Of a stretch of DNA of 64,000 nt, positions 1 through 64,000 are shown piece after piece; position 1 is the stretch's first letter, and the number at the start of each line of letters is the position of its first letter. The DNA is taken from positions 64,001 to 128,000 of the forward strand of contig CBDFLE010000005.1 in assembly GCA_965248925.1 (NCBI GenBank), in the 5' to 3' direction. The notes under the pieces are model-generated. The model saw only the letters and a list, made by a program, of their open reading frames with translations, searched no databases and was not told where the DNA came from. Made by a program: the position numbers and the translations under genes. The stretch is from Candidatus Multivoradales bacterium. GTDB taxonomy: Bacteria > Acidobacteriota > Thermoanaerobaculia > Multivoradales > J023.

Positions 1-1
1 G

Positions 2-52
2 CTGTACTTCAGGAATCGCTATCTTGATCCGGAGATGGGGCGGTTTGTTAGT
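2..52 (+). pseudogene. RHS repeat-associated core fragment (runs off the window start; ends at the IS boundary)
   Basis: Frame 2 reads LYFRNRYLDPEMGRFVS, matching the RHS core motif (YxxxRYYDPxxGRFxSxDP). The expected DP does not follow. Confidence 0.7.
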
Positions 53-284
53 TCTACTTTGTCAGATTACTTAAATTGGTGACGACAAAGGCTTTAACCT
101 GTATTGGCGGCCCCGATGAAGGCCGTCACTAAACCCATGGAGGAACTCATGGCTCAGCTTGAGCCCCCAGTTCCCTAGTCGTTCGGAGATCAGCGATGCC
201 CCAGTTTCCTACCAAAATCTGGGGCGCGAGTTGTGGGATTTTGCCTAGGGCTTTGCCCTTTGTTTCTCTCGCTTTACACGCAGT

Positions 285-1594
285 GTGCTGCCGCAGGCGG
301 GGCAGTATCTTTGCGGCCTAATGCAGGCGCGACGCGCTACCATGCTGCAAATGGCTGAAGTTGTCCCCGATTCCGATTCCCAAGCTTTGCATCACTTCCT
401 GTCGGTGTCGGACTGGGAGAGTCAAAAGGTTATGGACCAGGTTGCTGCGGGAGTCGATGCCGAGCTGGGCGGCACCCTGGATTCGGCACCCTGGATTCGT
501 GCCTGGTTATCGACGAGTCGAGTTTCCCGAAGAAGGGGAAGAAATCTGTCGGGGTGGCCCGGCAATGGTGCGGAACTCGGGGCAAGACCGACAGCTGTCA
601 GGTGGGCGTTTTCGCCAGCCTCGGTCACGGCAATCGCGCGTCCTTGATCGATGCCCGGTTGTACCTGCCCCGCGAGTGGACCAACTCGCCGAAGCGCTGC
701 CGTCAAGCGGGTGTTCCGGAATCGGCACGAACGTTTCAAACCAAGCCGGAATTGGCTCTTGAGATGGTCCACAGAGCGCGGGCTCAGGGCCTTCGCTTTC
801 GTTGGGTTGCCGCTGATGGTGGTTATGGGAACAACCCAGCATTTCTTCAGGGCCTGGACGATGCGGGCGAAGTCTTCGTCATCGATATCCATCGCGATCA
901 ACGCATCTACGCCGAAGACCCGAAGCCGGAGATTCCGACTTCGCCGTCGGGACGTTCTCGCCGACGAGTTACCCAGATGAAACCTATGCGAGTGGATGCT
1001 TGGTTGCCACAGCGGCCGGAGTCGGCTTGGAAGCGGCAGTGGATTCGTCATACGACGAAAGGCGAGTTGCACCTGGATGTGATGCGAGGCATGGTCTGGC
1101 TGTGGGATGGCCGAGAAGCCTCGGCCCGCTGCTGGCACCTGTTGGTGACCCGCGATCCCAGCGATCCTGCGAGCCTGAAATACAGCCTGAGTAATGCACC
1201 CGCTGAAACCCCGGCAGGCCGGCTCGCCCAGATCCAGCGTCAGCGCTACTGGATCGAGCGCACTTTTCAAGACGCCAAGAGAGAGGCCGGAATGGCCGAG
1301 TACCAGGCCCGCAGTTGGAAGGTTTGGCATCACCACATGGCGCTGGTCATGATGGCCCTGCTCTTTCTCCTTCAACAACGCCAGAAACATCAATCGACCC
1401 ACCCTTTGCTCAGCTGTACTGACCTCAAGATCTTGTTGGCCAAGGTCCTACCAAGACGGGATGTTGGCCTTGATGAAGTGCTACATCTCATGGAACAACG
1501 ACATCAGCGACGACAGGCTGCTACTAGGTCCGCTTACCAGAAACGACAGGCGCGAGACGGGACATTTCCCGGCTCTGGGAATCTGACAAAGTAG
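285..1594 (+). pseudogene. IS701-family DDE transposase, frameshifted
   Basis: ORFs 285-647 and 554-1594 join if one copy of a 14-bp duplication (471-498) is removed, giving LVIDESSFPKKGKKSVGVARQWCG. Downstream motifs CQVGV, ADGGYG, RYWIERTFQDAK and YQARSWxxWHHH are IS701-like. Confidence 0.88.
471..498 (+). repeat. 14-bp tandem duplication GGCACCCTGGATTC x2
   Basis: Read directly at 471-484 and 485-498. Confidence 0.95.
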
Positions 1595-1701
1595 AGTTAG
1601 GAGGGAAGGGACCTGCCGGTCGAGGAAGCCTCGCTGATCCAAGAGGTTTGAGTTCCCCAACGATCTCAATTCTCTCCCGGAGACTGGCTATCAGCGGTCT
1701 C

Positions 1702-2658
1702 CTAGTGGGTCACCGGTTGGCCGATGGCTTCGAGGATCGCCACCGCGTTCAGGGCACTGCCGCGGGTCAGGTTGTCCATCACCGCCCAGATCCAATAAGC
1801 GCCATCGCCAGCCGCTTCGACCGCTCCCACCAGCAGCTCCTCACGGCCCGTGGCGTCGAGCGGACCGAGTAGCTCGGGGTCGATGGCGAGGTCGTTGGCC
1901 AGATGCTCGCCCAGGGTTTGGCGCACCGCTTGGGCTCCGGGATCGTCCTCCAGTTCTAGTCGCAAGCTGATGGCGTAGCCGTGGAAAACCCCGGTCTGCA
2001 AAACTTGAACGGAGACCGCTGGTCCCGTGGCCAGGGTGGCCCCGAGTTGGGCTTCGATCCGCTGGCTTGCGGCCGCGGTGGGCAGGATGTTGAACGCCAT
2101 CTGGGCGGGGAAGACCTCACGGTCGGGAGCCCCTTCGAAGGCCAGCAAGCTGCGGGTCTGTGCCAGCACCTCATTGAGCCCCTGCTTGCCGTGGTGTGAC
2201 ACCGAGCGCAGCAAAGTGGCTACCGCGATTCGCGGTCGCCAGTCAGCGAGGGGGTGCAGCAGATGAGCCAGGGCAATAGTTGCCGGATCGGGGCTGAGCA
2301 GGCGCTGGCTTGGGTCGGCCTGATCGAGGTTGACGCCATCGATGATCGGCTGGCCGTCATCAAGCTCGGCATCCAAAGACAAGACGATGGCGGTGGCTCC
2401 TGGCGATAGCTTGGAGAAGAGTGGCCGACAGTCCGCGATCGGGCCGCAGAAGAACACAATGTCAGCACGGGCGAGCAAAACGTCGTCGACAGGCTGCACA
2501 ACTTTTGCCGTACCGCGAGATTCGCTCAGCGTGCCAATGACATCTTCGTCGGCGGACAACAGGTCGAGTTCTTGCCACAGTTCCTGCCGCCGATCCAACG
2601 TTTGCTGCAACTCGGTGGCTTCGAAGCCAGCGGGGTTGACGATAGCTAATCTGGTCAA
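1702..2658 (-). CDS. Aspartate-semialdehyde dehydrogenase-like (Asd/Usg) protein, probably non-catalytic
   Basis: Asd-like motifs ADIVFF, FPAQMAFNILP, GVFHG and WAVMDNLTRGSALNAV. The catalytic NPNC motif is replaced by SPDP. Confidence 0.8.
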   Translation of the reverse strand: MTRLAIVNPAGFEATELQQTLDRRQELWQELDLLSADEDVIGTLSESRGTAKVVQPVDDVLLARADIVFFCGPIADCRPLFSKLSPGATAIVLSLDAELDDGQPIIDGVNLDQADPSQRLLSPDPATIALAHLLHPLADWRPRIAVATLLRSVSHHGKQGLNEVLAQTRSLLAFEGAPDREVFPAQMAFNILPTAAASQRIEAQLGATLATGPAVSVQVLQTGVFHGYAISLRLELEDDPGAQAVRQTLGEHLANDLAIDPELLGPLDATGREELLVGAVEAAGDGAYWIWAVMDNLTRGSALNAVAILEAIGQPVTH

Positions 2659-3434
2659 GGGGCGGCCTCACGTGTATCTAGCTCAGCAGAAGTTTCGGGC
2701 GGGCGTCGGCGCAGTCGGCGCAGCACCCAGCCGAGGGGGCCGCTGCCGACGTATAGTACCGCCGCGACGAGAAAAAAGGCGGGCGGGTCATAGGCCGTAA
2801 TCAGCAGAATAGCCGCTAGCGGCAGCCCCGCCCGGTAGCTCCAGCGCTGCCGCAGGTCAAATTTCTTGAAGCTGGCGAAACGGAAAGTCGAGATCATCAG
2901 CAGGCCGAGGGTCAGCAGCAGCACCATCACCAGGGCACCGTACCAGGACTGGCTGGCGCTATTGGGTGCAAAAAACAGCACTGAGCCGACCGACCCGGCG
3001 GCTGCCGGGGTCGGCAAGCCGACGAAGTAGCGGCTTTCGCTGCCGCTGGTTTGCACGTTGTAGCGCGCCAGGCGGACGGCGGTGCAGACCAGGAAGAACA
3101 GCGGTATCAGCCAACCAGCGCGACCGAACTTTTCGAGTCCCCAGAGGTAGCTCAACAAAGCCGGAGCAGCGCCGAAGGTCAGCACGTCGGCCAGCGAGTC
3201 GAATTCGCGGCCGAAGTCGCTCTCAGTTTGGGTCATGCGCGCGATACGGCCGTCGAGGCCATCTATCACCCCAGCGCAGAGCAGCATCAAGACCGCGGTT
3301 TTGAAGTCGCCGCGCAAGCCGCAGACCACGGCGTAAAAACCGAGCATGATGTTGCCCATGGTGAACAGGCTGGGAAGCAAATACGCCCCGCGACGTAGAC
3401 GGTGGCGGACCCGCTGCCGGGAAGCGCGGCTCAT
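2655..3434 (-). CDS. pssA: CDP-diacylglycerol--serine O-phosphatidyltransferase
   Basis: LLPSLFT, DGLDGRIAR, FGREFDSLAD, RLARYN and YFVGLP motifs. Start placed at ATG 3434 (MSRASRQ). Confidence 0.92.
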   Translation of the reverse strand: MSRASRQRVRHRLRRGAYLLPSLFTMGNIMLGFYAVVCGLRGDFKTAVLMLLCAGVIDGLDGRIARMTQTESDFGREFDSLADVLTFGAAPALLSYLWGLEKFGRAGWLIPLFFLVCTAVRLARYNVQTSGSESRYFVGLPTPAAAGSVGSVLFFAPNSASQSWYGALVMVLLLTLGLLMISTFRFASFKKFDLRQRWSYRAGLPLAAILLITAYDPPAFFLVAAVLYVGSGPLGWVLRRLRRRPPETSAELDTREAAP

Positions 3435-3568
3435 GGTGATCGTCCTCGGGTTCTGAGTGAGTGTCGCGAAGATCGCAATTGCGGCCGTGGCAGAGGCTGC
3501 TGAGAACAGCTCGATCGGCCACCAAGCCGGTGCCGCCAGCCTAGCACGGGACCCGCGGGCTGCTTGAA

Positions 3569-3627
3569 GCCGGGGCTCAAAATGACAGAGGAGGCAATGA
3601 GCCTCCTCTGTCATTTTGAGCCCCGGC
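3569..3627. repeat. Perfect 27-bp inverted repeat with 5-nt loop (hairpin)
   Basis: GCCGGGGCTCAAAATGACAGAGGAGGC (3569-3595) and its exact reverse complement (3601-3627). Confidence 0.9.
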
Positions 3628-3683
3628 GCCCGCTAGTGGCTAACGGCGCAGACTGAATTGCCTGCACAGTCTGGAGAGAGTCC

Positions 3684-3920
3684 TCAGGCAGGTGCTGCCA
3701 CTTGGTGGCGGTGGGCGTCGATGATCAGCGCCATCTGGTCTTTCAGACGGAGCTTCTCGACCTTGATTCGCTTGATCTCGACCTCGGCTTCTTCGGAGTG
3801 GAGGTTCTCGAGGCGGATTTCGCTCAGGTGCTGTTTGTGCGCCTGGTGAGTTTCGAACAGGCGGCGAAAATTCTCATCCGTTTTGAGCAACTCCTCTTTC
3901 AGCGAATCGGTCTGCTGCAT
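3684..3920 (-). CDS. YdcH/DUF465 family small coiled-coil protein
   Basis: 78 aa with FRRLFETH...EIKRIKVEKLRLKDQM. RBS AGGAGG upstream. Confidence 0.85.
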   Translation of the reverse strand: MQQTDSLKEELLKTDENFRRLFETHQAHKQHLSEIRLENLHSEEAEVEIKRIKVEKLRLKDQMALIIDAHRHQVAAPA

Positions 3921-4116
3921 GTCGGCTCCTCCTTGTGGTCCGGGGGGTCAGGTTTCTTCCGGCGACGTTTCGAGGTGCCCGCCCAGTTGGCACGGCAATG
4001 CCAGCCGGCCGCGCGGGCGGACGACGAAACCCGCTCCGACAGCCCACCGATCCACCGCTTGGTGGAGGGCTTTCGGAACGACTTTCACGAAGACGAATTT
4101 CATTCTGAATAGCAGC

Positions 4117-4145
4117 ATTGTAGCATCGGCCGGCGAGGTCGGCAA
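4117..4145 (-). promoter_or_regulatory. Sigma70-like promoter upstream of the DUF465 gene
   Basis: Minus strand TTGCCG-N17-TACAAT with an extended TGn -10. Confidence 0.5.
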
Positions 4146-4221
4146 GCAGTAGCTCGATCGGATTTGGTGTTCGCAAGTGGCTGTTTTCATACCTTTAACA
4201 CCTGCCTTTTCCCGTCTCTAC

Positions 4222-4251
4222 CAATGGGTCGGACAACAATGGGTCGGACAA
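4222..4251 (+). repeat. 15-bp tandem duplication CAATGGGTCGGACAA x2
   Basis: Read directly, just downstream of the tsaB stop. Confidence 0.9.
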
Positions 4252-4259
4252 AGAGTTTT

Positions 4260-4964
4260 CTAGCCGGCTGGCGCCGGGTGCTGACCGATGGCGTTGGGCA
4301 GGGTGACGGCGGGAGGGCGGAAGTAGATTGGCTGCAACAGGCGGGCATTGGCCCAGGGCTTCGCCAGGGTGGCCGCCAAGCGGGCGGCAGTTGCCGCCAG
4401 CGGCGGCGGCTCGAGCAGCTCGGCGCCGCCCGGCCAGGCAGAATCCTCGGCCAGCCGGGTGATACCAAAACCGATCAGCCGGGGGTGCTTGGCGAGTTCG
4501 GCGGCGCTAGCTAGAAAGCGATTGCCACAGGCTCGCGGCTGCTCTCTCCCGAGTTCGAAACGGCGTCCGCACCACTCGCCCCGCAGTGCATCGACCACCG
4601 CAGTGATCTGCCCCTCGGTAAAGCCGCTAGAGGCGGCCAGCACTTGCAGGCTCGACAGCGCCGTCGCCGCGATGCCAGTCGCCTGGTGCAGGCCGAGGGC
4701 GGTGGCTAGGGCGATGCGCAAGCCAGTGAAGCTACCTGGACCTTGAAGTGCCACCAGACCGCCGAGATCGGCGCGGGCGATCTCGGCCTCGGCCAATACC
4801 TGGTCGATCGAATCGAGGAGCAGCTCAGAGGAGCGTCGCAGCTCCAGGTGGCACTCTGCCAGCACCCGCTGACCGTGAGCAACGGCGACGCTGACCACGG
4901 GTGAAGCACTGTCGAAGGCGAGGATTGGCGATGGGTTTAGAGGAGGTTTCACGGGAGATTCCAA
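4260..4964 (-). CDS. tsaB: tRNA threonylcarbamoyladenosine biosynthesis protein TsaB
   Basis: ILAFDSAS, GPGSFTGLRI, DALRGE and PIYFR motifs. Start uncertain. Confidence 0.9.
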   Translation of the reverse strand: MESPVKPPLNPSPILAFDSASPVVSVAVAHGQRVLAECHLELRRSSELLLDSIDQVLAEAEIARADLGGLVALQGPGSFTGLRIALATALGLHQATGIAATALSSLQVLAASSGFTEGQITAVVDALRGEWCGRRFELGREQPRACGNRFLASAAELAKHPRLIGFGITRLAEDSAWPGGAELLEPPPLAATAARLAATLAKPWANARLLQPIYFRPPAVTLPNAIGQHPAPAG

Positions 4965-5196
4965 AGGCAGGTGGATTGCGGGTTAGGACGCTTCAGTGCC
5001 GAGCCTACTCCTTCGCTGGGCAAACAGCGAGGGAGGGAGTCTGAGGCGAGGAACAGCGGCGCGAGTCCTGGAGTGGGGCGGCAGAATCCGCTAGTGTGCG
5101 CGGGTCGCCCGCCCCGCTGGTTTGGGGCTCCGCAGAATTCCTGCTGTCGTCGCCTGCTGAGACTGGCGGCAACAGCAAGCATCCAGAGCACTATCG

Positions 5197-6687
5197 ATGT
5201 CCGAGCTTGACAATCAAATCGCCGTCCGCCGCCAGAAGCTCGAAGATCTTCGAGCGGCGGGAATCAACCCTTATCCCCACCGCTTCGATCACGATGCGGA
5301 CACCACTACTGTCCATGCCGAGCATGGCGACAAGAGCGCCGAGGAACTGGTCGAAGCACCGATCCACTTGCGGGTTCCAGGCCGGGTGATGGCGGTGCGC
5401 AAACAGGGCAAGCTGTACTTCGCCGACCTCACCGATGGCAAGCAGAAATTGCAGCTTTTCTTGCGCAAGAACAATCTCTCGGAGGCCGATTGGGAGCTGC
5501 TTGGCAATCTCGACATTGGCGATTATCTCGGGGTCGAGGGAGTGTTGATGCGTACCCGGATGGGTGAACTCAGCCTGGCCGGCGAGCGGCTAACGCTGCT
5601 GTCCAAGTCGCTGCGGCCGTTGCCGGAGAAATGGAGCGGACTCAAGGACGTCAACCTGCGCTACCGCCAGCGCTATGTCGATTTGATCGTCAACCCGGAG
5701 TCGCGCCAAGTCTTCGAAGTGCGGGCAGCAATCGTCCGCTATCTGCGACGATTCCTCGATCAGCGTGGTTTTCTCGAAGTCGAGACGCCGATGATGCAGC
5801 CCATCCCCGGCGGCGCCACGGCGCGGCCCTTCGTCACGCATCACAACGCTTTGGACATGGAACTCTACCTGCGGGTGGCGCCGGAGCTCTATCTCAAGCG
5901 GCTGCTGGTGGGCGGCATCGCGCGGGTCTACGAAATCAATCGCAACTTTCGCAACGAGGGCATTTCGACCCAGCACAATCCCGAGTTCACCATGCTCGAG
6001 TTCTACTGGGCCTATGTTGACTACAGCGACCTGATGGACCTCACCGAAGAGATGCTCGGCGGCCTGGCGGAGGAGATTCTCGGCAGCACCAAGATCTCTT
6101 GGAGAGACGGCACGGTCGACTTCGCCCGTCCCTGGAAGCGTTACACCATGCGCCAGGCGGCGGTGGAGTTGGGCGGTGTCGACGAAGCTGCTTTGGCTGA
6201 TTGTGACAGCTTGGCCACCGAACTCAAGCGGCGCCAGTTGGAGATCCCCAAAGCGCGCGACTACGGCCACCTGCTAATGGCTCTGTTCGAAGCCACCGCC
6301 GAAGAGCACCTGATACAGCCGACCTTCATCACCGAGCATCCGGTGGAGGTTTCGCCCCTCTCGAAGCAGAAACCCGACGATCCGGCCTTCACCGAGCGCT
6401 TCGAGTTGTACATCGGCGGCATGGAGATCGCCAACGCCTTCAGCGAACTCAATGACCCCGATGTGCAGGCTGAGCGCTTTCGCCAGCAGGTGGCGGCCCG
6501 TGATGCGGGCGACGACGAGGCCCACGTTTTCGACCACGACTACGTGCGCGCCCTGGAGCACGCGATGCCGCCGGCAGGTGGAGAAGGGGTCGGCATCGAT
6601 CGGCTGACCATGCTGCTGACTGGCAGCACGTCGATCCGCGATGTCATCCTCTTCCCCTTACTTCGACCGCAGGCCGACCCGCGTTGA
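5197..6687 (+). CDS. lysS: Lysine--tRNA ligase (class II)
   Basis: RYRQRYVDL, GGATARPF, FRNEGISTQHNPEFT and GIDRL motifs. Confidence 0.98.
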   Translation: MSELDNQIAVRRQKLEDLRAAGINPYPHRFDHDADTTTVHAEHGDKSAEELVEAPIHLRVPGRVMAVRKQGKLYFADLTDGKQKLQLFLRKNNLSEADWELLGNLDIGDYLGVEGVLMRTRMGELSLAGERLTLLSKSLRPLPEKWSGLKDVNLRYRQRYVDLIVNPESRQVFEVRAAIVRYLRRFLDQRGFLEVETPMMQPIPGGATARPFVTHHNALDMELYLRVAPELYLKRLLVGGIARVYEINRNFRNEGISTQHNPEFTMLEFYWAYVDYSDLMDLTEEMLGGLAEEILGSTKISWRDGTVDFARPWKRYTMRQAAVELGGVDEAALADCDSLATELKRRQLEIPKARDYGHLLMALFEATAEEHLIQPTFITEHPVEVSPLSKQKPDDPAFTERFELYIGGMEIANAFSELNDPDVQAERFRQQVAARDAGDDEAHVFDHDYVRALEHAMPPAGGEGVGIDRLTMLLTGSTSIRDVILFPLLRPQADPR

Positions 6688-7931
6688 ACTCGGCGCCGGC
6701 AGCGACCGTCCAGCGACTGACGGCGAGGCGGGTGTCGTGGCAGCATCGTCTGCCCCTGCCAGCCACCTTGGCGTTGCGTTTCCTGCGCTCGGCTCGGCGC
6801 GACGCTTACGTCAGTTTCCTCGGTCTGCTGGCCTTCGGTGGCGTCGCTCTCGGGGTGGCGGCGATGGTGCTGGTGTTGGCAGCCCTGTCGGGCTTGCAGA
6901 CCTTCCTGCGCCAGGACGTAATGGCCCGCACGCCGCATTTGGAGATCGAGTTGCCGGCGACCATTGCTGGCACCGCCCTCGACCCCGACGACTTGCTGGC
7001 CGAGCTAAAAGCAGTGGATGGTGTCGTCGAGGCGCACCGGATCTTGCGCGGCCGTGGTTGGGTGCTGGCCGACGGCTCACCGCAGTCGGTCAAGCTGGTG
7101 GGTTTCGCCGGCAGTCTGCCGCGATTCTTCGCTGACGCCACCGACCGCGCCGAAGGACTCTACCTCAGCGACCGCTTGGCCACCATTTGGGGCCTGTTGC
7201 CCGGCGACACAGTGCAAGTAGTGTCGCCCCGGCCGACCCTGACTCCCCTCGGCCCCCAACCGCGCATCCACCGCCTACGCCTGGCCGGCACCTTCGCTAT
7301 CGGCCAGACCGAAGACAGCGAGCAGCGCCTGGCCCTGCCGATCGGCATCGCTCGCCGGCTGTTGGGCGATACCACTGAGCGGCTAGAGCTGCGCGCCGAG
7401 GGCTTTGACCAAGCCTTGGCCCTGGCCGCGCCGCTGCGCCAGCTGCTGCCCGCCGGTAGCCGGCTGCGCACCTGGAGCGAGCTCAATCGGCCCTTGTTCT
7501 TCGCCCTGCGGCTAGAGAAGTCGCTGATGTTCGTCTCTCTTTTTCTGATCGTGCCGGTGGCGGGGATGGCCTTGGTGACCGTGCTGGCGCTACTGATCTC
7601 CAGCAAGCGGGCCGAGATTGGCATGTTGCAGGCGATGGGATTCGACAAAGACAGCGTGCGGCGAGTCTTCCTCCTGCTGGGCAGTGGTCTGGCGCTCGGC
7701 GGTCTGCTAGCTGGCGGTTTGTTGGGAATCGTTGGCGCAGGCTTGCTCGATCGCTTCAAAGTCCTATCGCCGCCGGGTGATGTCTATTACTTGCAACACA
7801 TCCCCTTCCAAATACAGGCGGGCGACTTATTGGCCATCACCCTATCGACCGGCCTGCTCACCCTGACTTCCACCTACTGGGCGGCTCGCCGCGCCGCCGC
7901 CCTGCGACCGGTCGAGGCATTACGGCGATGA
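6684..7931 (+). CDS. lolE: Lipoprotein-releasing ABC transporter permease (LolC/E, FtsX-like)
   Basis: GVALGVAAMVLVLA, W..LNRPLFFALRLEK, KRAEIGML, VYYL..IP and LRPVEALR motifs. Adjacent to lolD. Confidence 0.85.
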   Translation: MNSAPAATVQRLTARRVSWQHRLPLPATLALRFLRSARRDAYVSFLGLLAFGGVALGVAAMVLVLAALSGLQTFLRQDVMARTPHLEIELPATIAGTALDPDDLLAELKAVDGVVEAHRILRGRGWVLADGSPQSVKLVGFAGSLPRFFADATDRAEGLYLSDRLATIWGLLPGDTVQVVSPRPTLTPLGPQPRIHRLRLAGTFAIGQTEDSEQRLALPIGIARRLLGDTTERLELRAEGFDQALALAAPLRQLLPAGSRLRTWSELNRPLFFALRLEKSLMFVSLFLIVPVAGMALVTVLALLISSKRAEIGMLQAMGFDKDSVRRVFLLLGSGLALGGLLAGGLLGIVGAGLLDRFKVLSPPGDVYYLQHIPFQIQAGDLLAITLSTGLLTLTSTYWAARRAAALRPVEALRR

Positions 7932-7938
7932 TCGGAGC

Positions 7939-8625
7939 TTGGCGATGAGCGTCACCCTAAGCGCTCGCGGCCTGGAGAAGTCCTACCGCGACGGTGCTCG
8001 CCAGGTGCGAGTGTTGCGCGGCATCAATCTCGACGCCGCCCCCGGTGAAGCCCTGGCCATTGTCGGCCCCTCGGGCTCCGGCAAAAGCACCTTGCTGCAC
8101 CTGCTCGGCGGCCTCGACTCCCCCGACGCCGGCACAGTGGAGATCGGCGGCCGCATGCTCGGCGACCTCGATGGCGCGGCCTTGGCCAAGTTTCGCAACC
8201 GCACCCTGGGTTTCGTCTTCCAATTCCACCAACTATTGCCTGACTTCGACGCCGTCGAAAACGTCATGATGCCCGGCCGCATCGCCGGCCAGGACCCTAA
8301 CCAAGTCCACCGGCACGCCTGCCAGTTGCTCGAAGAAGTTGGCCTGGGCGAGCGCCTCGACCACTTCCCCAACCAGCTTTCGGGCGGCGAACGCCAGCGC
8401 GTCGCCATCTGCCGTGCCCTGCTGCTCGAACCCCCTCTCTTGCTCGCGGACGAGCCCACCGGCAACCTCGATCCCGAAAGTGCCGAACAGGTCTTCGCCC
8501 TGTTGCTCGACCTGCAACACCGCCACCAGACCACCACCGTGTTGGTGACCCACAACCCCACCCTGGCCGCCCGTTGCGATCGCGTGCTACGGCTTGATGG
8601 GGGAGTGCTGCAGGACGCTGGTTGA
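7939..8625 (+). CDS. lolD: Lipoprotein-releasing ABC ATPase
   Basis: GPSGSGKST, FRNRTLGFVFQFHQLL, LSGGERQR and DEPTGNLD motifs. Confidence 0.9.
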   Translation: MAMSVTLSARGLEKSYRDGARQVRVLRGINLDAAPGEALAIVGPSGSGKSTLLHLLGGLDSPDAGTVEIGGRMLGDLDGAALAKFRNRTLGFVFQFHQLLPDFDAVENVMMPGRIAGQDPNQVHRHACQLLEEVGLGERLDHFPNQLSGGERQRVAICRALLLEPPLLLADEPTGNLDPESAEQVFALLLDLQHRHQTTTVLVTHNPTLAARCDRVLRLDGGVLQDAG

Positions 8626-8643
8626 GACGCATGCCGTGGCCAG

Positions 8644-8704
8644 GATTGATAGCCTGGTTGGGTGAATGCGACCAAGAAAGCTCACCAGCAGCGCGCCGCC
8701 GACC
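8644..8704 (+). repeat. Copy 1 of a 61-bp imperfect direct repeat (copy 2 at 11276-11336)
   Basis: Ungapped hand alignment gives 50/61 identities, including a shared CCAGCAGCGCGCCGCCGACC. Confidence 0.8.
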
Positions 8705-8724
8705 CTTTGGGACGGCCCGACGAC

Positions 8725-8757
8725 CTTGTAGTGGCGCACGACGTGCGCCACTACAAG
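8725..8757. repeat. Perfect 16-bp palindrome (GTAG-REP-like, or bidirectional terminator) between convergent genes
   Basis: CTTGTAGTGGCGCACG-A-CGTGCGCCACTACAAG. Confidence 0.75.
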
Positions 8758-8801
8758 ATTCGAGAACCGTGAGCCGGGTAGCCTCGTGGTTCGTCGGCCG
8801 G

Positions 8802-9740
8802 TCAAGACCGACAATTCGAACGGCTCATTTGATCCAATTCTTCCTGCACCGGCCCCAGACCCATCTCGGCGCGGCGCTGGTCGACGGTTTCGGGATCTTC
8901 GAGGGGCTGGAGCTGCATCTTGCCGTCTTTGCACTGCCAGTCGGGCTGGGTGCCGTAGCGCTGCTTGCGGTCGTGGTTGACCGCTACTCGATCCCACAGG
9001 TAGGCGTAGTCGCGCTGGCGCACTCCCTGGTTGTCGAGGTATGCCTCCATCCGCTCCAGGGCCAGCTGCTGGAACTCGGGATGGCGGTCGGCATGCTGGA
9101 CTACCAACCACGCATGCTTGGCGATCGCCAAGCCGAAGCGGTGAGAGTCAATCCAGTCGTATTGGGCGAGTAGCTCCTGCATGTAAGCAGTCGAGGCGGC
9201 GTCGATTTGGATGATATTTGCGATCGTCAGCGCGCGAGTCCAATAGGGCGCCCCCTGTTCAGCCAGGTCGCGATGCTTGATGTAGGTTTGCCGCGCCGCC
9301 TGGTCGCTGACCCAGAAGTCAGAGATCTTTTCCTGCACCGAGGCGATGGCCGGGACTTTGGATAGACTCGGCTTCTCTCCTTTGCCAATCTTATGGCGCC
9401 ACTTGGCGAGTTCTTTGGCGTGGACCTTGCGACCGTTGGTGAAAGCCTTGCCGCAGGCGCGATGGTCTTTGGCTCCTAGGGCAATGCTGGTACCGGCCTT
9501 GGCCAGGGTGGTGGCGGCTCGTTGTAGCGCGCTCAGCTCGTCTTCTTGGTCGAGGGTGGCTTCGAAGTTGGGCAGTTTCTCGTTGCTGTCAAGGCTCTTG
9601 GCCCAAACGCAGTAGTCAAATTTGTTGGCTGCGGCGGGGTCAGAGAGCAGGGCGGCGATCAGACTCTCACCGTGGGCCGGCTGGGACAGCGCGCTGAAGG
9701 AGGCTGCCAGCAGTAGAGTCAAGGGGGGGGCTAACTTCAT
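8802..9740 (-). CDS. Secreted DUF6624-like protein
   Basis: Signal peptide MKLAPPLTLLLAASFSALSQPAHG. AWLVVQHAD, YAYLWDRV, QRYGTQ and VDQRRAEMGL motifs. Confidence 0.8.
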   Translation of the reverse strand: MKLAPPLTLLLAASFSALSQPAHGESLIAALLSDPAAANKFDYCVWAKSLDSNEKLPNFEATLDQEDELSALQRAATTLAKAGTSIALGAKDHRACGKAFTNGRKVHAKELAKWRHKIGKGEKPSLSKVPAIASVQEKISDFWVSDQAARQTYIKHRDLAEQGAPYWTRALTIANIIQIDAASTAYMQELLAQYDWIDSHRFGLAIAKHAWLVVQHADRHPEFQQLALERMEAYLDNQGVRQRDYAYLWDRVAVNHDRKQRYGTQPDWQCKDGKMQLQPLEDPETVDQRRAEMGLGPVQEELDQMSRSNCRS

Positions 9741-9940
9741 CGGAGGATCCTCTAGTCGGTTTCGGGAATCTGGACCGAGAGTCGGAACTCTCGAGGCTCT
9801 GGTGAAGTCACCGCCCGATACAGGTCTGCTGATTCGTCTTGGACGCTTGCTACTGACTAGTATGCCGGCGGCGGGAAAAAGGTTGAAGCTTTTGTGGGTG
9901 CAGTTGAATAGGCCGTGGCCTTGGTAGGTAAGGTCACTCA

Positions 9941-10498
9941 ATGTCCAAGCCATGTCTTTCTGATCGTCAGATCTTTGCTCTCAAGCGGCCGATGCCGCGG
10001 CTGCTGGCCTACTACGCTTTGCTGTCGCTGCTGGCTGGGCCGTTCTTCCCCTTGGTGCTGGTTCCTCTGTGGATTCGCTACCAGACGCTACGCTTTTGCT
10101 TTGATGAGGAGGGCGTTTCGCTGCGTTGAGGGCGTCTGTTCCGGCGCGAGATCCACTTGGCTTACGCCCGCATCCAGGATATTCACCTGGTGTCCAACGC
10201 CTTCGAGCGCTGGCTGGGCTTGGCGCGAGTTCAAGTGCTGACCGCCAGCGGTAGCGCCAAGGCGGAGATGACTATCGAAGGGGTCGAGTCTTACGAGGAG
10301 TTGCGCGATTTCCTCTACTCGCTCAGGCGCGGCGCAAGACCTGAGGGGGTCGCAGTCGGAGTCGCCGAGGGGGCCGAATCTGGCCTCTCGGCGGTTGCCG
10401 CGGAGGAGCTAACCACCACTCTCCGGCAGGTGGCGGCGGAGCTGCGGGGCATGCGCTTGGCACTGGCGGATCGGCAGCGCAAGGCGCCAGATGCTTGA
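9941..10498 (+). pseudogene. Bacterial PH-domain (bPH_2/YdbS-like) membrane protein with an in-frame TGA
   Basis: ORFs 9941-10129 and 10157-10498 are in the same frame, separated by TGA at 10127-10129 (VSLR*GRLFRRE, where W is expected). Confidence 0.8.
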
Positions 10499-11145
10499 GC
10501 GCGGGCTGGCGTCGATCGGACGGCTCCTACGGATTCCGCCACCGCCGGCCTCGCCGATCGGTGATCCGGCGTCGGTGCAGGTGTTCCGCGCCGCGGTGGG
10601 CTCTTACCGCTTTCGGCTGCTGGGCTGGGCCTGGCGCCAGCTGTGGAAATTGGTGGGCCTGATCTTTGGTTTTCTCTTACTCCGCTATGGCGCTGGCTGG
10701 ATCGAGGCGCTGGCCGAATTCGACCCGTTGCCGGACCATCTCCTGGGCTGGTGGGGTGGGGGATGGTGGCATCTGTTGGAGATCCTGGCGCTGATTTTCT
10801 TTCTCGTGCAGCTGCCGATCTCGTGGCTGCTGGTCACTCTCGGCTATCGCTGCCGCTGGTATGTGATCAGCGATCGAAGTCTGCGCATCGGTGAAGGTCT
10901 GTGGCAGGTGCGGGAACAGACGATGACCTTCTCGAACGTGCAAAATCTGGCGGTCCGCCAGGGTCCCTTGCAGCGCCTATTCGGCATTGCCGATCTCGAG
11001 GTGACCAGTGCTGGCGGGGGATGTTGAGCAGCAGGTAGCCGCAGCCGGAGCGGTGGGGGACAACGATCCCACCACTAGCGAGCTGCTGGAGGCGGCGCGC
11101 GAGATGCTGCGCCAGGCCCGTGGCCTGGCGGGGGAAATCGACTGA
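10491..11145 (+). pseudogene. Second bPH_2-domain membrane protein, truncated or frameshifted
   Basis: ORF 10491-11027 (WYVISDRSLRI...QGPLQRLFGIADLEVTSAGGG) stops abruptly. A tail ELLEAAREMLRQARGLAGEID continues in another frame to ~11145. Confidence 0.6.
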
Positions 11146-11275
11146 CCGAGCCTCGCTTGCAGCTGGTGGGCCTGGCCCGAAGCAGGCCACGGCGTCAAAA
11201 ACCGCGCTCCCAGAAAAGGTTCCACGCACACTATCCGGTCGGTGGGGAGTGGGCGGGCACCAAGCTACCAGAGTT

Positions 11276-11336
11276 GATTGATAGTATTGGCTGGTGAGTC
11301 CGACAAAGAAAACTCGCCAGCAGCGCGCCGCCGACC
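11276..11336 (+). repeat. Copy 2 of the 61-bp imperfect direct repeat
   Basis: Matches 8644-8704 and covers the start of the ORF at 11294. Confidence 0.8.
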
Positions 11337-11542
11337 GGGCCGATTGGCCGGTCCGCGTGCATCGCCTGACCGACGAGCCGGCCAACGACCTGAAGATCAT
11401 CACCACCGCTGCGGAGCGAGTGGCGATGGTCTGGTCGATCACCCTCGACGCCTGGGCCTCCGCCGGTCGTACGCTGCCGCAGTACGAGCGGCACGAGATG
11501 CCGGTGCGCCTGATCCGGTCTGAGATCCGCTCGGATGAGTGA
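11294..11542 (+). CDS. Small hypothetical protein, partner of the downstream nucleotidyltransferase
   Basis: 82 aa with AERVAMVWSITLDAW. Overlaps the next gene's start. Confidence 0.65.
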   Translation: MSPTKKTRQQRAADRADWPVRVHRLTDEPANDLKIITTAAERVAMVWSITLDAWASAGRTLPQYERHEMPVRLIRSEIRSDE

Positions 11543-11987
11543 GCTGAACCAGGATTTCCGGGACCTCTTGCAGCTCTTTCTTGAGGAGAGGGCGGTTTTC
11601 CTGATCGTCGGAGCCCATGCCCTCGCCGCCCACGGCGTTGCCCGCTCAACGGGTGATATCGACCTCTGGATACAGCCCGGCAGAGAGAATACCTCGCGTG
11701 TTTGGCGAGCCTTGGCCCGCTTTGGCGCACCCCTTGAATCCCTGGACTTGGAGGAAGAAGATCTGAATCGCGGCGGCAACGTGATTCAGCTGGGTTTGCC
11801 TCCCCGAAGAATCGATATCCTGACCCGGATCAGTGGGGTTGAGTTCGAATCTGCCTGGAAATCGCGAGTCATCCGCATGGTCGGTACCCAAGATCTACCA
11901 TTCCTCAGCCGGGACGACCTCTTGCGCAACAAGCGAGCCAGCGGTCGGCCGAAGGACTTGGCGGATATTGCCTTGCTGGAGGAGTGA
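11535..11987 (+). CDS. Minimal nucleotidyltransferase (DUF6036/AbiEii-like)
   Basis: IVGAHALAAHGVARSTGDIDLW and NKRASGRPKDLADI motifs. Confidence 0.8.
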   Translation: MSELNQDFRDLLQLFLEERAVFLIVGAHALAAHGVARSTGDIDLWIQPGRENTSRVWRALARFGAPLESLDLEEEDLNRGGNVIQLGLPPRRIDILTRISGVEFESAWKSRVIRMVGTQDLPFLSRDDLLRNKRASGRPKDLADIALLEE

Positions 11988-12136
11988 GGTCACCGGCTCG
12001 CACCTTGTCCTGGCCGGCTGCGAAGGGTCTGTCTTGGGCGGTGAAGGGCCATTGAATCAGTCGCAAACCGGCGGTTCAACCGCACCCGCTGTGGTACCAT
12101 CGAGCGGATTAGATAAGCGCTTCGAGGGCTGCCGGG

Positions 12137-14578
12137 ATGTTTGAGAAATACAACGAAAAAGCACGTCGGGCGTTGTTTTTTGCCCGCTATGAGGCTTCCA
12201 AACTGGGCAGCCGGGTGATCGAGTCTGAGCACGTTCTGCTCGGGGTCTTGCGCGAAGGCGAGGACTCGGTGATGGAGCTGCTGGCGCACTTCGAGATCAA
12301 GCCGGAGGCGCTGCGGCGGGAGATCGAGGGCGAGCGGGTCTTTGTCGAGCGCATCTCTTCGACCGCTGAATTGCCGATGTCGGACGAGACCAAGAAGATT
12401 CTCGCCTATGCCTCGCATGAGGCGGAGAGCATGCTGCATCCGGCAGTGGGCTCGGAGCATCTGCTGATCGGTGTGCTTAGGGTCGAGAGCAGCCTGGCGA
12501 TGCGCATCCTGACGGAGACCGGGCTCGACCTGTACGAGGTCCGCAAGGAGGTGTTGGCGATGGCCCAGGAACGCGAGGCGGCGCAGCAAAAGAAGGAGCT
12601 ACCGTTCCTCACGGAGTACGGCCGCGATCTGACCGGATTGGCGGCCCAAGGGGCCTTTGACCCGCTGATCGGCCGCGAACTCGAGGTCGAACGTATCGTC
12701 CAGGTGCTGTCGCGGCGGACCAAGAACAACCCGATCTTGCTCGGCGAACCCGGGGTTGGAAAGACCGCCATCGTCGAGGGTTTGGCGCAACGCATTGTCG
12801 AGGATCGGGTGCCGATCTTTCTGCGCCAGCAGCGGATTATCGGCCTCGATCTGTCGCTGATCGTCGCCGGCACCAAGTATCGCGGCCAATTCGAGGAACG
12901 GCTGAAGGGGATCTTGAAGGAACTCAAGGATTCCGACGATCTGATTGTCTTTATCGACGAGATCCACTCGCTGATCGGCGCCGGCTCGGCCGAGGGCTCG
13001 CTCGATGCCGCCAACATCCTCAAGCCGGCCCTGTCGCGGGGCGAGGTGTCGTGCATCGGCGCCACCACCCTCAGGGAATTTCGCAAGTACATTGAGAAGG
13101 ACCGGTCGCTGCTGCGCCGCTTCCAGGCGGTCAACATCGAGCCGCCGACAGCGGAAGAAACCTACGAGATCCTCGCCGGGGTCAAGGAGCGCTACGAGAC
13201 CTTTCATAAGGTGAGGTATTCAGAAGCGGCCCTGCGCACCGCCATCTACCACACCGATCGCTACATCCCCGACCGCTTTCAGCCGGATAAGGCGATTGAT
13301 GTGATGGACGAGGCCGGGGCCAAGGTCAAGCTGCGCCGGGTTAGCGATGTGCAAAGCGTGCATGGCATCGAGGAGGAAGTGCAGCGGGTCGAAAAACAAA
13401 TGAAGTCGGCGATCTCGGAGAAGGATTTCGACCGCGCCGTCTACTTGCGCGAGCGTGAGATCGACCATCGCGAGGAACTCGAACGTCTTAACGCGGGCTT
13501 CGACGAGATCAAATTCGCCGAAGTCACCGCGCGCGACATCGAGGAAGTGGTAGCCGCTTGGACCGGTGTGCCAGTGGCCAGGTTGCAGACTGAAGAAGCC
13601 GAGCGACTGATGCATATGGAAAACACTCTGCACCAGTGGGTGATCGGCCAAGATCGAGCAATCAGCGCCATTAGCCGGGCGATCCGCCGCTCCCGGCTCG
13701 GAGTGTCGAACCCGCAGCGGCCGGTGGGCTCGTTCATCTTCTTGGGTCCTTCCGGAGTTGGCAAGACCGAGGTCGCGCGGCGTTTGGCTGAGTTTCTCTT
13801 CGATTCGCAGCAAGCGCTGATTCGCTTCGACATGAGTGAGTACATGGAGAAGCACGCGGTGTCGAAGATGATCGGCTCGCCGCCGGGCTACATCGGCCAC
13901 GAGGAGGGCGGCCAACTGACCGAGCGAATACGGCGCCAGCCTTACTCGGTGGTGCTCTTCGACGAGATCGAGAAGGCGCACCCGGATGTCGCCAACCTGC
14001 TGTTGCAGATTCTCGAAGACGGCCGCCTGACCGATGCCTATGGCAACTCGGTGGACTGCACCAACACGATCGTCTTGATGACCTCCAATGTGGGCTCCAA
14101 ATTGGTGCTGCGGGGTGGTCGGATGGGCTTTGGCGAACAGGGAGAGGAGAGCGCCGAGAAGCAATTCGAGCGCATCGAGGAGCAGATCCTGGGCGAGCTG
14201 AAGCGGACTTTCAGTCCCGAGTTCATCAACCGGGTCGACGAGGTGATCGTCTTCAACCCCCTCGGCGCTGAGGAGTTGCGCGGCATTGTCGACATCCTGC
14301 TCAGCGACGTCAATCACACCTTGGCTGAGCGAGACCTGGTGGTCGAGGTAGATCGCGCGGCCAAGGACTGGTTGTTGCAGGAGGCCGGGGTCGACCCTGC
14401 GATCGGTGCCCGACCTCTGCGTCGTACCATTCAACGCCACATCCAGGACGCGGTTTCGGAACTTCTGATCTCGCACCACGGCGAGAAGATCGAGGCGATC
14501 GCGGTGACTGTCGAGGATGGGCAGCTGCACTTGCGGGTCACCGACCAACAAGCCCGAGAGCCGGTGGCGACCGCCTGA
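12137..14578 (+). CDS. clpC: ATP-dependent Clp protease ATP-binding subunit (ClpC-type)
   Basis: Clp-N domain, GEPGVGKT, a UVR-like coiled coil, GPSGVGKT and GARPLRR. Confidence 0.95.
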   Translation: MFEKYNEKARRALFFARYEASKLGSRVIESEHVLLGVLREGEDSVMELLAHFEIKPEALRREIEGERVFVERISSTAELPMSDETKKILAYASHEAESMLHPAVGSEHLLIGVLRVESSLAMRILTETGLDLYEVRKEVLAMAQEREAAQQKKELPFLTEYGRDLTGLAAQGAFDPLIGRELEVERIVQVLSRRTKNNPILLGEPGVGKTAIVEGLAQRIVEDRVPIFLRQQRIIGLDLSLIVAGTKYRGQFEERLKGILKELKDSDDLIVFIDEIHSLIGAGSAEGSLDAANILKPALSRGEVSCIGATTLREFRKYIEKDRSLLRRFQAVNIEPPTAEETYEILAGVKERYETFHKVRYSEAALRTAIYHTDRYIPDRFQPDKAIDVMDEAGAKVKLRRVSDVQSVHGIEEEVQRVEKQMKSAISEKDFDRAVYLREREIDHREELERLNAGFDEIKFAEVTARDIEEVVAAWTGVPVARLQTEEAERLMHMENTLHQWVIGQDRAISAISRAIRRSRLGVSNPQRPVGSFIFLGPSGVGKTEVARRLAEFLFDSQQALIRFDMSEYMEKHAVSKMIGSPPGYIGHEEGGQLTERIRRQPYSVVLFDEIEKAHPDVANLLLQILEDGRLTDAYGNSVDCTNTIVLMTSNVGSKLVLRGGRMGFGEQGEESAEKQFERIEEQILGELKRTFSPEFINRVDEVIVFNPLGAEELRGIVDILLSDVNHTLAERDLVVEVDRAAKDWLLQEAGVDPAIGARPLRRTIQRHIQDAVSELLISHHGEKIEAIAVTVEDGQLHLRVTDQQAREPVATA

Positions 14579-14732
14579 GACGCCCCGTCGCTCCTCTGAC
14601 GCCACCTTGTTGCCACGGTACTTTCCTCCATCGGCTGTTTCGCGGTAGATTAGGCGCCGCTCGAGCCGAGCCCATTCCCGCCACCGCAGCCATTGCACGC
14701 CCCAGATCTACCGGGCAAGCCTTGTGCGGCGA

Positions 14733-14749
14733 CTGGCACTACTATTGCT
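14733..14749 (+). promoter_or_regulatory. Sigma54 (-24/-12) promoter upstream of bamA
   Basis: CTGGCACTACTATTGCT matches YTGGCAC-N5-TTGCW with exact spacing, in the intergenic region and in the bamA direction. Confidence 0.6.
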
Positions 14750-14874
14750 TCAGGGATTGAGATGAACTTGAACGGCCGGCGACTGCCGGCGACATAGTGA
14801 CTTGGCCAGCTTTGGGAATGTGCCACAGCGCCCCATCGATTAGGGACCGAGACGAGCGAGCAAGGAGCTGCCAC

Positions 14875-17295
14875 GTGGACCGTAGACCGACGACCCAGAT
14901 CACCGCTTGTATGTTGGCGCCATGGCTGCTGCTGACTTCCCTGGTGCTGCCGATGGCACCCGTGGCCGCCCAGGACCGCCAGCTGGAGGGGCAGCCGATC
15001 GTCGAGGTCGAATGGCAGGGCCTCGACACCCTAACCAACGAGACTCTCGATCACTATCTGTTCGGCCCTAAGCGCGAAGGGACCCGCAAGCTCGACCTCG
15101 GCGAGCTCGATCGGCGGCTGAAAGAGCTGTGGCAGCGCGAGCTGATCGACGACATTCAGATTTCGGCTGAAGAGGTCGACGGCGGTGTCAAACTTCTCGT
15201 ACAGGTGAGCGAGCGACCGATCCTGATCGCCGTTGACTACGTTGGCATCAAGCGGGTGTCGCGCAGCGACATCATCGAGCGCATCGACCACGAGCGCATC
15301 CAGGTCTACGAGAGTCAGCCAATCCAGCATGGCGAGTTGGGCCGGCTGAAGGCCACGGTCGAAGATATGTACCGCGAGAAGGGCTATCGTTTTGCCGAGG
15401 TGAGCTACAGCTTGGAGCCGGTCGGTCCCGGTCAGCAGCGAGTTGTGTTCACCATCGATGAGGGGGATAGGGTCAAGATTGGCGACGTCCGCTTCGACGG
15501 CAATACGGTGTTCAACGACTTGCGTCTGCGCACCGCGATGCGCAAGACCAAGGAATCGGGTCTGCTGACCAAGATCACCAAGAAGGACATCTACAATCCG
15601 GCTACCCTCGACGAAGACCTGGATAAGGTGCGCGATTTGTACCGCAAAGCCGGCTACAAGGACATCTTGATCGCCAAGCCGGAGATCGACGTCTTCGCCA
15701 AGCGGCCGCAAGCGGCGACGGTCAAGGAGCAGAAACGGCGCCTGGCGATCACCATCCCGGTGGAGGAGGGGGACCGCTGGAAGCTCGGTGAGATCACCAT
15801 CGAGGGCAATGAGGTGTTCAGCGATGAAGCGCTGCTGCGCCAATTCGAGAAGCCTCGCGGTGGCTGGCTGCGCTCGAAGGTGATCGACGACGCGGTCGAG
15901 CGGATCGGCAATCTTTACAGCAGCTTGGGCTATGTCTTCTCCGAACTAGGAACCGAGTTACGCGAGCGCGATCCGCTGGCCAGGGAGAAGGTCGCCGACT
16001 TGGTGCTCAAAATCGACGAGAACGACCAGTACAAGATTGGCCGCATCGAATTCGACGGCAACGAGAAGACCCGAGACAAGGTTTTGCGGCGCGAGATGCT
16101 GGTGCAGGAAGCTGGGGTGATGAACACCAACGCGATGCAAAACAGCCTGCTCAAGATTCGCCAGCTGAACTACTTTAAGCTCAACGAAGAAGAGCCGATC
16201 AAGTTCAAGTTCGACGACGAGGAAAAGACCGTCGACCTCACCGTGCTGGGTGAGGAGGCGGAGCGCACTGAGTTGCAATTCGGTGGTGGCTGGTCCGAGC
16301 GCGATGGCTTTTTCGGTCAGTTCTCGATGCGCACCACCAACTTCCTGGGTCGCGGCGAAACCTTCGGGGTGTCGGTGCAGTCCGGCCGCTTCCGCGAGTT
16401 CTACAACCTCGAATACAACATTCCTTGGTTTCTCGATCGGCCGCAGAACGTCGGCATCAGCATCTTCAACCAGAGTTTCGACGACATCATCACCAGCACC
16501 ACTGATTTCCAACAGCGTTTCTCGGGTGGCTCGGTCACCTACGGCCGCAGCTTGGCGGCTTTTCAGAGCCTCAGCGTGAGCTACAGCTTCACCGATGTCA
16601 GCACCACCCAGACGCTGACCGATGCCGACGGTGTGCCACAGACTTTCAACAACACGTTCACCCAGTCGACGCTGCGACCTTTCTGGATCTACAACACCAT
16701 CGACAGCCGCTTCGAGCCCACCCGTGGACTGCGCATGACCGGTTCGCTGGAGTTCACCGGCAGCTTCCTCGGTGGTGAGACCGAATACCTCAAGCCGGTG
16801 ATCGAGATGACCTGGTTCAAGCCGGTGGGCCGTCGCCCGGTGCGTTCTTCGCTGGGAATTAACCTCGAAGCCGGCCTGTTCACCAAGCTCGAGGATCTCA
16901 ACATCTTCTCGACCCAGCGTTTCTTCCTCGGCGGCGAGAATAGCGTGCGTGGCTTCCGCCGCCGCAGCTTGGTGGTGCGCAATGAAGACGGCACTATCAA
17001 GGTCGATAATCGCGGCGTACCCCTGGGGGGCGAGCGCTACTTGCAGGGCAACTTGGAATTTCATTTGATGCCCTCGGGGCCTTTCCGGGTGGTGCTGTTT
17101 GCCGATGCCGGCGGGGTGTGGGATTCTGAGGGCTCGATCGAATTCAGCCAAATGCGATACACTGCTGGTGCCGAGCTGCGGATTCTTGTGCCGCTCTTCG
17201 GTGCGCCTTTACGCTTCATCTGGGCCTCCAATCTGGACCCGCTGCCCGACGACCAATTCGAGTCCTTCGACTTCAATATCGGTACGTCGTTCTAG
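14875..17295 (+). CDS. bamA: Outer membrane protein assembly factor BamA
   Basis: POTRA repeats (GNEKTRDKVLRRE), NFLGRG, VRGF and a C-terminal Phe. Start placed at GTG 14875 after AGGAG. Confidence 0.95.
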   Translation: MDRRPTTQITACMLAPWLLLTSLVLPMAPVAAQDRQLEGQPIVEVEWQGLDTLTNETLDHYLFGPKREGTRKLDLGELDRRLKELWQRELIDDIQISAEEVDGGVKLLVQVSERPILIAVDYVGIKRVSRSDIIERIDHERIQVYESQPIQHGELGRLKATVEDMYREKGYRFAEVSYSLEPVGPGQQRVVFTIDEGDRVKIGDVRFDGNTVFNDLRLRTAMRKTKESGLLTKITKKDIYNPATLDEDLDKVRDLYRKAGYKDILIAKPEIDVFAKRPQAATVKEQKRRLAITIPVEEGDRWKLGEITIEGNEVFSDEALLRQFEKPRGGWLRSKVIDDAVERIGNLYSSLGYVFSELGTELRERDPLAREKVADLVLKIDENDQYKIGRIEFDGNEKTRDKVLRREMLVQEAGVMNTNAMQNSLLKIRQLNYFKLNEEEPIKFKFDDEEKTVDLTVLGEEAERTELQFGGGWSERDGFFGQFSMRTTNFLGRGETFGVSVQSGRFREFYNLEYNIPWFLDRPQNVGISIFNQSFDDIITSTTDFQQRFSGGSVTYGRSLAAFQSLSVSYSFTDVSTTQTLTDADGVPQTFNNTFTQSTLRPFWIYNTIDSRFEPTRGLRMTGSLEFTGSFLGGETEYLKPVIEMTWFKPVGRRPVRSSLGINLEAGLFTKLEDLNIFSTQRFFLGGENSVRGFRRRSLVVRNEDGTIKVDNRGVPLGGERYLQGNLEFHLMPSGPFRVVLFADAGGVWDSEGSIEFSQMRYTAGAELRILVPLFGAPLRFIWASNLDPLPDDQFESFDFNIGTSF

Positions 17296-17379
17296 CGCTG
17301 CACGGAGCGCGGTCGCGCCGACTCGATCGGCCCGGCAGTCTGGGTTCTGCGAACCAAACCACTGTCAGGAGAATTCTAA

Positions 17380-17937
17380 ATGTCCTACCCGTCCATCTCT
17401 CGCGCCGCCCTTCGTGGGCTGGGGTTGTTACTGGTTGTCACCCTTGTCCTCCCCACCTCCGTGGTGGCGCAGGAGGCGCCGATCAAGATCGCGGTCGTCG
17501 ATCTGGAATTGGTCGTTACCCAGAGCGCCGCCGGCAGGGCATTGCAGAAAGAGCTTGAAGCGTTCTCCAATAGCGTCCAAGCCGAGGGCGAAGGCATGGC
17601 CGGCGGTCTGAGTGATCTCAGGCAGCGTTTGGCAGACGGTGCTAACTCGTTGGCTGAAGAGCGGCTGGTCCAGTTGCAGAAGGAGGTCGAGGATGCGCAG
17701 ATTGCCCTGCAACGTTTTCAGGGAGATAAAGAGCGAGAGGGGCAGAAAATTCAGGGCGAAGGCCTGCGCGAGATCGAGAAGCAGCTCAAGCCGGTCTTTG
17801 ATCAAATACGCGACGAGCAAGGCATCGATATCATTCTCAACAATGTTCCTGGCGTGGTGGTGATGGCTGGCAAGCGGGTCGACATCACCCGGCTGATCAT
17901 CGAACGTTTCGACGCCTCGTTAAGTTCCGACGGCTAG
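17380..17937 (+). CDS. skp: Periplasmic chaperone Skp/OmpH
   Basis: Signal peptide, KIAVVD, coiled coil and VDIT. Located after bamA. Confidence 0.9.
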   Translation: MSYPSISRAALRGLGLLLVVTLVLPTSVVAQEAPIKIAVVDLELVVTQSAAGRALQKELEAFSNSVQAEGEGMAGGLSDLRQRLADGANSLAEERLVQLQKEVEDAQIALQRFQGDKEREGQKIQGEGLREIEKQLKPVFDQIRDEQGIDIILNNVPGVVVMAGKRVDITRLIIERFDASLSSDG

Positions 17938-17951
17938 GCTGCGGGGAGAGG

Positions 17952-19034
17952 ATGAGCGCTGGCGGTAGCTTGGGGCTGCTCGAATTGGCAGCAGACCTGG
18001 GTGCTGAACTCCGGGGCGCCGCCGAGCTGCGGCTCACTGGCTTGCGCACATTGGCTGCTGCCGGCCCGGCGGATCTCTCGTTCCTGACTTCAGCTTCCTA
18101 TCGCCAAGCTGGGATGGCTTCGGCCGCCGGCGCGCTACTGATTCCAGCCAGTCTAGGAGCTTGGCAGGAGTTTGAGCGGCCGCTGTTGGTGGTCGACGAC
18201 GTCTCGCTGACCCTGGCGCGGCTGATCGAGATCTTTCATCCGCCGACTGCCGTGCGGCCAGGTATTCATCCGACCGCGGTGGTAGCCGCGGACTGTCAAG
18301 TCTCCAGCAGTGCTCAGATCGGCGCCTACGCCGTGCTGGGCGCGGGCTGCAAGGTTGGCGCGGGAGCGGTGATTTATCCCCATGTGGTGCTTGGCCAGCG
18401 CTGTCGAATCGCTGCCGAGGTGGTGATTCATCCCAGCGCGGTGCTCTATGACGGCACCGAGATTGGCGTCGGCTCGATCATCCACGCCGGGGCGGTTATC
18501 GGCGCCGACGGCTTTGGCTATGCCACCAGCGCTGGTCAGCACATCAAGATTCCCCAGGTGGGTACAGCGGTGCTCGAAGAGCAGGTCGAGATTGGCGCCA
18601 ACAGCGCCATCGATCGCGCCATGCTGGAGGAGACCCGAATAGGTGCCGGCAGCAAGATCGACAATCTGGTGCAGATCGGCCACAACGCCCGCCTCGGCAA
18701 AGGCTGTGTCCTCAGCGGTCAGGCGGGGGTGTCCGGCAGCGCGCGACTTGGCGACTACGTGGTGATGGGCGGCCAATCGGGCACCGCGGGCCATTTCGAT
18801 ATCGGTGATGGGGTGCAGATCGCGGCCAAGTCGGCAGTTTTACAAGAGGTTGCCGCCGGCAGCAAAGTGGCGGGTATTCCCGCCGTCGATCTGCGCAGCT
18901 GGCGCCGGCAAGCCCTTTCTTGGGGCAAGATCGGCGAGTTGTTACAGCGGGTAAGAGCCCTTGAGCGGCGTTTGCGCGGCGCTGAGTCCGTGGCCGAAGA
19001 AGAGTCTCGGCGATCGGCTGAACGGAATGCCTGA
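17952..19034 (+). CDS. lpxD: UDP-3-O-acyl-glucosamine N-acyltransferase
   Basis: Hexapeptide repeats, DGFGY, KIPQVG and KIDNLVQIGHN. Confidence 0.96.
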   Translation: MSAGGSLGLLELAADLGAELRGAAELRLTGLRTLAAAGPADLSFLTSASYRQAGMASAAGALLIPASLGAWQEFERPLLVVDDVSLTLARLIEIFHPPTAVRPGIHPTAVVAADCQVSSSAQIGAYAVLGAGCKVGAGAVIYPHVVLGQRCRIAAEVVIHPSAVLYDGTEIGVGSIIHAGAVIGADGFGYATSAGQHIKIPQVGTAVLEEQVEIGANSAIDRAMLEETRIGAGSKIDNLVQIGHNARLGKGCVLSGQAGVSGSARLGDYVVMGGQSGTAGHFDIGDGVQIAAKSAVLQEVAAGSKVAGIPAVDLRSWRRQALSWGKIGELLQRVRALERRLRGAESVAEEESRRSAERNA

Positions 19035-19106
19035 GGGCTGCTGCTTGGCGGTGGCTAGCGGGCACGATATAAACAGCCTGCCGCAGCGTAACGCAGAGGA
19101 GGCATC

Positions 19107-19607
19107 TTGACCGAGACGAGTATTCCCCAAGACGGAATTCCACAGGACAGTGTTCCGCAGGACAATCTGCCCAAGGACATTGGTTGGATCATGTCTATGC
19201 TGCCGCATCGCTATCCGATGCTGCTGGTCGATCGAGTATTGGAAATTGAGCCCCGCCAGCGGATTGTCGCGATCAAGAACGTGACTATCAATGAGCAGGT
19301 CTTGCAAGGGCATTTTCCGGGCTTTCCCTTGGTGCCGGGAGTGCTGCTGATTGAGGGCATGGCGCAGGCGGCGGGTATCTTGCTGCTATGCGACAAGCCG
19401 GAGGAGGAGCGGCGGCGCAAGGTGCTGCTGTTCACCGCCATCGACCGCGCCCGCTTTCGCCGGCCGGTGGTGCCCGGCGATCAAGTGCGCTACGAGATCA
19501 AGGTCAAGCGCTTGCGCGCCAACTACAGCAAAGTCGAGGCGCGGGCGACGGTCGAGGGTCAGATAGCCGCCGAGGCTACGCTGTCTTCGACCATGATCGA
19601 CCGATGA
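19107..19607 (+). CDS. fabZ: 3-hydroxyacyl-ACP dehydratase
   Basis: LPHRYPMLLVD, GHFPG and PGVLLIEGMAQ motifs. Confidence 0.96.
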   Translation: MTETSIPQDGIPQDSVPQDNLPKDIGWIMSMLPHRYPMLLVDRVLEIEPRQRIVAIKNVTINEQVLQGHFPGFPLVPGVLLIEGMAQAAGILLLCDKPEEERRRKVLLFTAIDRARFRRPVVPGDQVRYEIKVKRLRANYSKVEARATVEGQIAAEATLSSTMIDR

Positions 19608-19628
19608 CCGAATCTAGAGACCCGCACG

Positions 19629-20438
19629 ATGACTACAACCATCCATCCGACCGCCGTGGTCGATGCCGCTGCTGAGTTGGGAGCCGGGGTGCAGATTGGT
19701 CCCCTGGCGGTGATCGGCGCAGAGGTGAAGATCGGCGCTGGCTGCCGCATCGATGCCGGTGCCCACATCCAGGGTCCGACGACGATGGGTGAGGGCAATC
19801 ATGTCTACCCCGGAGCGATGATCGGCTTCGATCCGCAGGACTACAGCTTTGGTGGCGAGGTCACGCGCTTGGAAATCGGCCATCGCAATTGCATTCGCGA
19901 GTTGGTAACTCTCAATCGCGGTACCACCAAGGGGGGTGGCGTGACCCGCATCGGTGACGACAACTTCTTTCTCACCGGTGCGCACGTGGGCCACGATTGC
20001 AGGGTGGGAGACCGCACCCTATTCGTCAATAACGCCACCCTGGCCGGCCATGTCGAAGTCCATGACGACGCGACGATCGGTGCTTATAGCTCCGTGCATC
20101 AATTTTGCCGAGTGGGTCGCCACGCTTATATCGGCGGCTACTCGGTGGTGACTCGCGACGCCCTGCCGTTCGTTAAAACCGTGGGTACCAAGCCGGCTTG
20201 CTATGGCATCAACAAGATCGGTCTCGAGCGCAAGGGCTTCTCTGCGGAGCGAATCAAGGTGCTCGACCGTGCCTACCGCATCTTGGTGCGGGCTGGGCTG
20301 GCGACGAGTCCGGCGCTTGAGCGACTGCGCCAGGAGTTGGGTGAGCAGGACGACGTGCAACGGCTGGTGAAATTTGTCGAGGATTCCCAGCGCGGCGCAA
20401 TCCGCGAGGTGCCGCGGCGCGGCGGGCGAGGAGGCTGA
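19629..20438 (+). CDS. lpxA: Acyl-ACP--UDP-GlcNAc acyltransferase
   Basis: IHPTAVV, PQD, HVGHDC, LAGHV and VHQFCRVG motifs. Confidence 0.96.
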   Translation: MTTTIHPTAVVDAAAELGAGVQIGPLAVIGAEVKIGAGCRIDAGAHIQGPTTMGEGNHVYPGAMIGFDPQDYSFGGEVTRLEIGHRNCIRELVTLNRGTTKGGGVTRIGDDNFFLTGAHVGHDCRVGDRTLFVNNATLAGHVEVHDDATIGAYSSVHQFCRVGRHAYIGGYSVVTRDALPFVKTVGTKPACYGINKIGLERKGFSAERIKVLDRAYRILVRAGLATSPALERLRQELGEQDDVQRLVKFVEDSQRGAIREVPRRGGRGG

Positions 20439-20442
20439 GCTG

Positions 20443-21366
20443 ATGAGCCAGGAGCGACTGCGAGTCGGAGTTGTCGGCACCGGATCGATGGGGCGTCACC
20501 ATGTCCGCATCCTCGCCGCCATGCCCCAGGCCGACTTGGTCGGCATCTATGACCTGCGCCCAGAGGTTGCCGCCGAGCTGGCGGCCAAGCACGGCACTGA
20601 GAGTTTCTCTTCGGTCGAGCGCTTGGCTCAGCAGACCGACGCCATCGTCTTGGCGGTGCCGACTTTCGCCCACTGCCAGCTGGGCTGCAAGCTGCTGAGT
20701 AAGGGCAAACACCTGATGGTCGAGAAGCCGATGGCACCCAACCTCGCCGAGGCCGATCGATTGCTGGCCGCCGCCGGCGACCGAGTGCTGGCGGTGGGGC
20801 ATGTGGAATTCTTCAACCCGGCGGTGCAAACCCTGCTCGACCAAGCCGGAGGGTCGCGGTTTGTCGAGATGCAGCGCTTGTCGCCATTCACTCCGCGCAG
20901 TCTGGATGTCGACGTGGTGCTCGATCTGATGATTCACGATTTGCAGATCTTGCATGCCCTGGATCCCAGCCCGGTACGGGAGATTCGCTCCAGCGGTGTT
21001 GCCGTGTTGTCGCCAAGGGTAGATTTAGCTAATGCTCGCATTGAACTCGAATCGGGTTTGGTGGCGAATATCACCGCCTCGCGAGTTTCGGCCGAGCCGG
21101 TGCGCAAGCTGCGGGTTTTCCAGGATCGCCGCTACTTGTCGATCGACTATCGTCAGCAAGAGATCAAGGGTTACGGTTTGGAGGAGAGCGGTGAGGAGAA
21201 GCTGATCGTACCGCTGCCGCTCAAGGTTGAGCATCGCGAGCCCCTGGTGGGGGAACTACATGCCTTCGTCGACGCCTGTTTGGGGCGCCGCTCTCGCTAT
21301 GTCGATGGCGCTCAGGGCCGCCGCGCCCTGGCCACCGCGCTCACAGTGCTCGAGGGTCTTGGCTGA
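20443..21366 (+). CDS. Gfo/Idh/MocA oxidoreductase (GnnA-like)
   Basis: GTGSMGRHH, VEKP, VGHVEFFNP, DVVLDLMIHD and TASRVS motifs. Directly follows lpxA. Confidence 0.85.
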   Translation: MSQERLRVGVVGTGSMGRHHVRILAAMPQADLVGIYDLRPEVAAELAAKHGTESFSSVERLAQQTDAIVLAVPTFAHCQLGCKLLSKGKHLMVEKPMAPNLAEADRLLAAAGDRVLAVGHVEFFNPAVQTLLDQAGGSRFVEMQRLSPFTPRSLDVDVVLDLMIHDLQILHALDPSPVREIRSSGVAVLSPRVDLANARIELESGLVANITASRVSAEPVRKLRVFQDRRYLSIDYRQQEIKGYGLEESGEEKLIVPLPLKVEHREPLVGELHAFVDACLGRRSRYVDGAQGRRALATALTVLEGLG

Positions 21367-21412
21367 TCCTCGCCGCGGCATTTCATTTTCCCCTGCAGGA
21401 GTTTGGCAGACC

Positions 21413-22291
21413 ATGACTGAGTCTTATCGCATTGGTGTGATCGGTGGCAGCGGGCTGTATTCCATGGCCGGGCTCGAAATTCACCAGGAACGGGTAGTTG
21501 CAACCCCTTTTGGCGAGCCTTCAGCCCCCTTCGTTTTGGGCGAACTCGACGGCCGCCGGGTGGTCTTTCTACCTCGCCATGGCCGTCACCACCAGCTAAT
21601 GCCAACGGAATTGAACTTTCGCGCCAACATTCTTGCCATGAAGCAGCTCGGTGTGGAATGGCTGCTGTCGGTCAGTGCCGTGGGCTCGATGAAGGAGCAG
21701 TACGCCCCCACCCACGTTTTGGTGCCGGATCAGTTCTACGATCGCACGCGCCACCGTGCCGACACTTTTTTCGGCGCGGGTTTGGTGGCCCATGTTTCGA
21801 TGGCCGACCCGGTGTGTTCGACCTTGGCCGACATCTTCTACCGCGCGGCGCTGGCGGCTGGCGCTACGGCTCACCAGGGCGGTACTTACTTGTGCATGGA
21901 AGGGCCGCAATTCTCGACTCGGGCGGAGTCGAATATCTATCGTTCATGGGGTGTCGACGTGATCGGCATGACCAACCTGCAAGAAGCCAAGCTGGCCCGC
22001 GAGGCCGAGATCTCCTACGCCACCCTGGCGATGATCACCGACTACGACTGCTGGCATGATGACCACGACGACGTATCCGTCGAGGCGGTTATGGCGGTGT
22101 TGCGGCGAAACGCCGAGATGGGGCAAGCGGTAGTGCGCCACGCCATCGGCCTGATCCCCGAGGGCAGCAACGACACCGCCGCCGCCAATGCGCTGCGCTA
22201 CGCCCTGATCACCGACCGCGACAGCATTCCAGCCGACACTCTGCGCAAGCTGGCACCGATTGTCGGGAAGTACCTGCCAGTGCCCGAATAG
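21413..22291 (+). CDS. mtnP: S-methyl-5'-thioadenosine phosphorylase
   Basis: IGVIGGSG, RHGRHH, EGPQFSTRAES, GMT and TDYDCWH motifs. Confidence 0.95.
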   Translation: MTESYRIGVIGGSGLYSMAGLEIHQERVVATPFGEPSAPFVLGELDGRRVVFLPRHGRHHQLMPTELNFRANILAMKQLGVEWLLSVSAVGSMKEQYAPTHVLVPDQFYDRTRHRADTFFGAGLVAHVSMADPVCSTLADIFYRAALAAGATAHQGGTYLCMEGPQFSTRAESNIYRSWGVDVIGMTNLQEAKLAREAEISYATLAMITDYDCWHDDHDDVSVEAVMAVLRRNAEMGQAVVRHAIGLIPEGSNDTAAANALRYALITDRDSIPADTLRKLAPIVGKYLPVPE

Positions 22292-22313
22292 CTGGCGAGG
22301 AAGCCTTTTTCTG

Positions 22314-22349
22314 TTGACGTCAAAATGACAGCGATGTAGATTTCACATC
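22314..22349 (+). promoter_or_regulatory. vapBC promoter with overlapping palindromes
   Basis: TTGACG-N17-TAGATT. Palindromes GTCA-aaa-TGAC and GATGT-N7-ACATC. ATG lies 7 nt after the -10. Confidence 0.65.
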
Positions 22350-22613
22350 ATGACTCGTACGCAGATCCAGCTCCCCGACGACCTTTACTCGCGCGCCAAG
22401 CGGTTCGCATCTGAGCGAGAGGTCTCCCTGGCCGAGGTGACGCGGCGCGGCCTGGAGCTGCTGCTCGACCGGTATCCGTCGGCCGACACGGACCAAGAGG
22501 CTTGGCAGCTGCCCCGGGTGAACGCCGGCGGGCTTAAAGTCGCACTCGAGGACTTGCGCGCCTGCGCCGCGGCGGACGAGGCAGGGCGCTGGCCGAGCGG
22601 GTCAGAGGGCTGA
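22350..22613 (+). CDS. vapB: Ribbon-helix-helix (CopG-like) antitoxin
   Basis: MTRTQIQLPDDLYSRAK...VSLAEVTRRG. Its TGA overlaps the toxin ATG. Confidence 0.8.
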   Translation: MTRTQIQLPDDLYSRAKRFASEREVSLAEVTRRGLELLLDRYPSADTDQEAWQLPRVNAGGLKVALEDLRACAAADEAGRWPSGSEG

Positions 22614-23059
22614 TGACTTTGCTCTCTATCGATACCAACATCCTGTTCGCCGCCGTCGAAGAAACCAACCAGCAGCATGATCCCGCCGCTGCGTTCCTGG
22701 AGCAAAACGGCACCCGTCAGGACGTCGCTTTGTCGGAGTTGGCGCTGCTGGAGCTCTACGTCCTCTTACGCAACCCAGCCGTATTGAACCGGCCGCTGGA
22801 TGCGGCCGGGGCGGTATCGGTCTGCCAGGCGTTCCGCATCCACCCACGATGGCAGGTCCTCGGTCTGCCCGGCGACAGCCGGGTCTTTCACGACGCTTTC
22901 TGGCCGCGGCTGGCAACGACAGGCTTCGCGCGGCGACGAGCCTTCAACTGGCGATTGGCGCTGTCGCTGCTCAGCCAGGGAGTGGACGAATTCGCCACCT
23001 TCAACACCCGCGACTTCGAGGGATTCGGCTTTCGTCGGGTGTGGAACCCACTCGCTTGA
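22613..23059 (+). CDS. vapC: PIN-domain VapC toxin
   Basis: IDTNIL, ELYVLLRNP and FATFNTRDF...VWNPL motifs. Confidence 0.88.
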   Translation: MTLLSIDTNILFAAVEETNQQHDPAAAFLEQNGTRQDVALSELALLELYVLLRNPAVLNRPLDAAGAVSVCQAFRIHPRWQVLGLPGDSRVFHDAFWPRLATTGFARRRAFNWRLALSLLSQGVDEFATFNTRDFEGFGFRRVWNPLA

Positions 23060-23365
23060 GGTCCGCTCTGCCGGCGGGATGTGCTACGTCCAGATCACCC
23101 CGCGCGACGCCAACGCCGAAGCCACGATCCCCAAGCTTCCCGAAGTCGATAAGCAAGCTGGTCTCGTCCATGCATCGTGCATGGACCGTGTAGATGGGGC
23201 GATGTCCTGGCTGGCCGCAAGAGGGCAGGAAGGGTTCGTGATTTCCTGTCGGAGGCGCTATGCTACGGCCACTGCGACAGCCCTTGTGGACCTTGCTTGA
23301 GCGACTCGATCGGCACTGTCCGACTCCCTTCGATCTCCTCGACTTCAGAGGCTAGGATACCCGAC

Positions 23366-24142
23366 GTGCGAATTCTGATCAGCAACGACGACGGCATTTT
23401 CTCTGAGGGCATCAAAGCTCTGGCGGATGCTCTGAGCAGCCTCGGTCAGGTGATCGTGGTGGCTCCCGACCGCGAGCAATCGGCCAGCGCCCACTCGTTG
23501 ACCCTCAATCGGCCGCTGCGTATTCGTCGGGTGCGCGATCATTGGTATACCGTCGATGGGACGCCGACGGACTGCGTCAACCTGGGAGTGCAAGGGCTGC
23601 TCAAAGAGAAACCGCCGGACTTGGTGGTGTCAGGGATCAATTTTGGCGTCAATCTGGGTGACGATGTCACCTACTCGGGTACCGTTTCGGCAGCGCTCGA
23701 AGCCAACTTGCAGGGATTGCCGGCGGTGGCGTTTTCGCAGGAGGTGGCTGAGGGATTCTCATTCTCGGACGCGGCGCGAGTTGCCCACCGCTTCTTGAGC
23801 GTCCTGATGCGTGAGCCGCTGCCCCAAGACCTGCTGCTCAACGTGAACATTCCAGCCGGCCCGGCCAAGGGGGTGCGCTGGACGCGGCTGAGCCGTCGCC
23901 ACTATCGCCAAACCGTGGTGGAGAAGCTCGATCCCAAGGGTCGCAAATATTACTGGATTGCTGGCACCCCGGAGTGGGAAGAGAGCGAGGACACCGATCA
24001 GGCGGCTCTCGCTGCTGGCTGGGTGGCGGTGACGCCTCTGCACATCGATCTTACCGACTATCGCTTGCTGGAGCAGAGTGCGGATCACGAAGGCCGCTTT
24101 GCCGCGGTCGATTTTGGCGCCCAGGAGCCCGGCGGGTCGTGA
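23366..24142 (+). CDS. surE: 5'/3'-nucleotidase SurE
   Basis: ILISNDDG, GTPTDCV and SGINFGVNLGDDVTYSGT motifs. Confidence 0.96.
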   Translation: MRILISNDDGIFSEGIKALADALSSLGQVIVVAPDREQSASAHSLTLNRPLRIRRVRDHWYTVDGTPTDCVNLGVQGLLKEKPPDLVVSGINFGVNLGDDVTYSGTVSAALEANLQGLPAVAFSQEVAEGFSFSDAARVAHRFLSVLMREPLPQDLLLNVNIPAGPAKGVRWTRLSRRHYRQTVVEKLDPKGRKYYWIAGTPEWEESEDTDQAALAAGWVAVTPLHIDLTDYRLLEQSADHEGRFAAVDFGAQEPGGS

Positions 24143-24786
24143 AACGCCTCGACTACGAGCGCGAGCGGATGGTCAAGAACACCATCGCGGCGCGACAGGT
24201 GCGCGATCCAGCAGTGTTGGAGGCCATCCGGCGGGTGCCTCGGCATCTCTTCGTGCCCGAGAAGTTTCGCTCCCAGGCCTACGGCGACCATGCACTGCCG
24301 ATCGGCGACGAACAGACTATTTCGCAACCCTACGTGGTGGCGCGAATGACCGAATGGCTAGATCTTGATCCTGAGCACTCGGTGCTCGAAATCGGCACTG
24401 GATCGGGCTACCAAACCGCTATCCTGGGGTTGTTGGCGCGCAAAGTCTACTCCCTCGAGCGAGTCGGCAACCTGGCCCGGCGGGCGATCACTCGCATTCG
24501 CGATCTGGGTCTCGACAACGTCAAGATCCAGACCTTCGATGGCACCATCGGCTGGAGCGAAGTGGGCCCCTTCGACCGCATTCTGGTCACTGCCGCTGCC
24601 CCCCGAGCGCCTGAGCCGTTGCTGCAACAACTCAGGGAAGGCGGTCGCCTGGTGGTGCCAGAAGGGGAGCGCAGCGGCCAGCGCTTGGTGCGCTACACCT
24701 TTCATGGTGATGAGTATGAGCGCGAGGTCGGTGAAGCAGTGGCGTTCGTGCCGCTGATCGGCCGTCACGGCTGGGCTGAGGGCTGA
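24139..24786 (+). CDS. pcm: Protein-L-isoaspartate O-methyltransferase
   Basis: VPRHLFV, QTISQP, VLEIGTGSGYQ and FVPL motifs. Confidence 0.96.
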   Translation: MKRLDYERERMVKNTIAARQVRDPAVLEAIRRVPRHLFVPEKFRSQAYGDHALPIGDEQTISQPYVVARMTEWLDLDPEHSVLEIGTGSGYQTAILGLLARKVYSLERVGNLARRAITRIRDLGLDNVKIQTFDGTIGWSEVGPFDRILVTAAAPRAPEPLLQQLREGGRLVVPEGERSGQRLVRYTFHGDEYEREVGEAVAFVPLIGRHGWAEG

Positions 24787-24851
24787 GGCCTAGTGCGATA
24801 CCTGACTCCCAATTCGGCTAGACCCTGGAATAGTGTAGAGAGGCGATCGAG

Positions 24852-25472
24852 ATGCTAGAGAGAGTTCGTGGCTTTTTGCACCAGATGCTCGATTGGGTCG
24901 AGGGATGGGCGCACCACCCGCAGGCCGAATGGGCGCTATTCACGATCGCCTTTGCCGAGTCGAGTTTCTTCCCGATTCCACCCGACGTGCTGCTGATCGC
25001 CTTGTGCTTGGGGGATCCGGGCAGGTCGCTGACCTTTGCTCTGATTTGCGCCGTGGGCTCGGTGTTAGGCGGCATGTTGGGATATGGCATCGGCTTCTAC
25101 GGCGGCCGTCCGATCGTCCAGCGGTTTTTTGCCGAGAACAAAGTGCGGACGGTCGAGCGCCTCTATGGGCGCTACAACGCCTGGGCTACTGGTATTGCTG
25201 GTTTGACTCCATTGCCGTACAAGATATTCACCATTACAGGCGGTGCTTTTGCGGTGTCGTTCAAGATTTTCGTCGTCGCTTCGATCTTGTCGAGGAGCCT
25301 GCGGTTCTTCGCCGTGGCTGGTTTGATCTACTACTTTGGCGAGCCGGTCAGAGCGTTCATCGATCGCCACCTCGGCTGGCTGACCATCGTCTTCGTGATC
25401 GTTTTGGCGGCAAGCTATTGGCTAGTAGGTCGCGGCTTTGGCCGTGCTGGCGAAGCTGAGGTCGACGGCTAA
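24852..25472 (+). CDS. YqaA/DedA-family membrane protein
   Basis: FAESSFFPIPPD and TPLPYKIF motifs. Confidence 0.9.
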   Translation: MLERVRGFLHQMLDWVEGWAHHPQAEWALFTIAFAESSFFPIPPDVLLIALCLGDPGRSLTFALICAVGSVLGGMLGYGIGFYGGRPIVQRFFAENKVRTVERLYGRYNAWATGIAGLTPLPYKIFTITGGAFAVSFKIFVVASILSRSLRFFAVAGLIYYFGEPVRAFIDRHLGWLTIVFVIVLAASYWLVGRGFGRAGEAEVDG

Positions 25473-25481
25473 TTATACTGA

Positions 25482-26018
25482 GTGAGCATTCTGGAGGCTA
25501 AAGTGGACGATTTGAAACGCTACATTCGCGAAGTGCCCGATTTCCCCAAGCCGGGGATCAACTTCTACGACATCACCACTCTGCTGCGGCACCCGCTGGC
25601 TTTTCGCACCGCGCTCGACCGCTTCGTCGATCTCTACGCCGAGCTGCCAGTGGATAAGGTGGTGGGAATCGAGTCGCGGGGATTTCTCTTCGGTCCACAC
25701 TTGGCCTACCGCCTAGGGGGTGGCTTCGTGCCGGTGCGCAAGCCTGGTAAGCTACCGGCCGAGACTCACGTCGAGTCGTTCGAACTCGAGTACGGAAGCG
25801 ACCAGCTGCACATGCATCGCGATGCGATCGAGCCCGGCGAGCGGGTGCTGATCATCGACGATGTTATCGCCACCGGGGGGACTGCCGCGGCTAGCGCCAG
25901 GTTGGTGGAAGCTGGTGGCGGGGAGGTGGTAGGTCTCGGTTTCTTGATCGAGCTTGTCTTCCTCGACGGCCGCTCGCGACTGGGTGATTGGCCGGTCAAG
26001 GCTCTTTTGACCTATTAG
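25482..26018 (+). CDS. apt: Adenine phosphoribosyltransferase
   Basis: PDFPKPGI, ESRGF, RKPGKLP, LEYG and IIDDVIATGGT motifs. Confidence 0.97.
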   Translation: MSILEAKVDDLKRYIREVPDFPKPGINFYDITTLLRHPLAFRTALDRFVDLYAELPVDKVVGIESRGFLFGPHLAYRLGGGFVPVRKPGKLPAETHVESFELEYGSDQLHMHRDAIEPGERVLIIDDVIATGGTAAASARLVEAGGGEVVGLGFLIELVFLDGRSRLGDWPVKALLTY

Positions 26019-26299
26019 ATGGCGCGACATTGGAATGCGATTTAGCCATAAAGAAAATGTGTAGAACGCCCCCTTGAATATAAATCGTGGATTCAATTTA
26101 TCCCTTTTCTGCCCATGGAATACTGCGCTTTAAGCTGCTAGGCTTTCCCCTAATCGTGGATCAGGAAAAGTAGGATTCCGCGCCTTGGGCAAGGAATACC
26201 TATAGGGATCCTGTTCCAAAACTGTCCGCAAATGATCTCGAGCTAGATCAATTTGGGTCGCTGAGACTCGTGGTTGGTCATGGCCTGGAGTGTTTAGGG
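26019..26299 (+). promoter_or_regulatory. AT-rich regulatory region at the left edge of the accessory cluster
   Basis: Abrupt AT enrichment after apt. Inverted repeat TTGAAT-N11-ATTCAA (26074-26096). Direct repeat AATCGTGGAT (26083, 26152). Confidence 0.5.
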
Positions 26300-27601
26300 A
26301 TGAGTGTTCAGAGAGAGAGAGAGTTTTCCTCCGCGGACAGCGACTCAGTGCTTGAACCTGGGATTCAGGCCGTGGATGTCCTGATTGTGGACGACGAAGT
26401 TGCCTTGCTGGATTCGCTAACCAGGGCACTCGACTCCAGGCTTCCGCAGCTGACCTTCGCTGCCGCGGAGGACTACGATCAGGCAGAGCGGCTGATTGCC
26501 GAGCACCCTCCGAGGTTGGTGATTTGCGATGTCCGCCTGCCGGGCAGGAGCGGCGTCGAACTCTTTCTCTCAGCCCAAGAGAGATGGCCGCAGGTGCGAT
26601 TCATCCTGATGAGTGGATATTCAATGTCAGCTTCCGATCTCGGGGTCAATGGAGATAGGGCTTATGAGTTCATCGAGAAACCCTTCAAGATCGATGATCT
26701 GGCACTGCGGATAGAAAAGGCCTTGCCGCGGGAGGAATTCTCTGGACAAATTTTCGGTATCTCATTGACCGATCTGCTGCAGCTGATGAGTTTCGGCCGT
26801 AACAGCGCTACGGTAGAGCTGAGCCACCTGGGCCAGAGCGGTCAGATTTTCTTTTCTAATGGCGAGGTCTTTCATGCCGAGGTGGGTGACCTGGAAGGGA
26901 TCGCCGCCTTCAATCGCCTGGTGAGTTGGCGAGACGGCAGCTTCAAGGTCGTGCGTAGTCTATTAACGCCAACGAGAACGATCGATGGTTCGTTCACGGG
27001 TCTGATGATGACCGCCATGCAGGAGTTCGACGAGGCGCGGCGGCAAATTGGTGAGGAATGCGAGGATGCTGGTCTGGAGCAATTGGCTGATACATCCGCG
27101 GGGCCGCCGGCCAGCCCATTTGAGCCCAGTGCCCGGTCGGTGGCCAAGACGGATGCGGAGCAGGCACGAGACTCCCGAGTCGCCTTCGACCATGTATTGC
27201 GAGAAATCCTTGAAGCAGTTCCGGGCGGAATCGCTGCTACAGTAATTGACCTCGAGGAAGGAAGAATCTTGGCTAACCAAGGATCAACGGTGCCCTCCGA
27301 ACCATTGCTGGAATTCATGCTAGCCGCCCTGAGACAAGTTTATGACCCCGCTGCCTCAGCGGCAGGCCATGGAGCTCTGATCCAAAATTTAAGCTTCTCG
27401 ACTTCTTATCTGCATCATTTTTTTACCAGGATAGAACAACAGCAAGTCGTTCTGTGTTTGGTGGTTCGGAAGCCGGTCATCGTTGGTACGGGTTTCGCTG
27501 CGCTCCGGGCGGCATTGCCAGGGGTCGGAGCGCTGATCGGCGAACGATCCGGCGAACCAGGCCGCCAGTCGGCAAGATACGAAACTATGCCTACCCCTTG
27601 A
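26300..27601 (+). CDS. Receiver + DUF4388 + C-terminal roadblock/MglB-like domain protein
   Basis: Receiver: LIVDDE, ICDVRLPG, ILMSG, EKPF. DUF4388: FSGQIFGISLTDLLQL...GQIFFSNGEVFHAE...W.DGSF. The C-terminus resembles the next gene. Confidence 0.8.
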   Translation: MSVQREREFSSADSDSVLEPGIQAVDVLIVDDEVALLDSLTRALDSRLPQLTFAAAEDYDQAERLIAEHPPRLVICDVRLPGRSGVELFLSAQERWPQVRFILMSGYSMSASDLGVNGDRAYEFIEKPFKIDDLALRIEKALPREEFSGQIFGISLTDLLQLMSFGRNSATVELSHLGQSGQIFFSNGEVFHAEVGDLEGIAAFNRLVSWRDGSFKVVRSLLTPTRTIDGSFTGLMMTAMQEFDEARRQIGEECEDAGLEQLADTSAGPPASPFEPSARSVAKTDAEQARDSRVAFDHVLREILEAVPGGIAATVIDLEEGRILANQGSTVPSEPLLEFMLAALRQVYDPAASAAGHGALIQNLSFSTSYLHHFFTRIEQQQVVLCLVVRKPVIVGTGFAALRAALPGVGALIGERSGEPGRQSARYETMPTP

Positions 27602-27696
27602 TCAGCGGACTAGATTCGGACACAATCGAATCCACGAGAGGACTGGGCAGAGTCCGCTAGTGACTCTGTCATTTGACATTCACACGGGAGGAACTC

Positions 27697-28104
27697 ATGA
27701 CAACGATCAACGATCTCTGCAAAGACCTGGTGGAGAACACCCCGGACGGCGTTGCGGCCAATGTCGTCGATCTTTCCAGCGGGATGATGATTGGCGGTCA
27801 TTTCGCGTCAGACTTCACGACCGATCATTTCGAGGCGGTGTCGGCGGCGGCTACCAACCTCTATCGCGGCAAGGAAACCTTGCGGGTTGAAGATCTGGTC
27901 AAGAGCCAGCGCGGCGACACCAGCGACAATCATTTCATGCAGGAGGTGCAGTTCAACACCGACACCCTGCTCCATTTTGTCAAGAAGCTAGAAGGCAAGG
28001 AGGCGATTCTCTGTCTGGTGACTCGCAAGCCGGGCAATGTTGGCATGGGTTGGTCGGCACTCAGGGCGGCATTGCCGAAGGTGACCCCTCTAGTCCCTTC
28101 CTGA
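27697..28104 (+). CDS. Roadblock/LC7 (MglB-like) protein
   Basis: 135 aa with GVAANVVDLSSGMMIG, AAATNLYRG, MQEVQF..HF and LCLVTRKPGNVGM. RBS GGAGG. Confidence 0.75.
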   Translation: MTTINDLCKDLVENTPDGVAANVVDLSSGMMIGGHFASDFTTDHFEAVSAAATNLYRGKETLRVEDLVKSQRGDTSDNHFMQEVQFNTDTLLHFVKKLEGKEAILCLVTRKPGNVGMGWSALRAALPKVTPLVPS

Positions 28105-28163
28105 GCCGCAGCACTGCCGGGTTCCGCGGTGCCGGCGGCTTGTTGAGGCGCCGGCCGCCGTCG

Positions 28164-29051
28164 ATGGACGAGGGAAGAGGGGGACCGGACAGCGATCGCC
28201 CGCAATCTAAGGCCCCTTCGCCGGTTGGTGGTGTCGAGTCGAGTCCCGATAGCTTGCTCTGGGAATATCCCTTCTTGCCCTGCGCCAGAAGGCAGATTCT
28301 CGCCGTGCTGCCGGAAGGCCCTGAGATTGTCGACGAAGTTCTCGCTAGACTGAGAAGTGGCCCAGTAGTATCCCGGCAGGACCTTCGCGGCACCGGCAAC
28401 CTCGGTGGTGGTTCAGGGGGGCAAGCGGGGTACTTCTTGGAAGTCGGTGACTATTTCGCCAAGGCGAATTCGACCCGCCGCTACGCCAGCGTCGATCTGG
28501 CTTGCAGCCACGATCTGCCGGTAGAGGAGCTGCGCCGGAGTCTAGGGATCTACCATTCCAGTAGAATCTGGTTCCTAACTCAAAGCGTTGATGACTGCAT
28601 TTGGGCCTGCTCGCTGACCCGCAAGATGATCTCTCTGCGGGAGATATTCAACCGCCCGCCCGCGGGCTCAGACCCCCTCGCTTGGCAGTTCTTTCTCGAC
28701 GGGCTATGGATGTCCTTGGATCTTGGTCGCAGGGCGGAGGTCATGCTCGACTGCAATCCCAACAACTTCGGCCTCGACGGCGACCAGTTGTGGTACCTGG
28801 ACGATGATCTTCTGACTAGCAAGACGTCGATGTTGGGCTTGCAAGCAGTGCTGCGTTTACGCGAGTATGAGGGCTGTGACTGGAGAGTTCGCAAGACCTT
28901 TCTCGATGGTTTTCTGCAGCTAGTACGGAGCTGCTCCGGCGACGAGCGGCGGCGTTGGAGCCTGACCCGAGAAGCGATATTCGGACTCATTTCGTTGCGT
29001 GACGCCAAGCTGCGGGCAATGCTCGACGATTTCTTTGGCCCGCCGTCCTAG
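28164..29051 (+). CDS. Hypothetical protein with divergent protein-kinase-like motifs
   Basis: Gly-rich GTGNLGGGSGG, YFAK, catalytic-loop-like LDCNPNNFG and YLDDD. Start uncertain (ORF open from 28050). Confidence 0.5.
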   Translation: MDEGRGGPDSDRPQSKAPSPVGGVESSPDSLLWEYPFLPCARRQILAVLPEGPEIVDEVLARLRSGPVVSRQDLRGTGNLGGGSGGQAGYFLEVGDYFAKANSTRRYASVDLACSHDLPVEELRRSLGIYHSSRIWFLTQSVDDCIWACSLTRKMISLREIFNRPPAGSDPLAWQFFLDGLWMSLDLGRRAEVMLDCNPNNFGLDGDQLWYLDDDLLTSKTSMLGLQAVLRLREYEGCDWRVRKTFLDGFLQLVRSCSGDERRRWSLTREAIFGLISLRDAKLRAMLDDFFGPPS

Positions 29052-29066
29052 TAACTCTCACTTGAA

Positions 29067-29891
29067 GTGGATATGCCGATCGACTTTCATCGGGCGCTGG
29101 ACCTGACTCAGCTACCAGTCGTGGGCGATGAGCCGCTGGCGTTGCTCGCCGACATTCACGCCAATATTGAGGCGCTGGCAGCGGTAACCGGCTGGCTGGA
29201 CCAGCACGGCATCAAACAGGCGGTGGTTCTCGGTGATTTGATTGGCTATGGGGCTGCACCGAACGAGGTCCTTGGCGAAATTCGACGCCGCGGCTGGTTG
29301 GCGATCCGTGGCAACCATGAAGACATTTTACTCGATCCAACCTATTCGGAGCAACGGGGCGGCTTGAAGGCTCGAGCTCGGGCGGCGCTCGATTGGACTC
29401 GCCAGCATCTCGACGTCTCCAGCCGGCAGTTTATCGAGTCCCTGCCCTTGGCTGCTGCCTTGGGCCACGAGATGATCGCGGTTCACGGTTCATTGGTCGA
29501 TCCGCGGCGCTGCTATGCCTACATCTATGACCTGAGCCTCGACCTGAACATTCGGCGGATGACTGAGTTGGCCCTACCCCCTGGTATCTTGATTGTCCAC
29601 GGCCACACTCACCAGACGAAGATTTTTCAAGTGCAGGAAGAGGACTGGAATGAACTTGATCCAGCGCCGGGGGAGAGACGACTCGACCCGGCTTCGAGCT
29701 TTTTCATCAATCCGGGCAGCGTTGGATTGCCTCGTGACGGCAATCCACAAGCCAGTTTCATGGTGTGGGACGCGGCTCACCGGAGCCTGCGATCAGTTCG
29801 CGTGGCCTACGATGTACAGTCTGCGGCGCAGCGAATCTTGCTCGCTGGATATAGTGACGAGGTCGCCGAGTACTTGCTTTCGTCTTCTTAG
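29067..29891 (+). CDS. Calcineurin-like metallophosphoesterase (YfcE/MJ0936-type)
   Basis: DIHAN, GDLIGYG, GNHE, VHGS, GHTH and INPGSVG.PRDG motifs. Confidence 0.92.
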   Translation: MDMPIDFHRALDLTQLPVVGDEPLALLADIHANIEALAAVTGWLDQHGIKQAVVLGDLIGYGAAPNEVLGEIRRRGWLAIRGNHEDILLDPTYSEQRGGLKARARAALDWTRQHLDVSSRQFIESLPLAAALGHEMIAVHGSLVDPRRCYAYIYDLSLDLNIRRMTELALPPGILIVHGHTHQTKIFQVQEEDWNELDPAPGERRLDPASSFFINPGSVGLPRDGNPQASFMVWDAAHRSLRSVRVAYDVQSAAQRILLAGYSDEVAEYLLSSS

Positions 29892-29900
29892 CAAAGGAAT

Positions 29901-30347
29901 TTGATGAGTCTGAATTTGTGGTATTGGTCTGGGGCTTTGATCAATCTGGGAGTCGCGACTGGCTGTGCTTTCTTGGGTTGGCGAGAGATACGTCGCGGTC
30001 GGCGGGAAATTCATCGCAAATGGATGAACGCGGCGGTGATTCTGGTGCTTGCTTTCCTGGTCAGCTACCCGCTGAAGCTGATCTTTCTTGGTAAAGAGGA
30101 TCTGCTGCTATGGAGCCATATGGATGTCACCATTCTACGGATACACGAGACCTTCGTGTTGTTGATGGTGCTCAGTGGAGGCGCGGCTCGCTGGCTCGCT
30201 CGTCGGCTGCGCGTAGGCGGTTCGCAAGTTAGTAGTCAGTGGAAGGGCTGGCACCGCTGGTGCGGTCGTATGGCTCTCGGCTGTTCGGCGGGTGGCTTGC
30301 TCACCGCCGCCCTGATCTTGTTAGGGATGGTCCGCCGGATCAACTGA
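29901..30347 (+). CDS. DUF420-like 4-TM membrane protein
   Basis: IRRGRREIHRKWM, FLVSY, RIH and WHRWCGR motifs. Confidence 0.7.
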   Translation: MMSLNLWYWSGALINLGVATGCAFLGWREIRRGRREIHRKWMNAAVILVLAFLVSYPLKLIFLGKEDLLLWSHMDVTILRIHETFVLLMVLSGGAARWLARRLRVGGSQVSSQWKGWHRWCGRMALGCSAGGLLTAALILLGMVRRIN

Positions 30348-31667
30348 GTGGGTGCCGCGGTCGTTGACAAACTGGGCGAACTGATCGATGAATGCAAGCT
30401 GGCGGTTGCTCTGGATGTAGTTCGGGTTGATCGCCCGAACTCGGTGAATGGCGCACACCGCGCTGTTGCCACGGTAAGTCAGAAAGCAGGCCAAAATCGT
30501 TCCAGTACGCCCCAGTCCCGCTCGGCAGTGGACGACGGTCGGCAGCCGACGGTGAATCCAGCCGTCGATTCGCTGGCAGAGCTGATAAGCGGCTTCGGCG
30601 TCCGGCGCATTCATGTCCGGGATGGGGAAGTGAAAGGTTTCGATGCCTAGCTCCGTCAGCAATGGAGAGACGAAAGGCTGCTCCCTCAAAGTCAGCAAGA
30701 CTTTGCAGCCCAGTCCCTTCAAGGCCCGAATATCGTCTGCTTCGTCATGCAATAGGCCGGGTTGCTGCATCCCGCCGAGCTGCCTATCGAGGACCCAATG
30801 AAAGCTGCTGGGGACCGACCAGCTGCTTCTCAGTGGTGATGTTGGAGCAGGGCGATGCGGGGCGCTGCTGGGTGCCACTTGCCGCGGCCAGCAATTGCCG
30901 AGCCGGATAAAGTCTCGGGCCAGCTCGGTTTGGGGATCTTGATAAAACCGTTCCCGAGTGGCGTGCTCGACTATCCGGCCTCCCGCCAGCAGGCAAATCC
31001 GATCGGCGACTTGGCGACTGCGGTGCTGATTGTGAGTTACCAGCAACACCGCCAGACGTTGGCCCAGGTGCTCTACTAGCTGTTCGATCTTGCCGATCTC
31101 GGAGTCGCTCAAGTCGCGGAAAGGCTCATCCAACAGAAGGCACTCCGCTCCTCCCGCCACCAATCGAGCAATGGCCAGCCGTCGCTGCTCACCGATGCTC
31201 AAAGATATTGCCGGTAGTTGTAGATGGGCTTCGAAATCTTCCCATAGACCTAGGGGTGCAAGGATGGTTTGCGCCAGCTCATCGCCTTGCTGGGTACTTT
31301 GCAGATACGTGGGAATATCGGCGGTGATGTTGGCCAACACCGTTGCGGTGTAGAGTTTTGCCTTCTGAACTAAGAGCGGTACCCTGCGCCGCACTTCCTC
31401 GGCCGCCATTCCATCGAGCAGATCACGCCCTCGCGAGAGGGCGGTGCCAGTGCGCCAGAAGGAGGGGATACCATCGTTCCATCGACCCAGAGTGCGCAAC
31501 AACGTGCTCTTACCGCCACCGGCCGGGCCCATGAGGCAGGAAACTCCGGTCGGTGCCAGTGGTAGATGTACCCGATCTAATACGACCTTATCGTTGAACC
31601 CGACGGAAAGACTCCGTAGTTCGATCAACGGTGGGCTGTCCACCTTATTAGTTGATTGTTCAGGCAC
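30321..31667 (-). CDS. ABC-type ATPase fused to a CX5R dual-specificity/tyrosine phosphatase
   Basis: Walker A GPAGGGKST, signature LSIGEQRR, LLLDEP and VTHN. C-terminal FPIPDM and HCRAGLGRTG. Confidence 0.9.
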   Translation of the reverse strand: MPEQSTNKVDSPPLIELRSLSVGFNDKVVLDRVHLPLAPTGVSCLMGPAGGGKSTLLRTLGRWNDGIPSFWRTGTALSRGRDLLDGMAAEEVRRRVPLLVQKAKLYTATVLANITADIPTYLQSTQQGDELAQTILAPLGLWEDFEAHLQLPAISLSIGEQRRLAIARLVAGGAECLLLDEPFRDLSDSEIGKIEQLVEHLGQRLAVLLVTHNQHRSRQVADRICLLAGGRIVEHATRERFYQDPQTELARDFIRLGNCWPRQVAPSSAPHRPAPTSPLRSSWSVPSSFHWVLDRQLGGMQQPGLLHDEADDIRALKGLGCKVLLTLREQPFVSPLLTELGIETFHFPIPDMNAPDAEAAYQLCQRIDGWIHRRLPTVVHCRAGLGRTGTILACFLTYRGNSAVCAIHRVRAINPNYIQSNRQLAFIDQFAQFVNDRGTHSVDPADHP

Positions 31668-32496
31668 CGATCAGTAGTCCTGTGAGCATCTCGACGAGAG
31701 GGGATTCTCGAGTTTCTAATGTTCCTTGAAGACTGTCTAGAATACAGAGAATATCGGCCAGGGGGCGTCCTTCAAGACCGGCGGCAGCTACCGGTGCGGC
31801 AAGCAATAATCGCAAAGTATCCAGATCAGCCGGTGGGTCGTCGCCTGCTTTTTCCGGCAGGGTGCCGACGTAGTGCGGCTCGCCGCCGAGGCGCCGACCC
31901 ACGGATTCTAGGGTCGGTCGCAGGTGGGCCGACTGGCTGCTGGCTGCGAAAGCCTCGGCGGTTCTAAGGAAGTGGCGACTGGCATCCAAGAGTTGATCGA
32001 CGGTGTCTTGTGGACTTGCCCCGCGCAGCGCCGAGGCAATTTCCTGCTCAAGGCACGTTTCGCGGCGGACGATTTGCCACAGACGCCAGCTGCCTACTCC
32101 GGTCTTGGCCAGAGCGATACAGCGCCATTCTGATAACGTCGTTCCGAGTCCCGAGTGTAGGCGAGCCCACTCGATCAGACGCTGCCGCCCCTTATCGAGT
32201 TGGGTGAAGAAGTGTTCGCGGTAGGAAAGCGCTAACCAGCGGTCGCCGATCTCTGCCCGCCAGTCGCCTCCAGGCTGCTGCTCTGCCAATCCGCGGCTGT
32301 CTAATTCTTGCAGCACTGAACGACCCAGGACAGGTGGCCAAATACAGCCGCTCGCTACATCTTTGCGCGGCAAGTCTGGTGGCTGTCGCGGAGCCGCAGT
32401 GGCACTCTGCTCGCGTTCATCCGAATCGAGGATCGGTGGCTCGGCGCCTACTTCTTCTGCTTCTGCTTCTGCTTGCATTACTTGTTGCAACCACAC
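31660..32496 (-). CDS. Hypothetical protein, probably the detached C-terminal region of the upstream GTPase
   Basis: Overlaps the GTPase stop in the -1 frame. Begins with an acidic/Pro linker, then PDLP..VASGCIWPPVLGR. Confidence 0.55.
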   Translation of the reverse strand: MWLQQVMQAEAEAEEVGAEPPILDSDEREQSATAAPRQPPDLPRKDVASGCIWPPVLGRSVLQELDSRGLAEQQPGGDWRAEIGDRWLALSYREHFFTQLDKGRQRLIEWARLHSGLGTTLSEWRCIALAKTGVGSWRLWQIVRRETCLEQEIASALRGASPQDTVDQLLDASRHFLRTAEAFAASSQSAHLRPTLESVGRRLGGEPHYVGTLPEKAGDDPPADLDTLRLLLAAPVAAAGLEGRPLADILCILDSLQGTLETRESPLVEMLTGLLIGA

Positions 32497-33236
32497 GCTC
32501 GCCGCGGCAGGATGCTGCTCAGTGACCGTGAGTTATCGAAAGTCGCTGACTGCTGCTCTGCCGAATCACTGACCAGCGGCACTAGTTTGAGTTGTTCGAG
32601 GAGTTCTTTGCCAGCTTGAGGACGGGTCTGGCTGATCGGCAGTTCCTGGTTTCGCATTTGCTCACGGACCCGGTCCAGAGCCTGACGGACGGCCGCTACG
32701 AAGGATTCGCGAATGCCCAGTCCATGGCTTGCGGTCGATTCGACCAAGACTAGCCTGGGGTGCTCCAGAAACAACTCGCGCAGTTTCTGGAGCGGCACCG
32801 CACCGGGCAAGTCTCTCTTGTTGGCTTGCAGAACAAGACCCGCCGGTGGGCCGGGCTCCCGTTCCAACAACGGCAATAAGCTGTCAAAGGTAGGTAAAGC
32901 TTGTTCCAATCGCGCGGGGTCACTGTCGACGACAAAAATCACTGCGTCGGCATCAGCGAGCAAGAATTTACGCCTTTCTATTAGGGATTTTTGCCCAGGA
33001 ACGCTGACGATCTGACAGCGGACCGAATGACCGTTGACTACCCCGCCCCGGTATTCCATCCAGTCGAAAAAGAGTGTCCGTCCGCTCGCCTCGGCTGGGG
33101 AGAATACTGAACTGCGCCGACTTTGAGCAACAGTCGTCGCTAGGGCTCGAACCGAAGTGGTCTTCCCCGAGAGAGGTGGGCCGTCGTAAACGATCCTGAC
33201 AACAACATCCTGACTCCCTGGGTCTAGCCAAGCCAT
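32478..33236 (-). CDS. MglA-like small (Ras-like) GTPase
   Basis: G1 YDGPPLSGKTT, G2 RTLFFD, G3 SVPGQ, ADAVIFVVDS, G4 NKRD and G5 STA. Confidence 0.88.
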   Translation of the reverse strand: MAWLDPGSQDVVVRIVYDGPPLSGKTTSVRALATTVAQSRRSSVFSPAEASGRTLFFDWMEYRGGVVNGHSVRCQIVSVPGQKSLIERRKFLLADADAVIFVVDSDPARLEQALPTFDSLLPLLEREPGPPAGLVLQANKRDLPGAVPLQKLRELFLEHPRLVLVESTASHGLGIRESFVAAVRQALDRVREQMRNQELPISQTRPQAGKELLEQLKLVPLVSDSAEQQSATFDNSRSLSSILPRRACGCNK

Positions 33237-33338
33237 CTGTGCGCGTGGGAAGGGGCGATTTGTCTAGGTATTTAGGGTGTCAGCGAGCGAACCGTCACCT
33301 ATCGGGCCAGCTCGCTTGCCGAGCGAAGGCCATTGGGA

Positions 33339-33746
33339 TCAGGCTGCTGCCTCGACCGGGTCTAGCATCTGCCTTGTCTTGGCGATCACCATGCCGAGGT
33401 TGGCGCCGCCACGAGTGACGGTGACCAGCACCTGCTCCTGGTACCTCTTGCCACGAATGAAAACGTGGATCAGGTTTTGCGACATCACCAGGATCTCTTT
33501 GAAATAGTGCTCGTCGTCGTCGTCCGGCAGGCCCCGGACCTTCTTGAACAGTTTTTCAATAGTAGTAACGTTGCTACCCTGAAAAAGATCGCCAGTCGCG
33601 GCAGCCAAGATGTCGAGCACTTCCTGCGGGTGCGAATCCACCGTCTTGTAGGCCAGTAGCATGCCGGTGTTCATGTCGATGAAACCAGCCGCCAAACATT
33701 CCGGAACAGTCTTGACAACGTCACCAATCACCGAATCCAAAGACAT
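33339..33746 (-). CDS. Roadblock/LC7 (MglB-like) protein
   Basis: VPECLAAGFIDMNTGMLL, AAATGDLFQG, YFKEILV..HVF and ANLGM. Lies directly upstream of the GTPase. Confidence 0.78.
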   Translation of the reverse strand: MSLDSVIGDVVKTVPECLAAGFIDMNTGMLLAYKTVDSHPQEVLDILAAATGDLFQGSNVTTIEKLFKKVRGLPDDDDEHYFKEILVMSQNLIHVFIRGKRYQEQVLVTVTRGGANLGMVIAKTRQMLDPVEAAA

Positions 33747-33890
33747 AGTCCACTCCTCTACTCTCCACCGATTAATCAACTTCCCAGGCGCGGCAGCTTT
33801 GAGCTGTCGCGGCCCAGGCGGTCCAACTTCCAAGACGTTCGACGATAGCACGGATGCATGGGGCCAGGGTAACCGGATATAGTAGCGCGG

Positions 33891-34529
33891 ATGCTTTTTG
33901 GCCTAACCCAAGTTTGTCTGCCGTGTCGCGATCTTGCTCTGTCCCTGCGCTTCTATTCTGACCTTCTGGGCTTTCCTTTGCTGCGAAGATCTGACCTCCA
34001 GGCCGATCTGGACGCCAACGGAGGGGGCATCCGTCTGTGTCAGACAGATAGCAATATTGGGCCGTCCCTGCGCCTGCGGCTGCATACCACCGAGCCGGCC
34101 GAGGCGGTGCGAGAGTTGATTGCCCAAGGGGCCAGCCGAGGAGCCGCCACGCGCCGCAGTGCAGAACTCGAGTGGATCGGTGAGATTGTCGATCCGGACG
34201 GCCACCGGCTGGAGCTTTGGTGCGCGCTGAGCGAGGACGAGCTGGACTTCGTCCCCGACCTGCCGACCTCCCTGGAATGGACTTCGTCCGCCACTGCCTT
34301 GTTGCAGGCTCTGCTGGCCGGAGTGCCTGAGTCGTTTCGCGCGCCGGCAAGGGAGAACACTGTTCGCACGGCCGAGTATCTGGCTGGCTCCAGCTTGCGT
34401 GTGGGTCGGCGGGAGGCGATTCGCGGCTTTGTTCGGGCAACTCCTCGATTGCGTCGTGATCAGCTGAAGCCAGCGCTGCGGCAGCAGGCGATTGATCCGG
34501 CGGATTATCGAAGGGATTTCGATTCGTGA
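33891..34529 (+). CDS. VOC/glyoxalase domain + DUF2621/PCP_red-like helical domain
   Basis: QVCLPCRDLALSLRFYSDLLG...DPDGHRLEL, then W..ATALL..VPESFR..AR...IRGFVRATP..IDP.DY..F. Confidence 0.7.
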   Translation: MLFGLTQVCLPCRDLALSLRFYSDLLGFPLLRRSDLQADLDANGGGIRLCQTDSNIGPSLRLRLHTTEPAEAVRELIAQGASRGAATRRSAELEWIGEIVDPDGHRLELWCALSEDELDFVPDLPTSLEWTSSATALLQALLAGVPESFRAPARENTVRTAEYLAGSSLRVGRREAIRGFVRATPRLRRDQLKPALRQQAIDPADYRRDFDS

Positions 34530-34584
34530 GTGGCCGACAGAGTTCTTTAGGGGCGAGGATTCACGCCATTGCTGGGGAGGTCGG

Positions 34585-35262
34585 ATGAGCGCTTCAGAGG
34601 CCGCCGCCCATCATTTTGTGCTTTCGGTGTGCCACCGGGTGGTGGATCCGCAGACCACCGCCTCGTGGCTGGTCTCCGAGCTTGATTTCTGGTCAGGTGA
34701 GGTGTTTCCGGACGGAGCGGTGGTGGAGAATGGAGCGCTGAGTCTCCGGCTGCTGCTGTGCGCAGACCGCGCTGAGAGTGTCCGGCCGCTGCGGCTGGAA
34801 GTGGTCTGCCGCGATTTGGCGGCTTCGTCTCACCGCCTGACCTCTTTCCCCGGAGTGGCCTCATTGGCGGCCGCGCGACAAGTGAGCAGCAACCGCTTGG
34901 AGCAACGACTGAAGACCCCTTTCGGCATCGAACTGGTGTTGGCCAGAACTCTGGATGAGGACGAGCTGGGTATCAAACCGCCGCTCGAGAAGAATATTCT
35001 GTGGCGAGAAGCGGCTGAGGAGCTGGTGCGGGAAACCATGCGCTGCGTACCGTTGGCTTTCCGCGCAGATGCTCGTGCCAAGGCTATCGCTCGGGCAGAG
35101 TATCTGGCCGGCTTGGAGGGCAGTATCGAAGTCGAAGCGGAGCAGGCGATTCGGGCGCTGATCGAAACCACTCCTGAGTTCAAGCGGGATGACCTACAGC
35201 GGTCGCTCATCAGTCAGGGAGTAGATTTACGGTCGTTGACCATGGTTTTGCCGAAGACATGA
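34585..35262 (+). CDS. Paralog of the preceding gene: degenerate VOC + DUF2621-like domain
   Basis: Shares L.EDEL, W...A..L, VP.AFRA.AR, AEYLAG and AIR....TP with 33891-34529. RBS GGAGG. Confidence 0.65.
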   Translation: MSASEAAAHHFVLSVCHRVVDPQTTASWLVSELDFWSGEVFPDGAVVENGALSLRLLLCADRAESVRPLRLEVVCRDLAASSHRLTSFPGVASLAAARQVSSNRLEQRLKTPFGIELVLARTLDEDELGIKPPLEKNILWREAAEELVRETMRCVPLAFRADARAKAIARAEYLAGLEGSIEVEAEQAIRALIETTPEFKRDDLQRSLISQGVDLRSLTMVLPKT

Positions 35263-36812
35263 ATTTGCTTTCAGAGCTGTTCGCTCGCCTCCGTCGGTTG
35301 CTGCAGCTAGCCCGTCTTGGGCTGGGTTTTCTGCGCTTGAAGCGGGCCCGCGATGCGGATTCACGGCGCCGTGCCAGGGAAGTGTTGGCAGCACTGATGG
35401 CCGGTGCTCGAGGACTCTCCGCCAAGATCGGTCAAACGATGGCGACCGGCCACAGCGAAGATCCCTTTGCCGAACTGAGCAATCGTCTTCCGGCTCTACC
35501 GTTGAGTGAGATCTTGCCCCATCTGGAGCGCGCTTTGGGAGCGCCAGCGGAGCGTTTTTTTGCCGAACTTGAGCCGGCTCGCGCCGCTGCTTCGATCGGC
35601 CAAGTTCATCGGGCCGTGTTGTTCGACGGGCAAACCGTGGCGGTCAAGATCCAATATCCCGGTATCGATGTCGCTATCGATGTCGAGTTGGGGTTGGCTG
35701 GACTAGCTCCGGCGGGTGGGCCGATCAAGACCTGGGGTTTCGATCTACAAAGCTACAAGTTGCTGCTGCGGCAGAACCTGAGTCGCGAACTCGACTATCT
35801 TGGCGAAGCGCAGCGCCAGCACGACTTTGGACAACAGGTGCAGGTCGATGGATTGCGAGTGCCGCGGGTTTATGGCGAATTCTGCCGCAAGCAGGTTCTG
35901 GTGCAGTCCTGGGCAGACGGGGTCGGGATCCAAGAGGCGGCTAGTTGGCCTCTACGAGATCGCCTATTGGCCGGCAAGACTCTGCTCGAGACCTTCTTTG
36001 TCAGTTTGTTCGAAGTGGGTTTGATCCATGCCGACCCGCACCCGGGGAACATTCTCTTCAAGCGCCACCAGAAGCAACCGCCTAGCGTTACTTTGCTCGA
36101 CTACGGTTGCATGATAGAACTCACTCGGACTCATCGGCTGGCCTTGCTCCGGATGCTCTTCGGGCTGCGCGACCGGCAGGTAGGGGTTGGGCTGCAAAGC
36201 CTCTGTGCTCTGGGATTCGACGGTCGCCGCTTGGCTCCGATCCACCAACGCCTGGATCTGCTATGTGGGCTGCTGCTGGAGCCGCTGCTCGTCGAGCGGC
36301 CCTTTGATCTTGCTGGTTGGCGCTGTGGCGAGCGCAGCGCGGAACTGCTCGGTGAGCTGCGCTGGTGGTTTCGGTCGGCCGCGCCGGCCGATTTTCTCCT
36401 GCTGGTGCGAGCTTTTTTCGGTCTGTCGACGCAGTTGCAGAAGCTCGGCGTGACTTTGCCTTGGTGGCCGATTCTCGAACGCTGTCTTGCGCCAAGCCTG
36501 CTCAGTCAGGGTGCGGACTACCGGTTACCGCCGCTGCCGGAGAATCTGGTGATCAATGATGGACCGGCGTCGGCACGTTTTCTCAAAGTGCGGGTGATCA
36601 AGGACCAGCAGGAGGTGGTGGCGCTGACTTTGCCGGCCATTGAGGCCCTAGATTTGCCTTCGCTGGTGCCCGCGGAGATCCGGCGAGCGGTAGAGCGACA
36701 TGGGATTGACTTGGCAGAACTAGTCGAGGAGGTGCGTGAACGGCATTTTGAACCGCAGGACTTGTTTCGGCTGCAATCGGGCTCGAAAGAGTACCGAGTG
36801 TGGATAGAATAA
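35259..36812 (+). CDS. ABC1/UbiB/AarF-family atypical kinase with an extra C-terminal domain
   Basis: KIGQ, AAASIGQVH, VAVKIQYP, ELDY..EA, HADPHPGN and LLDYG motifs. Confidence 0.9.
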   Translation: MNLLSELFARLRRLLQLARLGLGFLRLKRARDADSRRRAREVLAALMAGARGLSAKIGQTMATGHSEDPFAELSNRLPALPLSEILPHLERALGAPAERFFAELEPARAAASIGQVHRAVLFDGQTVAVKIQYPGIDVAIDVELGLAGLAPAGGPIKTWGFDLQSYKLLLRQNLSRELDYLGEAQRQHDFGQQVQVDGLRVPRVYGEFCRKQVLVQSWADGVGIQEAASWPLRDRLLAGKTLLETFFVSLFEVGLIHADPHPGNILFKRHQKQPPSVTLLDYGCMIELTRTHRLALLRMLFGLRDRQVGVGLQSLCALGFDGRRLAPIHQRLDLLCGLLLEPLLVERPFDLAGWRCGERSAELLGELRWWFRSAAPADFLLLVRAFFGLSTQLQKLGVTLPWWPILERCLAPSLLSQGADYRLPPLPENLVINDGPASARFLKVRVIKDQQEVVALTLPAIEALDLPSLVPAEIRRAVERHGIDLAELVEEVRERHFEPQDLFRLQSGSKEYRVWIE

Positions 36813-36868
36813 CCTCTTCAGAGTCCCTTTGGGCAGCGGGAAGTTGCCCCGATTCTCCCTGAGTCTTT

Positions 36869-38338
36869 ATGAAGACAATCCTCATTGCCGATGATGATCC
36901 GCTGGTTCTGGAGTTGATCGAGGAAGTTTTGACCGGCGCTGGATATGCGGTCATCACCACCACCGAGCCCGCCGATTTGGGCGCCTTGCTAGACGAAAAC
37001 CAGGTGGATGCCATCATCCTCGATGTCGTCATGCCCAAGGTTTCAGGCTTCGATCTGCTGCGGGAGGTGCGCTCGCAGGAACGCTGGCGGGCCCTGCCGA
37101 TACTCTTGCTCTCCGCCAACACCGATTCTGAGCGGCGAGTCAGAGGTTTTCGCGGGGGCGCCGACGATTTTATGGCCAAACCATTCGATGGCTATGAGCT
37201 TCTTTCCCGCCTCGAGAGATTGGTGCCGAGAGAAAGCGCCAGCCCGGCTCTCGCCGGTGATTTAAGTGGCTTCTCTATTCCCGAGCTGCTGCAGAACCTA
37301 CAGCGCAATCATCAAACCGGGTGCCTCTACCTCAGTGAATTGCCGGCGGAGGCGCTGGTCGAGTTTGCCGATGGTGGCATCGTGCGAGCGAGCATGGGGC
37401 AGTTGGGCAGTTACGACAGCTTGCTGGCTCTGGTCGCTAGCTCGGGCGGCAGGTTTCGGTTTCGCGCCGAAGATGTCTTGTCCGCTGGAACCGAGCCGAT
37501 GAAGATAGAGCGCTTGCTGTTGGAGGCAGCTTGGCTAGAAGACGAGCTGGCCAAGAGGCGACAGTGGCTGCCGGACGAGAACCAGGAGCTGTGCCCCACG
37601 GGGCAATCCATGAGTTCTGTCGATGAGCAGCTCAGCGAGCTGCCGCTGACCGACGTCTTACAGAGGCTCGAGAGTTTGTCGTCGGTCACGATGGCCGCTC
37701 TGGTGGCCGAGGAAATTGCCGCTCCGGTTCGTACGCGACTCGCTTTGGCGCTACTTTTTGAGGGCGGCGCGTTGGTCGCGGGGGCCTCGCCATGCTCCGC
37801 GGCCAAGGCCCCCGTGGAGCTGACCAGTCTAGGCAGATTGATCGAACTAGCAGCGGCCCGCGGCTTTGACAGGCCGATTCGGTTGCTGATTCTGGCCCTC
37901 CCTTCCGCCTGGCGCGATGTCACCGATTTCTTGCGCCGAATTCCTGCCGAACTGATGCCCAAGGAGCGACGGAAACTGCTCGACCAGTTGACTGCTCGTG
38001 GTAGCGGGGTGGTGAAGTTGAGTAGCTTGGACGGGGTGATCATGCTGAGTGTGCAGCAGGTGAGGCTCGATCGCCCATTCACTGAGTCTCCTTTGCTGCG
38101 CCTTGCGGCAGGCACCATGCTGTGGCTCGGAGAAGAGAGTCTGAAGGGCGAGTTTGAGGTGATTCTGGAGGGACTTCAGCTGTCGCCGAGCCGGCCGGCC
38201 GGGATTATCTTCGACCCCCGGCAGCGTCTTCAGGATGCGTTTGCTGGCACTATCCAGAGATTTGATCGATGGCGGGTTCTCGATTCCCCGCCAGAGTCAG
38301 TTTGGCAGCTTGAGGAGCTGTTCTTTGGTGCTGATTGA
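36869..38338 (+). CDS. Receiver + DUF4388 + uncharacterised C-terminal alpha/beta domain protein
   Basis: Receiver: ILIADDD, ILDVVMP, LLSA, AKPF. DUF4388: LAGDLSGFSIPELLQ..TGCL..F.DG.IVRA...GRFRF. Confidence 0.82.
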   Translation: MKTILIADDDPLVLELIEEVLTGAGYAVITTTEPADLGALLDENQVDAIILDVVMPKVSGFDLLREVRSQERWRALPILLLSANTDSERRVRGFRGGADDFMAKPFDGYELLSRLERLVPRESASPALAGDLSGFSIPELLQNLQRNHQTGCLYLSELPAEALVEFADGGIVRASMGQLGSYDSLLALVASSGGRFRFRAEDVLSAGTEPMKIERLLLEAAWLEDELAKRRQWLPDENQELCPTGQSMSSVDEQLSELPLTDVLQRLESLSSVTMAALVAEEIAAPVRTRLALALLFEGGALVAGASPCSAAKAPVELTSLGRLIELAAARGFDRPIRLLILALPSAWRDVTDFLRRIPAELMPKERRKLLDQLTARGSGVVKLSSLDGVIMLSVQQVRLDRPFTESPLLRLAAGTMLWLGEESLKGEFEVILEGLQLSPSRPAGIIFDPRQRLQDAFAGTIQRFDRWRVLDSPPESVWQLEELFFGAD

Positions 38339-38561
38339 ACTTGTGAAGAGCGGAGACCAAGCTGCCGATGGTTAGCCCACATTGAACGCCTAATCAACAA
38401 GCCCAACAGTGTGCCGCGGTGGCTTTGTCGCCGGAGCTGCTGTGGAGGTCTTGGCGATGACGGCCTGGGGGCCGTTCCGGCACCCTGCCAGAGATGCTTT
38501 TCAGAAGACGCATCCACCGGTAGCTTCGCCGGCCCATGGGACATATAATCCGCCTCCACAT

Positions 38562-38638
38562 GCGGCTGTAGCTCAGGTGGATAGAGCGGGAGTTTCCTAA
38601 ACTCTAGGTCGGGGGTTCAAGTCCTCCCAGCCGCGCCA
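38562..38638 (+). tRNA. tRNA-Arg(CCT)
   Basis: Acceptor stem GCGGCTG/CAGCCGC, D-loop TAGCTCAGGTGGATAGAGC, anticodon loop TTCCTAA, T-loop GTTCAAG and encoded CCA. TATAAT at 38544. Confidence 0.96.
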
Positions 38639-38753
38639 AGGGTCGGGCTCGGAGGCCCAGTATCCCGGAATCCAGCACGGGACAGCCAAGGACTATTGAC
38701 GTCGGGCCAAGAACCCGACCCGCGGGCCGATGCGTCCGCCGTGAGGACAAGCG

Positions 38754-39488
38754 ATGAGCAAGCGACTGACGCGCAAAGAGATCAAGCACGACATCCGCGA
38801 AGATGAAGTGCGCAACGTGCTTGAGGATATTTTCCTCTGGCTGCAGGATAACACCAGGTTGGCCATCGGCCTGGTGGTGGGGCTAGTGGTCTTGATGCTG
38901 CTCGGCTTTGCCGGCCGCTCGTATTTGACGGCCCAGGGCGATCAGGCGAGCGCTGAACTAGCCGCGGCGATGAAACTGAAATCGGCGCCAATCCTCACCG
39001 AAGGATCAACTCCGGACGACCCGGACGAACCTAGTTTCGCCAGTGAGGAGTTGCGCAGCGCCGCCGCCAAGGCTGCCTTCGAGGCTATCCGCGGCCAAAT
39101 GGGTGCCAGTGTCGCGGGCGATATTGCCGGCCTCTACCTGGCGGACTACGCATTGGCAGAGGGCAATCTCGACAGCGCTCGGCAGAGCTGGGAAGAGTTC
39201 CTCGGCAAGCACCAGGGTCACGCCCTGGCGATGTCGGTGAAGCTCAATTTGATTCGCCTCGACCGCCAGCAAGGGCGCAGCGAAGCATTGGTCGAGGAGC
39301 TGCGTTCGGCGCTCGCCAGCTCGCGACACCTGCTGCCCGAGGACGCCTTACTGTTTGAGCTGGCGCAGACCCTGGAGCAGCTCGACCGCGGCGATGAAGC
39401 GGTGGAGTCCTACCAGCAGATACTCGATGACCATCCCAGCTCGCCCTTCGCTGCCGCGGCGCGCGAGCGTACCTCGTCGGTTTCCTGA
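38754..39488 (+). CDS. YfgM-like TPR membrane protein
   Basis: RLTRKEIK.D, a single TM segment, TPR helices and Y..I...HPSSP. Confidence 0.75.
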   Translation: MSKRLTRKEIKHDIREDEVRNVLEDIFLWLQDNTRLAIGLVVGLVVLMLLGFAGRSYLTAQGDQASAELAAAMKLKSAPILTEGSTPDDPDEPSFASEELRSAAAKAAFEAIRGQMGASVAGDIAGLYLADYALAEGNLDSARQSWEEFLGKHQGHALAMSVKLNLIRLDRQQGRSEALVEELRSALASSRHLLPEDALLFELAQTLEQLDRGDEAVESYQQILDDHPSSPFAAAARERTSSVS

Positions 39489-39503
39489 GCCGGGACATCG
39501 CCG

Positions 39504-40793
39504 ATGGACCCTCAAGCCTTCGCTATTCTCGATCGCAAGCGTCTTGGCCACAGCTTGACTTCGAATGAGATTCAAGCGGTGGTCGATGGGGCCGCCGACG
39601 GCTCCTGGGGCGATGCCGAGCTGGGTGCGTTTCTCACTTCGGCGGCTATTCAGGGTCTCAATGCCGAGGAAACCCGCGCTCTGACCGTCGGCATGCTGGA
39701 GTCCGGTGAACAGTGGGATCTGGCTAGCGAGATCGCCAATCTCGGCGACAAGCATTCCACTGGCGGTGTCGGTGACAAGGTGTCGCTGATCTTGTCGCCT
39801 CTGCTGGCCGCCTGTGGCCGGCCGGTGGTGATGCTCACCGGTCGGGGCCTGGGGCACACCGGCGGCACGGCCGACAAGCTCGAAGCGGTGCCAGGGTTGG
39901 ATTTGGCCCTCGACAAGGTACACTGCCTGAGGTCGATTGAACGCTGTGGCTTTGCCATCGGCATGGCCACTGGCGAGATCGCCCCGGCGGACCGGCGGCT
40001 CTACGCCTTGCGCGATCGCACCGCCACTATCGCCTCGCTACAGTTGATCACCGCCAGCATCTTGTCGAAGAAGTTGGCCACCGGTGCTGGGGCGCTGGTG
40101 TTTGACATCAAGACCGGCGCTGGCGCATTCTTGCCCGAACTTGACCAAGGTCGCCAGCTGGGGCGGCTGCTGGTCGACACCGCTGAGAAGATGGGCCGTC
40201 GTTGCCGGGCGCTGATCACCGACATGAGCCAGCCTCTGGGCTTATGGAGCGGCCACACCGCCGAGGTCCGCGAGACCTTTGCTTGTCTTGAGGGTCGCGG
40301 CGCGGCCGACCTGATGGAAGTTACCTTCGCCCTCTGCGAAGAACTCTCGGAACTCACCGGCGGCCGTCTCGAACGAGCTGAGCTGGAGCAGGCGATCAGC
40401 TCCGGGCGGGCACGCGAGCTGTTTGTGGGTTGGGCTGAGGAGCAGGGAGCCGATAGCAGGTGGTTGGCCCAGCCGAGCTTCGAGCTGGCGCCTCATGAAG
40501 TAGTGATCGAGGCCGTGGCCAGCGGTAGCTTGCGCGAAGTCGCCAACCGCCGCCTAGGCGAGTTGTTGACCGCTGCCGGCGGCGGCCGCTTGGAGCCCGG
40601 TGGGCCGATCGACTTTGGTATCTCTCTGCGGGTGGAGAAGAAGCTCGGTGAGCAAGTGGAGCAGGGTGAGCCGCTGGCGCGCATCTACCTGCGGCGGCGA
40701 GACGAGGCGATTGAAAGTGGCTTCGCGGCTTGTTTCGAGATCGGCCAACCGGTGAGCGCGCCCCGCTGGATAGTAGAGCGGATCACTGTCTGA
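39504..40793 (+). CDS. deoA: Thymidine/pyrimidine-nucleoside phosphorylase
   Basis: DKHSTGGVGDK, GRGLGHTGGT.DKLE, YALRD and SILSKKLA motifs. Confidence 0.92.
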   Translation: MDPQAFAILDRKRLGHSLTSNEIQAVVDGAADGSWGDAELGAFLTSAAIQGLNAEETRALTVGMLESGEQWDLASEIANLGDKHSTGGVGDKVSLILSPLLAACGRPVVMLTGRGLGHTGGTADKLEAVPGLDLALDKVHCLRSIERCGFAIGMATGEIAPADRRLYALRDRTATIASLQLITASILSKKLATGAGALVFDIKTGAGAFLPELDQGRQLGRLLVDTAEKMGRRCRALITDMSQPLGLWSGHTAEVRETFACLEGRGAADLMEVTFALCEELSELTGGRLERAELEQAISSGRARELFVGWAEEQGADSRWLAQPSFELAPHEVVIEAVASGSLREVANRRLGELLTAAGGGRLEPGGPIDFGISLRVEKKLGEQVEQGEPLARIYLRRRDEAIESGFAACFEIGQPVSAPRWIVERITV

Positions 40794-40817
40794 GCTTCTC
40801 AGTGGTCGTTGCCCTAG

Positions 40818-41759
40818 TTAGTCTGCGCCAAGGTCTTCGCTCAAGGCTAGCTGCAGCAGGTCGGCCAAGCGCTGGCCCGCTTTGGCGATTCGCAACTCGG
40901 CGGTCTCGGCGACCATTCGCCGGTAGCTTCTGGGCGGCCGGCGACCGCGTTCTAGAGTGTCCGGGTACACTCTCTGCAGGCAGATCTTCAGACCTTCTTC
41001 GGACCATTCCCGCGGCTGGTCGCTGGTCAGAGCCGCGGCGAGACTCGACCGCGGGTGGCGGCTGGCGATGCGCTGAGCGATCTCCACGACTGAATCGCGC
41101 GGATATTCGCGGCGCAAGACGCTGTCCCAATAGCGGTGAAGGTTGTCGCGTCGGCGCAGCTTGAAGAGGTTGCCACCGCGATCCCCCTCGGGCTCGCTGG
41201 CGGTCACTCGGGCGGTGGTGTGGAGAGGCTGGTGGATATCGCCTACCAGATGCAGCACCCAGGCGAGGGCCTCGCCCCGCTCGGCAGCTGGGTGTGAAAC
41301 ATCAGCCAACTGACTACGCAGCATGGGCAGCTGACTGAGGATGTTCTCGGCCGGCGGATGCAGATCGTCGCGCCGCCGCGGTTCTTGGCCTGGCGGTTGA
41401 TCCCAGAAATGATTGATGTAGTGCCAGCGGCCATGGTGATAGCGCTGGCGGCGCTCGGGGAATCTGTCGTCCCGCATCAAGTCGGGCCACACGCTGGCGT
41501 CAAGAAACCTCTTGCGGGGGCGCTCGGCCGGGATCGCTGCAAGGGACATTTCCGCCAATCCGGCGCTAGCCGGCATAGCTGCCAACAGGGCCGTCGCACG
41601 CTGCTGAGTAGGCGCATCGAGCTCGTCCCAGGCGAGTTGAGCGACCACCCGGTGGCCTACCGCATCCCAGGCGCTCAATGGGCTAGCGACGGTGAGGGTA
41701 CAAAGCAGGTTAGCGACGACGGTGGGCCAGCGCCACCTCACGGCGAATCCGCGTGCCAA
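40818..41759 (-). CDS. Secreted S1/P1 nuclease
   Basis: Signal peptide then WDAVGH, W.D, WHYIN, HLVGDIHQPLH, DRGGN and NLHRYWD motifs. Confidence 0.92.
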   Translation of the reverse strand: MARGFAVRWRWPTVVANLLCTLTVASPLSAWDAVGHRVVAQLAWDELDAPTQQRATALLAAMPASAGLAEMSLAAIPAERPRKRFLDASVWPDLMRDDRFPERRQRYHHGRWHYINHFWDQPPGQEPRRRDDLHPPAENILSQLPMLRSQLADVSHPAAERGEALAWVLHLVGDIHQPLHTTARVTASEPEGDRGGNLFKLRRRDNLHRYWDSVLRREYPRDSVVEIAQRIASRHPRSSLAAALTSDQPREWSEEGLKICLQRVYPDTLERGRRPPRSYRRMVAETAELRIAKAGQRLADLLQLALSEDLGAD

Positions 41760-42829
41760 GGCAGGCTGCTGCCCAGGTCTTTGGCGCCGGGCCAGCGTAG
41801 CTCGACCCGAGCCTCACCGAGCCGCTTGACGATCGGACGCTCGGCGACCGCCGAGGTGAGTACCGCGCGCCGGGCCAACTTGCCCACGGCGCTTAATTCG
41901 GCAACCACCCAAGCGCGGGGCACCGCCTGGCGATAGAGCAGGTAGGTCCGGCCGGCATCGATTTCGAAGCTGGGAGCGACCGTGCCTTTGCCGCCAACGA
42001 TCTCAGGCTGGGACCACTCACCGGCGGCAAACCGCGCGCTGTGCAGCCGGTAGTGGCCGGCGATATAGCCGCTCCAAGCGGCGACCGCGCTGCCGTCCGC
42101 CAAGGCCACCAGGCGTGGGGTGATGTCAGGCACCCGGTCGCCGTTGCCCAAGAGTCGCGGTGGGCTCCACCCCTGACTAGTGCGTCGGCTCCAGACGATC
42201 TCGTCGTCGTTGCCATCGAAGGCACTCCAAAGCAGCAGACACGAACCGTCGGTGAGCTGGGCTGTGGAGAGGGATAGCTGGCTGCCCGGCCCGGCGACGG
42301 CGACGGTCTCCACCGCGCTCCAGGCGTGACCCAGCCAACTCGCTGCCTTGACCGCTAGCTGGCGATCGTTGGCACCCTCGAGCCAAGCCATGCCGTGCAG
42401 GCCCTTGCCGTCGGCTGCCAGCACCGCGGAGCGTAGCTCGGCGGTGTCAATCGGCGGCGTTGGTAGTTCCCAGCTAGTGGTTGCGTCGCCGCGCAGCACT
42501 GTCAAGGTGGGACGCCTCGAGGAGCGATCAATGGCCGTCGCCAACCAGCTGTCGACGGTACCGGCAAAATCACTCAGTTGGGCCTCTGCCGTCAAATCGA
42601 GCAGCTGCTGCTGACCCTTGGCGTTGGCAATCTGGTGCCCCTCAGCCGATCGGGTCCAAAGCCAACTGCCGCCGCGAGCGCTGCGCGCCTCGGCCAGACA
42701 AGCCGTGCTGAGCAGCAAGAAAGCGACTGAGAAAATTGATCCGACAGCCAGTCGTCGCAGGTTCGGCTGCTGATTTCCAGCCGGTGAATGGTAGCTATCG
42801 CGGAGGTTGCCTTGGAAGTTAGTACCCAT
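41738..42829 (-). CDS. Hypothetical exported beta-rich (propeller-like) protein
   Basis: Hydrophobic N-terminal segment and repeated W-containing beta motifs (AW.., WS.P). Start uncertain. Confidence 0.55.
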   Translation of the reverse strand: MGTNFQGNLRDSYHSPAGNQQPNLRRLAVGSIFSVAFLLLSTACLAEARSARGGSWLWTRSAEGHQIANAKGQQQLLDLTAEAQLSDFAGTVDSWLATAIDRSSRRPTLTVLRGDATTSWELPTPPIDTAELRSAVLAADGKGLHGMAWLEGANDRQLAVKAASWLGHAWSAVETVAVAGPGSQLSLSTAQLTDGSCLLLWSAFDGNDDEIVWSRRTSQGWSPPRLLGNGDRVPDITPRLVALADGSAVAAWSGYIAGHYRLHSARFAAGEWSQPEIVGGKGTVAPSFEIDAGRTYLLYRQAVPRAWVVAELSAVGKLARRAVLTSAVAERPIVKRLGEARVELRWPGAKDLGSSLPWHADSP

Positions 42830-42934
42830 CCTGAGATCCTACGTTCGCTGTGGAAAGTCTGTCAAACGATTTGCGTCGATCGAAGAGATGGCATGGAGGT
42901 TGCCGAGACTCCCGTGCGGCCCTATGATCCTGCG

Positions 42935-44188
42935 ATGGATGCTGCAATTCTCGCGGTGGGCTCCGAATTGCTCGGCCCGATCCGTCTCGACACGAATTCC
43001 CTGCGCTTGACCGCGGTGTTGGAACGCTACGGCGTCGAGTTGCGGCGCAAGGCGGTGGTTGGCGATCAACTCGAGACGCTGGCCGGTGAGCTGCAGCGAC
43101 TGGCGGCAGGCCACGACTTGGTGCTAGTCACCGGCGGCCTGGGGCCGACTGCTGATGACCTCACCCGGCAGGCAGTGGCGCTGGCTTTCGGCCGCCAGCT
43201 GACCGAGGATCCGGCTTTGGTGGAGCATCTAGAACGGCGCTTCGCCAAGTTTGGCCGGCCGATGCCGGCGGTCAACCGGCGCCAAGGCGAACGCATCGAA
43301 GGCGGCCGGCTGATCGATAATTCCTGCGGTTCGGCCCCCGGCTGGCAGCTCGAAACCGAGCGCGCGACAGTGTTTTTGTTTCCCGGCGTGCCGAGCGAGG
43401 CCGAAGCTATGGTCGCCAACGCCCTTGAACCCTGGTTGGCCGAGCGCTCGTCCCCGGATGCCGCCGTCGAGCGTCGCATGGTGAAGATCGCCGGCAGCGT
43501 CGAGTCCGATATCGAGCAGTGTTTGGCGCCCCTCTATGAACGCTTTGGCAGCGATGCGGTGGCGGTGTTGGCCTCTCCTGGCGAGGTTCGGGTCGAGGTG
43601 CGAGCCAGCGGCCCGGCCGCTGCGCGGCGGCGGCAGCTCGATGCGATGGGCGCGGTACTCGAGGAATTGTTGGGTCAGCGGGCGTTCACGCGGCGGCCTG
43701 AGCAAAGCTTGGAAGAGGTAGTTGCCGAGCTGCTGATCGGGGGGCGGCAGACCTTGACCACCGCCGAGTCTTGTTCCGGCGGTTTGGTCGCCGAGCGGCT
43801 CACGAGGGTGGCGGGCAGCAGCGCTTTCTTCCTCGGCGGCGTCGTGGCCTATTCTTACGGGATGAAAACCGCGTTGCTAGGGATCTCGCCCACCTTGATG
43901 GAGCGCTATGGGGCGGTCAGTGAACAGGTCTGCCGGGCGCTGGCCAGCGGCGTTCGGGAGCGCTACGGCAGCGACTTTGGTATCGGCATCACCGGCATCG
44001 CCGGCCCTGGAGGGGCCACCGCGGAAAAGCCGGTTGGCACCGTCCACATCGCCTTGGCGGGACCGGGTTCAGGCGATCTAGAGCACCAGCAGTTGCGCTT
44101 GGCGGGCGATCGCCAGCGAGTGCGCTGGAATACCTCACAAAGTGTTTTGGAGCGGCTTCGTCTTCGCCTTTTGGCGTTGGCGGACTGA
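42935..44188 (+). CDS. cinA: CinA (molybdopterin-binding-like + PncC NMN deamidase)
   Basis: AVGSELL, DTNS, GGLGPTADD, PGVPSE, AESCSGG and GITGIAGP motifs. Confidence 0.93.
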   Translation: MDAAILAVGSELLGPIRLDTNSLRLTAVLERYGVELRRKAVVGDQLETLAGELQRLAAGHDLVLVTGGLGPTADDLTRQAVALAFGRQLTEDPALVEHLERRFAKFGRPMPAVNRRQGERIEGGRLIDNSCGSAPGWQLETERATVFLFPGVPSEAEAMVANALEPWLAERSSPDAAVERRMVKIAGSVESDIEQCLAPLYERFGSDAVAVLASPGEVRVEVRASGPAAARRRQLDAMGAVLEELLGQRAFTRRPEQSLEEVVAELLIGGRQTLTTAESCSGGLVAERLTRVAGSSAFFLGGVVAYSYGMKTALLGISPTLMERYGAVSEQVCRALASGVRERYGSDFGIGITGIAGPGGATAEKPVGTVHIALAGPGSGDLEHQQLRLAGDRQRVRWNTSQSVLERLRLRLLALAD

Positions 44189-44205
44189 GGTCTGGGAGCA
44201 GTGCT

Positions 44206-44838
44206 ATGTGGCAGTGGCCCGCTTTGATCGTCGGCGCCTATTTGCTGGGATCAGTGTCTTGTAGCGTGCTCTTAACCCGCGCCTTGATCGGCCGTGACCT
44301 GCGCCGCTTGGGCAGTGGCAATGCAGGTGCTACCAATGTCTTGCGCACGGTGGGATTGTGGCCAGCTCTGTGGGTGCTGGCGGCCGATATCGGCAAAGGG
44401 GCGCTGGTGGTGGTAGCGAGTCGCTGGCTGGTAGCGCCGGGTTGGGCGATCGGCAGTGCGGCGGTGGCGGTGGTGGTTGGGCATATGTTGCCGATCTACC
44501 ATGGTCTGCGCGGCGGCAAGGGGGTGGCGACAGCCGCCGGAGTAATGTTCATGTTGGCTCCGCTGGCCAGCCTGCTCAGCTTGCTGCTCTTTGTCGTCAT
44601 CACCCTCGGCACGCGCTTCGTGGCGTTGGGTTCGGTGGTTGCAGTCGCTAGTTTTCCGCTTCTGGCCTGGTTGGCCGGACGGTTGGCTTGGAGCGCGGTA
44701 CCGCCGCGGTGGTTGCTGCTCGCGGCATGGGTGATTGGCTTGTTGATCGTGATCAAGCACGTCGAGAATGGGCGGCGAATCTGGCGTGGAACAGAGTGGA
44801 AGCTGGGTGACCCACGGGGTCCGGAGGAGGCGAGATGA
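44206..44838 (+). CDS. plsY: Glycerol-3-phosphate acyltransferase
   Basis: YLLGS, GSGNAGATN, GGKGVAT and KHVEN motifs. Confidence 0.95.
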   Translation: MWQWPALIVGAYLLGSVSCSVLLTRALIGRDLRRLGSGNAGATNVLRTVGLWPALWVLAADIGKGALVVVASRWLVAPGWAIGSAAVAVVVGHMLPIYHGLRGGKGVATAAGVMFMLAPLASLLSLLLFVVITLGTRFVALGSVVAVASFPLLAWLAGRLAWSAVPPRWLLLAAWVIGLLIVIKHVENGRRIWRGTEWKLGDPRGPEEAR

Positions 44839-45848
44839 CGGCTATTGGAGTGCTAGGAGCGGGTTCTTGGGGGACTGCCTTGGCGGTTCACCTGGCGGAT
44901 AGCGGTCGCCAAGTAGTGCAATGGGCGCGGCGATCCGAGTTCGCGGACCAATTGCAACGAGAGCGCTGCAATCGCAACTATCTCGAAGGCATCGACTTTC
45001 CCGACAGCTTGCGAGTGACCCGTGAGTTTGCCGAGCTGGCCGCCTGTGAAGTGGTGCTGGTGGTGGTGCCGTCGCACGGTTTTCGCGAGGTGGTGAAAAA
45101 TTTTCTCAAAGTGGTGCCGCGGCATCAGCAGCCGATCTTGGTATCGGCCACCAAGGGTATCGAGACCGAGAGCTTGGCGCGGATGAGTGAAGTGACTTTC
45201 GAAGAAGCGGTGGCGGCGGATCGTGAGCTGCCTTTCGCGGTCCTGGCGGGCCCAAGTTTCGCTGCCGAGCTGGCCGCCGGCATGCCGACCGTGGCGGTGG
45301 TCGGAAGTCGTGATGGCGAGTTGGGTAGCCGCTTGCGCAGCGAATTGTCGACCTCTACCTTCAGGCTCTACTCGACCACCGATGTGGTCGGGGTCGAGTT
45401 AGGGGGGACGACCAAGAACGTGGTGGCGATCGCTGCCGGCGTAGTCAGCGGCTTGGGCTTGGGGCACAACACCCTGGCGGCACTACTCACCCGTGGATTG
45501 CACGAGATCACCCGCTTGGGGGTGGCTTATGGCGGCCAATCACGCACTCTGTCGGGCTTGGCCGGTATGGGCGACCTGGTGCTGACTTGCACCGGAGGGC
45601 TGTCTCGCAACCGACGCCTGGGGTTAGAATTGGCGGCGGGCAAGACCTTGGAAGAGATTACTGGCTCCTCGCCGATGGTTGCTGAGGGAGTGCGAAATTC
45701 GCTGGCAGTGGCGCGCATGGCCGAGCGTCGTGGAGTGGAGATGCCGATCACTGAACAGATGGTCGAAGTGCTCTACCGCGACAAGTCGCCGCGGCAAGTG
45801 ATCGCCGATCTGATGAGCCGTGATCTGCGATCGGAGGCCGAGTTCTAA
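44835..45848 (+). CDS. gpsA: NAD(P)H-dependent glycerol-3-phosphate dehydrogenase
   Basis: GAGSWGTALA, KGIE, GPSFA and GDLVLTCTG..SRN motifs. Confidence 0.96.
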   Translation: MTAIGVLGAGSWGTALAVHLADSGRQVVQWARRSEFADQLQRERCNRNYLEGIDFPDSLRVTREFAELAACEVVLVVVPSHGFREVVKNFLKVVPRHQQPILVSATKGIETESLARMSEVTFEEAVAADRELPFAVLAGPSFAAELAAGMPTVAVVGSRDGELGSRLRSELSTSTFRLYSTTDVVGVELGGTTKNVVAIAAGVVSGLGLGHNTLAALLTRGLHEITRLGVAYGGQSRTLSGLAGMGDLVLTCTGGLSRNRRLGLELAAGKTLEEITGSSPMVAEGVRNSLAVARMAERRGVEMPITEQMVEVLYRDKSPRQVIADLMSRDLRSEAEF

Positions 45849-45971
45849 CTGGCCTCGGGGGAGGCAGCGAGGGTAGAATCATCCCCTCTCCGGGCCATCC
45901 TGCTCGCCGCGGAGGTCCATCCCGAGATCTCCGGGCCGAAGAACCCTCAAGACCCAGGAACCATCTAGCTC

Positions 45972-47516
45972 ATGGCGCAGCACCAGACCTTTCTGATTCT
46001 AGACTTCGGTAGTCAGTTCACCCAGATTATTGCTCGCCGCCTGCGCGAGGTGGGGGTGTACTGCGAGATTCACCCTCACGATTTGGCCGCGGAGGAGATC
46101 CGGCAGCGCCAGCCGCTAGGCCTGATTTTTTCTGGCGGGCCGCAGAGCGTGCTCGCGGCAGAGGCGCCGCAGGTCGAACAGGAGGTGCTCGAACTCGGCA
46201 TCCCAACCCTGGGCATCTGCTACGGCATGCAGCTGTTGGCCCAACGCCTGGGTGGGCGGGTGGAGCCGGGAAGCGAGCGCGAGTACGGTCGGGCTGAGAT
46301 CGACATCGCTAATCCAGGCAAGCTCCTGGCCGGCCTCGATCGCCGGCAGACGGTGTGGATGAGCCATGGCGATTCGATCCTCGAGCCGCCCTCTGGCTTT
46401 GCCGTCTGCGCGGCTAGCGAGGGGGTGCCGGTGGTGGCTTTCGAGGCGCCGGAGCGGGGTTTTTATGGGCTGCAATTCCATCCCGAAGTTTCCCATACTC
46501 CAGCCGGGTTGCAGATGCTGCGCAACTTCGCTTTTGCCATCTGTGGTGCTAGCGGCGATTGGAGCATGGCCTCGTTTATCGACGAGACGATCGCCGGCAT
46601 TCGTCAGCGGGTTGGTGGCGAGGGACGGGTGCTGTGCGCGGTCTCCGGCGGTGTCGACTCGTCGGTGATGGCATCACTGATGCACCGCGCCATCGGCGGT
46701 CGCTTGACGGCGATGTTCATCGACAACGGGCTGCTGCGCCAAGGCGAGGCAGCGCAAGTGGTGGTCAGTCTCGAAGCGGGGCTGGGGGTGCCGGTGACCA
46801 GTATCGACGCTTCGCGGGAGTTTCTTGCCGCTCTAGCTGGTATCGGCGATCCGGAGGTCAAGCGGCGGATTATCGGTCGCATGTTCATCGAGGTTTTCGA
46901 GCAGCAAGCCGGCGAACTCGAGGACATCGGCTTCTTGGCCCAAGGCACTCTTTATCCGGACGTCATCGAATCCGAGTCGGTCAAGGGACCCTCTTCGGTG
47001 ATTAAGACCCATCACAATGTCGGCGGTCTGCCCGAACGTCTAGGCTTCGAGCTGATCGAGCCTCTCCGGCTGCTGTTCAAGGACGAAGTCCGGCAACTCG
47101 GTCGCGAACTCGGCCTGAGCGAGGAGCTGCTCGGTAGGCACCCTTTCCCGGGACCGGGTTTGGGGGTGCGAATCCTTGGCGAGGTCTCCGCCGCGCGGGT
47201 TGCGGTGCTGCAGAAGGCGGACCATATCTTTATCAGCGAACTGCGGCAGCAGGGCCTCTACGACGGCGTCAGCCAAGCGTTGGCGGTGCTGCTGCCGGTG
47301 CGCTCGGTGGGGGTGATGGGCGATGAACGCACCTACGAGAACGTGGTGGCCTTGCGCTCGGTGGATACTGACGATTTCATGACCGCCGACTGGAGCCCGT
47401 TGCCGCATGAGTTCCTTGGCCGAGTGGCGAATCGCATCGTCAATGAGGTGCCGGGCATCAATCGCGTAGTCTACGATATTACTTCTAAGCCTCCTGGCAC
47501 GATCGAGTGGGAGTAA
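45972..47516 (+). CDS. guaA: GMP synthase (glutamine-hydrolysing)
   Basis: LDFGSQ, GICYGMQ, QFHPEV, SGGVDS, KTHHNVGG and KPPGTIEWE motifs. Confidence 0.98.
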   Translation: MAQHQTFLILDFGSQFTQIIARRLREVGVYCEIHPHDLAAEEIRQRQPLGLIFSGGPQSVLAAEAPQVEQEVLELGIPTLGICYGMQLLAQRLGGRVEPGSEREYGRAEIDIANPGKLLAGLDRRQTVWMSHGDSILEPPSGFAVCAASEGVPVVAFEAPERGFYGLQFHPEVSHTPAGLQMLRNFAFAICGASGDWSMASFIDETIAGIRQRVGGEGRVLCAVSGGVDSSVMASLMHRAIGGRLTAMFIDNGLLRQGEAAQVVVSLEAGLGVPVTSIDASREFLAALAGIGDPEVKRRIIGRMFIEVFEQQAGELEDIGFLAQGTLYPDVIESESVKGPSSVIKTHHNVGGLPERLGFELIEPLRLLFKDEVRQLGRELGLSEELLGRHPFPGPGLGVRILGEVSAARVAVLQKADHIFISELRQQGLYDGVSQALAVLLPVRSVGVMGDERTYENVVALRSVDTDDFMTADWSPLPHEFLGRVANRIVNEVPGINRVVYDITSKPPGTIEWE

Positions 47517-47529
47517 GGAGCTTGCCGCG

Positions 47530-48327
47530 ATGATTTCCGAGCTGTTTAGTATTGGCCCACTGTCGATCAGTCCGTTTGGACCGATGTTGGTGCTAGCTTT
47601 CTTCGCCGCCTTTTGGCAATTGCGGCGCAACCTGCTGACCTACGGCATCGGCGACGATGAAGACGCCAGCGCGATTCTCTTCGCCGCTGGCCTGTGCGGG
47701 ATTTTAGGCGGCAAGATCTACTACGCGGCGCTCAACGGCGATCCGGCCTTGCTGCTCGACCGCGCGGGGATCGTCTGGTACGGCGGCTTCTTTGGCGGTT
47801 TGGTGGCGGCTTTGTGGGTCATCCGCCGCCGACGTTTGCCGGTCATGGCCACCGTCGACTGCGCTTTGCCTGCCCTGGCCCTGGGCTACGGCGTCGGCAG
47901 GATCGGTTGCTTCTTAGTTGGAGACGACTATGGCAAGCCCACCGATCTACCGTGGGGGATGGTGTTCAAGGAGGGCATTCCGCGTACCAATGGCTTTCAG
48001 CTGCGCTCGGTTTTCGGCCTCGACTTGCCGCCCGAGATTGGCGCCGACGATTGGGTGGCGGTGCACCCGACCCAACTCTATGAAACGCTGATCGCAGTCG
48101 GTATCTGGTTGCTGCTGATCAAATTGCTGGCTCGCCGACCGGCGGTGGGCATGGTGACTTTCTGCGGTATCGCTCTGCTTGCTTTGGAGCGTTTCGGGGT
48201 TGAGTTCTTGCGCGCCAAAGACGATCGCTTCTTCGGCAGCCTGACCTTGGCTCAGGTGATCAGCTTGACCCTGATAGCGGTGGTGCTGTGGCCGATTTGG
48301 CGCCGCTACCGCGGTGTCGTGGAGTAA
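47530..48327 (+). CDS. lgt: Prolipoprotein diacylglyceryl transferase
   Basis: WYGG, GRIGCF..GDDYG, HPTQLYE and RF.VEFLR motifs. Confidence 0.92.
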   Translation: MISELFSIGPLSISPFGPMLVLAFFAAFWQLRRNLLTYGIGDDEDASAILFAAGLCGILGGKIYYAALNGDPALLLDRAGIVWYGGFFGGLVAALWVIRRRRLPVMATVDCALPALALGYGVGRIGCFLVGDDYGKPTDLPWGMVFKEGIPRTNGFQLRSVFGLDLPPEIGADDWVAVHPTQLYETLIAVGIWLLLIKLLARRPAVGMVTFCGIALLALERFGVEFLRAKDDRFFGSLTLAQVISLTLIAVVLWPIWRRYRGVVE

Positions 48328-48333
48328 GGGCGG

Positions 48334-49167
48334 GTGGTAGCGGTCCGCAGACCGCCGCGAGTGCTGAGCATCGCCGGCTCGGATTCTAGCGGTGGCGCCG
48401 GCATTCAGGCCGACCTCAAGACCTTCGCCGCCCACGGGGTCTACGGCGCCACGGTGGTCACCGCGGTGACGGCGCAGCACACTCGTGGTGTCGACGCGGT
48501 GCATGTGCTGCCCGTCGAGTTGGTAGTGGCACAGTTCGATGCGGTGGTCTCTGACATTGGTTTTGAGGCAGTCAAGATCGGCATGTTGGCCAGCGTCGAG
48601 TTGGTGCGGGCGGTTGCCGCCGCCATCACTCGCCACCGCTTGCCCAACGTGGTGCTCGATCCAGTAATGGTGGCGACCAGCGGCGACCGACTACTGACCC
48701 AGGATGCCGAGCAGGCGCTGCGAGATGAGCTGCTGCCAGTGGCCGATCTGGTGACTCCCAACTTGCCAGAGGCCGCCCGGCTCAGTGGTTTGTCGGTAGA
48801 CGAGGAGGCGCAGTGTTTGGCCGCCGCGCGGGTGATCGCTCAGGCAGGTCCCGCGGTGCTACTCAAGGGTGGCCACGGGAGGGGGTCGGTGGTACGAGAT
48901 TTGTTGCTGGTCGAGAATCAAGAGTTGCATTTCGAGCATCCGCGGTTGCCAAGCCGCTCCACCCACGGCACCGGCTGCACTCTGTCGGCGGCGATCGCCG
49001 CGCGCCTGGCGGCGGGTCAGGGGATGGATCGGGCGGTCGCAGGAGCTCTCGACTACCTGCATGGCGCCATCGCCGCTGCTTACCCGATTGGCAAGGGGCG
49101 TGGGCCGGTGCATCATCTGCATGCCGGTTCTCCCATTTTTTCCCTAGAGATAGATAACCATGAGTGA
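48334..49167 (+). CDS. thiD: Hydroxymethylpyrimidine/phosphomethylpyrimidine kinase
   Basis: IAGSDSSGGAGIQADLK, DPVM, TPN..EA and HGTGCT motifs. Confidence 0.95.
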   Translation: MVAVRRPPRVLSIAGSDSSGGAGIQADLKTFAAHGVYGATVVTAVTAQHTRGVDAVHVLPVELVVAQFDAVVSDIGFEAVKIGMLASVELVRAVAAAITRHRLPNVVLDPVMVATSGDRLLTQDAEQALRDELLPVADLVTPNLPEAARLSGLSVDEEAQCLAAARVIAQAGPAVLLKGGHGRGSVVRDLLLVENQELHFEHPRLPSRSTHGTGCTLSAAIAARLAAGQGMDRAVAGALDYLHGAIAAAYPIGKGRGPVHHLHAGSPIFSLEIDNHE

Positions 49168-50179
49168 GCCTGAACTAGATCTGCTAGTCATCGGTGCCGG
49201 CCCCACCGGTATCTCAATCGGCGCGGCGGCCCGCGCCGCCGGTTTCGAGGTGCTGCTGGTCGAACGCGGTCCGCTGTGCGGGGCAATGGTCGACTTTCCC
49301 ACTGACATGCGATTTTTCACCACGCGCGATCTATTGGAGATCGCTGGTGTGCCGTTCTCTATCCCAGATGAGAAGCCCAACCGGCGCCAAGCTCTGACCT
49401 ACTACCAAGGGGTAGTGCGCAGTCACGGTCTGTCTCTGGCGCTGTTCGAGGAGGTCGCGGATTGCCGCCGTCAAGACGGGGCCTTCACCGTCACCAGCCG
49501 AGGGGTCGATGGTCAACGGCAAAGGCGGGCTTGGGCGGTGGTGGTAGCGACCGGCTACTTCGGCCACCCGCGGCGGCTTGGGGTCGAGGGAGAAAATCAG
49601 GCCTGGGTGAGCCAGCGCTACCGCGAGCCCTACCCTCACTTTGCGCAGCGGGTGGCGGTGATCGGCGGCGGCAATTCGGCCTGTGAGACCGCTCTCGACC
49701 TGTGGCGCAACGGCGCTCGGGTCACTTTGATTCACCGCCGTCAAGTGGTCAAGCCGTCGATCAAATACTGGCTGCGACCGGATATCGAGAACCGGATCGA
49801 GGAGGGCTCTATCGACGGCTTGTTCGAGACTCGGGTCGAGACCTTCGCCGACCATCGACTAGAGCTGTGTCATGCAGGCGGGCGGCGTAGTTCCTTGGCG
49901 GTGGATGCGGCCTATGTGTTGATTGGCTATTTGCCGGATGTCGAGTTGCAGCGCCGCTTTGGCATCGAGATCGATCCCGAGTCCCTGGTGCCGACGGTCG
50001 ATCCGCGGACCTGCCAATCGAACATACCGGGTCTCTACATCGCCGGTACGTTGCAGGCGGGCCGCGACACCGGCAAGATCTTCATCGAGAATTCCCGCGA
50101 CCATGGCGCCCGCATCGTCGCCCACTTGATCGCTCAGCGCGCCAAGGGAGCTGGGGTTGCCGTTCCGCGTACCGTATAA
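49160..50179 (+). CDS. YpdA-family FAD/NADPH oxidoreductase (putative bacillithiol disulfide reductase)
   Basis: GAGPTG, F.T..LLEI, IKYWLRPDIENRI and IFIENSR.H motifs. Confidence 0.85.
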   Translation: MSEPELDLLVIGAGPTGISIGAAARAAGFEVLLVERGPLCGAMVDFPTDMRFFTTRDLLEIAGVPFSIPDEKPNRRQALTYYQGVVRSHGLSLALFEEVADCRRQDGAFTVTSRGVDGQRQRRAWAVVVATGYFGHPRRLGVEGENQAWVSQRYREPYPHFAQRVAVIGGGNSACETALDLWRNGARVTLIHRRQVVKPSIKYWLRPDIENRIEEGSIDGLFETRVETFADHRLELCHAGGRRSSLAVDAAYVLIGYLPDVELQRRFGIEIDPESLVPTVDPRTCQSNIPGLYIAGTLQAGRDTGKIFIENSRDHGARIVAHLIAQRAKGAGVAVPRTV

Positions 50180-50227
50180 TCTTCTGCCAAGTCCGGCGTA
50201 GCTAGCGACGTTGGACCGCAAGCGGAG

Positions 50228-51952
50228 ATGTTGATGAGAAGACTGTTGTTGCTGTTGCTGCTCGCTGCCCTGGTGGTTCCCCTGCAGGTAGTGGCCAAGA
50301 GCCCCGAGACCGAGGCCGTGGTCCCTGCCGCCGACTCGGCGGACGATGAGCTGGATATCTATCTTGAGTCGATCGATGTCAACGTGGTCAACGTCGAAGT
50401 CCATGTGACCGACAAGAAGGGCAAGCCGATCACCGGTTTGACCCGTGACGACTTCGAGCTGTTCGAAGACAAGCGGCCGGTGAGGATTACCAACTTCTTT
50501 GCCGTCGAGAATGGCGAAGCCAAGGGCGAGGATGCCCCCAAGGTCGAGACCGGTACCCAGACTCTAGGGCGCACCCGGCTGGATCAAGTGGCAGTGCCAG
50601 AGAGCCAGCAGCTGCACCTGATTGTCTATGTCGACAATTTTAATCTGCGGCCCTTCAACCGCAATCGGGCTTTCCGCGGCATCCGGGTCTTCCTGCGCGA
50701 AAACCTACAGCCGGAAGATCGCGTGATGCTGGTCACCTATGATCGCTCGCTCAAGGAGCGCCACCCTTTTACCACCGACAAGACACTGATCAGCTCGGTC
50801 TTGTTCGAACTCGAAAAGGTCACTGCTCACGGCTTGAGCGCCGACTCCGATCGCCGCGACATCCTCGACGCGATCTACGAGGAGCGCGAGAACCAAGACA
50901 GCTCGCGGGTGCGGGGGCGGGTGATCCAATACGCCCAATCGCTAGAAAACGATTTGCGCTTCAGTATCGACTCCCTCAAGCAGATGGTCGACACGCTGGC
51001 CGGGTTGCCAGGGCGAAAGGCGCTGCTCTACGTCAGCGACGGCCTACCGATGCGGGCCGGCGAGGACGCTTTCCACGCCATGAGCGACAAATATCAGGAG
51101 TCCAGCATCCTGATGGAGACCTTCCGTTTCGACTCCACCCGCTCGTTCCAAGAGATCACCGCTAAGGCCAACACCAACGGCGTCGTCTTCTATACCCTGG
51201 AGGCCGCCGGGCTGCGGACCTACTCCTACCTCGATGCCTCCAACGCCAACCTCAATGGTGGCGCCCAGATCGATCAAATCCACTTCTCCAACCTGCAGGC
51301 GCCCTTGTTTCTACTGGCGCAAGAGACTGGCGGCTTCGCCATCACCAACACCAACAACTTCGTGCCCATGCTGGCGCGGGTGGGTGCAGACTTCGACAAC
51401 TACTACTCGCTGGGGTACGAATCCGGCGACGCCGGCCTGGGGCGCTACCATCGTTTCAAGGTCAAGTTGAAAGGCGGGCACAAGGGGCTGCGGATCCGTT
51501 ACCGGGATGGCTACCGCGACAAGCCTGTAGAGGTGCGCATGGCCGACAGCACCATGGCGGCGCTGCATTTTGGCTATCAGCGTAATCTCCACGATGTGGT
51601 GCTCGAGTTCGGTTCCGGCACCCGGCGCAAAGACGGGCTCTTTCTGGTCTCCCTGAAGGTCCGCTTTCCTCTTGCCAAGTTGAGCTTCCTACCGACCTCG
51701 GACCAGCAGCACAGCCGGGTTCGGCTGTTCGTCGCCGCCAAAGACACCGACGGCGGCACGGCCGAGGTTTCCGAGGTGCCGGTACCCATCTCTATTCCCG
51801 CCATGGAATTCGAGTCGGCCCAGAGCAAGCACTATCAATACGAGATGACGCTGCTGATGAAGCGAGGCTCACAGGTGGTGGCGGTGGGTCTGCGGGATGA
51901 ACTTTCGTCCAGCACTTCGTTCGTCGCTCGCGGCGTGACGGTGGGTCAGTGA
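50228..51952 (+). CDS. Exported VWA-domain protein (acidobacterial type)
   Basis: Signal peptide, VVNVEVHVTDKKG.PITGL..DF, GRKALLYVSDG, LAQETGG and YSLGY motifs. Confidence 0.85.
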   Translation: MLMRRLLLLLLLAALVVPLQVVAKSPETEAVVPAADSADDELDIYLESIDVNVVNVEVHVTDKKGKPITGLTRDDFELFEDKRPVRITNFFAVENGEAKGEDAPKVETGTQTLGRTRLDQVAVPESQQLHLIVYVDNFNLRPFNRNRAFRGIRVFLRENLQPEDRVMLVTYDRSLKERHPFTTDKTLISSVLFELEKVTAHGLSADSDRRDILDAIYEERENQDSSRVRGRVIQYAQSLENDLRFSIDSLKQMVDTLAGLPGRKALLYVSDGLPMRAGEDAFHAMSDKYQESSILMETFRFDSTRSFQEITAKANTNGVVFYTLEAAGLRTYSYLDASNANLNGGAQIDQIHFSNLQAPLFLLAQETGGFAITNTNNFVPMLARVGADFDNYYSLGYESGDAGLGRYHRFKVKLKGGHKGLRIRYRDGYRDKPVEVRMADSTMAALHFGYQRNLHDVVLEFGSGTRRKDGLFLVSLKVRFPLAKLSFLPTSDQQHSRVRLFVAAKDTDGGTAEVSEVPVPISIPAMEFESAQSKHYQYEMTLLMKRGSQVVAVGLRDELSSSTSFVARGVTVGQ

Positions 51953-52425
51953 TGGGACACGGTCGATCCAGCTGGTCGGATTCCCTGACGAAGGTGGCGC
52001 GCTCTTTGGTCGCAGTGGTGCGTTCCGAGCTAGCTTTGCTCGGTGACGAGTGGAAGAGCAGTCTGAGTCAGGCGGGCAAAGCGGTGGGCTTACTGCTGGC
52101 TGCGGCGGCGACCGTTCTGCTGACCCTGCCACCCCTGCTAGCGGTGGCCTTGTTGCACGCTCTCACCCGCTGGCTGCCGTTGTGGGGGGCGGCGTTGGTG
52201 ACCGCGGGGGTGATCTTGCTGTTGGCGGCGGTGCCGGCGCTGGTCGGCTACTGGTGGCTCAAGCGCTGGCAGACGCCGGTGCAGAAAACCAAGCTGCGGA
52301 TCGGTCAGCACCTCGATTGGTGGCAGGGTCAAGTGATGGAAGGATCGGCGACTTTGACCGGTGGCAACATGGAAGGAAAGGGTGAAGATGATGCCTCAGA
52401 GCAAGCAAGCTCGACTGCTGAGTAG
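51949..52425 (+). CDS. Phage-holin-like (YqjE-type) membrane protein
   Basis: VRSELAL..E, two TM segments, WGAALV and P..T. Confidence 0.65.
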   Translation: MMGHGRSSWSDSLTKVARSLVAVVRSELALLGDEWKSSLSQAGKAVGLLLAAAATVLLTLPPLLAVALLHALTRWLPLWGAALVTAGVILLLAAVPALVGYWWLKRWQTPVQKTKLRIGQHLDWWQGQVMEGSATLTGGNMEGKGEDDASEQASSTAE

Positions 52426-52597
52426 TCGGCAGCACTTCGAAGAAGCCCTGGCTGACTTGCAGCAGTCGATGCAGCGAGAGTTGGGCTGGGCGCCGCGAAC
52501 TCGCGCCTGGGTGCTACCAATTCTGGGAGTTAGCTGCGGATTGGCCTTGGCGGGGTTGTTGCGGCGCAAGAAGCGCCGCCAGAAATCCGCCGGTTAG
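52388..52597 (+). CDS. Small membrane-anchored protein
   Basis: Coiled N-terminus, C-terminal TM segment and basic tail. Overlaps the holin-like gene. Confidence 0.5.
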   Translation: MMPQSKQARLLSSRQHFEEALADLQQSMQRELGWAPRTRAWVLPILGVSCGLALAGLLRRKKRRQKSAG

Positions 52598-52604
52598 AGG
52601 GCCG

Positions 52605-52793
52605 CTAGTCGGCCATCTGGCGCTTGAAAACCATAGCGATGTTGTCCGTGGCACCGGACTTGAAATTTACCGAGGTCAATCCGACCAACTCCCATCCGTC
52701 TTTGCCGAGGGTGTTGAGTTCGCTAACGTAATTCGGATCGAGGCGGTAATTCTCGCTGCGAATATTGATGATCGTATATTCCCAACGAATCAT
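52605..52793 (-). CDS. DUF4177 small protein
   Basis: WEY, LN.LG.DGWELV and FKR motifs. RBS GGAGG. Confidence 0.85.
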   Translation of the reverse strand: MIRWEYTIINIRSENYRLDPNYVSELNTLGKDGWELVGLTSVNFKSGATDNIAMVFKRQMAD

Positions 52794-53122
52794 GTTTGTC
52801 TCCTCCGCGTGGTGCTGTGGTCAAGAGGCGTGTGGTGGTCAAAAATGGTGTTGCCGCCCGTTGGCGAATGTGGGTATTGGCAGTCAAAAATCCCCGCCTA
52901 GGCCCCATCTTGCGGCTTCCTGGCTGGGCACGCCGGCCGCCAAGCTAGCTCGGTCCCAAGTTGGGAGCACGAGATGGCCACAGACGATGTGTCTAAGCTA
53001 TCACCTACGAGGCGGCCGAGCGAAGGTTCGAACGGCCGACGGTTCTTGCCAGTGACGGCGGCAATAGTCGCTCTAGACACCGGCTGGTGACTCTGATGAG
53101 CCCTAAGAATTCCCCACTAGCT

Positions 53123-53818
53123 ATGTCTTACCCGACAACACACTGTGTCGTGCTGTTTACGAAACCAGCCCAGCCGGGAAAAGTCAAGACTCGATTGATC
53201 GGCGAGCTGGATTCTACGCAAGCTGCTGAGCTCCACAGTGCTTTCCTCGGCGATGTCTGCGACTGCGTCAGGGAGGCTGGTGCGTGGCTGCGGGTGGCTT
53301 GGGCGGCGGATGACCCCCGGCTCGCCTTGCCGATCGACTTGACCCCCGGCGCGGCTGAGCATGTGCGCCAGCGTGGGGCCGACCTCGGCCAGCGCTTGTA
53401 TTCTGCTTTGGCGACCGCCGCGGTTGAATTTGAGACCATGTTAGCCCTCGGTTCGGATCATCCGGAGCTTGATCCGAAGATTCTTGAGCAAGCGCGCCAG
53501 CGGCTGGCTGAGGGCTGCGAGGTGGTGCTCGGGCCGAGTTTCGATGGCGGCTACTACTTGATCGGCCTACGGGCAGAGAAGGTCCGGCCGGAGCTGTTCA
53601 GCGATATCCCCTGGAGCACCGCCGAGGTGCTCGAACAAACCCTGCAACGCTGCCAGCGATTGGGCTTGAGAACGGAGTTGTTGCCGATCGGTCACGATAT
53701 CGACGTGGCCGCCGATCTGCTGCGCCTGCAAGAGCGGTTGCGGCAGGGCTACACCGGTTGCCCGCGAACTAGGCGGCTGCTGCAGAGCTGGGGGCGACTG
53801 GCAAAGGAGTCACGATGA
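53123..53818 (+). CDS. DUF2064/TIGR04282 family CofC-like transferase
   Basis: FTKP..G.VKTRL, QRGADLG.RL, GSD.P, GP..DGGYYLIG, IPWST and DID motifs. Confidence 0.85.
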   Translation: MSYPTTHCVVLFTKPAQPGKVKTRLIGELDSTQAAELHSAFLGDVCDCVREAGAWLRVAWAADDPRLALPIDLTPGAAEHVRQRGADLGQRLYSALATAAVEFETMLALGSDHPELDPKILEQARQRLAEGCEVVLGPSFDGGYYLIGLRAEKVRPELFSDIPWSTAEVLEQTLQRCQRLGLRTELLPIGHDIDVAADLLRLQERLRQGYTGCPRTRRLLQSWGRLAKESR

Positions 53819-55362
53819 GAGTGCTGAGCGCACAGCAGATGCAAGAGGTCGATCAGCGGGCAATTACGGACCTCGGTATTCCGGGCTGCGTGCTGATGGA
53901 GAATGCCGCCATGGGCATTGCCGACGCCCTGGGCGAGGCTTATCCGACCGCTTCGCGGATCACCGTCCTTTGTGGCCCCGGCAACAACGGCGGCGACGGG
54001 CTGGCCCTGGTGCGCCACTTGGAAGGGCGCGGCTATCGTTGCCGTACCTTCTTGTTCCTTGGTCGTTCGGCAGGGCAGGGCGATGCCGCTCTACAGCTGG
54101 AGATTCTGCGCCGTTGTGGCCTGGAAGTCGAAGAGTTGACCCCGGAAGCCGATCTACAGCCGGTTTTCGCCGCTTGCCTGAAGGCCGATCTGATTGTTGA
54201 CTCGCTCTTCGGCACCGGCCTCGAACGGCCCCTCAAGGGTCATCTCGCCGCCCTAGTGGTTGGCTTGCAAGATTGCCCCGTGCCTCTCTTGGCAGTGGAT
54301 TTGCCGAGCGGAATGGATGCGAGCCGCGAGCAGCCGATCGGCCCTCATTTGGTGGCTGAGCGAACGGTTACTTTCGCCGCTCCCAAAGTAGCCCACGTGC
54401 TGTCGCCAGCGAGGGAGGCTTGTGGGGAACTGGTAGTCACCGATCTCGGCTTGCCGCCGGGATGGGTCGAGAGCGCTGGTGGCAGCCTACATTTGCTGAC
54501 CGCTGGTGAGCTTGCCGGCTACTTGTCGCCCCGTCCCTTGGCCGGCCATAAGGGGAACTTCGGACATTTATTGCTAGTTGCTGGCAGTGCTGGAAAGGCC
54601 GGGGCGGCGGTGTTGGCGGCGCGGGCGGCGATGCGCAGCGGAGTGGGCCTGGTGACCACGGCGGTGCCGGCAGGCCTGCTCGACGTGGTCGATGGAGGCA
54701 GCCTGGAGTCAATGACCCTGGCGGTTGCCGAAACCGCTGAGGGGGGGCTAGCCAAAGCTGCGGCCGAGACCTTGCTCGACGCCGCCGCGGGCAAATCGGC
54801 GGTCGCCGTCGGGCCGGGATTGGGTAGTGGCAGGGAGACCCAGCATGTGATCCGGCGGCTGGCGGAGGAGGTGGACTTGCCATTGTTGCTCGATGCCGAT
54901 GGCCTGAATGCCTTCGCCGGCCGTCTAGCTGAGCTGGCCCGGCGCTCGGCGCCAACCGTGCTGACTCCTCATCCCGGCGAACTCGCCCGCTTGCTCGGCA
55001 CGACCAGCAGGTCGGTGCAGGCTGATCGCCGGCAGGCGGTGGCTCGGGCCGCCGAAAGCAGCTCTGCGGTGGTGGCGCTGAAAGGCCATCAGACTCTGGT
55101 GGCGACGCCGTCGGGCGAGATCTTTATCAACCCGACCGGCAACCCAGGGATGGCCACAGGTGGCAGTGGCGATGTGCTCACCGGCTTGTTGGCGGCACTT
55201 CTGGCGCAGCGCTGGGAAGCGCTGGCGGCGGCGCAGTTGGGAGTTTTTTTGCACGGTTTGGCGGGTGATCTGGCGGCGCGGGAGACCGGCTACGAGGCAC
55301 TAACGGCGAGCGATCTGGTGGCTTTTCTGGCGCCAGCCTGGCGGGTCTTGAGTGATGCCTGA
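53815..55362 (+). CDS. nnr: Bifunctional NAD(P)H-hydrate epimerase/dehydratase
   Basis: LMENA, GPGNNGGDG, DLPSG, HKG.FG, TPHPGE and ATGGSGDVL motifs. Confidence 0.95.
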   Translation: MRVLSAQQMQEVDQRAITDLGIPGCVLMENAAMGIADALGEAYPTASRITVLCGPGNNGGDGLALVRHLEGRGYRCRTFLFLGRSAGQGDAALQLEILRRCGLEVEELTPEADLQPVFAACLKADLIVDSLFGTGLERPLKGHLAALVVGLQDCPVPLLAVDLPSGMDASREQPIGPHLVAERTVTFAAPKVAHVLSPAREACGELVVTDLGLPPGWVESAGGSLHLLTAGELAGYLSPRPLAGHKGNFGHLLLVAGSAGKAGAAVLAARAAMRSGVGLVTTAVPAGLLDVVDGGSLESMTLAVAETAEGGLAKAAAETLLDAAAGKSAVAVGPGLGSGRETQHVIRRLAEEVDLPLLLDADGLNAFAGRLAELARRSAPTVLTPHPGELARLLGTTSRSVQADRRQAVARAAESSSAVVALKGHQTLVATPSGEIFINPTGNPGMATGGSGDVLTGLLAALLAQRWEALAAAQLGVFLHGLAGDLAARETGYEALTASDLVAFLAPAWRVLSDA

Positions 55363-55798
55363 GAGGCCGGCGGAGGAGGAGTGGAGCTGGATCTGTATTT
55401 CGGAGGCCGAGACCGAGGCGGTCGGCGCCGAGTTGGCTCTGCGCCTGCCCGCGGACGGGGTACTCTTGCTGGGCGGCGAGATGGGTAGCGGTAAGACCGT
55501 CTTGGTGCGAGGTTTGGCGGTGGCGCTGGGAGTGCCGCGGGCCGAGGTACAGTCGCCTACCTACGCGCTGATGCACGAGTATCAGGGGCCGCGACGGCAG
55601 TTGCTGCATGTCGATCTCTACCGCTTAGAGGGCCATGAGGTCGAATGTCTGGGCCTCGATGAGCTGTTGGCGGGCCCCGGAATCAAGGCGGTGGAGTGGC
55701 CCGACCGGCTGACCAGCGTGCCAACGGCGAGTTGGCGGCTGGAGATTCGCCGGATCTCCGAGGGGCGGCATCTAGTGCTTACTCCGCCCGCAGACTGA
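55355..55798 (+). CDS. tsaE: tRNA threonylcarbamoyladenosine ATPase TsaE
   Basis: GEMGSGKT, SPTY, HVDLYRL and VEW motifs. Confidence 0.95.
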   Translation: MPERPAEEEWSWICISEAETEAVGAELALRLPADGVLLLGGEMGSGKTVLVRGLAVALGVPRAEVQSPTYALMHEYQGPRRQLLHVDLYRLEGHEVECLGLDELLAGPGIKAVEWPDRLTSVPTASWRLEIRRISEGRHLVLTPPAD

Positions 55799-55815
55799 TA
55801 CGATAGACGGCTCTT

Positions 55816-56820
55816 ATGGACGACACCCAAACCACTCAGCCCGTGGCGCAGATGACTCTTCCGGAGGTCGGGCTGGAGCAGCTCTTCGGTCCCCGCGATC
55901 AGAACCTGAAGCGCATTGAGCGGGCCTTTGGCGTCCGCTTGGCGGCTCGGGGTAGTGATTTGCGCATCGACGGCGAGCCTGCCACGGTGGCCGCCGCGGA
56001 GCGCCTGATCGCCCAGCTTGCCGAGTTAGCGCGGCGTGGGATGCGCTTTCGCCAGCAGGATATCGCCACCGCCTTGCGAGTAGCGCTGCAAGCGCCGGAG
56101 CAATCGCTGATCGACTTTTTCGAGCCCAAGGACGAGGCCCTGGCCGCGGTTCGCCGGCTAGTGCAGCCCCGGGGTCTCAACCAATTTCTCTACCTGAAGT
56201 CGATGGTCGAGCACGACATCGTCATCTCGATCGGGCCCGCTGGCACCGGCAAGACTTTCCTGGCGGTGGCGATGGCGGCGGTGGCCTTGGTAGAGAAAAA
56301 GGTGCGCCGAATCGTGCTGGCCCGCCCGGCAGTGGAGGCGGGCGAGAAGCTGGGCTTTCTGCCCGGCGATCTGGCCGACAAAGTCAATCCTTATCTGCGG
56401 CCGTTGTACGACGCACTGCACGATTTGGTGGGTTTCGACAAGGTAAGCCGGTTGATGGAGCGGGGGGTCATTGAGGTGGCGCCGCTCGCTTTCATGCGTG
56501 GTCGGACCTTGAACGAGAGCTTCATTATTCTGGATGAGGCGCAAAACACCACCAGCGAGCAGATGAAGATGCTTCTCACTCGCATCGGCTATGGTTCGCA
56601 GGCGGTGATCAATGGCGATGTGACGCAGATCGATCTCGCCCGCGGCCTGGTCTCGGGCTTGCGCGAGACCGAGACCATCTTGGCCGGCGTCGAGGGGATT
56701 CGTTTTGTTTACTTCGACAAGGCTGACGTGGTCCGCCATCCTTTGGTGGGGGAAATCGTCGCCGCTTACGATGCCTGGGACGAAAGCCGTCGGCAAGGGG
56801 TCGCGGAGCTGAGCCGATGA
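55816..56820 (+). CDS. phoH: PhoH-like ATPase (YbeZ)
   Basis: GPAGTGKT, RPAVEAGEKLGFLPG, MRGRTL and DEAQN motifs. Confidence 0.95.
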   Translation: MDDTQTTQPVAQMTLPEVGLEQLFGPRDQNLKRIERAFGVRLAARGSDLRIDGEPATVAAAERLIAQLAELARRGMRFRQQDIATALRVALQAPEQSLIDFFEPKDEALAAVRRLVQPRGLNQFLYLKSMVEHDIVISIGPAGTGKTFLAVAMAAVALVEKKVRRIVLARPAVEAGEKLGFLPGDLADKVNPYLRPLYDALHDLVGFDKVSRLMERGVIEVAPLAFMRGRTLNESFIILDEAQNTTSEQMKMLLTRIGYGSQAVINGDVTQIDLARGLVSGLRETETILAGVEGIRFVYFDKADVVRHPLVGEIVAAYDAWDESRRQGVAELSR

Positions 56821-56883
56821 TCGGCCGCGCCGCGTTCGGTGGCGGTGCTGTCAGTGATGTAGAGTAGGTAGGTATCCGGAGCG

Positions 56884-59382
56884 ATGCCCAACAACAAAAA
56901 TAATAGCAAGAGCCAACGCGGCAAGAGTCAGAGCCTGAAGGCGACCGGCAGCCGAGCGCCGAAATCGGCGGTACGCAGTGCCTCGCGCAGTCTCTCTCCC
57001 CGCCGCCGGCCGACCCGCGGTCTGCCGCTGGTGCGCTACCGCTTGCGCCAGATGTGGCGAGAATTGCTCGAAATGCGCATGCTTTGGGTTTCCCTCTTTG
57101 TCCTGGTGGGGATCTGGAGCGTTCTTCCGCGGGCGCTTTTCCTGTTGCCGCTGGCCGAGAGCGGCGCCATCGCCAACCGCACCTACATCGCCGATCGTGG
57201 TTTGGCGGTCGCCAATGAAGCAGCTACGGCAGAAGTTCAGGAGCGAGCACGGGAAGAGGTTGTGCCGGTCTACAGCCTCGATCTCGATGTCGAGAAGATT
57301 CGCCGACAACAGATCGCCGAGTTGTTCCGCTCTGGCCGGGCGGCCCAAGCGAAGGCGGTGGAACTCGGTGGCACCGCCTCTGTCTTAGCCGAAGACGAAG
57401 CCTGGCCTGCCGGCGGCGCCTTACTCGATCAACTGGTAGAAGCCAGCGCGATCAATCTGAATTCGGCGCAGGTCGAGCTGGTGGTACGCAGAGGATTCTC
57501 GGTCGAGCTGGAAGATCGCCTCAGCGGTCTGTTCAGCCGCCTTCTTAGACGTGGCGTGGTGGCCAACAAGCAAGCGTTGCTTGAGCATCGGGCACGTGGG
57601 GTTATTGTTCGCGAAATGCCTTCCGGCGAGCAGAGTCTGCAACTCGACCTCTACCGCTACTTCAGCTACCCGGACGAGGTGCGGCAGACCGTTGACGAGG
57701 TGCTGCGCAGTTGGAGCGACCTCAAGTCCAGCGAGCGCCAAGTGTTGGTCGATTTGGTGGTCGAGACCCTGACTCCGAATCTGGCCATCGACAGTGGTGA
57801 GACCCTGCGCCTGCGTTCGCAAGCGGCTGAGGATGCCGGCACGGTGTCACGCAGGATCCGCCAGGGTGAGGTGATCGTCCGCCGCGGTGACCAGATCGAC
57901 GAGGTGGCGGCGCAAGCGATTCGCGCCATGTCCGGTTCGCGGGACCTCCCTCGGCTGCTGCTATCCGGAGCCGGAGTGGTGCTGATGCTGATCGCCATGG
58001 CGGTGCTGCTGTGGACGGTGGTGGGGCACCAGCAGCGCAGCGATCGCAGCCGGGGTCGCCTGTTCAGCGAGTGCCTGCTTTTGTTGCTGGTACCGCTCCT
58101 GGCGACCCGTTTTGCCTTCTTTGTCGCCGTGGCGCTGGCCAACGCCATCGAACACACCCCCTTCAGCTCTATAGCCAGCTACACCTATGCCATCCCCTTT
58201 GGTGCTCTGGCCTTGGTGGCGGTACTGCTCTATGGGCGCGATATTGCTCTCGTACTGTCCCTGGTGTTCGCCTTGGTGGTCGGGCGAATTGCCGGTGGCG
58301 AGGTGGCCTGGCTGATCACCGTCTACAGTCTGGCGGGGTCGTTGGCGGCGATCTACGCTCTCGATCAGGTTCACTTCCGCCAGCGCTCTGTCATCAGCCT
58401 GGCCGGCCTGGCGGTGGCGATCGTCAATGTGGTGGCGATCCTCACCTTGAAGATGCTCGAGGGGGATACCGCGGGAGGGGCGGCGCAGCTTGGCTTTGAT
58501 CTGCTGTGTGCCTTCTCCGGCGGCTTGATCGCCGCCACGCTGACCAGTTTCGCGGTGCCGATACTAGAGAATCTACTGTCGATCACCACCCGCATCAAGC
58601 TGGTCGAGTTAGCCAACCCCAACCTGCCCCTGCTGCGCCGGCTGGCGTTGGAGGCACCGGGCACCTTTCAGCACTCGCTGGCGGTAGCCAACTTGGCGAC
58701 CGCAGGCTGCGACGCCATCGACGCCGACTCGCTGATGGTCAACACCTGCGCCCTCTACCACGATATCGGCAAACTGCTGCGGCCCAACTACTTTGTCGAA
58801 AATCAGAAGCCAGGACGTAATCCGCACGACAAGATTCAGCCGTCGATGAGCGCTTTGATTCTGATCAACCACGTCAAAGAAGGCGCCGAATTGGCCCAGC
58901 AATCGCACTTGCCGACGCCGATTCTCGACGGCATCGAGCAGCACCACGGCACGCGCCTGATCAAGTTCTTCTACAATCGTGCCAAGGAGCGCTGTGAGCG
59001 GGGAGGTGAAGGGGTCCGCGAAGAGGATTTTCGCTATTCCGGTCCGATGCCGCAGAGCAAGGAGATGGGGGTGCTGATGCTGGCCGATGCGGTCGAAGCC
59101 GCTAGCCGGACTCTGGACAGCCCCAGCCGGCAGAGAGTGCGCAGCCTGTTGGAGCAGATTTTTGATGCTTGCTTGCAGGACAACCAGTTGGAAGACACCG
59201 ATTTGACCCTTGGCGACCTACGCCGCGTTCGTGATGCTTTTCAGCGGGTATTGATGAACATCCATCACCGCCGGGTAGACTATCCGGGCTTCGATTTCAA
59301 CCGTGCCCCGGACCCCAAGCCGCGCCAGCAGAGCGGCGAGGACCGGCCAACCCAGACCTCGGTGGGCCGCAAGGCCAGCTGA
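56884..59382 (+). CDS. 7TM-HD phosphohydrolase (PgpH/YqfF family)
   Basis: Extracytoplasmic domain, multiple TM segments, APGTFQHS, YHDIGK, FVENQ, HHGT and LAD.VEAA motifs. Confidence 0.9.
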   Translation: MPNNKNNSKSQRGKSQSLKATGSRAPKSAVRSASRSLSPRRRPTRGLPLVRYRLRQMWRELLEMRMLWVSLFVLVGIWSVLPRALFLLPLAESGAIANRTYIADRGLAVANEAATAEVQERAREEVVPVYSLDLDVEKIRRQQIAELFRSGRAAQAKAVELGGTASVLAEDEAWPAGGALLDQLVEASAINLNSAQVELVVRRGFSVELEDRLSGLFSRLLRRGVVANKQALLEHRARGVIVREMPSGEQSLQLDLYRYFSYPDEVRQTVDEVLRSWSDLKSSERQVLVDLVVETLTPNLAIDSGETLRLRSQAAEDAGTVSRRIRQGEVIVRRGDQIDEVAAQAIRAMSGSRDLPRLLLSGAGVVLMLIAMAVLLWTVVGHQQRSDRSRGRLFSECLLLLLVPLLATRFAFFVAVALANAIEHTPFSSIASYTYAIPFGALALVAVLLYGRDIALVLSLVFALVVGRIAGGEVAWLITVYSLAGSLAAIYALDQVHFRQRSVISLAGLAVAIVNVVAILTLKMLEGDTAGGAAQLGFDLLCAFSGGLIAATLTSFAVPILENLLSITTRIKLVELANPNLPLLRRLALEAPGTFQHSLAVANLATAGCDAIDADSLMVNTCALYHDIGKLLRPNYFVENQKPGRNPHDKIQPSMSALILINHVKEGAELAQQSHLPTPILDGIEQHHGTRLIKFFYNRAKERCERGGEGVREEDFRYSGPMPQSKEMGVLMLADAVEAASRTLDSPSRQRVRSLLEQIFDACLQDNQLEDTDLTLGDLRRVRDAFQRVLMNIHHRRVDYPGFDFNRAPDPKPRQQSGEDRPTQTSVGRKAS

Positions 59383-59400
59383 GCGGATCCAACCCACCCT

Positions 59401-59877
59401 TTGACTCAGGATACAGGTCCATCTAAGCCGCCCAGCGAAAGCGCTGAAACATCGCCTCGCGAGGTGACGATTCAGAACCCCTCGCGCTACCCGGATAGCA
59501 CCGTCCGCCAGCTGCGGCCGTGGCTGCAAGCCGCCCTCGACCAAGTGGCGCCGGCGAGGGGTGACTTCACAGTCCGATTCGTCAACGACCGGAAGATGCG
59601 CCAGCTCAACTCGACCTACCGCCAGCGAGATAGCACCACCGATGTGCTGAGCTTTCCTGGCGATGCCTCAGCCCTTGGGCCACATTTAGGCGATGTGGTG
59701 ATCTCGGTGCCGGTCGCTCGCCGACAGGCAGTGGTTGCTGGCCATCCGGTGCAGCGCGAGCTGCGTTTGCTGATCCTGCACGGCATACTGCACTGCCTGG
59801 GCCACGATCACGAGACCGATGATGGCCAGATGGAGCAGGCCGAGGGTCGCTGGCGGCAGAGGTTGCTCGATGGCTGA
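59401..59877 (+). CDS. ybeY: rRNA maturation endoribonuclease YbeY
   Basis: TDVLSF, LGDVVIS and HGILHCLGHDH motifs. Confidence 0.95.
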   Translation: MTQDTGPSKPPSESAETSPREVTIQNPSRYPDSTVRQLRPWLQAALDQVAPARGDFTVRFVNDRKMRQLNSTYRQRDSTTDVLSFPGDASALGPHLGDVVISVPVARRQAVVAGHPVQRELRLLILHGILHCLGHDHETDDGQMEQAEGRWRQRLLDG

Positions 59878-61153
59878 GTGGCTATTCCAGGTTCCCAGCT
59901 GGCTGCAAGGTTGGGCAGTTGGCCTGGGTATCCCCCTGCTGGTGCTGCTGCTGGTGAGTTCGGCGTTGATCGAGCGCAGTGGACCGATCCGCCTACGCCA
60001 TTGGGCAGAAGAAGCCGGCGGCAAGCTGCGCCTGCTCTACGGCGCACCGCGCCAGCTCGAGACCTTCCGCCTTTGGATAGCGCTGGCCGCGCGACTCGCG
60101 CCCCTGTTGCTGTGGGCCGCACTCAGTGGATTCTTGCGCGGCGCGGTGACCCGACCACTGCTGGTCGCTGGCGTGGCGGTGGCCTTGGTGGTGACCGCCA
60201 CCGAGCTGCTCAACAGATTCTTGGTCGAGCTGTATGCCGAGGCCAGCTTGCGCCGCTTGACGCCCCTGTACGTGGCTTTACGCTGGTTGCTTCTGCCGGC
60301 GATCTTCTTCGCCAGTTGGCTAGTTCCCGACAGTCGGGATGCTGACGAAGAGCCTGAAGACGAAGTTTCGGAAGACGAGCTTGAGGCCTTTATCGACGTC
60401 GGTCGTCGCGAGGGAATTCTGGAGAAAGGCGAAGGTGAGCTGCTGCAGTCGATCGTCGATTTCGGCGATACCCAGGCCAAGAGCGTGATGACTCCAAGGG
60501 TAGAGATCGTCTGCGCGCCGCTCGGCTCCAGCATCGAGCAGCTGGCCGAACTGTTCTTCGAGTCCAAGCATTCTCGGCTGCCGCTGTATCGTGATGCTAT
60601 CGACCAGATCGTTGGCGTGCTGCACATCCGCGATTTATTCGAGGCCTCACGCCGCTCTGAAGCTGAGTTCGATGCCGCGCCGCTCACCAAATCGCCCCAC
60701 TTCGTACCCGAATCCAAACCCCTCGATGATTTGCTCCGCGAACTACAGAGTCGCAGCTTGCAAATGGCGATCGTGGTCGATGAGTACGGGGGAGTGGCCG
60801 GGTTGGTCACCGTCGAAGATCTGCTTGAAGAGATCGTCGGCGAGATCAACGACGAGCACGAGAAGGAACTGGTAGAGCCCCAAGCCCTCGATGGCGGAGG
60901 CTGGCGCCTCGAAGGCCGCACCGACCTCGACCAGATTGAACCTCTCTGTGGCGTCGATCTGAGCGAGTTGCCCTATGAGACGGTCAGCGGTTTAGTCTGT
61001 GGCGAATTGGGCTTTGTGCCCAAGAGTGGCGCCTCCTTCACCACCCACGGTTTGCGCTTCTCGGTCGAAGAAGCCGACCAGCGCCGGGTCACCTTGCTCA
61101 CTGTGCGGCAACATGAACCGGTGACCGCGAGCGGCCGCCCGGAGAGCGAATGA
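59870..61153 (+). CDS. HlyC/CorC (CBS-pair) family transporter
   Basis: N-terminal TM segments, VMTPR, HSRLP and VVDEYGG..GLVT.EDLLEEIVG motifs. Confidence 0.9.
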   Translation: MAEWLFQVPSWLQGWAVGLGIPLLVLLLVSSALIERSGPIRLRHWAEEAGGKLRLLYGAPRQLETFRLWIALAARLAPLLLWAALSGFLRGAVTRPLLVAGVAVALVVTATELLNRFLVELYAEASLRRLTPLYVALRWLLLPAIFFASWLVPDSRDADEEPEDEVSEDELEAFIDVGRREGILEKGEGELLQSIVDFGDTQAKSVMTPRVEIVCAPLGSSIEQLAELFFESKHSRLPLYRDAIDQIVGVLHIRDLFEASRRSEAEFDAAPLTKSPHFVPESKPLDDLLRELQSRSLQMAIVVDEYGGVAGLVTVEDLLEEIVGEINDEHEKELVEPQALDGGGWRLEGRTDLDQIEPLCGVDLSELPYETVSGLVCGELGFVPKSGASFTTHGLRFSVEEADQRRVTLLTVRQHEPVTASGRPESE

Positions 61154-62136
61154 TGTCCGATAGGTCCGAAATGAAAGAACCTGAAGTCCCTCCTGCCGAC
61201 CTGTCCACCGCCGAGCAGCCCTCGGTGGAGACCGCGAAAGTCGGTACCGTAGTTCTGGTCGGCCGGCCCAATGCTGGCAAGTCGACCTTGATGAACTCTT
61301 TGCTCGGGGAGAAGGTGGCGATAGTTTCCGCCAAGCCCCAGACCACCCGCCACCGGATCGTTGGCATCTTGAGCGAGTCCCGCGGCCAGATCGTCTTCTA
61401 CGACACTCCGGGAGTGCACCGGCCGCAGCATCGGATGAACAGCCGCATGCTCCGCGCGGCCAAAGATGCGCTGCTCGATGCCGACGTCGTCTGTCTGCTG
61501 CACGACACCTCCAAGCCCTTCGGCAAAGGCGATCGTTTCTTACTCGATTGGGTGCAGCAAGTGCCCGGCCGGCGGATCGCCGTACTCAACAAAGTCGATC
61601 TGCTGCAAAAGCCCAAACTGCTGCCGCGGATCCAGCTTTACGCCGAGAGCGGCGCCTTCGAAGAGATCGTGCCCTTGTCGGCCCTGACCGGCGACGGCGC
61701 CGAGCTGCTACTTGGCCTGCTCTGGCAGCGGTTGCCGGAGGGCCCACCGCTGCACGATCCCGAACTGTTGACCGTCCATCCAGAGCGCTTTCTGGTGGCT
61801 GAGCGGATTCGCGAAAAAGTCCTCGAAAGGACCCGCGACGAGTTGCCCTTCGCCACCGCCGTGGTGATCGACTCCTGGGAGCAGCGCGACGACGGCCTGC
61901 TGCTGATCCACGCCTCCATTCTGGCCGAGCGCGAGGGACAGAAGAGGATCCTGGTCGGCGCTGGCGGCCGCCAGATCAAGGCCATCGGCACGGCCGCCCG
62001 CCGCGACCTACAAGACTACCTCGGCCAGAAGATTTTCCTCGACCTGCGGGTGCGGGTGGAGCAGGACTGGCGGGAAGATCAGCGCATCTTGGCCGATCTC
62101 GATCGAGAGCCGTTGGCTACTGATTTTAGTGGCTGA
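61150..62136 (+). CDS. era: GTPase Era
   Basis: GRPNAGKST, QTTR, DTPG, NKVD and a KH domain. Confidence 0.96.
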   Translation: MMSDRSEMKEPEVPPADLSTAEQPSVETAKVGTVVLVGRPNAGKSTLMNSLLGEKVAIVSAKPQTTRHRIVGILSESRGQIVFYDTPGVHRPQHRMNSRMLRAAKDALLDADVVCLLHDTSKPFGKGDRFLLDWVQQVPGRRIAVLNKVDLLQKPKLLPRIQLYAESGAFEEIVPLSALTGDGAELLLGLLWQRLPEGPPLHDPELLTVHPERFLVAERIREKVLERTRDELPFATAVVIDSWEQRDDGLLLIHASILAEREGQKRILVGAGGRQIKAIGTAARRDLQDYLGQKIFLDLRVRVEQDWREDQRILADLDREPLATDFSG

Positions 62137-62214
62137 AACAGCACTTTTTGTCCTGAGGGTCTGACCAGTCTTGCCGCCGCTGTCATCCCACCCCATGCTA
62201 CGATCGCGAATCTC

Positions 62215-63603
62215 ATGGAGCAGGTCACCAACGTCTCGAGGCGTAGCCAGATGATGGGCACCACGCTGCGCCGTCTGCTGCGCCGGGGAGCGCAGGCAAA
62301 GATCACCAAGTTGCTCGACCGGGTGCGGCCGGAGGACGTGGCGGTGATGATGCGCGACTTCACCCCGGCTGAGCAGTCGAGTGTTTTCGACCTGCTGGTG
62401 GGAAGTTACCCGGAGTCTGCCACTGAGGTGCTGACCGAGCTCGATCCGCAGCAGCGGCTGGCGCTGCTGGAAGAACTGGGCGCCGACCGCACCGCCCGCC
62501 TGCTGGAGACCGCGGCGGTAGACGATGCGGTCTACTTGCTGGATTCTCTGTCGAGCGAGTTCCGTGAGGAAGTGGTCGAGATTGTCGACATCCAGGGCCG
62601 GATGCAGCAGGTCCAGGAGCGCCTGAGCTATCGCGAGGAGAGCGCCGGGCGGGTGATGGACAATGAGTTCGTCGCCCTGGAAGAATCGACCCGGGTCGGC
62701 GATGCAATCCGCCGTATGCGCGAGATTGCTCGCGATGTGGAGATGATCTCTTATCTCTACATTGTCGACACCAGCGGCCATCTATTGGGCGTGACGCCGC
62801 TGCGCCAGCTGCTGCTGGCCGATCCCGACACCACTCTTGGCGAGATGATGAACACCTCGCTGGTCAAGGCCAACATCGACACCGATCAGGAAGAGGTGGC
62901 CGAGCTGGCGGCCCGCTACGATTTGCTGGCCATCCCGGTGACCGACGAGGAGAACAAGCTAGTCGGCATTGTCACCGTCGACGACATCCTCGATATCTTC
63001 CAGGAGGAGGCTACCGAGGACATCTACAAAATGGCCGGTACTTCTGACGATGAGCTGGTCTATCAGGATCGCTCGTTCAAGGTCGCTGGGATTCGCTTAC
63101 CGTGGATTCTGTTCGCCTTGCTGGGGTTGCTGGCGGCGGGCAAGCTGGTCGAAGCGATCGAACTCAACTTTCACCTCACAGTGTTGGTGATGTTTATTCC
63201 GGTGGTGATGGGGATGGCTGGCAACATTGGTTCGCAGACCTCAACTATCGCAGTACGTGGCCTGGCGACTGGCCAGTTGCAGCTCGGAGCCTCAGGCCGG
63301 CGTTTTGTCTGGCAGCAGTCGAAGGTAGGGGCGGTTCTGGCGGTGATTTGCGCGGCGGTGGTGGCGGCGGTGGCCTATTTCATGGCCGGCGACTTGCGGG
63401 TGGCGCTGGCGGTTAGCACGGCGTTGTTCTGCTCGGTGCAGCTGGCCTCAATCAACGGTGCGGTCATTCCGCTGTTGTTTAAGCGCTTGGGTATCGATCC
63501 AGCGATCGCTTCAGCGCCGCTGGTGACTACTAGCAACGATATTCTCGCCAATCTGGTTTACTTCGCTCTAGCCTCGGTTTTTCTCAGCCAGGTGTCGGGC
63601 TAG
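62215..63603 (+). CDS. mgtE: Magnesium transporter MgtE
   Basis: MgtE-N domain, CBS pair, RLPW, GNIGSQ and DPAIASAPLVTT..D motifs. Confidence 0.95.
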   Translation: MEQVTNVSRRSQMMGTTLRRLLRRGAQAKITKLLDRVRPEDVAVMMRDFTPAEQSSVFDLLVGSYPESATEVLTELDPQQRLALLEELGADRTARLLETAAVDDAVYLLDSLSSEFREEVVEIVDIQGRMQQVQERLSYREESAGRVMDNEFVALEESTRVGDAIRRMREIARDVEMISYLYIVDTSGHLLGVTPLRQLLLADPDTTLGEMMNTSLVKANIDTDQEEVAELAARYDLLAIPVTDEENKLVGIVTVDDILDIFQEEATEDIYKMAGTSDDELVYQDRSFKVAGIRLPWILFALLGLLAAGKLVEAIELNFHLTVLVMFIPVVMGMAGNIGSQTSTIAVRGLATGQLQLGASGRRFVWQQSKVGAVLAVICAAVVAAVAYFMAGDLRVALAVSTALFCSVQLASINGAVIPLLFKRLGIDPAIASAPLVTTSNDILANLVYFALASVFLSQVSG

Positions 63604-63610
63604 TCTGGCA

Positions 63611-64000
63611 ATGCGCACCCTCGCCGCCGAGGCCCTGATGCTCGACGTGGTTGATTTGCAAGAGCGCGACCGGATCATCACCTTTTTGACCGCCGAGCAT
63701 GGCAAGCGGCGGGGAGTTGCCCAGGGCGCCAAGGCCAAGTACAGCCGCTTCTCAGGGATGCTGCAACCCTTGGCCAAGGTGCGGGTGAGTTGGTTCGAGA
63801 AGGAGGGTCGTGACTTGGTGCGCATCTCCGATGTCGAGTTGCTACGGCCGGCGGAAGGGCTCAATCGAGACCTGGAAGGAATCATGCTCGGCGCTTATTT
63901 AGCCGAGCACATGAAGGAGCTAGCTCTCGAAGGTGAAGAATCGAGCCGCCTATTTCGCCTCCTCGATACCACGATTGTGGCACTCTTGGACGGCGTTCCA
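63611..64000 (+). CDS. recO: DNA repair protein RecO (partial, runs off the window)
   Basis: Translated by hand: MRTLAAEALMLDVVDLQERDRIITFLTAEHGKRRGVAQGAKAKYSRFSGMLQPL. Follows era/mgtE. Confidence 0.88.
   Translation, partial: MRTLAAEALMLDVVDLQERDRIITFLTAEHGKRRGVAQGAKAKYSRFSGMLQPLAKVRVSWFEKEGRDLVRISDVELLRPAEGLNRDLEGIMLGAYLAEHMKELALEGEESSRLFRLLDTTIVALLDGVP

Follow-up and report, generated by a model that had tools for sequence, protein, structure and literature searches.

ABC-type nucleotide-binding domains (NBDs) are nearly always viewed as the engines of transporters or as nucleic-acid machines. What, then, might such a domain do when it is joined in a single polypeptide to a cysteine phosphatase? 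The question is raised by a gene at positions 30321..31667, on the minus strand of the window (the whole stretch of 64,000 nucleotides from Candidatus Multivoradales bacterium analysed here). Our answer, which we hold to be probable, if not by a wide measure, is that the gene would encode a soluble, transporter-independent phosphatase that acts as a nucleotide switch under a Roadblock regulator of its own, deployed here within an MglA/PATAN module.

The minus-strand frame is open over 448 amino acids from a GTG start (the coordinates include the stop codon), and the plus-strand translation of the same positions contains many stops. An earlier note on this DNA had placed the fusion ORF at the right coordinates; the strand on which it has to be read is the minus one. 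The gene call of the source genome itself (P0001) comprises 403 amino acids, 45 residues fewer, and starts at Met46. Since residues 14-45 align with all homologues and would be missing from a protein with that start, the 448-amino-acid ORF appears to be the likelier form. The gene is single-copy in the source genome. Its AF2 model (pLDDT 89.5, pTM 0.85) shows low confidence only in the linker between the two domains, a Pro/Ser-rich segment at residues ~261-288 (pLDDT 54-72 over residues 261-290). A conserved GNCWP motif (residues 257-261) marks the junction between the NBD and this linker; motif and linker together occupy 30804..30899 on the minus strand (residues 257-288), as delimited by sequence, pLDDT and alignment. 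The full NBD, the Pro/Ser linker and the intact phosphatase described in the earlier note were borne out by Pfam, sequence and AF2, and all the motifs it had quoted (GPAGGGKST, LSIGEQRR, LLLDEP, VTHN, FPIPDM and HCRAGLGRTG) are present.

The possibility that this architecture is an assembly chimera, also raised in that note, was ruled out by its homologues: 394 clusters (50% identity) reach E<=1e-30, and the best 150 of these are overwhelmingly two-domain. More than 100 full-length homologues with 35-50% identity contain both Pfam domains. The fusion is a genuine two-domain protein, for which no curated family exists. The source names of its homologues include Gammaproteobacteria, Myxococcales, Nitrospira, Labilithrix and Frigoriglobus and, going by such names, the family would be spread over several phyla. 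When RNA evidence was sought, no RNA data set with the sequence came up. Four sequencing runs containing 0.99 of the sampled words represent one sample, maybe the source itself, and offer no independent support.

The NBD (30900..31628, minus strand, residues ~14-256) was delimited by Pfam, NCBIfam, alignment and Foldseek. It has an ABC_tran match (PF00005) of 62 bits over residues 30-183 (cut-off 25) and an intact Walker A (GPAGGGKST, 47-55), Q-loop (Q101), Walker B with its Glu (LLLDEP, 177-182; D180-E181) and H-loop (VTHN, 210-213; H212). Residues G47, P48, G52, K53, Q101, D180, E181, P182 and H212 are invariant in all 28 aligned homologues. The earlier note had called the domain PstB-like by appearance, and the profile and fold searches agree: the PstB model TIGR00972 is the top NCBIfam model (164.5 bits), and the best Foldseek match is Escherichia coli PstB (9k3x; E 2.7e-21, TM by target 0.90, 29% identity). 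However, because the score of this top model lies below its curated cut-off (343.2 bits), we consider the domain PstB-like but not PstB. The best reading of these features is that the PstB-derived NBD would still be able to bind and hydrolyse ATP.

How it would do so may depart from the classical scheme. As the earlier note had remarked, the signature deviates from LSGGQ: it reads LSIGEQRR (156-163), and LSGGQ occurs in none of the 28 aligned homologues, which have I, L, M or Q at the third signature position and G, A or P at the fourth. The D-loop region (DEPFRDLS) is not of the canonical SALD type either. Moreover, in two relatives from the same phylum (L098 and L099) little is left of the helical subdomain bearing the signature, with a spacing between Walker A and Walker B of 69 and 84 amino acids versus the typical 122-130. 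Given this non-canonical signature and the shortened helical subdomain of the two relatives, the classical ATP-sandwich dimer may not form, and the case for a canonical ATP-driven dimerisation of the fusion's NBDs, one of the two switch mechanisms that the earlier note had suggested for gating the phosphatase, is weakened. Tandem-NBD relatives, which exist among the long homologues, hint at paired NBDs. Of 17 long relatives examined, 16 showed just a single canonical Walker A, and no similarity to the module proteins of the window was seen in the N-terminal domains of the long tandem proteins.

The second half of the protein is a dual-specificity/PTP-type cysteine phosphatase domain (30348..30803, minus strand, residues ~289-440; Pfam, alignment and PDB matches). 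Its acid loop FPIPDM (347-352, with D351 as the general acid) reads on as FPIPDMNAP, and its P-loop is HCRAGLGRTG (380-389, with C381 and R387). Both are strongly conserved, with H380, C381, G384, G386, R387, T388 and G389 of the P-loop, as well as P348, D351, M352 and P355 of the acid loop, invariant in the 28 homologues. The highest Pfam score was for Tc-R-P (73 bits, cut-off 27, residues 299-400), and PTP-SAK (60.4 versus 27), CDKN3 (32.9 versus 20.7) and Y_phosphatase (28.5 versus 20.9) were also above their cut-offs; DSPc, with 25.2 bits, remained under its cut-off of 33.5. The closest solved relatives are the standalone DSP 25xa (E 1.4e-25), ShufPTP, TkPTP, DUSP23 and SsoPTP. The best Pfam models, Tc-R-P, PTP-SAK and PTP-NADK, take their names from toxin or nucleotide-metabolism settings.

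The gene neighbourhood lacks the partners that a transporter ATPase might be expected to have. The earlier note had seen no permease or binding-protein gene in the cluster, and a Pfam scan found none among 12 ORFs of the window (26270-36812). The same held when homologue neighbourhoods were checked for cognate permeases: at 15 related loci, 93 ORFs were scanned up to 4 kb away from the pair formed by the fusion and the Roadblock gene described below, and none had an ABC permease or binding-protein domain. The source genome has a separate pstC-pstA-pstB-like operon elsewhere, with its own PstB-like ATPase (276 bits). The absence of permease neighbours and the separate operon sustain the earlier view of an ATPase that does not belong to a transporter.

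What the fusion does have as a constant companion, across the loci examined, is a Roadblock protein, and not a GTPase. The partner is encoded on the minus strand at 33339..33746 (135 amino acids from Met36 of a 170-amino-acid ORF reaching 33851), as delimited by homologues, AF2 and Foldseek. It yielded no match to Robl_LC7 (PF03259) even at E<=10, nor to any other Pfam family, and none of 120 listed homologues had a precomputed Pfam domain. Its AF2 model (pLDDT 90.6) consists of H3-13, E17-24, E29-35, H41-71, E84-88, E92-98, E105-112 and H117-134, an alpha-beta-beta-alpha-beta-beta-beta-alpha fold of Roadblock/LC7 type. The structures retrieved by Foldseek with E values of 1e-8 to 1e-6 were 3kye (E 1.3e-8), MglB (1j3w, 3t1r and 6hjm, TM 0.69) and Ragulator. 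The 120 best homologues are 133-143 amino acids long and 62-93% identical, with source names spanning Myxococcota and Acidobacteriota; the partner is more conserved than the fusion enzyme itself.

The linkage between both genes is tight. Sixteen related loci encode the phosphatase half (eight metagenome loci, two genomes of the phylum of the window and six Pseudomonadota genomes); the partner gene is found in all of them, directly adjacent to the fusion in 15. It is absent from 72 of 80 metagenome loci, those with plain ABC NBDs only. A single-protein search of genome contigs returned only plain ABC NBDs (L001-L007), which were of no use for context. In a sample of 201 genomes of the phylum, partner orthologues (E<=6.5e-38) were found in exactly the three genomes bearing the fusion. 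The complex predicted for the fusion and its partner scored 0.00 and 0.01 (mark 0.32), values that weigh neither way on contact.

The earlier note had placed the fusion downstream of a Roadblock-GTPase pair. Its same-strand signalling cluster stands, with the Roadblock-fold and GTPase genes upstream of the fusion and separated by small gaps or overlaps; the constant element of this pair is the Roadblock protein, as GTPases adjoin the fusion and its partner in six of the 16 related loci (L018, L019, L020, L026, L099 and L110). Since a GTPase was undetected in the other ten, some of them being short contigs, the G-protein link is not universal. The GTPase of the window (32478..33236, minus strand, 252 amino acids) is an MglA-like small GTPase with a C-terminal extension, recognized from PDB matches (MglA 3t12, E 1.2e-25; Myxococcus xanthus MglA, about 5e-24), a Pfam Arf match of 30.9 bits and the G motifs GPPLSGKT (G1), VPGQ (G3) and NKRD (G4). 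Between it and the fusion lies an ORF of 278 amino acids (31660..32496, minus strand) whose two ends each share a few bases with the adjoining gene; it matched no family, had no homologue in the related loci and gave no usable match in an Atlas search.

A convergent plus-strand operon opens with a response regulator (26270..27601), in which Pfam identified a PATAN (DUF4388) domain and whose Roadblock-like C-terminal domain is similar to the Roadblock paralogues. It is followed by a second Roadblock paralogue (27673..28104, plus strand, 143 amino acids; 27% identity to the partner, E 7e-19), a conserved protein with a kinase-like motif pattern (28050..29051, plus strand; a 333-amino-acid ORF that the genome's own call reduces to 248) and a calcineurin-like metallophosphoesterase (29067..29891, plus strand; Pfam, with tblastn and phmmer against L099). 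An Atlas lead that would have made the 333-amino-acid protein a DUF6206 member was confirmed neither by Pfam on ten family members nor by a PDB profile search, and the protein is not paralogous to the 278-amino-acid one; in one relative its counterpart is fused to the GTPase. Several of these genes recur in L099, where the response regulator gene is colinear with the fusion, the second Roadblock paralogue has an orthologue and the metallophosphoesterase gene is the one immediately upstream of the fusion.

Other relatives show other associations. Several related loci encode ATP_bind_1/Ras-type, CvnD-like GTPases, an OmpR-type response regulator and a histidine kinase follow the pair in L111-L113, and one relative (P0153) has an N-terminal Ser/Thr kinase domain on the fusion itself. 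In the homologue of genome G176, an in-frame TGA replaces the conserved Cys of GNCWP. This genome encodes SelB and tRNA-Sec, and both the position of the codon and the presence of this machinery would fit a reading as selenocysteine, which we take as a lead only; the RNA downstream of the TGA folds no better than shuffled sequences (z 0.43) and matches no Rfam family.

Roadblock proteins are regulators of NTPases. We propose that the fusion is a cytoplasmic enzyme combining a PstB-derived ABC NBD with a VHZ/SsoPTP-like cysteine phosphatase, and that it would act with its very conserved Roadblock protein as a two-gene unit. The Roadblock protein would contact the ABC domain and help to set its nucleotide state, this state would control the access to the phosphatase or its activity, and the phosphatase would strip phosphate from a signalling phosphoprotein. 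The two-gene unit might thus serve as a plug-in for different signalling pathways: it would be wired here to the MglA-like GTPase, two more Roadblock paralogues, the PATAN response regulator and the metallophosphoesterase, and in other bacteria to Ras/CvnD-like GTPases or OmpR-type two-component systems. A stronger version, in which the cognate NTPase of the Roadblock protein is the ABC domain itself and not a GTPase, the pair forms a self-contained, ATP-timed protein phosphatase switch and the Cys of GNCWP adds redox control, is a tentative and rather doubtful extension.

The main elements of this proposal have to be weighed against other readings of the same genes. The resemblance of the NBD to PstB by profile and fold, its invariant Q-loop Gln and the presence of a pstCAB-like operon in the genome might suggest that the fusion is still a transporter ATPase, a PstB paralogue that docks on PstCA or some other permease encoded elsewhere and whose phosphatase tunes phosphate signalling. 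However, that operon possesses its own PstB-like ATPase, the helical subdomain that contacts permeases is largely lost in two relatives, and the fusion has as constant neighbour a Roadblock protein and no membrane protein, with neither permease nor binding protein nearby in the window or at 15 related loci, so that a transport function looks very improbable. The degenerate signature of all 28 homologues and the altered D-loop, together with the reduced helical subdomain of L098 and L099 and the single canonical Walker A of nearly all the long relatives examined, would also fit an ABC domain that is a pseudo-ATPase scaffold, tethering the phosphatase to a Roadblock/GTPase complex without turnover. 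Nevertheless, all 28 homologues retain the catalytic Glu that follows Walker B as well as the His of the H-loop, which would be unexpected if hydrolysis were dispensable, and we regard a mere scaffold as distinctly unlikely.

As for the phosphatase, its substrate could be a small molecule or a lipid, such as a phosphorylated nucleotide, an NAD-derived metabolite or a phosphoinositide-like lipid, the ABC domain then being a nucleotide sensor. The identity of the best Pfam models (Tc-R-P, PTP-SAK and PTP-NADK), weaker PTEN and phytase-like matches and the metallophosphoesterase of the same gene set favour this idea; it seems unlikely on balance given that the closest solved relatives are small PTPs and DSPs, that the neighbours are parts of protein signalling (GTPases, response regulators and kinases) and that one relative bears a Ser/Thr protein kinase as a fused domain. 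The Pfam description of Tc-R-P mentions a 'polymorphic toxin system' and NCBI names one homologue (P0093) 'phosphatase domain-containing putative toxin', which, with a small and tightly linked neighbour gene always there, evokes a conflict system made of a toxin domain and its immunity protein. Immunity proteins evolve fast. The small neighbour has instead a Roadblock fold and, with 62-93% identity among its 120 best homologues, behaves in the opposite way; the gene is single-copy in the genome, surrounded by signalling genes, and only an ABC NBD precedes the phosphatase, with no secretion, trafficking or repeat domain. A toxin is scarcely credible here, and we rejected the polymorphic toxin assignment, as neither an N-terminal secretion or trafficking module nor a variable immunity gene was found.

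The preferred reading, a nucleotide-switch phosphatase acting with its Roadblock protein, would matter in several respects. Roadblock proteins are viewed as partners of small GTPases; if the one described here serves the ABC domain, their role as NTPase regulators would extend beyond these GTPases. If the phosphatase is indeed governed by the ATP state and the Roadblock protein, bacteria would have a new means of coupling nucleotide switching to dephosphorylation, one that would also provide a handle on the resetting of MglA-like, conservon-like and two-component modules. The gene points to an unstudied, putatively ATP-controlled signalling phosphatase rather than to a transporter. Full-text literature searches brought up no description of an ABC-phosphatase fusion; the supplementary tables of one survey of MglA proteins (PMC4316618) may list such neighbours.

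Comparison with known systems places the fusion close to several of them. By profile (TIGR00972) as well as by fold (9k3s/9k3x), the NBD is best matched by PstB, which serves the PstSCAB phosphate importer as its ATPase subunit. Walker A, the Q-loop, Walker B with its Glu and the H-loop are common to both; the fusion differs in its score (164.5 versus the family cut-off of 343.2 bits), in having LSIGE instead of LSGGQ and another D-loop, in the absence of PstC, PstA and PstS neighbours and in the added C-terminal phosphatase. ABC NBDs without permease are also known from PhnK/PhnL on C-P lyase (7z15/7z16) and the SufC-like SmsC (9h7x), both among the fold matches. Such non-transport ABC ATPases work as NBD dimers. 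Unlike the fusion, none of these is covalently linked to a cysteine phosphatase, and none has a Roadblock protein as partner. The small DSP/PTPs (25xa, ShufPTP 9e9l, TkPTP 5z5a, DUSP23/VHZ 4erc and SsoPTP 2i6i; E 1.4e-25 to 1.3e-10) share with the phosphatase domain an HCX5R(S/T) P-loop, an IPD-type acid loop and a length of ~150 amino acids. However, they are single-domain proteins, whereas the phosphatase of the fusion is a C-terminal half that follows a conserved FHWV..LGGMQxPGLL segment.

At the level of the module, the window resembles MglA/MglB and PATAN-linked MglA systems in its MglA-like GTPase, Roadblock-fold proteins and PATAN response regulator. Neighbourhoods of this type are reported to be occasional for MglA groups 1 and 5 (Wuichet and Sogaard-Andersen 2014, PMC4316618); in section 18 and the other passages considered, this survey makes no mention of an ABC-phosphatase component. 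Unlike in MglA/MglB, the partner Roadblock protein has no Robl_LC7 match and, across genomes, tracks the ABC-phosphatase rather than the GTPase. The actinobacterial conservon, composed of a sensor kinase-like ATPase (CvnA), a Roadblock protein (CvnB), CvnC and a GTPase (CvnD) (PMC4316618), offers another likeness, namely an operon with an ATP-using signalling enzyme, one or several Roadblock proteins and a small GTPase. Its DUF742/CvnC component was not detected here and, whereas the ATP-using part of the conservon is a membrane histidine-kinase-like protein, in the window its place is taken by an ABC NBD with a fused phosphatase.

The interval 30321..31667, read in the earlier note as one ORF, is indeed open for 448 aa, though in minus-strand orientation; read on the plus strand it has stops throughout. 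All the quoted motifs (GPAGGGKST, LSIGEQRR, LLLDEP, VTHN, FPIPDM and HCRAGLGRTG) were found in this ORF, and a Pro/Ser-rich stretch separates its two halves, as described for the linker. Pfam placed ABC_tran on residues 30-183 (62 bits) and three DSP-PTPase families on residues ~287-406 (Tc-R-P, 73 bits; PTP-SAK, 60.4 bits). The PstB-like appearance held in that PstB was the top NCBIfam model and E. coli PstB (9k3x) the best solved match of the AF2 model (TM by target 0.90, 29% identity), but the NCBIfam score, 164.5 bits, was far below the equivalog cut-off of 343.2. The AF2 model, based on a 28-sequence alignment, was confident (pLDDT 89.5, pTM 0.85), with uncertainty confined to residues ~261-290. 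The source genome's gene call is 45 residues shorter (403 aa, starting at Met46); since residues 14-45 can be aligned with every homologue, the 448-aa form appears preferable. At its GTG start there is an 8-base overlap with the stop of the upstream ORF.

Judged by its relatives, the fusion is real and conserved. A word-indexed search gave over 100 homologues that are full-length (403-485 aa, 35-50% identity) and have both domain families precomputed; their source names include Gammaproteobacteria, Myxococcales, Nitrospira, Labilithrix and Frigoriglobus. In an exhaustive HMMER search of 1.84 billion cluster representatives, 394 clusters reached E<=1e-30, and the majority of the best 150 spanned both query halves. 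An assembly chimera, a possibility raised in the earlier note, is thus not the explanation. Within phyla the fusion is nevertheless rare: a sample of 201 genomes from the window's own phylum contained 3 carriers, and at least 6 were found among 401 sampled Pseudomonadota genomes, the latter count being a lower bound as only four candidates were scored per genome.

Other architectures were found among 17 long relatives (654-1903 aa) scanned for domains. Many carry an additional ABC_tran upstream of the NBD-phosphatase unit that aligns with the query, and relative P0153 has a Ser/Thr protein kinase domain at its N-terminus. By regular expression, exactly one canonical Walker A was present in 16 of the 17 and two Walker-B-like DEP motifs in nine, a pattern consistent with an internal pseudo-dimer having one active site. 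In two same-phylum relatives (loci L098 and L099) the helical subdomain is shortened and the signature unrecognisable, which counts against a canonical dimer; Walker A and Walker B lie 69 and 84 aa apart in these two, respectively, compared with 117-135 aa in 115 and 102-104 aa in 4 of the 119 top matches measured. Canonical ATP-sandwich dimerisation of the fusion NBD therefore seems rather unlikely. A conserved N-terminal region, unmatched in Pfam at E<=1e-5 (compared segments ~390-1160 aa), is common to the tandem-NBD phosphatase relatives P0157, P0165, P0176, P0190, P0196, P0214, P0236, P0241 and P0242; a Pro/Ala-rich linker comes after it in P0157.

The L098 homologue (genome G176) has an in-frame TGA (L098:9924-9926) exactly at the codon aligned with Cys259, the Cys in the conserved G[NS]CWP motif; beyond it the reading frame continues without a stop and remains conserved across the phosphatase domain. 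This genome has SelB (344 bits, above the cut-off) and tRNA-Sec (73 bits); in the RNA downstream of the TGA we found neither a SECIS-like fold (z 0.43) nor an Rfam match. Some homologues have Ala or Ser in place of Cys259. The TGA may represent a selenocysteine variant or a nonsense mutation.

Around the fusion, the constant feature is a Roadblock-fold protein, whose gene (33339-33851) opens the minus-strand string. It probably starts at Met36 and has 135 aa (33339-33746); all its homologues have 133-143 aa. No Pfam family matched it even at E<=10, and its AF2 model (pLDDT 90.6) has Roadblock topology, with Foldseek matches to Roadblock/LC7 3kye (E 1.3e-8), Ragulator subunits and MglB of Thermus and Myxococcus (TM ~0.69). 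The family comprises 2248 matches, the best 120 of which show 62-93% identity to the query and source names including Sandaracinus, Acidobacteriota and Bryobacteraceae; it is clearly more conserved than the accompanying enzyme. Among 80 metagenome loci fetched with the fusion family alignment, exactly 8 contained the phosphatase half, and exactly those 8 a Roadblock orthologue (E<=1e-46), found in none of the 72 with plain ABC NBDs. The partner also occurred in both other fusion-bearing genomes of the window's phylum and in all 6 Pseudomonadota genomes with the fusion, bringing the total to 16/16 related loci. In 15 of these the two genes are immediate neighbours, with the Roadblock gene on the downstream side of the fusion in 12 and on the upstream side in 3; the other locus, L099, resembles the window in having two genes between them within one string. 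Across the 201-genome phylum sample, orthologue-level matches (E<=6.5e-38) were restricted to the three fusion genomes; two further genomes yielded nothing closer than distant paralogues (36-38% identity) and lacked a close phosphatase match. Co-occurrence is strict, and the Roadblock protein is the constant partner. Another paralogue (26% identity) lies outside the window on the same contig (G000:C5:1041922-1042290).

The minus-strand order in the window is Roadblock, MglA-like GTPase (3t12, E 1.2e-25), 278-aa ORF and fusion. The roadblock-GTPase pair of the earlier note thus precedes the fusion in gene order here, but the GTPase is not a constant neighbour, being detected in 6 of the 16 related loci, some on short contigs. 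ATP_bind_1/Ras-type GTPases adjoin the fusion-Roadblock pair in L018, L019, L020 and L110, and further Pfam-recognisable Robl_LC7 genes in L019, L021 and L022; in L111-L113, where no GTPase was seen, the pair is accompanied by an OmpR-type response regulator, a histidine kinase and a GGDEF protein. In L026 an MglA-like GTPase reads into the Roadblock gene without a stop, forming one 694-aa frame (L026:295-2379) with a long Ala/Pro-rich stretch between them; the NBD and the phosphatase of this locus occupy separate ORFs in different frames with 4 bases between them, reflecting either a split form or a frameshift in the assembly. The window's convergent plus-strand string encodes a REC-PATAN response regulator with a Roadblock-like C-terminus, a second Roadblock paralogue (27% identity to the partner, E 7e-19), a 333-aa protein, a metallophosphoesterase and a DUF420 membrane protein. 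In L099 (genome G050) one colinear string holds REC-PATAN, Roadblock 2, Roadblock, a GTPase fused to the 333-aa family, metallophosphoesterase and fusion; judging from this gene order, the window's two convergent operons therefore form one functional set.

The 333-aa protein (28050-29051, plus strand), whose family gave nothing in HMM searches and an Atlas lead to DUF6206, has conserved features (GGSGGQ, an invariant Lys, LDCNPNNF and YxDDD in family alignment A3) suggestive of a kinase-like fold with its Gly-loop, Lys, catalytic loop and metal loop. Two of its homologues coincide with fusion proteins in the length of the longest contig (16228 and 6557). The 278-aa ORF (31660-32496, minus strand) matched no family, has a low Atlas recognition value and lacks homologues in the 16 related loci; it could be specific to this lineage, or the GTPase tail could run on past its called end. 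Divergently adjacent to the Roadblock gene, a glyoxalase-like/DUF2621 gene (33891-34529, plus strand) is the first gene of a string that also encodes a second DUF2621 protein and an ABC1/UbiB-type kinase; a 38%-identical homologue adjoins the Roadblock gene in a Pseudomonadota locus (L108:5431-6063). Genes fusing a 2Fe-2S ferredoxin domain to a bacterial-type globin adjoin the pair in three metagenome loci (L021:2563-3690, L022:3167-4270 and L027:2279-3646) and may provide redox or gas-sensing input for the Cys phosphatase.

The resemblance to PstB raises the possibility of a transporter ATPase acting in trans. The earlier note had seen no permease or binding-protein gene in the cluster, and none was found among the 12 ORFs scanned around the fusion; nor do homologues sit beside cognate permeases, such domains being absent from 93 scanned ORFs in 15 related loci (of all 95 non-overlapping ORFs >=90 aa within 4 kb of the pair; the remaining two are a Roadblock paralogue and an ORF overlapping the Roadblock gene in antisense). 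Elsewhere in the source genome, on a different contig, lies a pstC-pstA-pstB-like operon with an ATPase of its own that reaches 276 bits on the PstB model. The fusion is very probably a signalling enzyme and not part of a transporter. As for a pseudo-ATPase scaffold, an unlikely reading, the noted deviation from LSGGQ is family-wide: that signature occurs in 0 of 28 aligned diverse members, which have L-[SP]-[ILM]-[GA]-x-Q-[RK], and the D-loop is DEP(L/F)RD in the window's subclade, DEPT(S/T)GL being kept in a more distant one. The same alignment shows invariant Walker A Gly/Lys, Q-loop Gln, Walker B Asp-Glu-Pro and H-loop His, together with the acid-loop Asp and the entire HC(K/R)AGLGRTGT loop; selection for catalysis therefore acts on both halves of the enzyme.

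A small-molecule phosphatase seems unlikely given the company of the phosphatase half, whose nearest solved relative, 25xa (E 1.4e-25), is a standalone 'dual specificity protein phosphatase family protein'; small archaeal and human protein phosphatases (ShufPTP, TkPTP, DUSP23 and SsoPTP) come next. A toxin-immunity pair is suggested by one source name, 'putative toxin', but is very unlikely; the source names here, which also include 'ATP-binding cassette domain-containing protein' and 'atypical dual specificity phosphatase', tend to be unspecific or to mislead. What the data describe is a soluble enzyme of two domains in which the catalytic residues of both ATPase and phosphatase are conserved, with no transporter partner, an obligate Roadblock-fold neighbour and signalling neighbours. 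The Roadblock fold is known as an NTPase regulator, in MglB and Ragulator, and Koonin and Aravind reportedly proposed such a role for it. We slightly favour a model in which the ABC domain would act as a nucleotide switch, the Roadblock protein would regulate it or couple it to a GTPase, and the phosphatase would dephosphorylate a signalling protein.

A full-text literature search found no published description of an ABC-phosphatase fusion. PATAN-MglA/MglB neighbourhoods have been described (Wuichet and Sogaard-Andersen 2014, PMC4316618), in passages that do not mention an ABC-phosphatase. The parts of the fusion are of known kinds; their combination, because its best NCBIfam model scores under the cut-off, stands outside any curated family.
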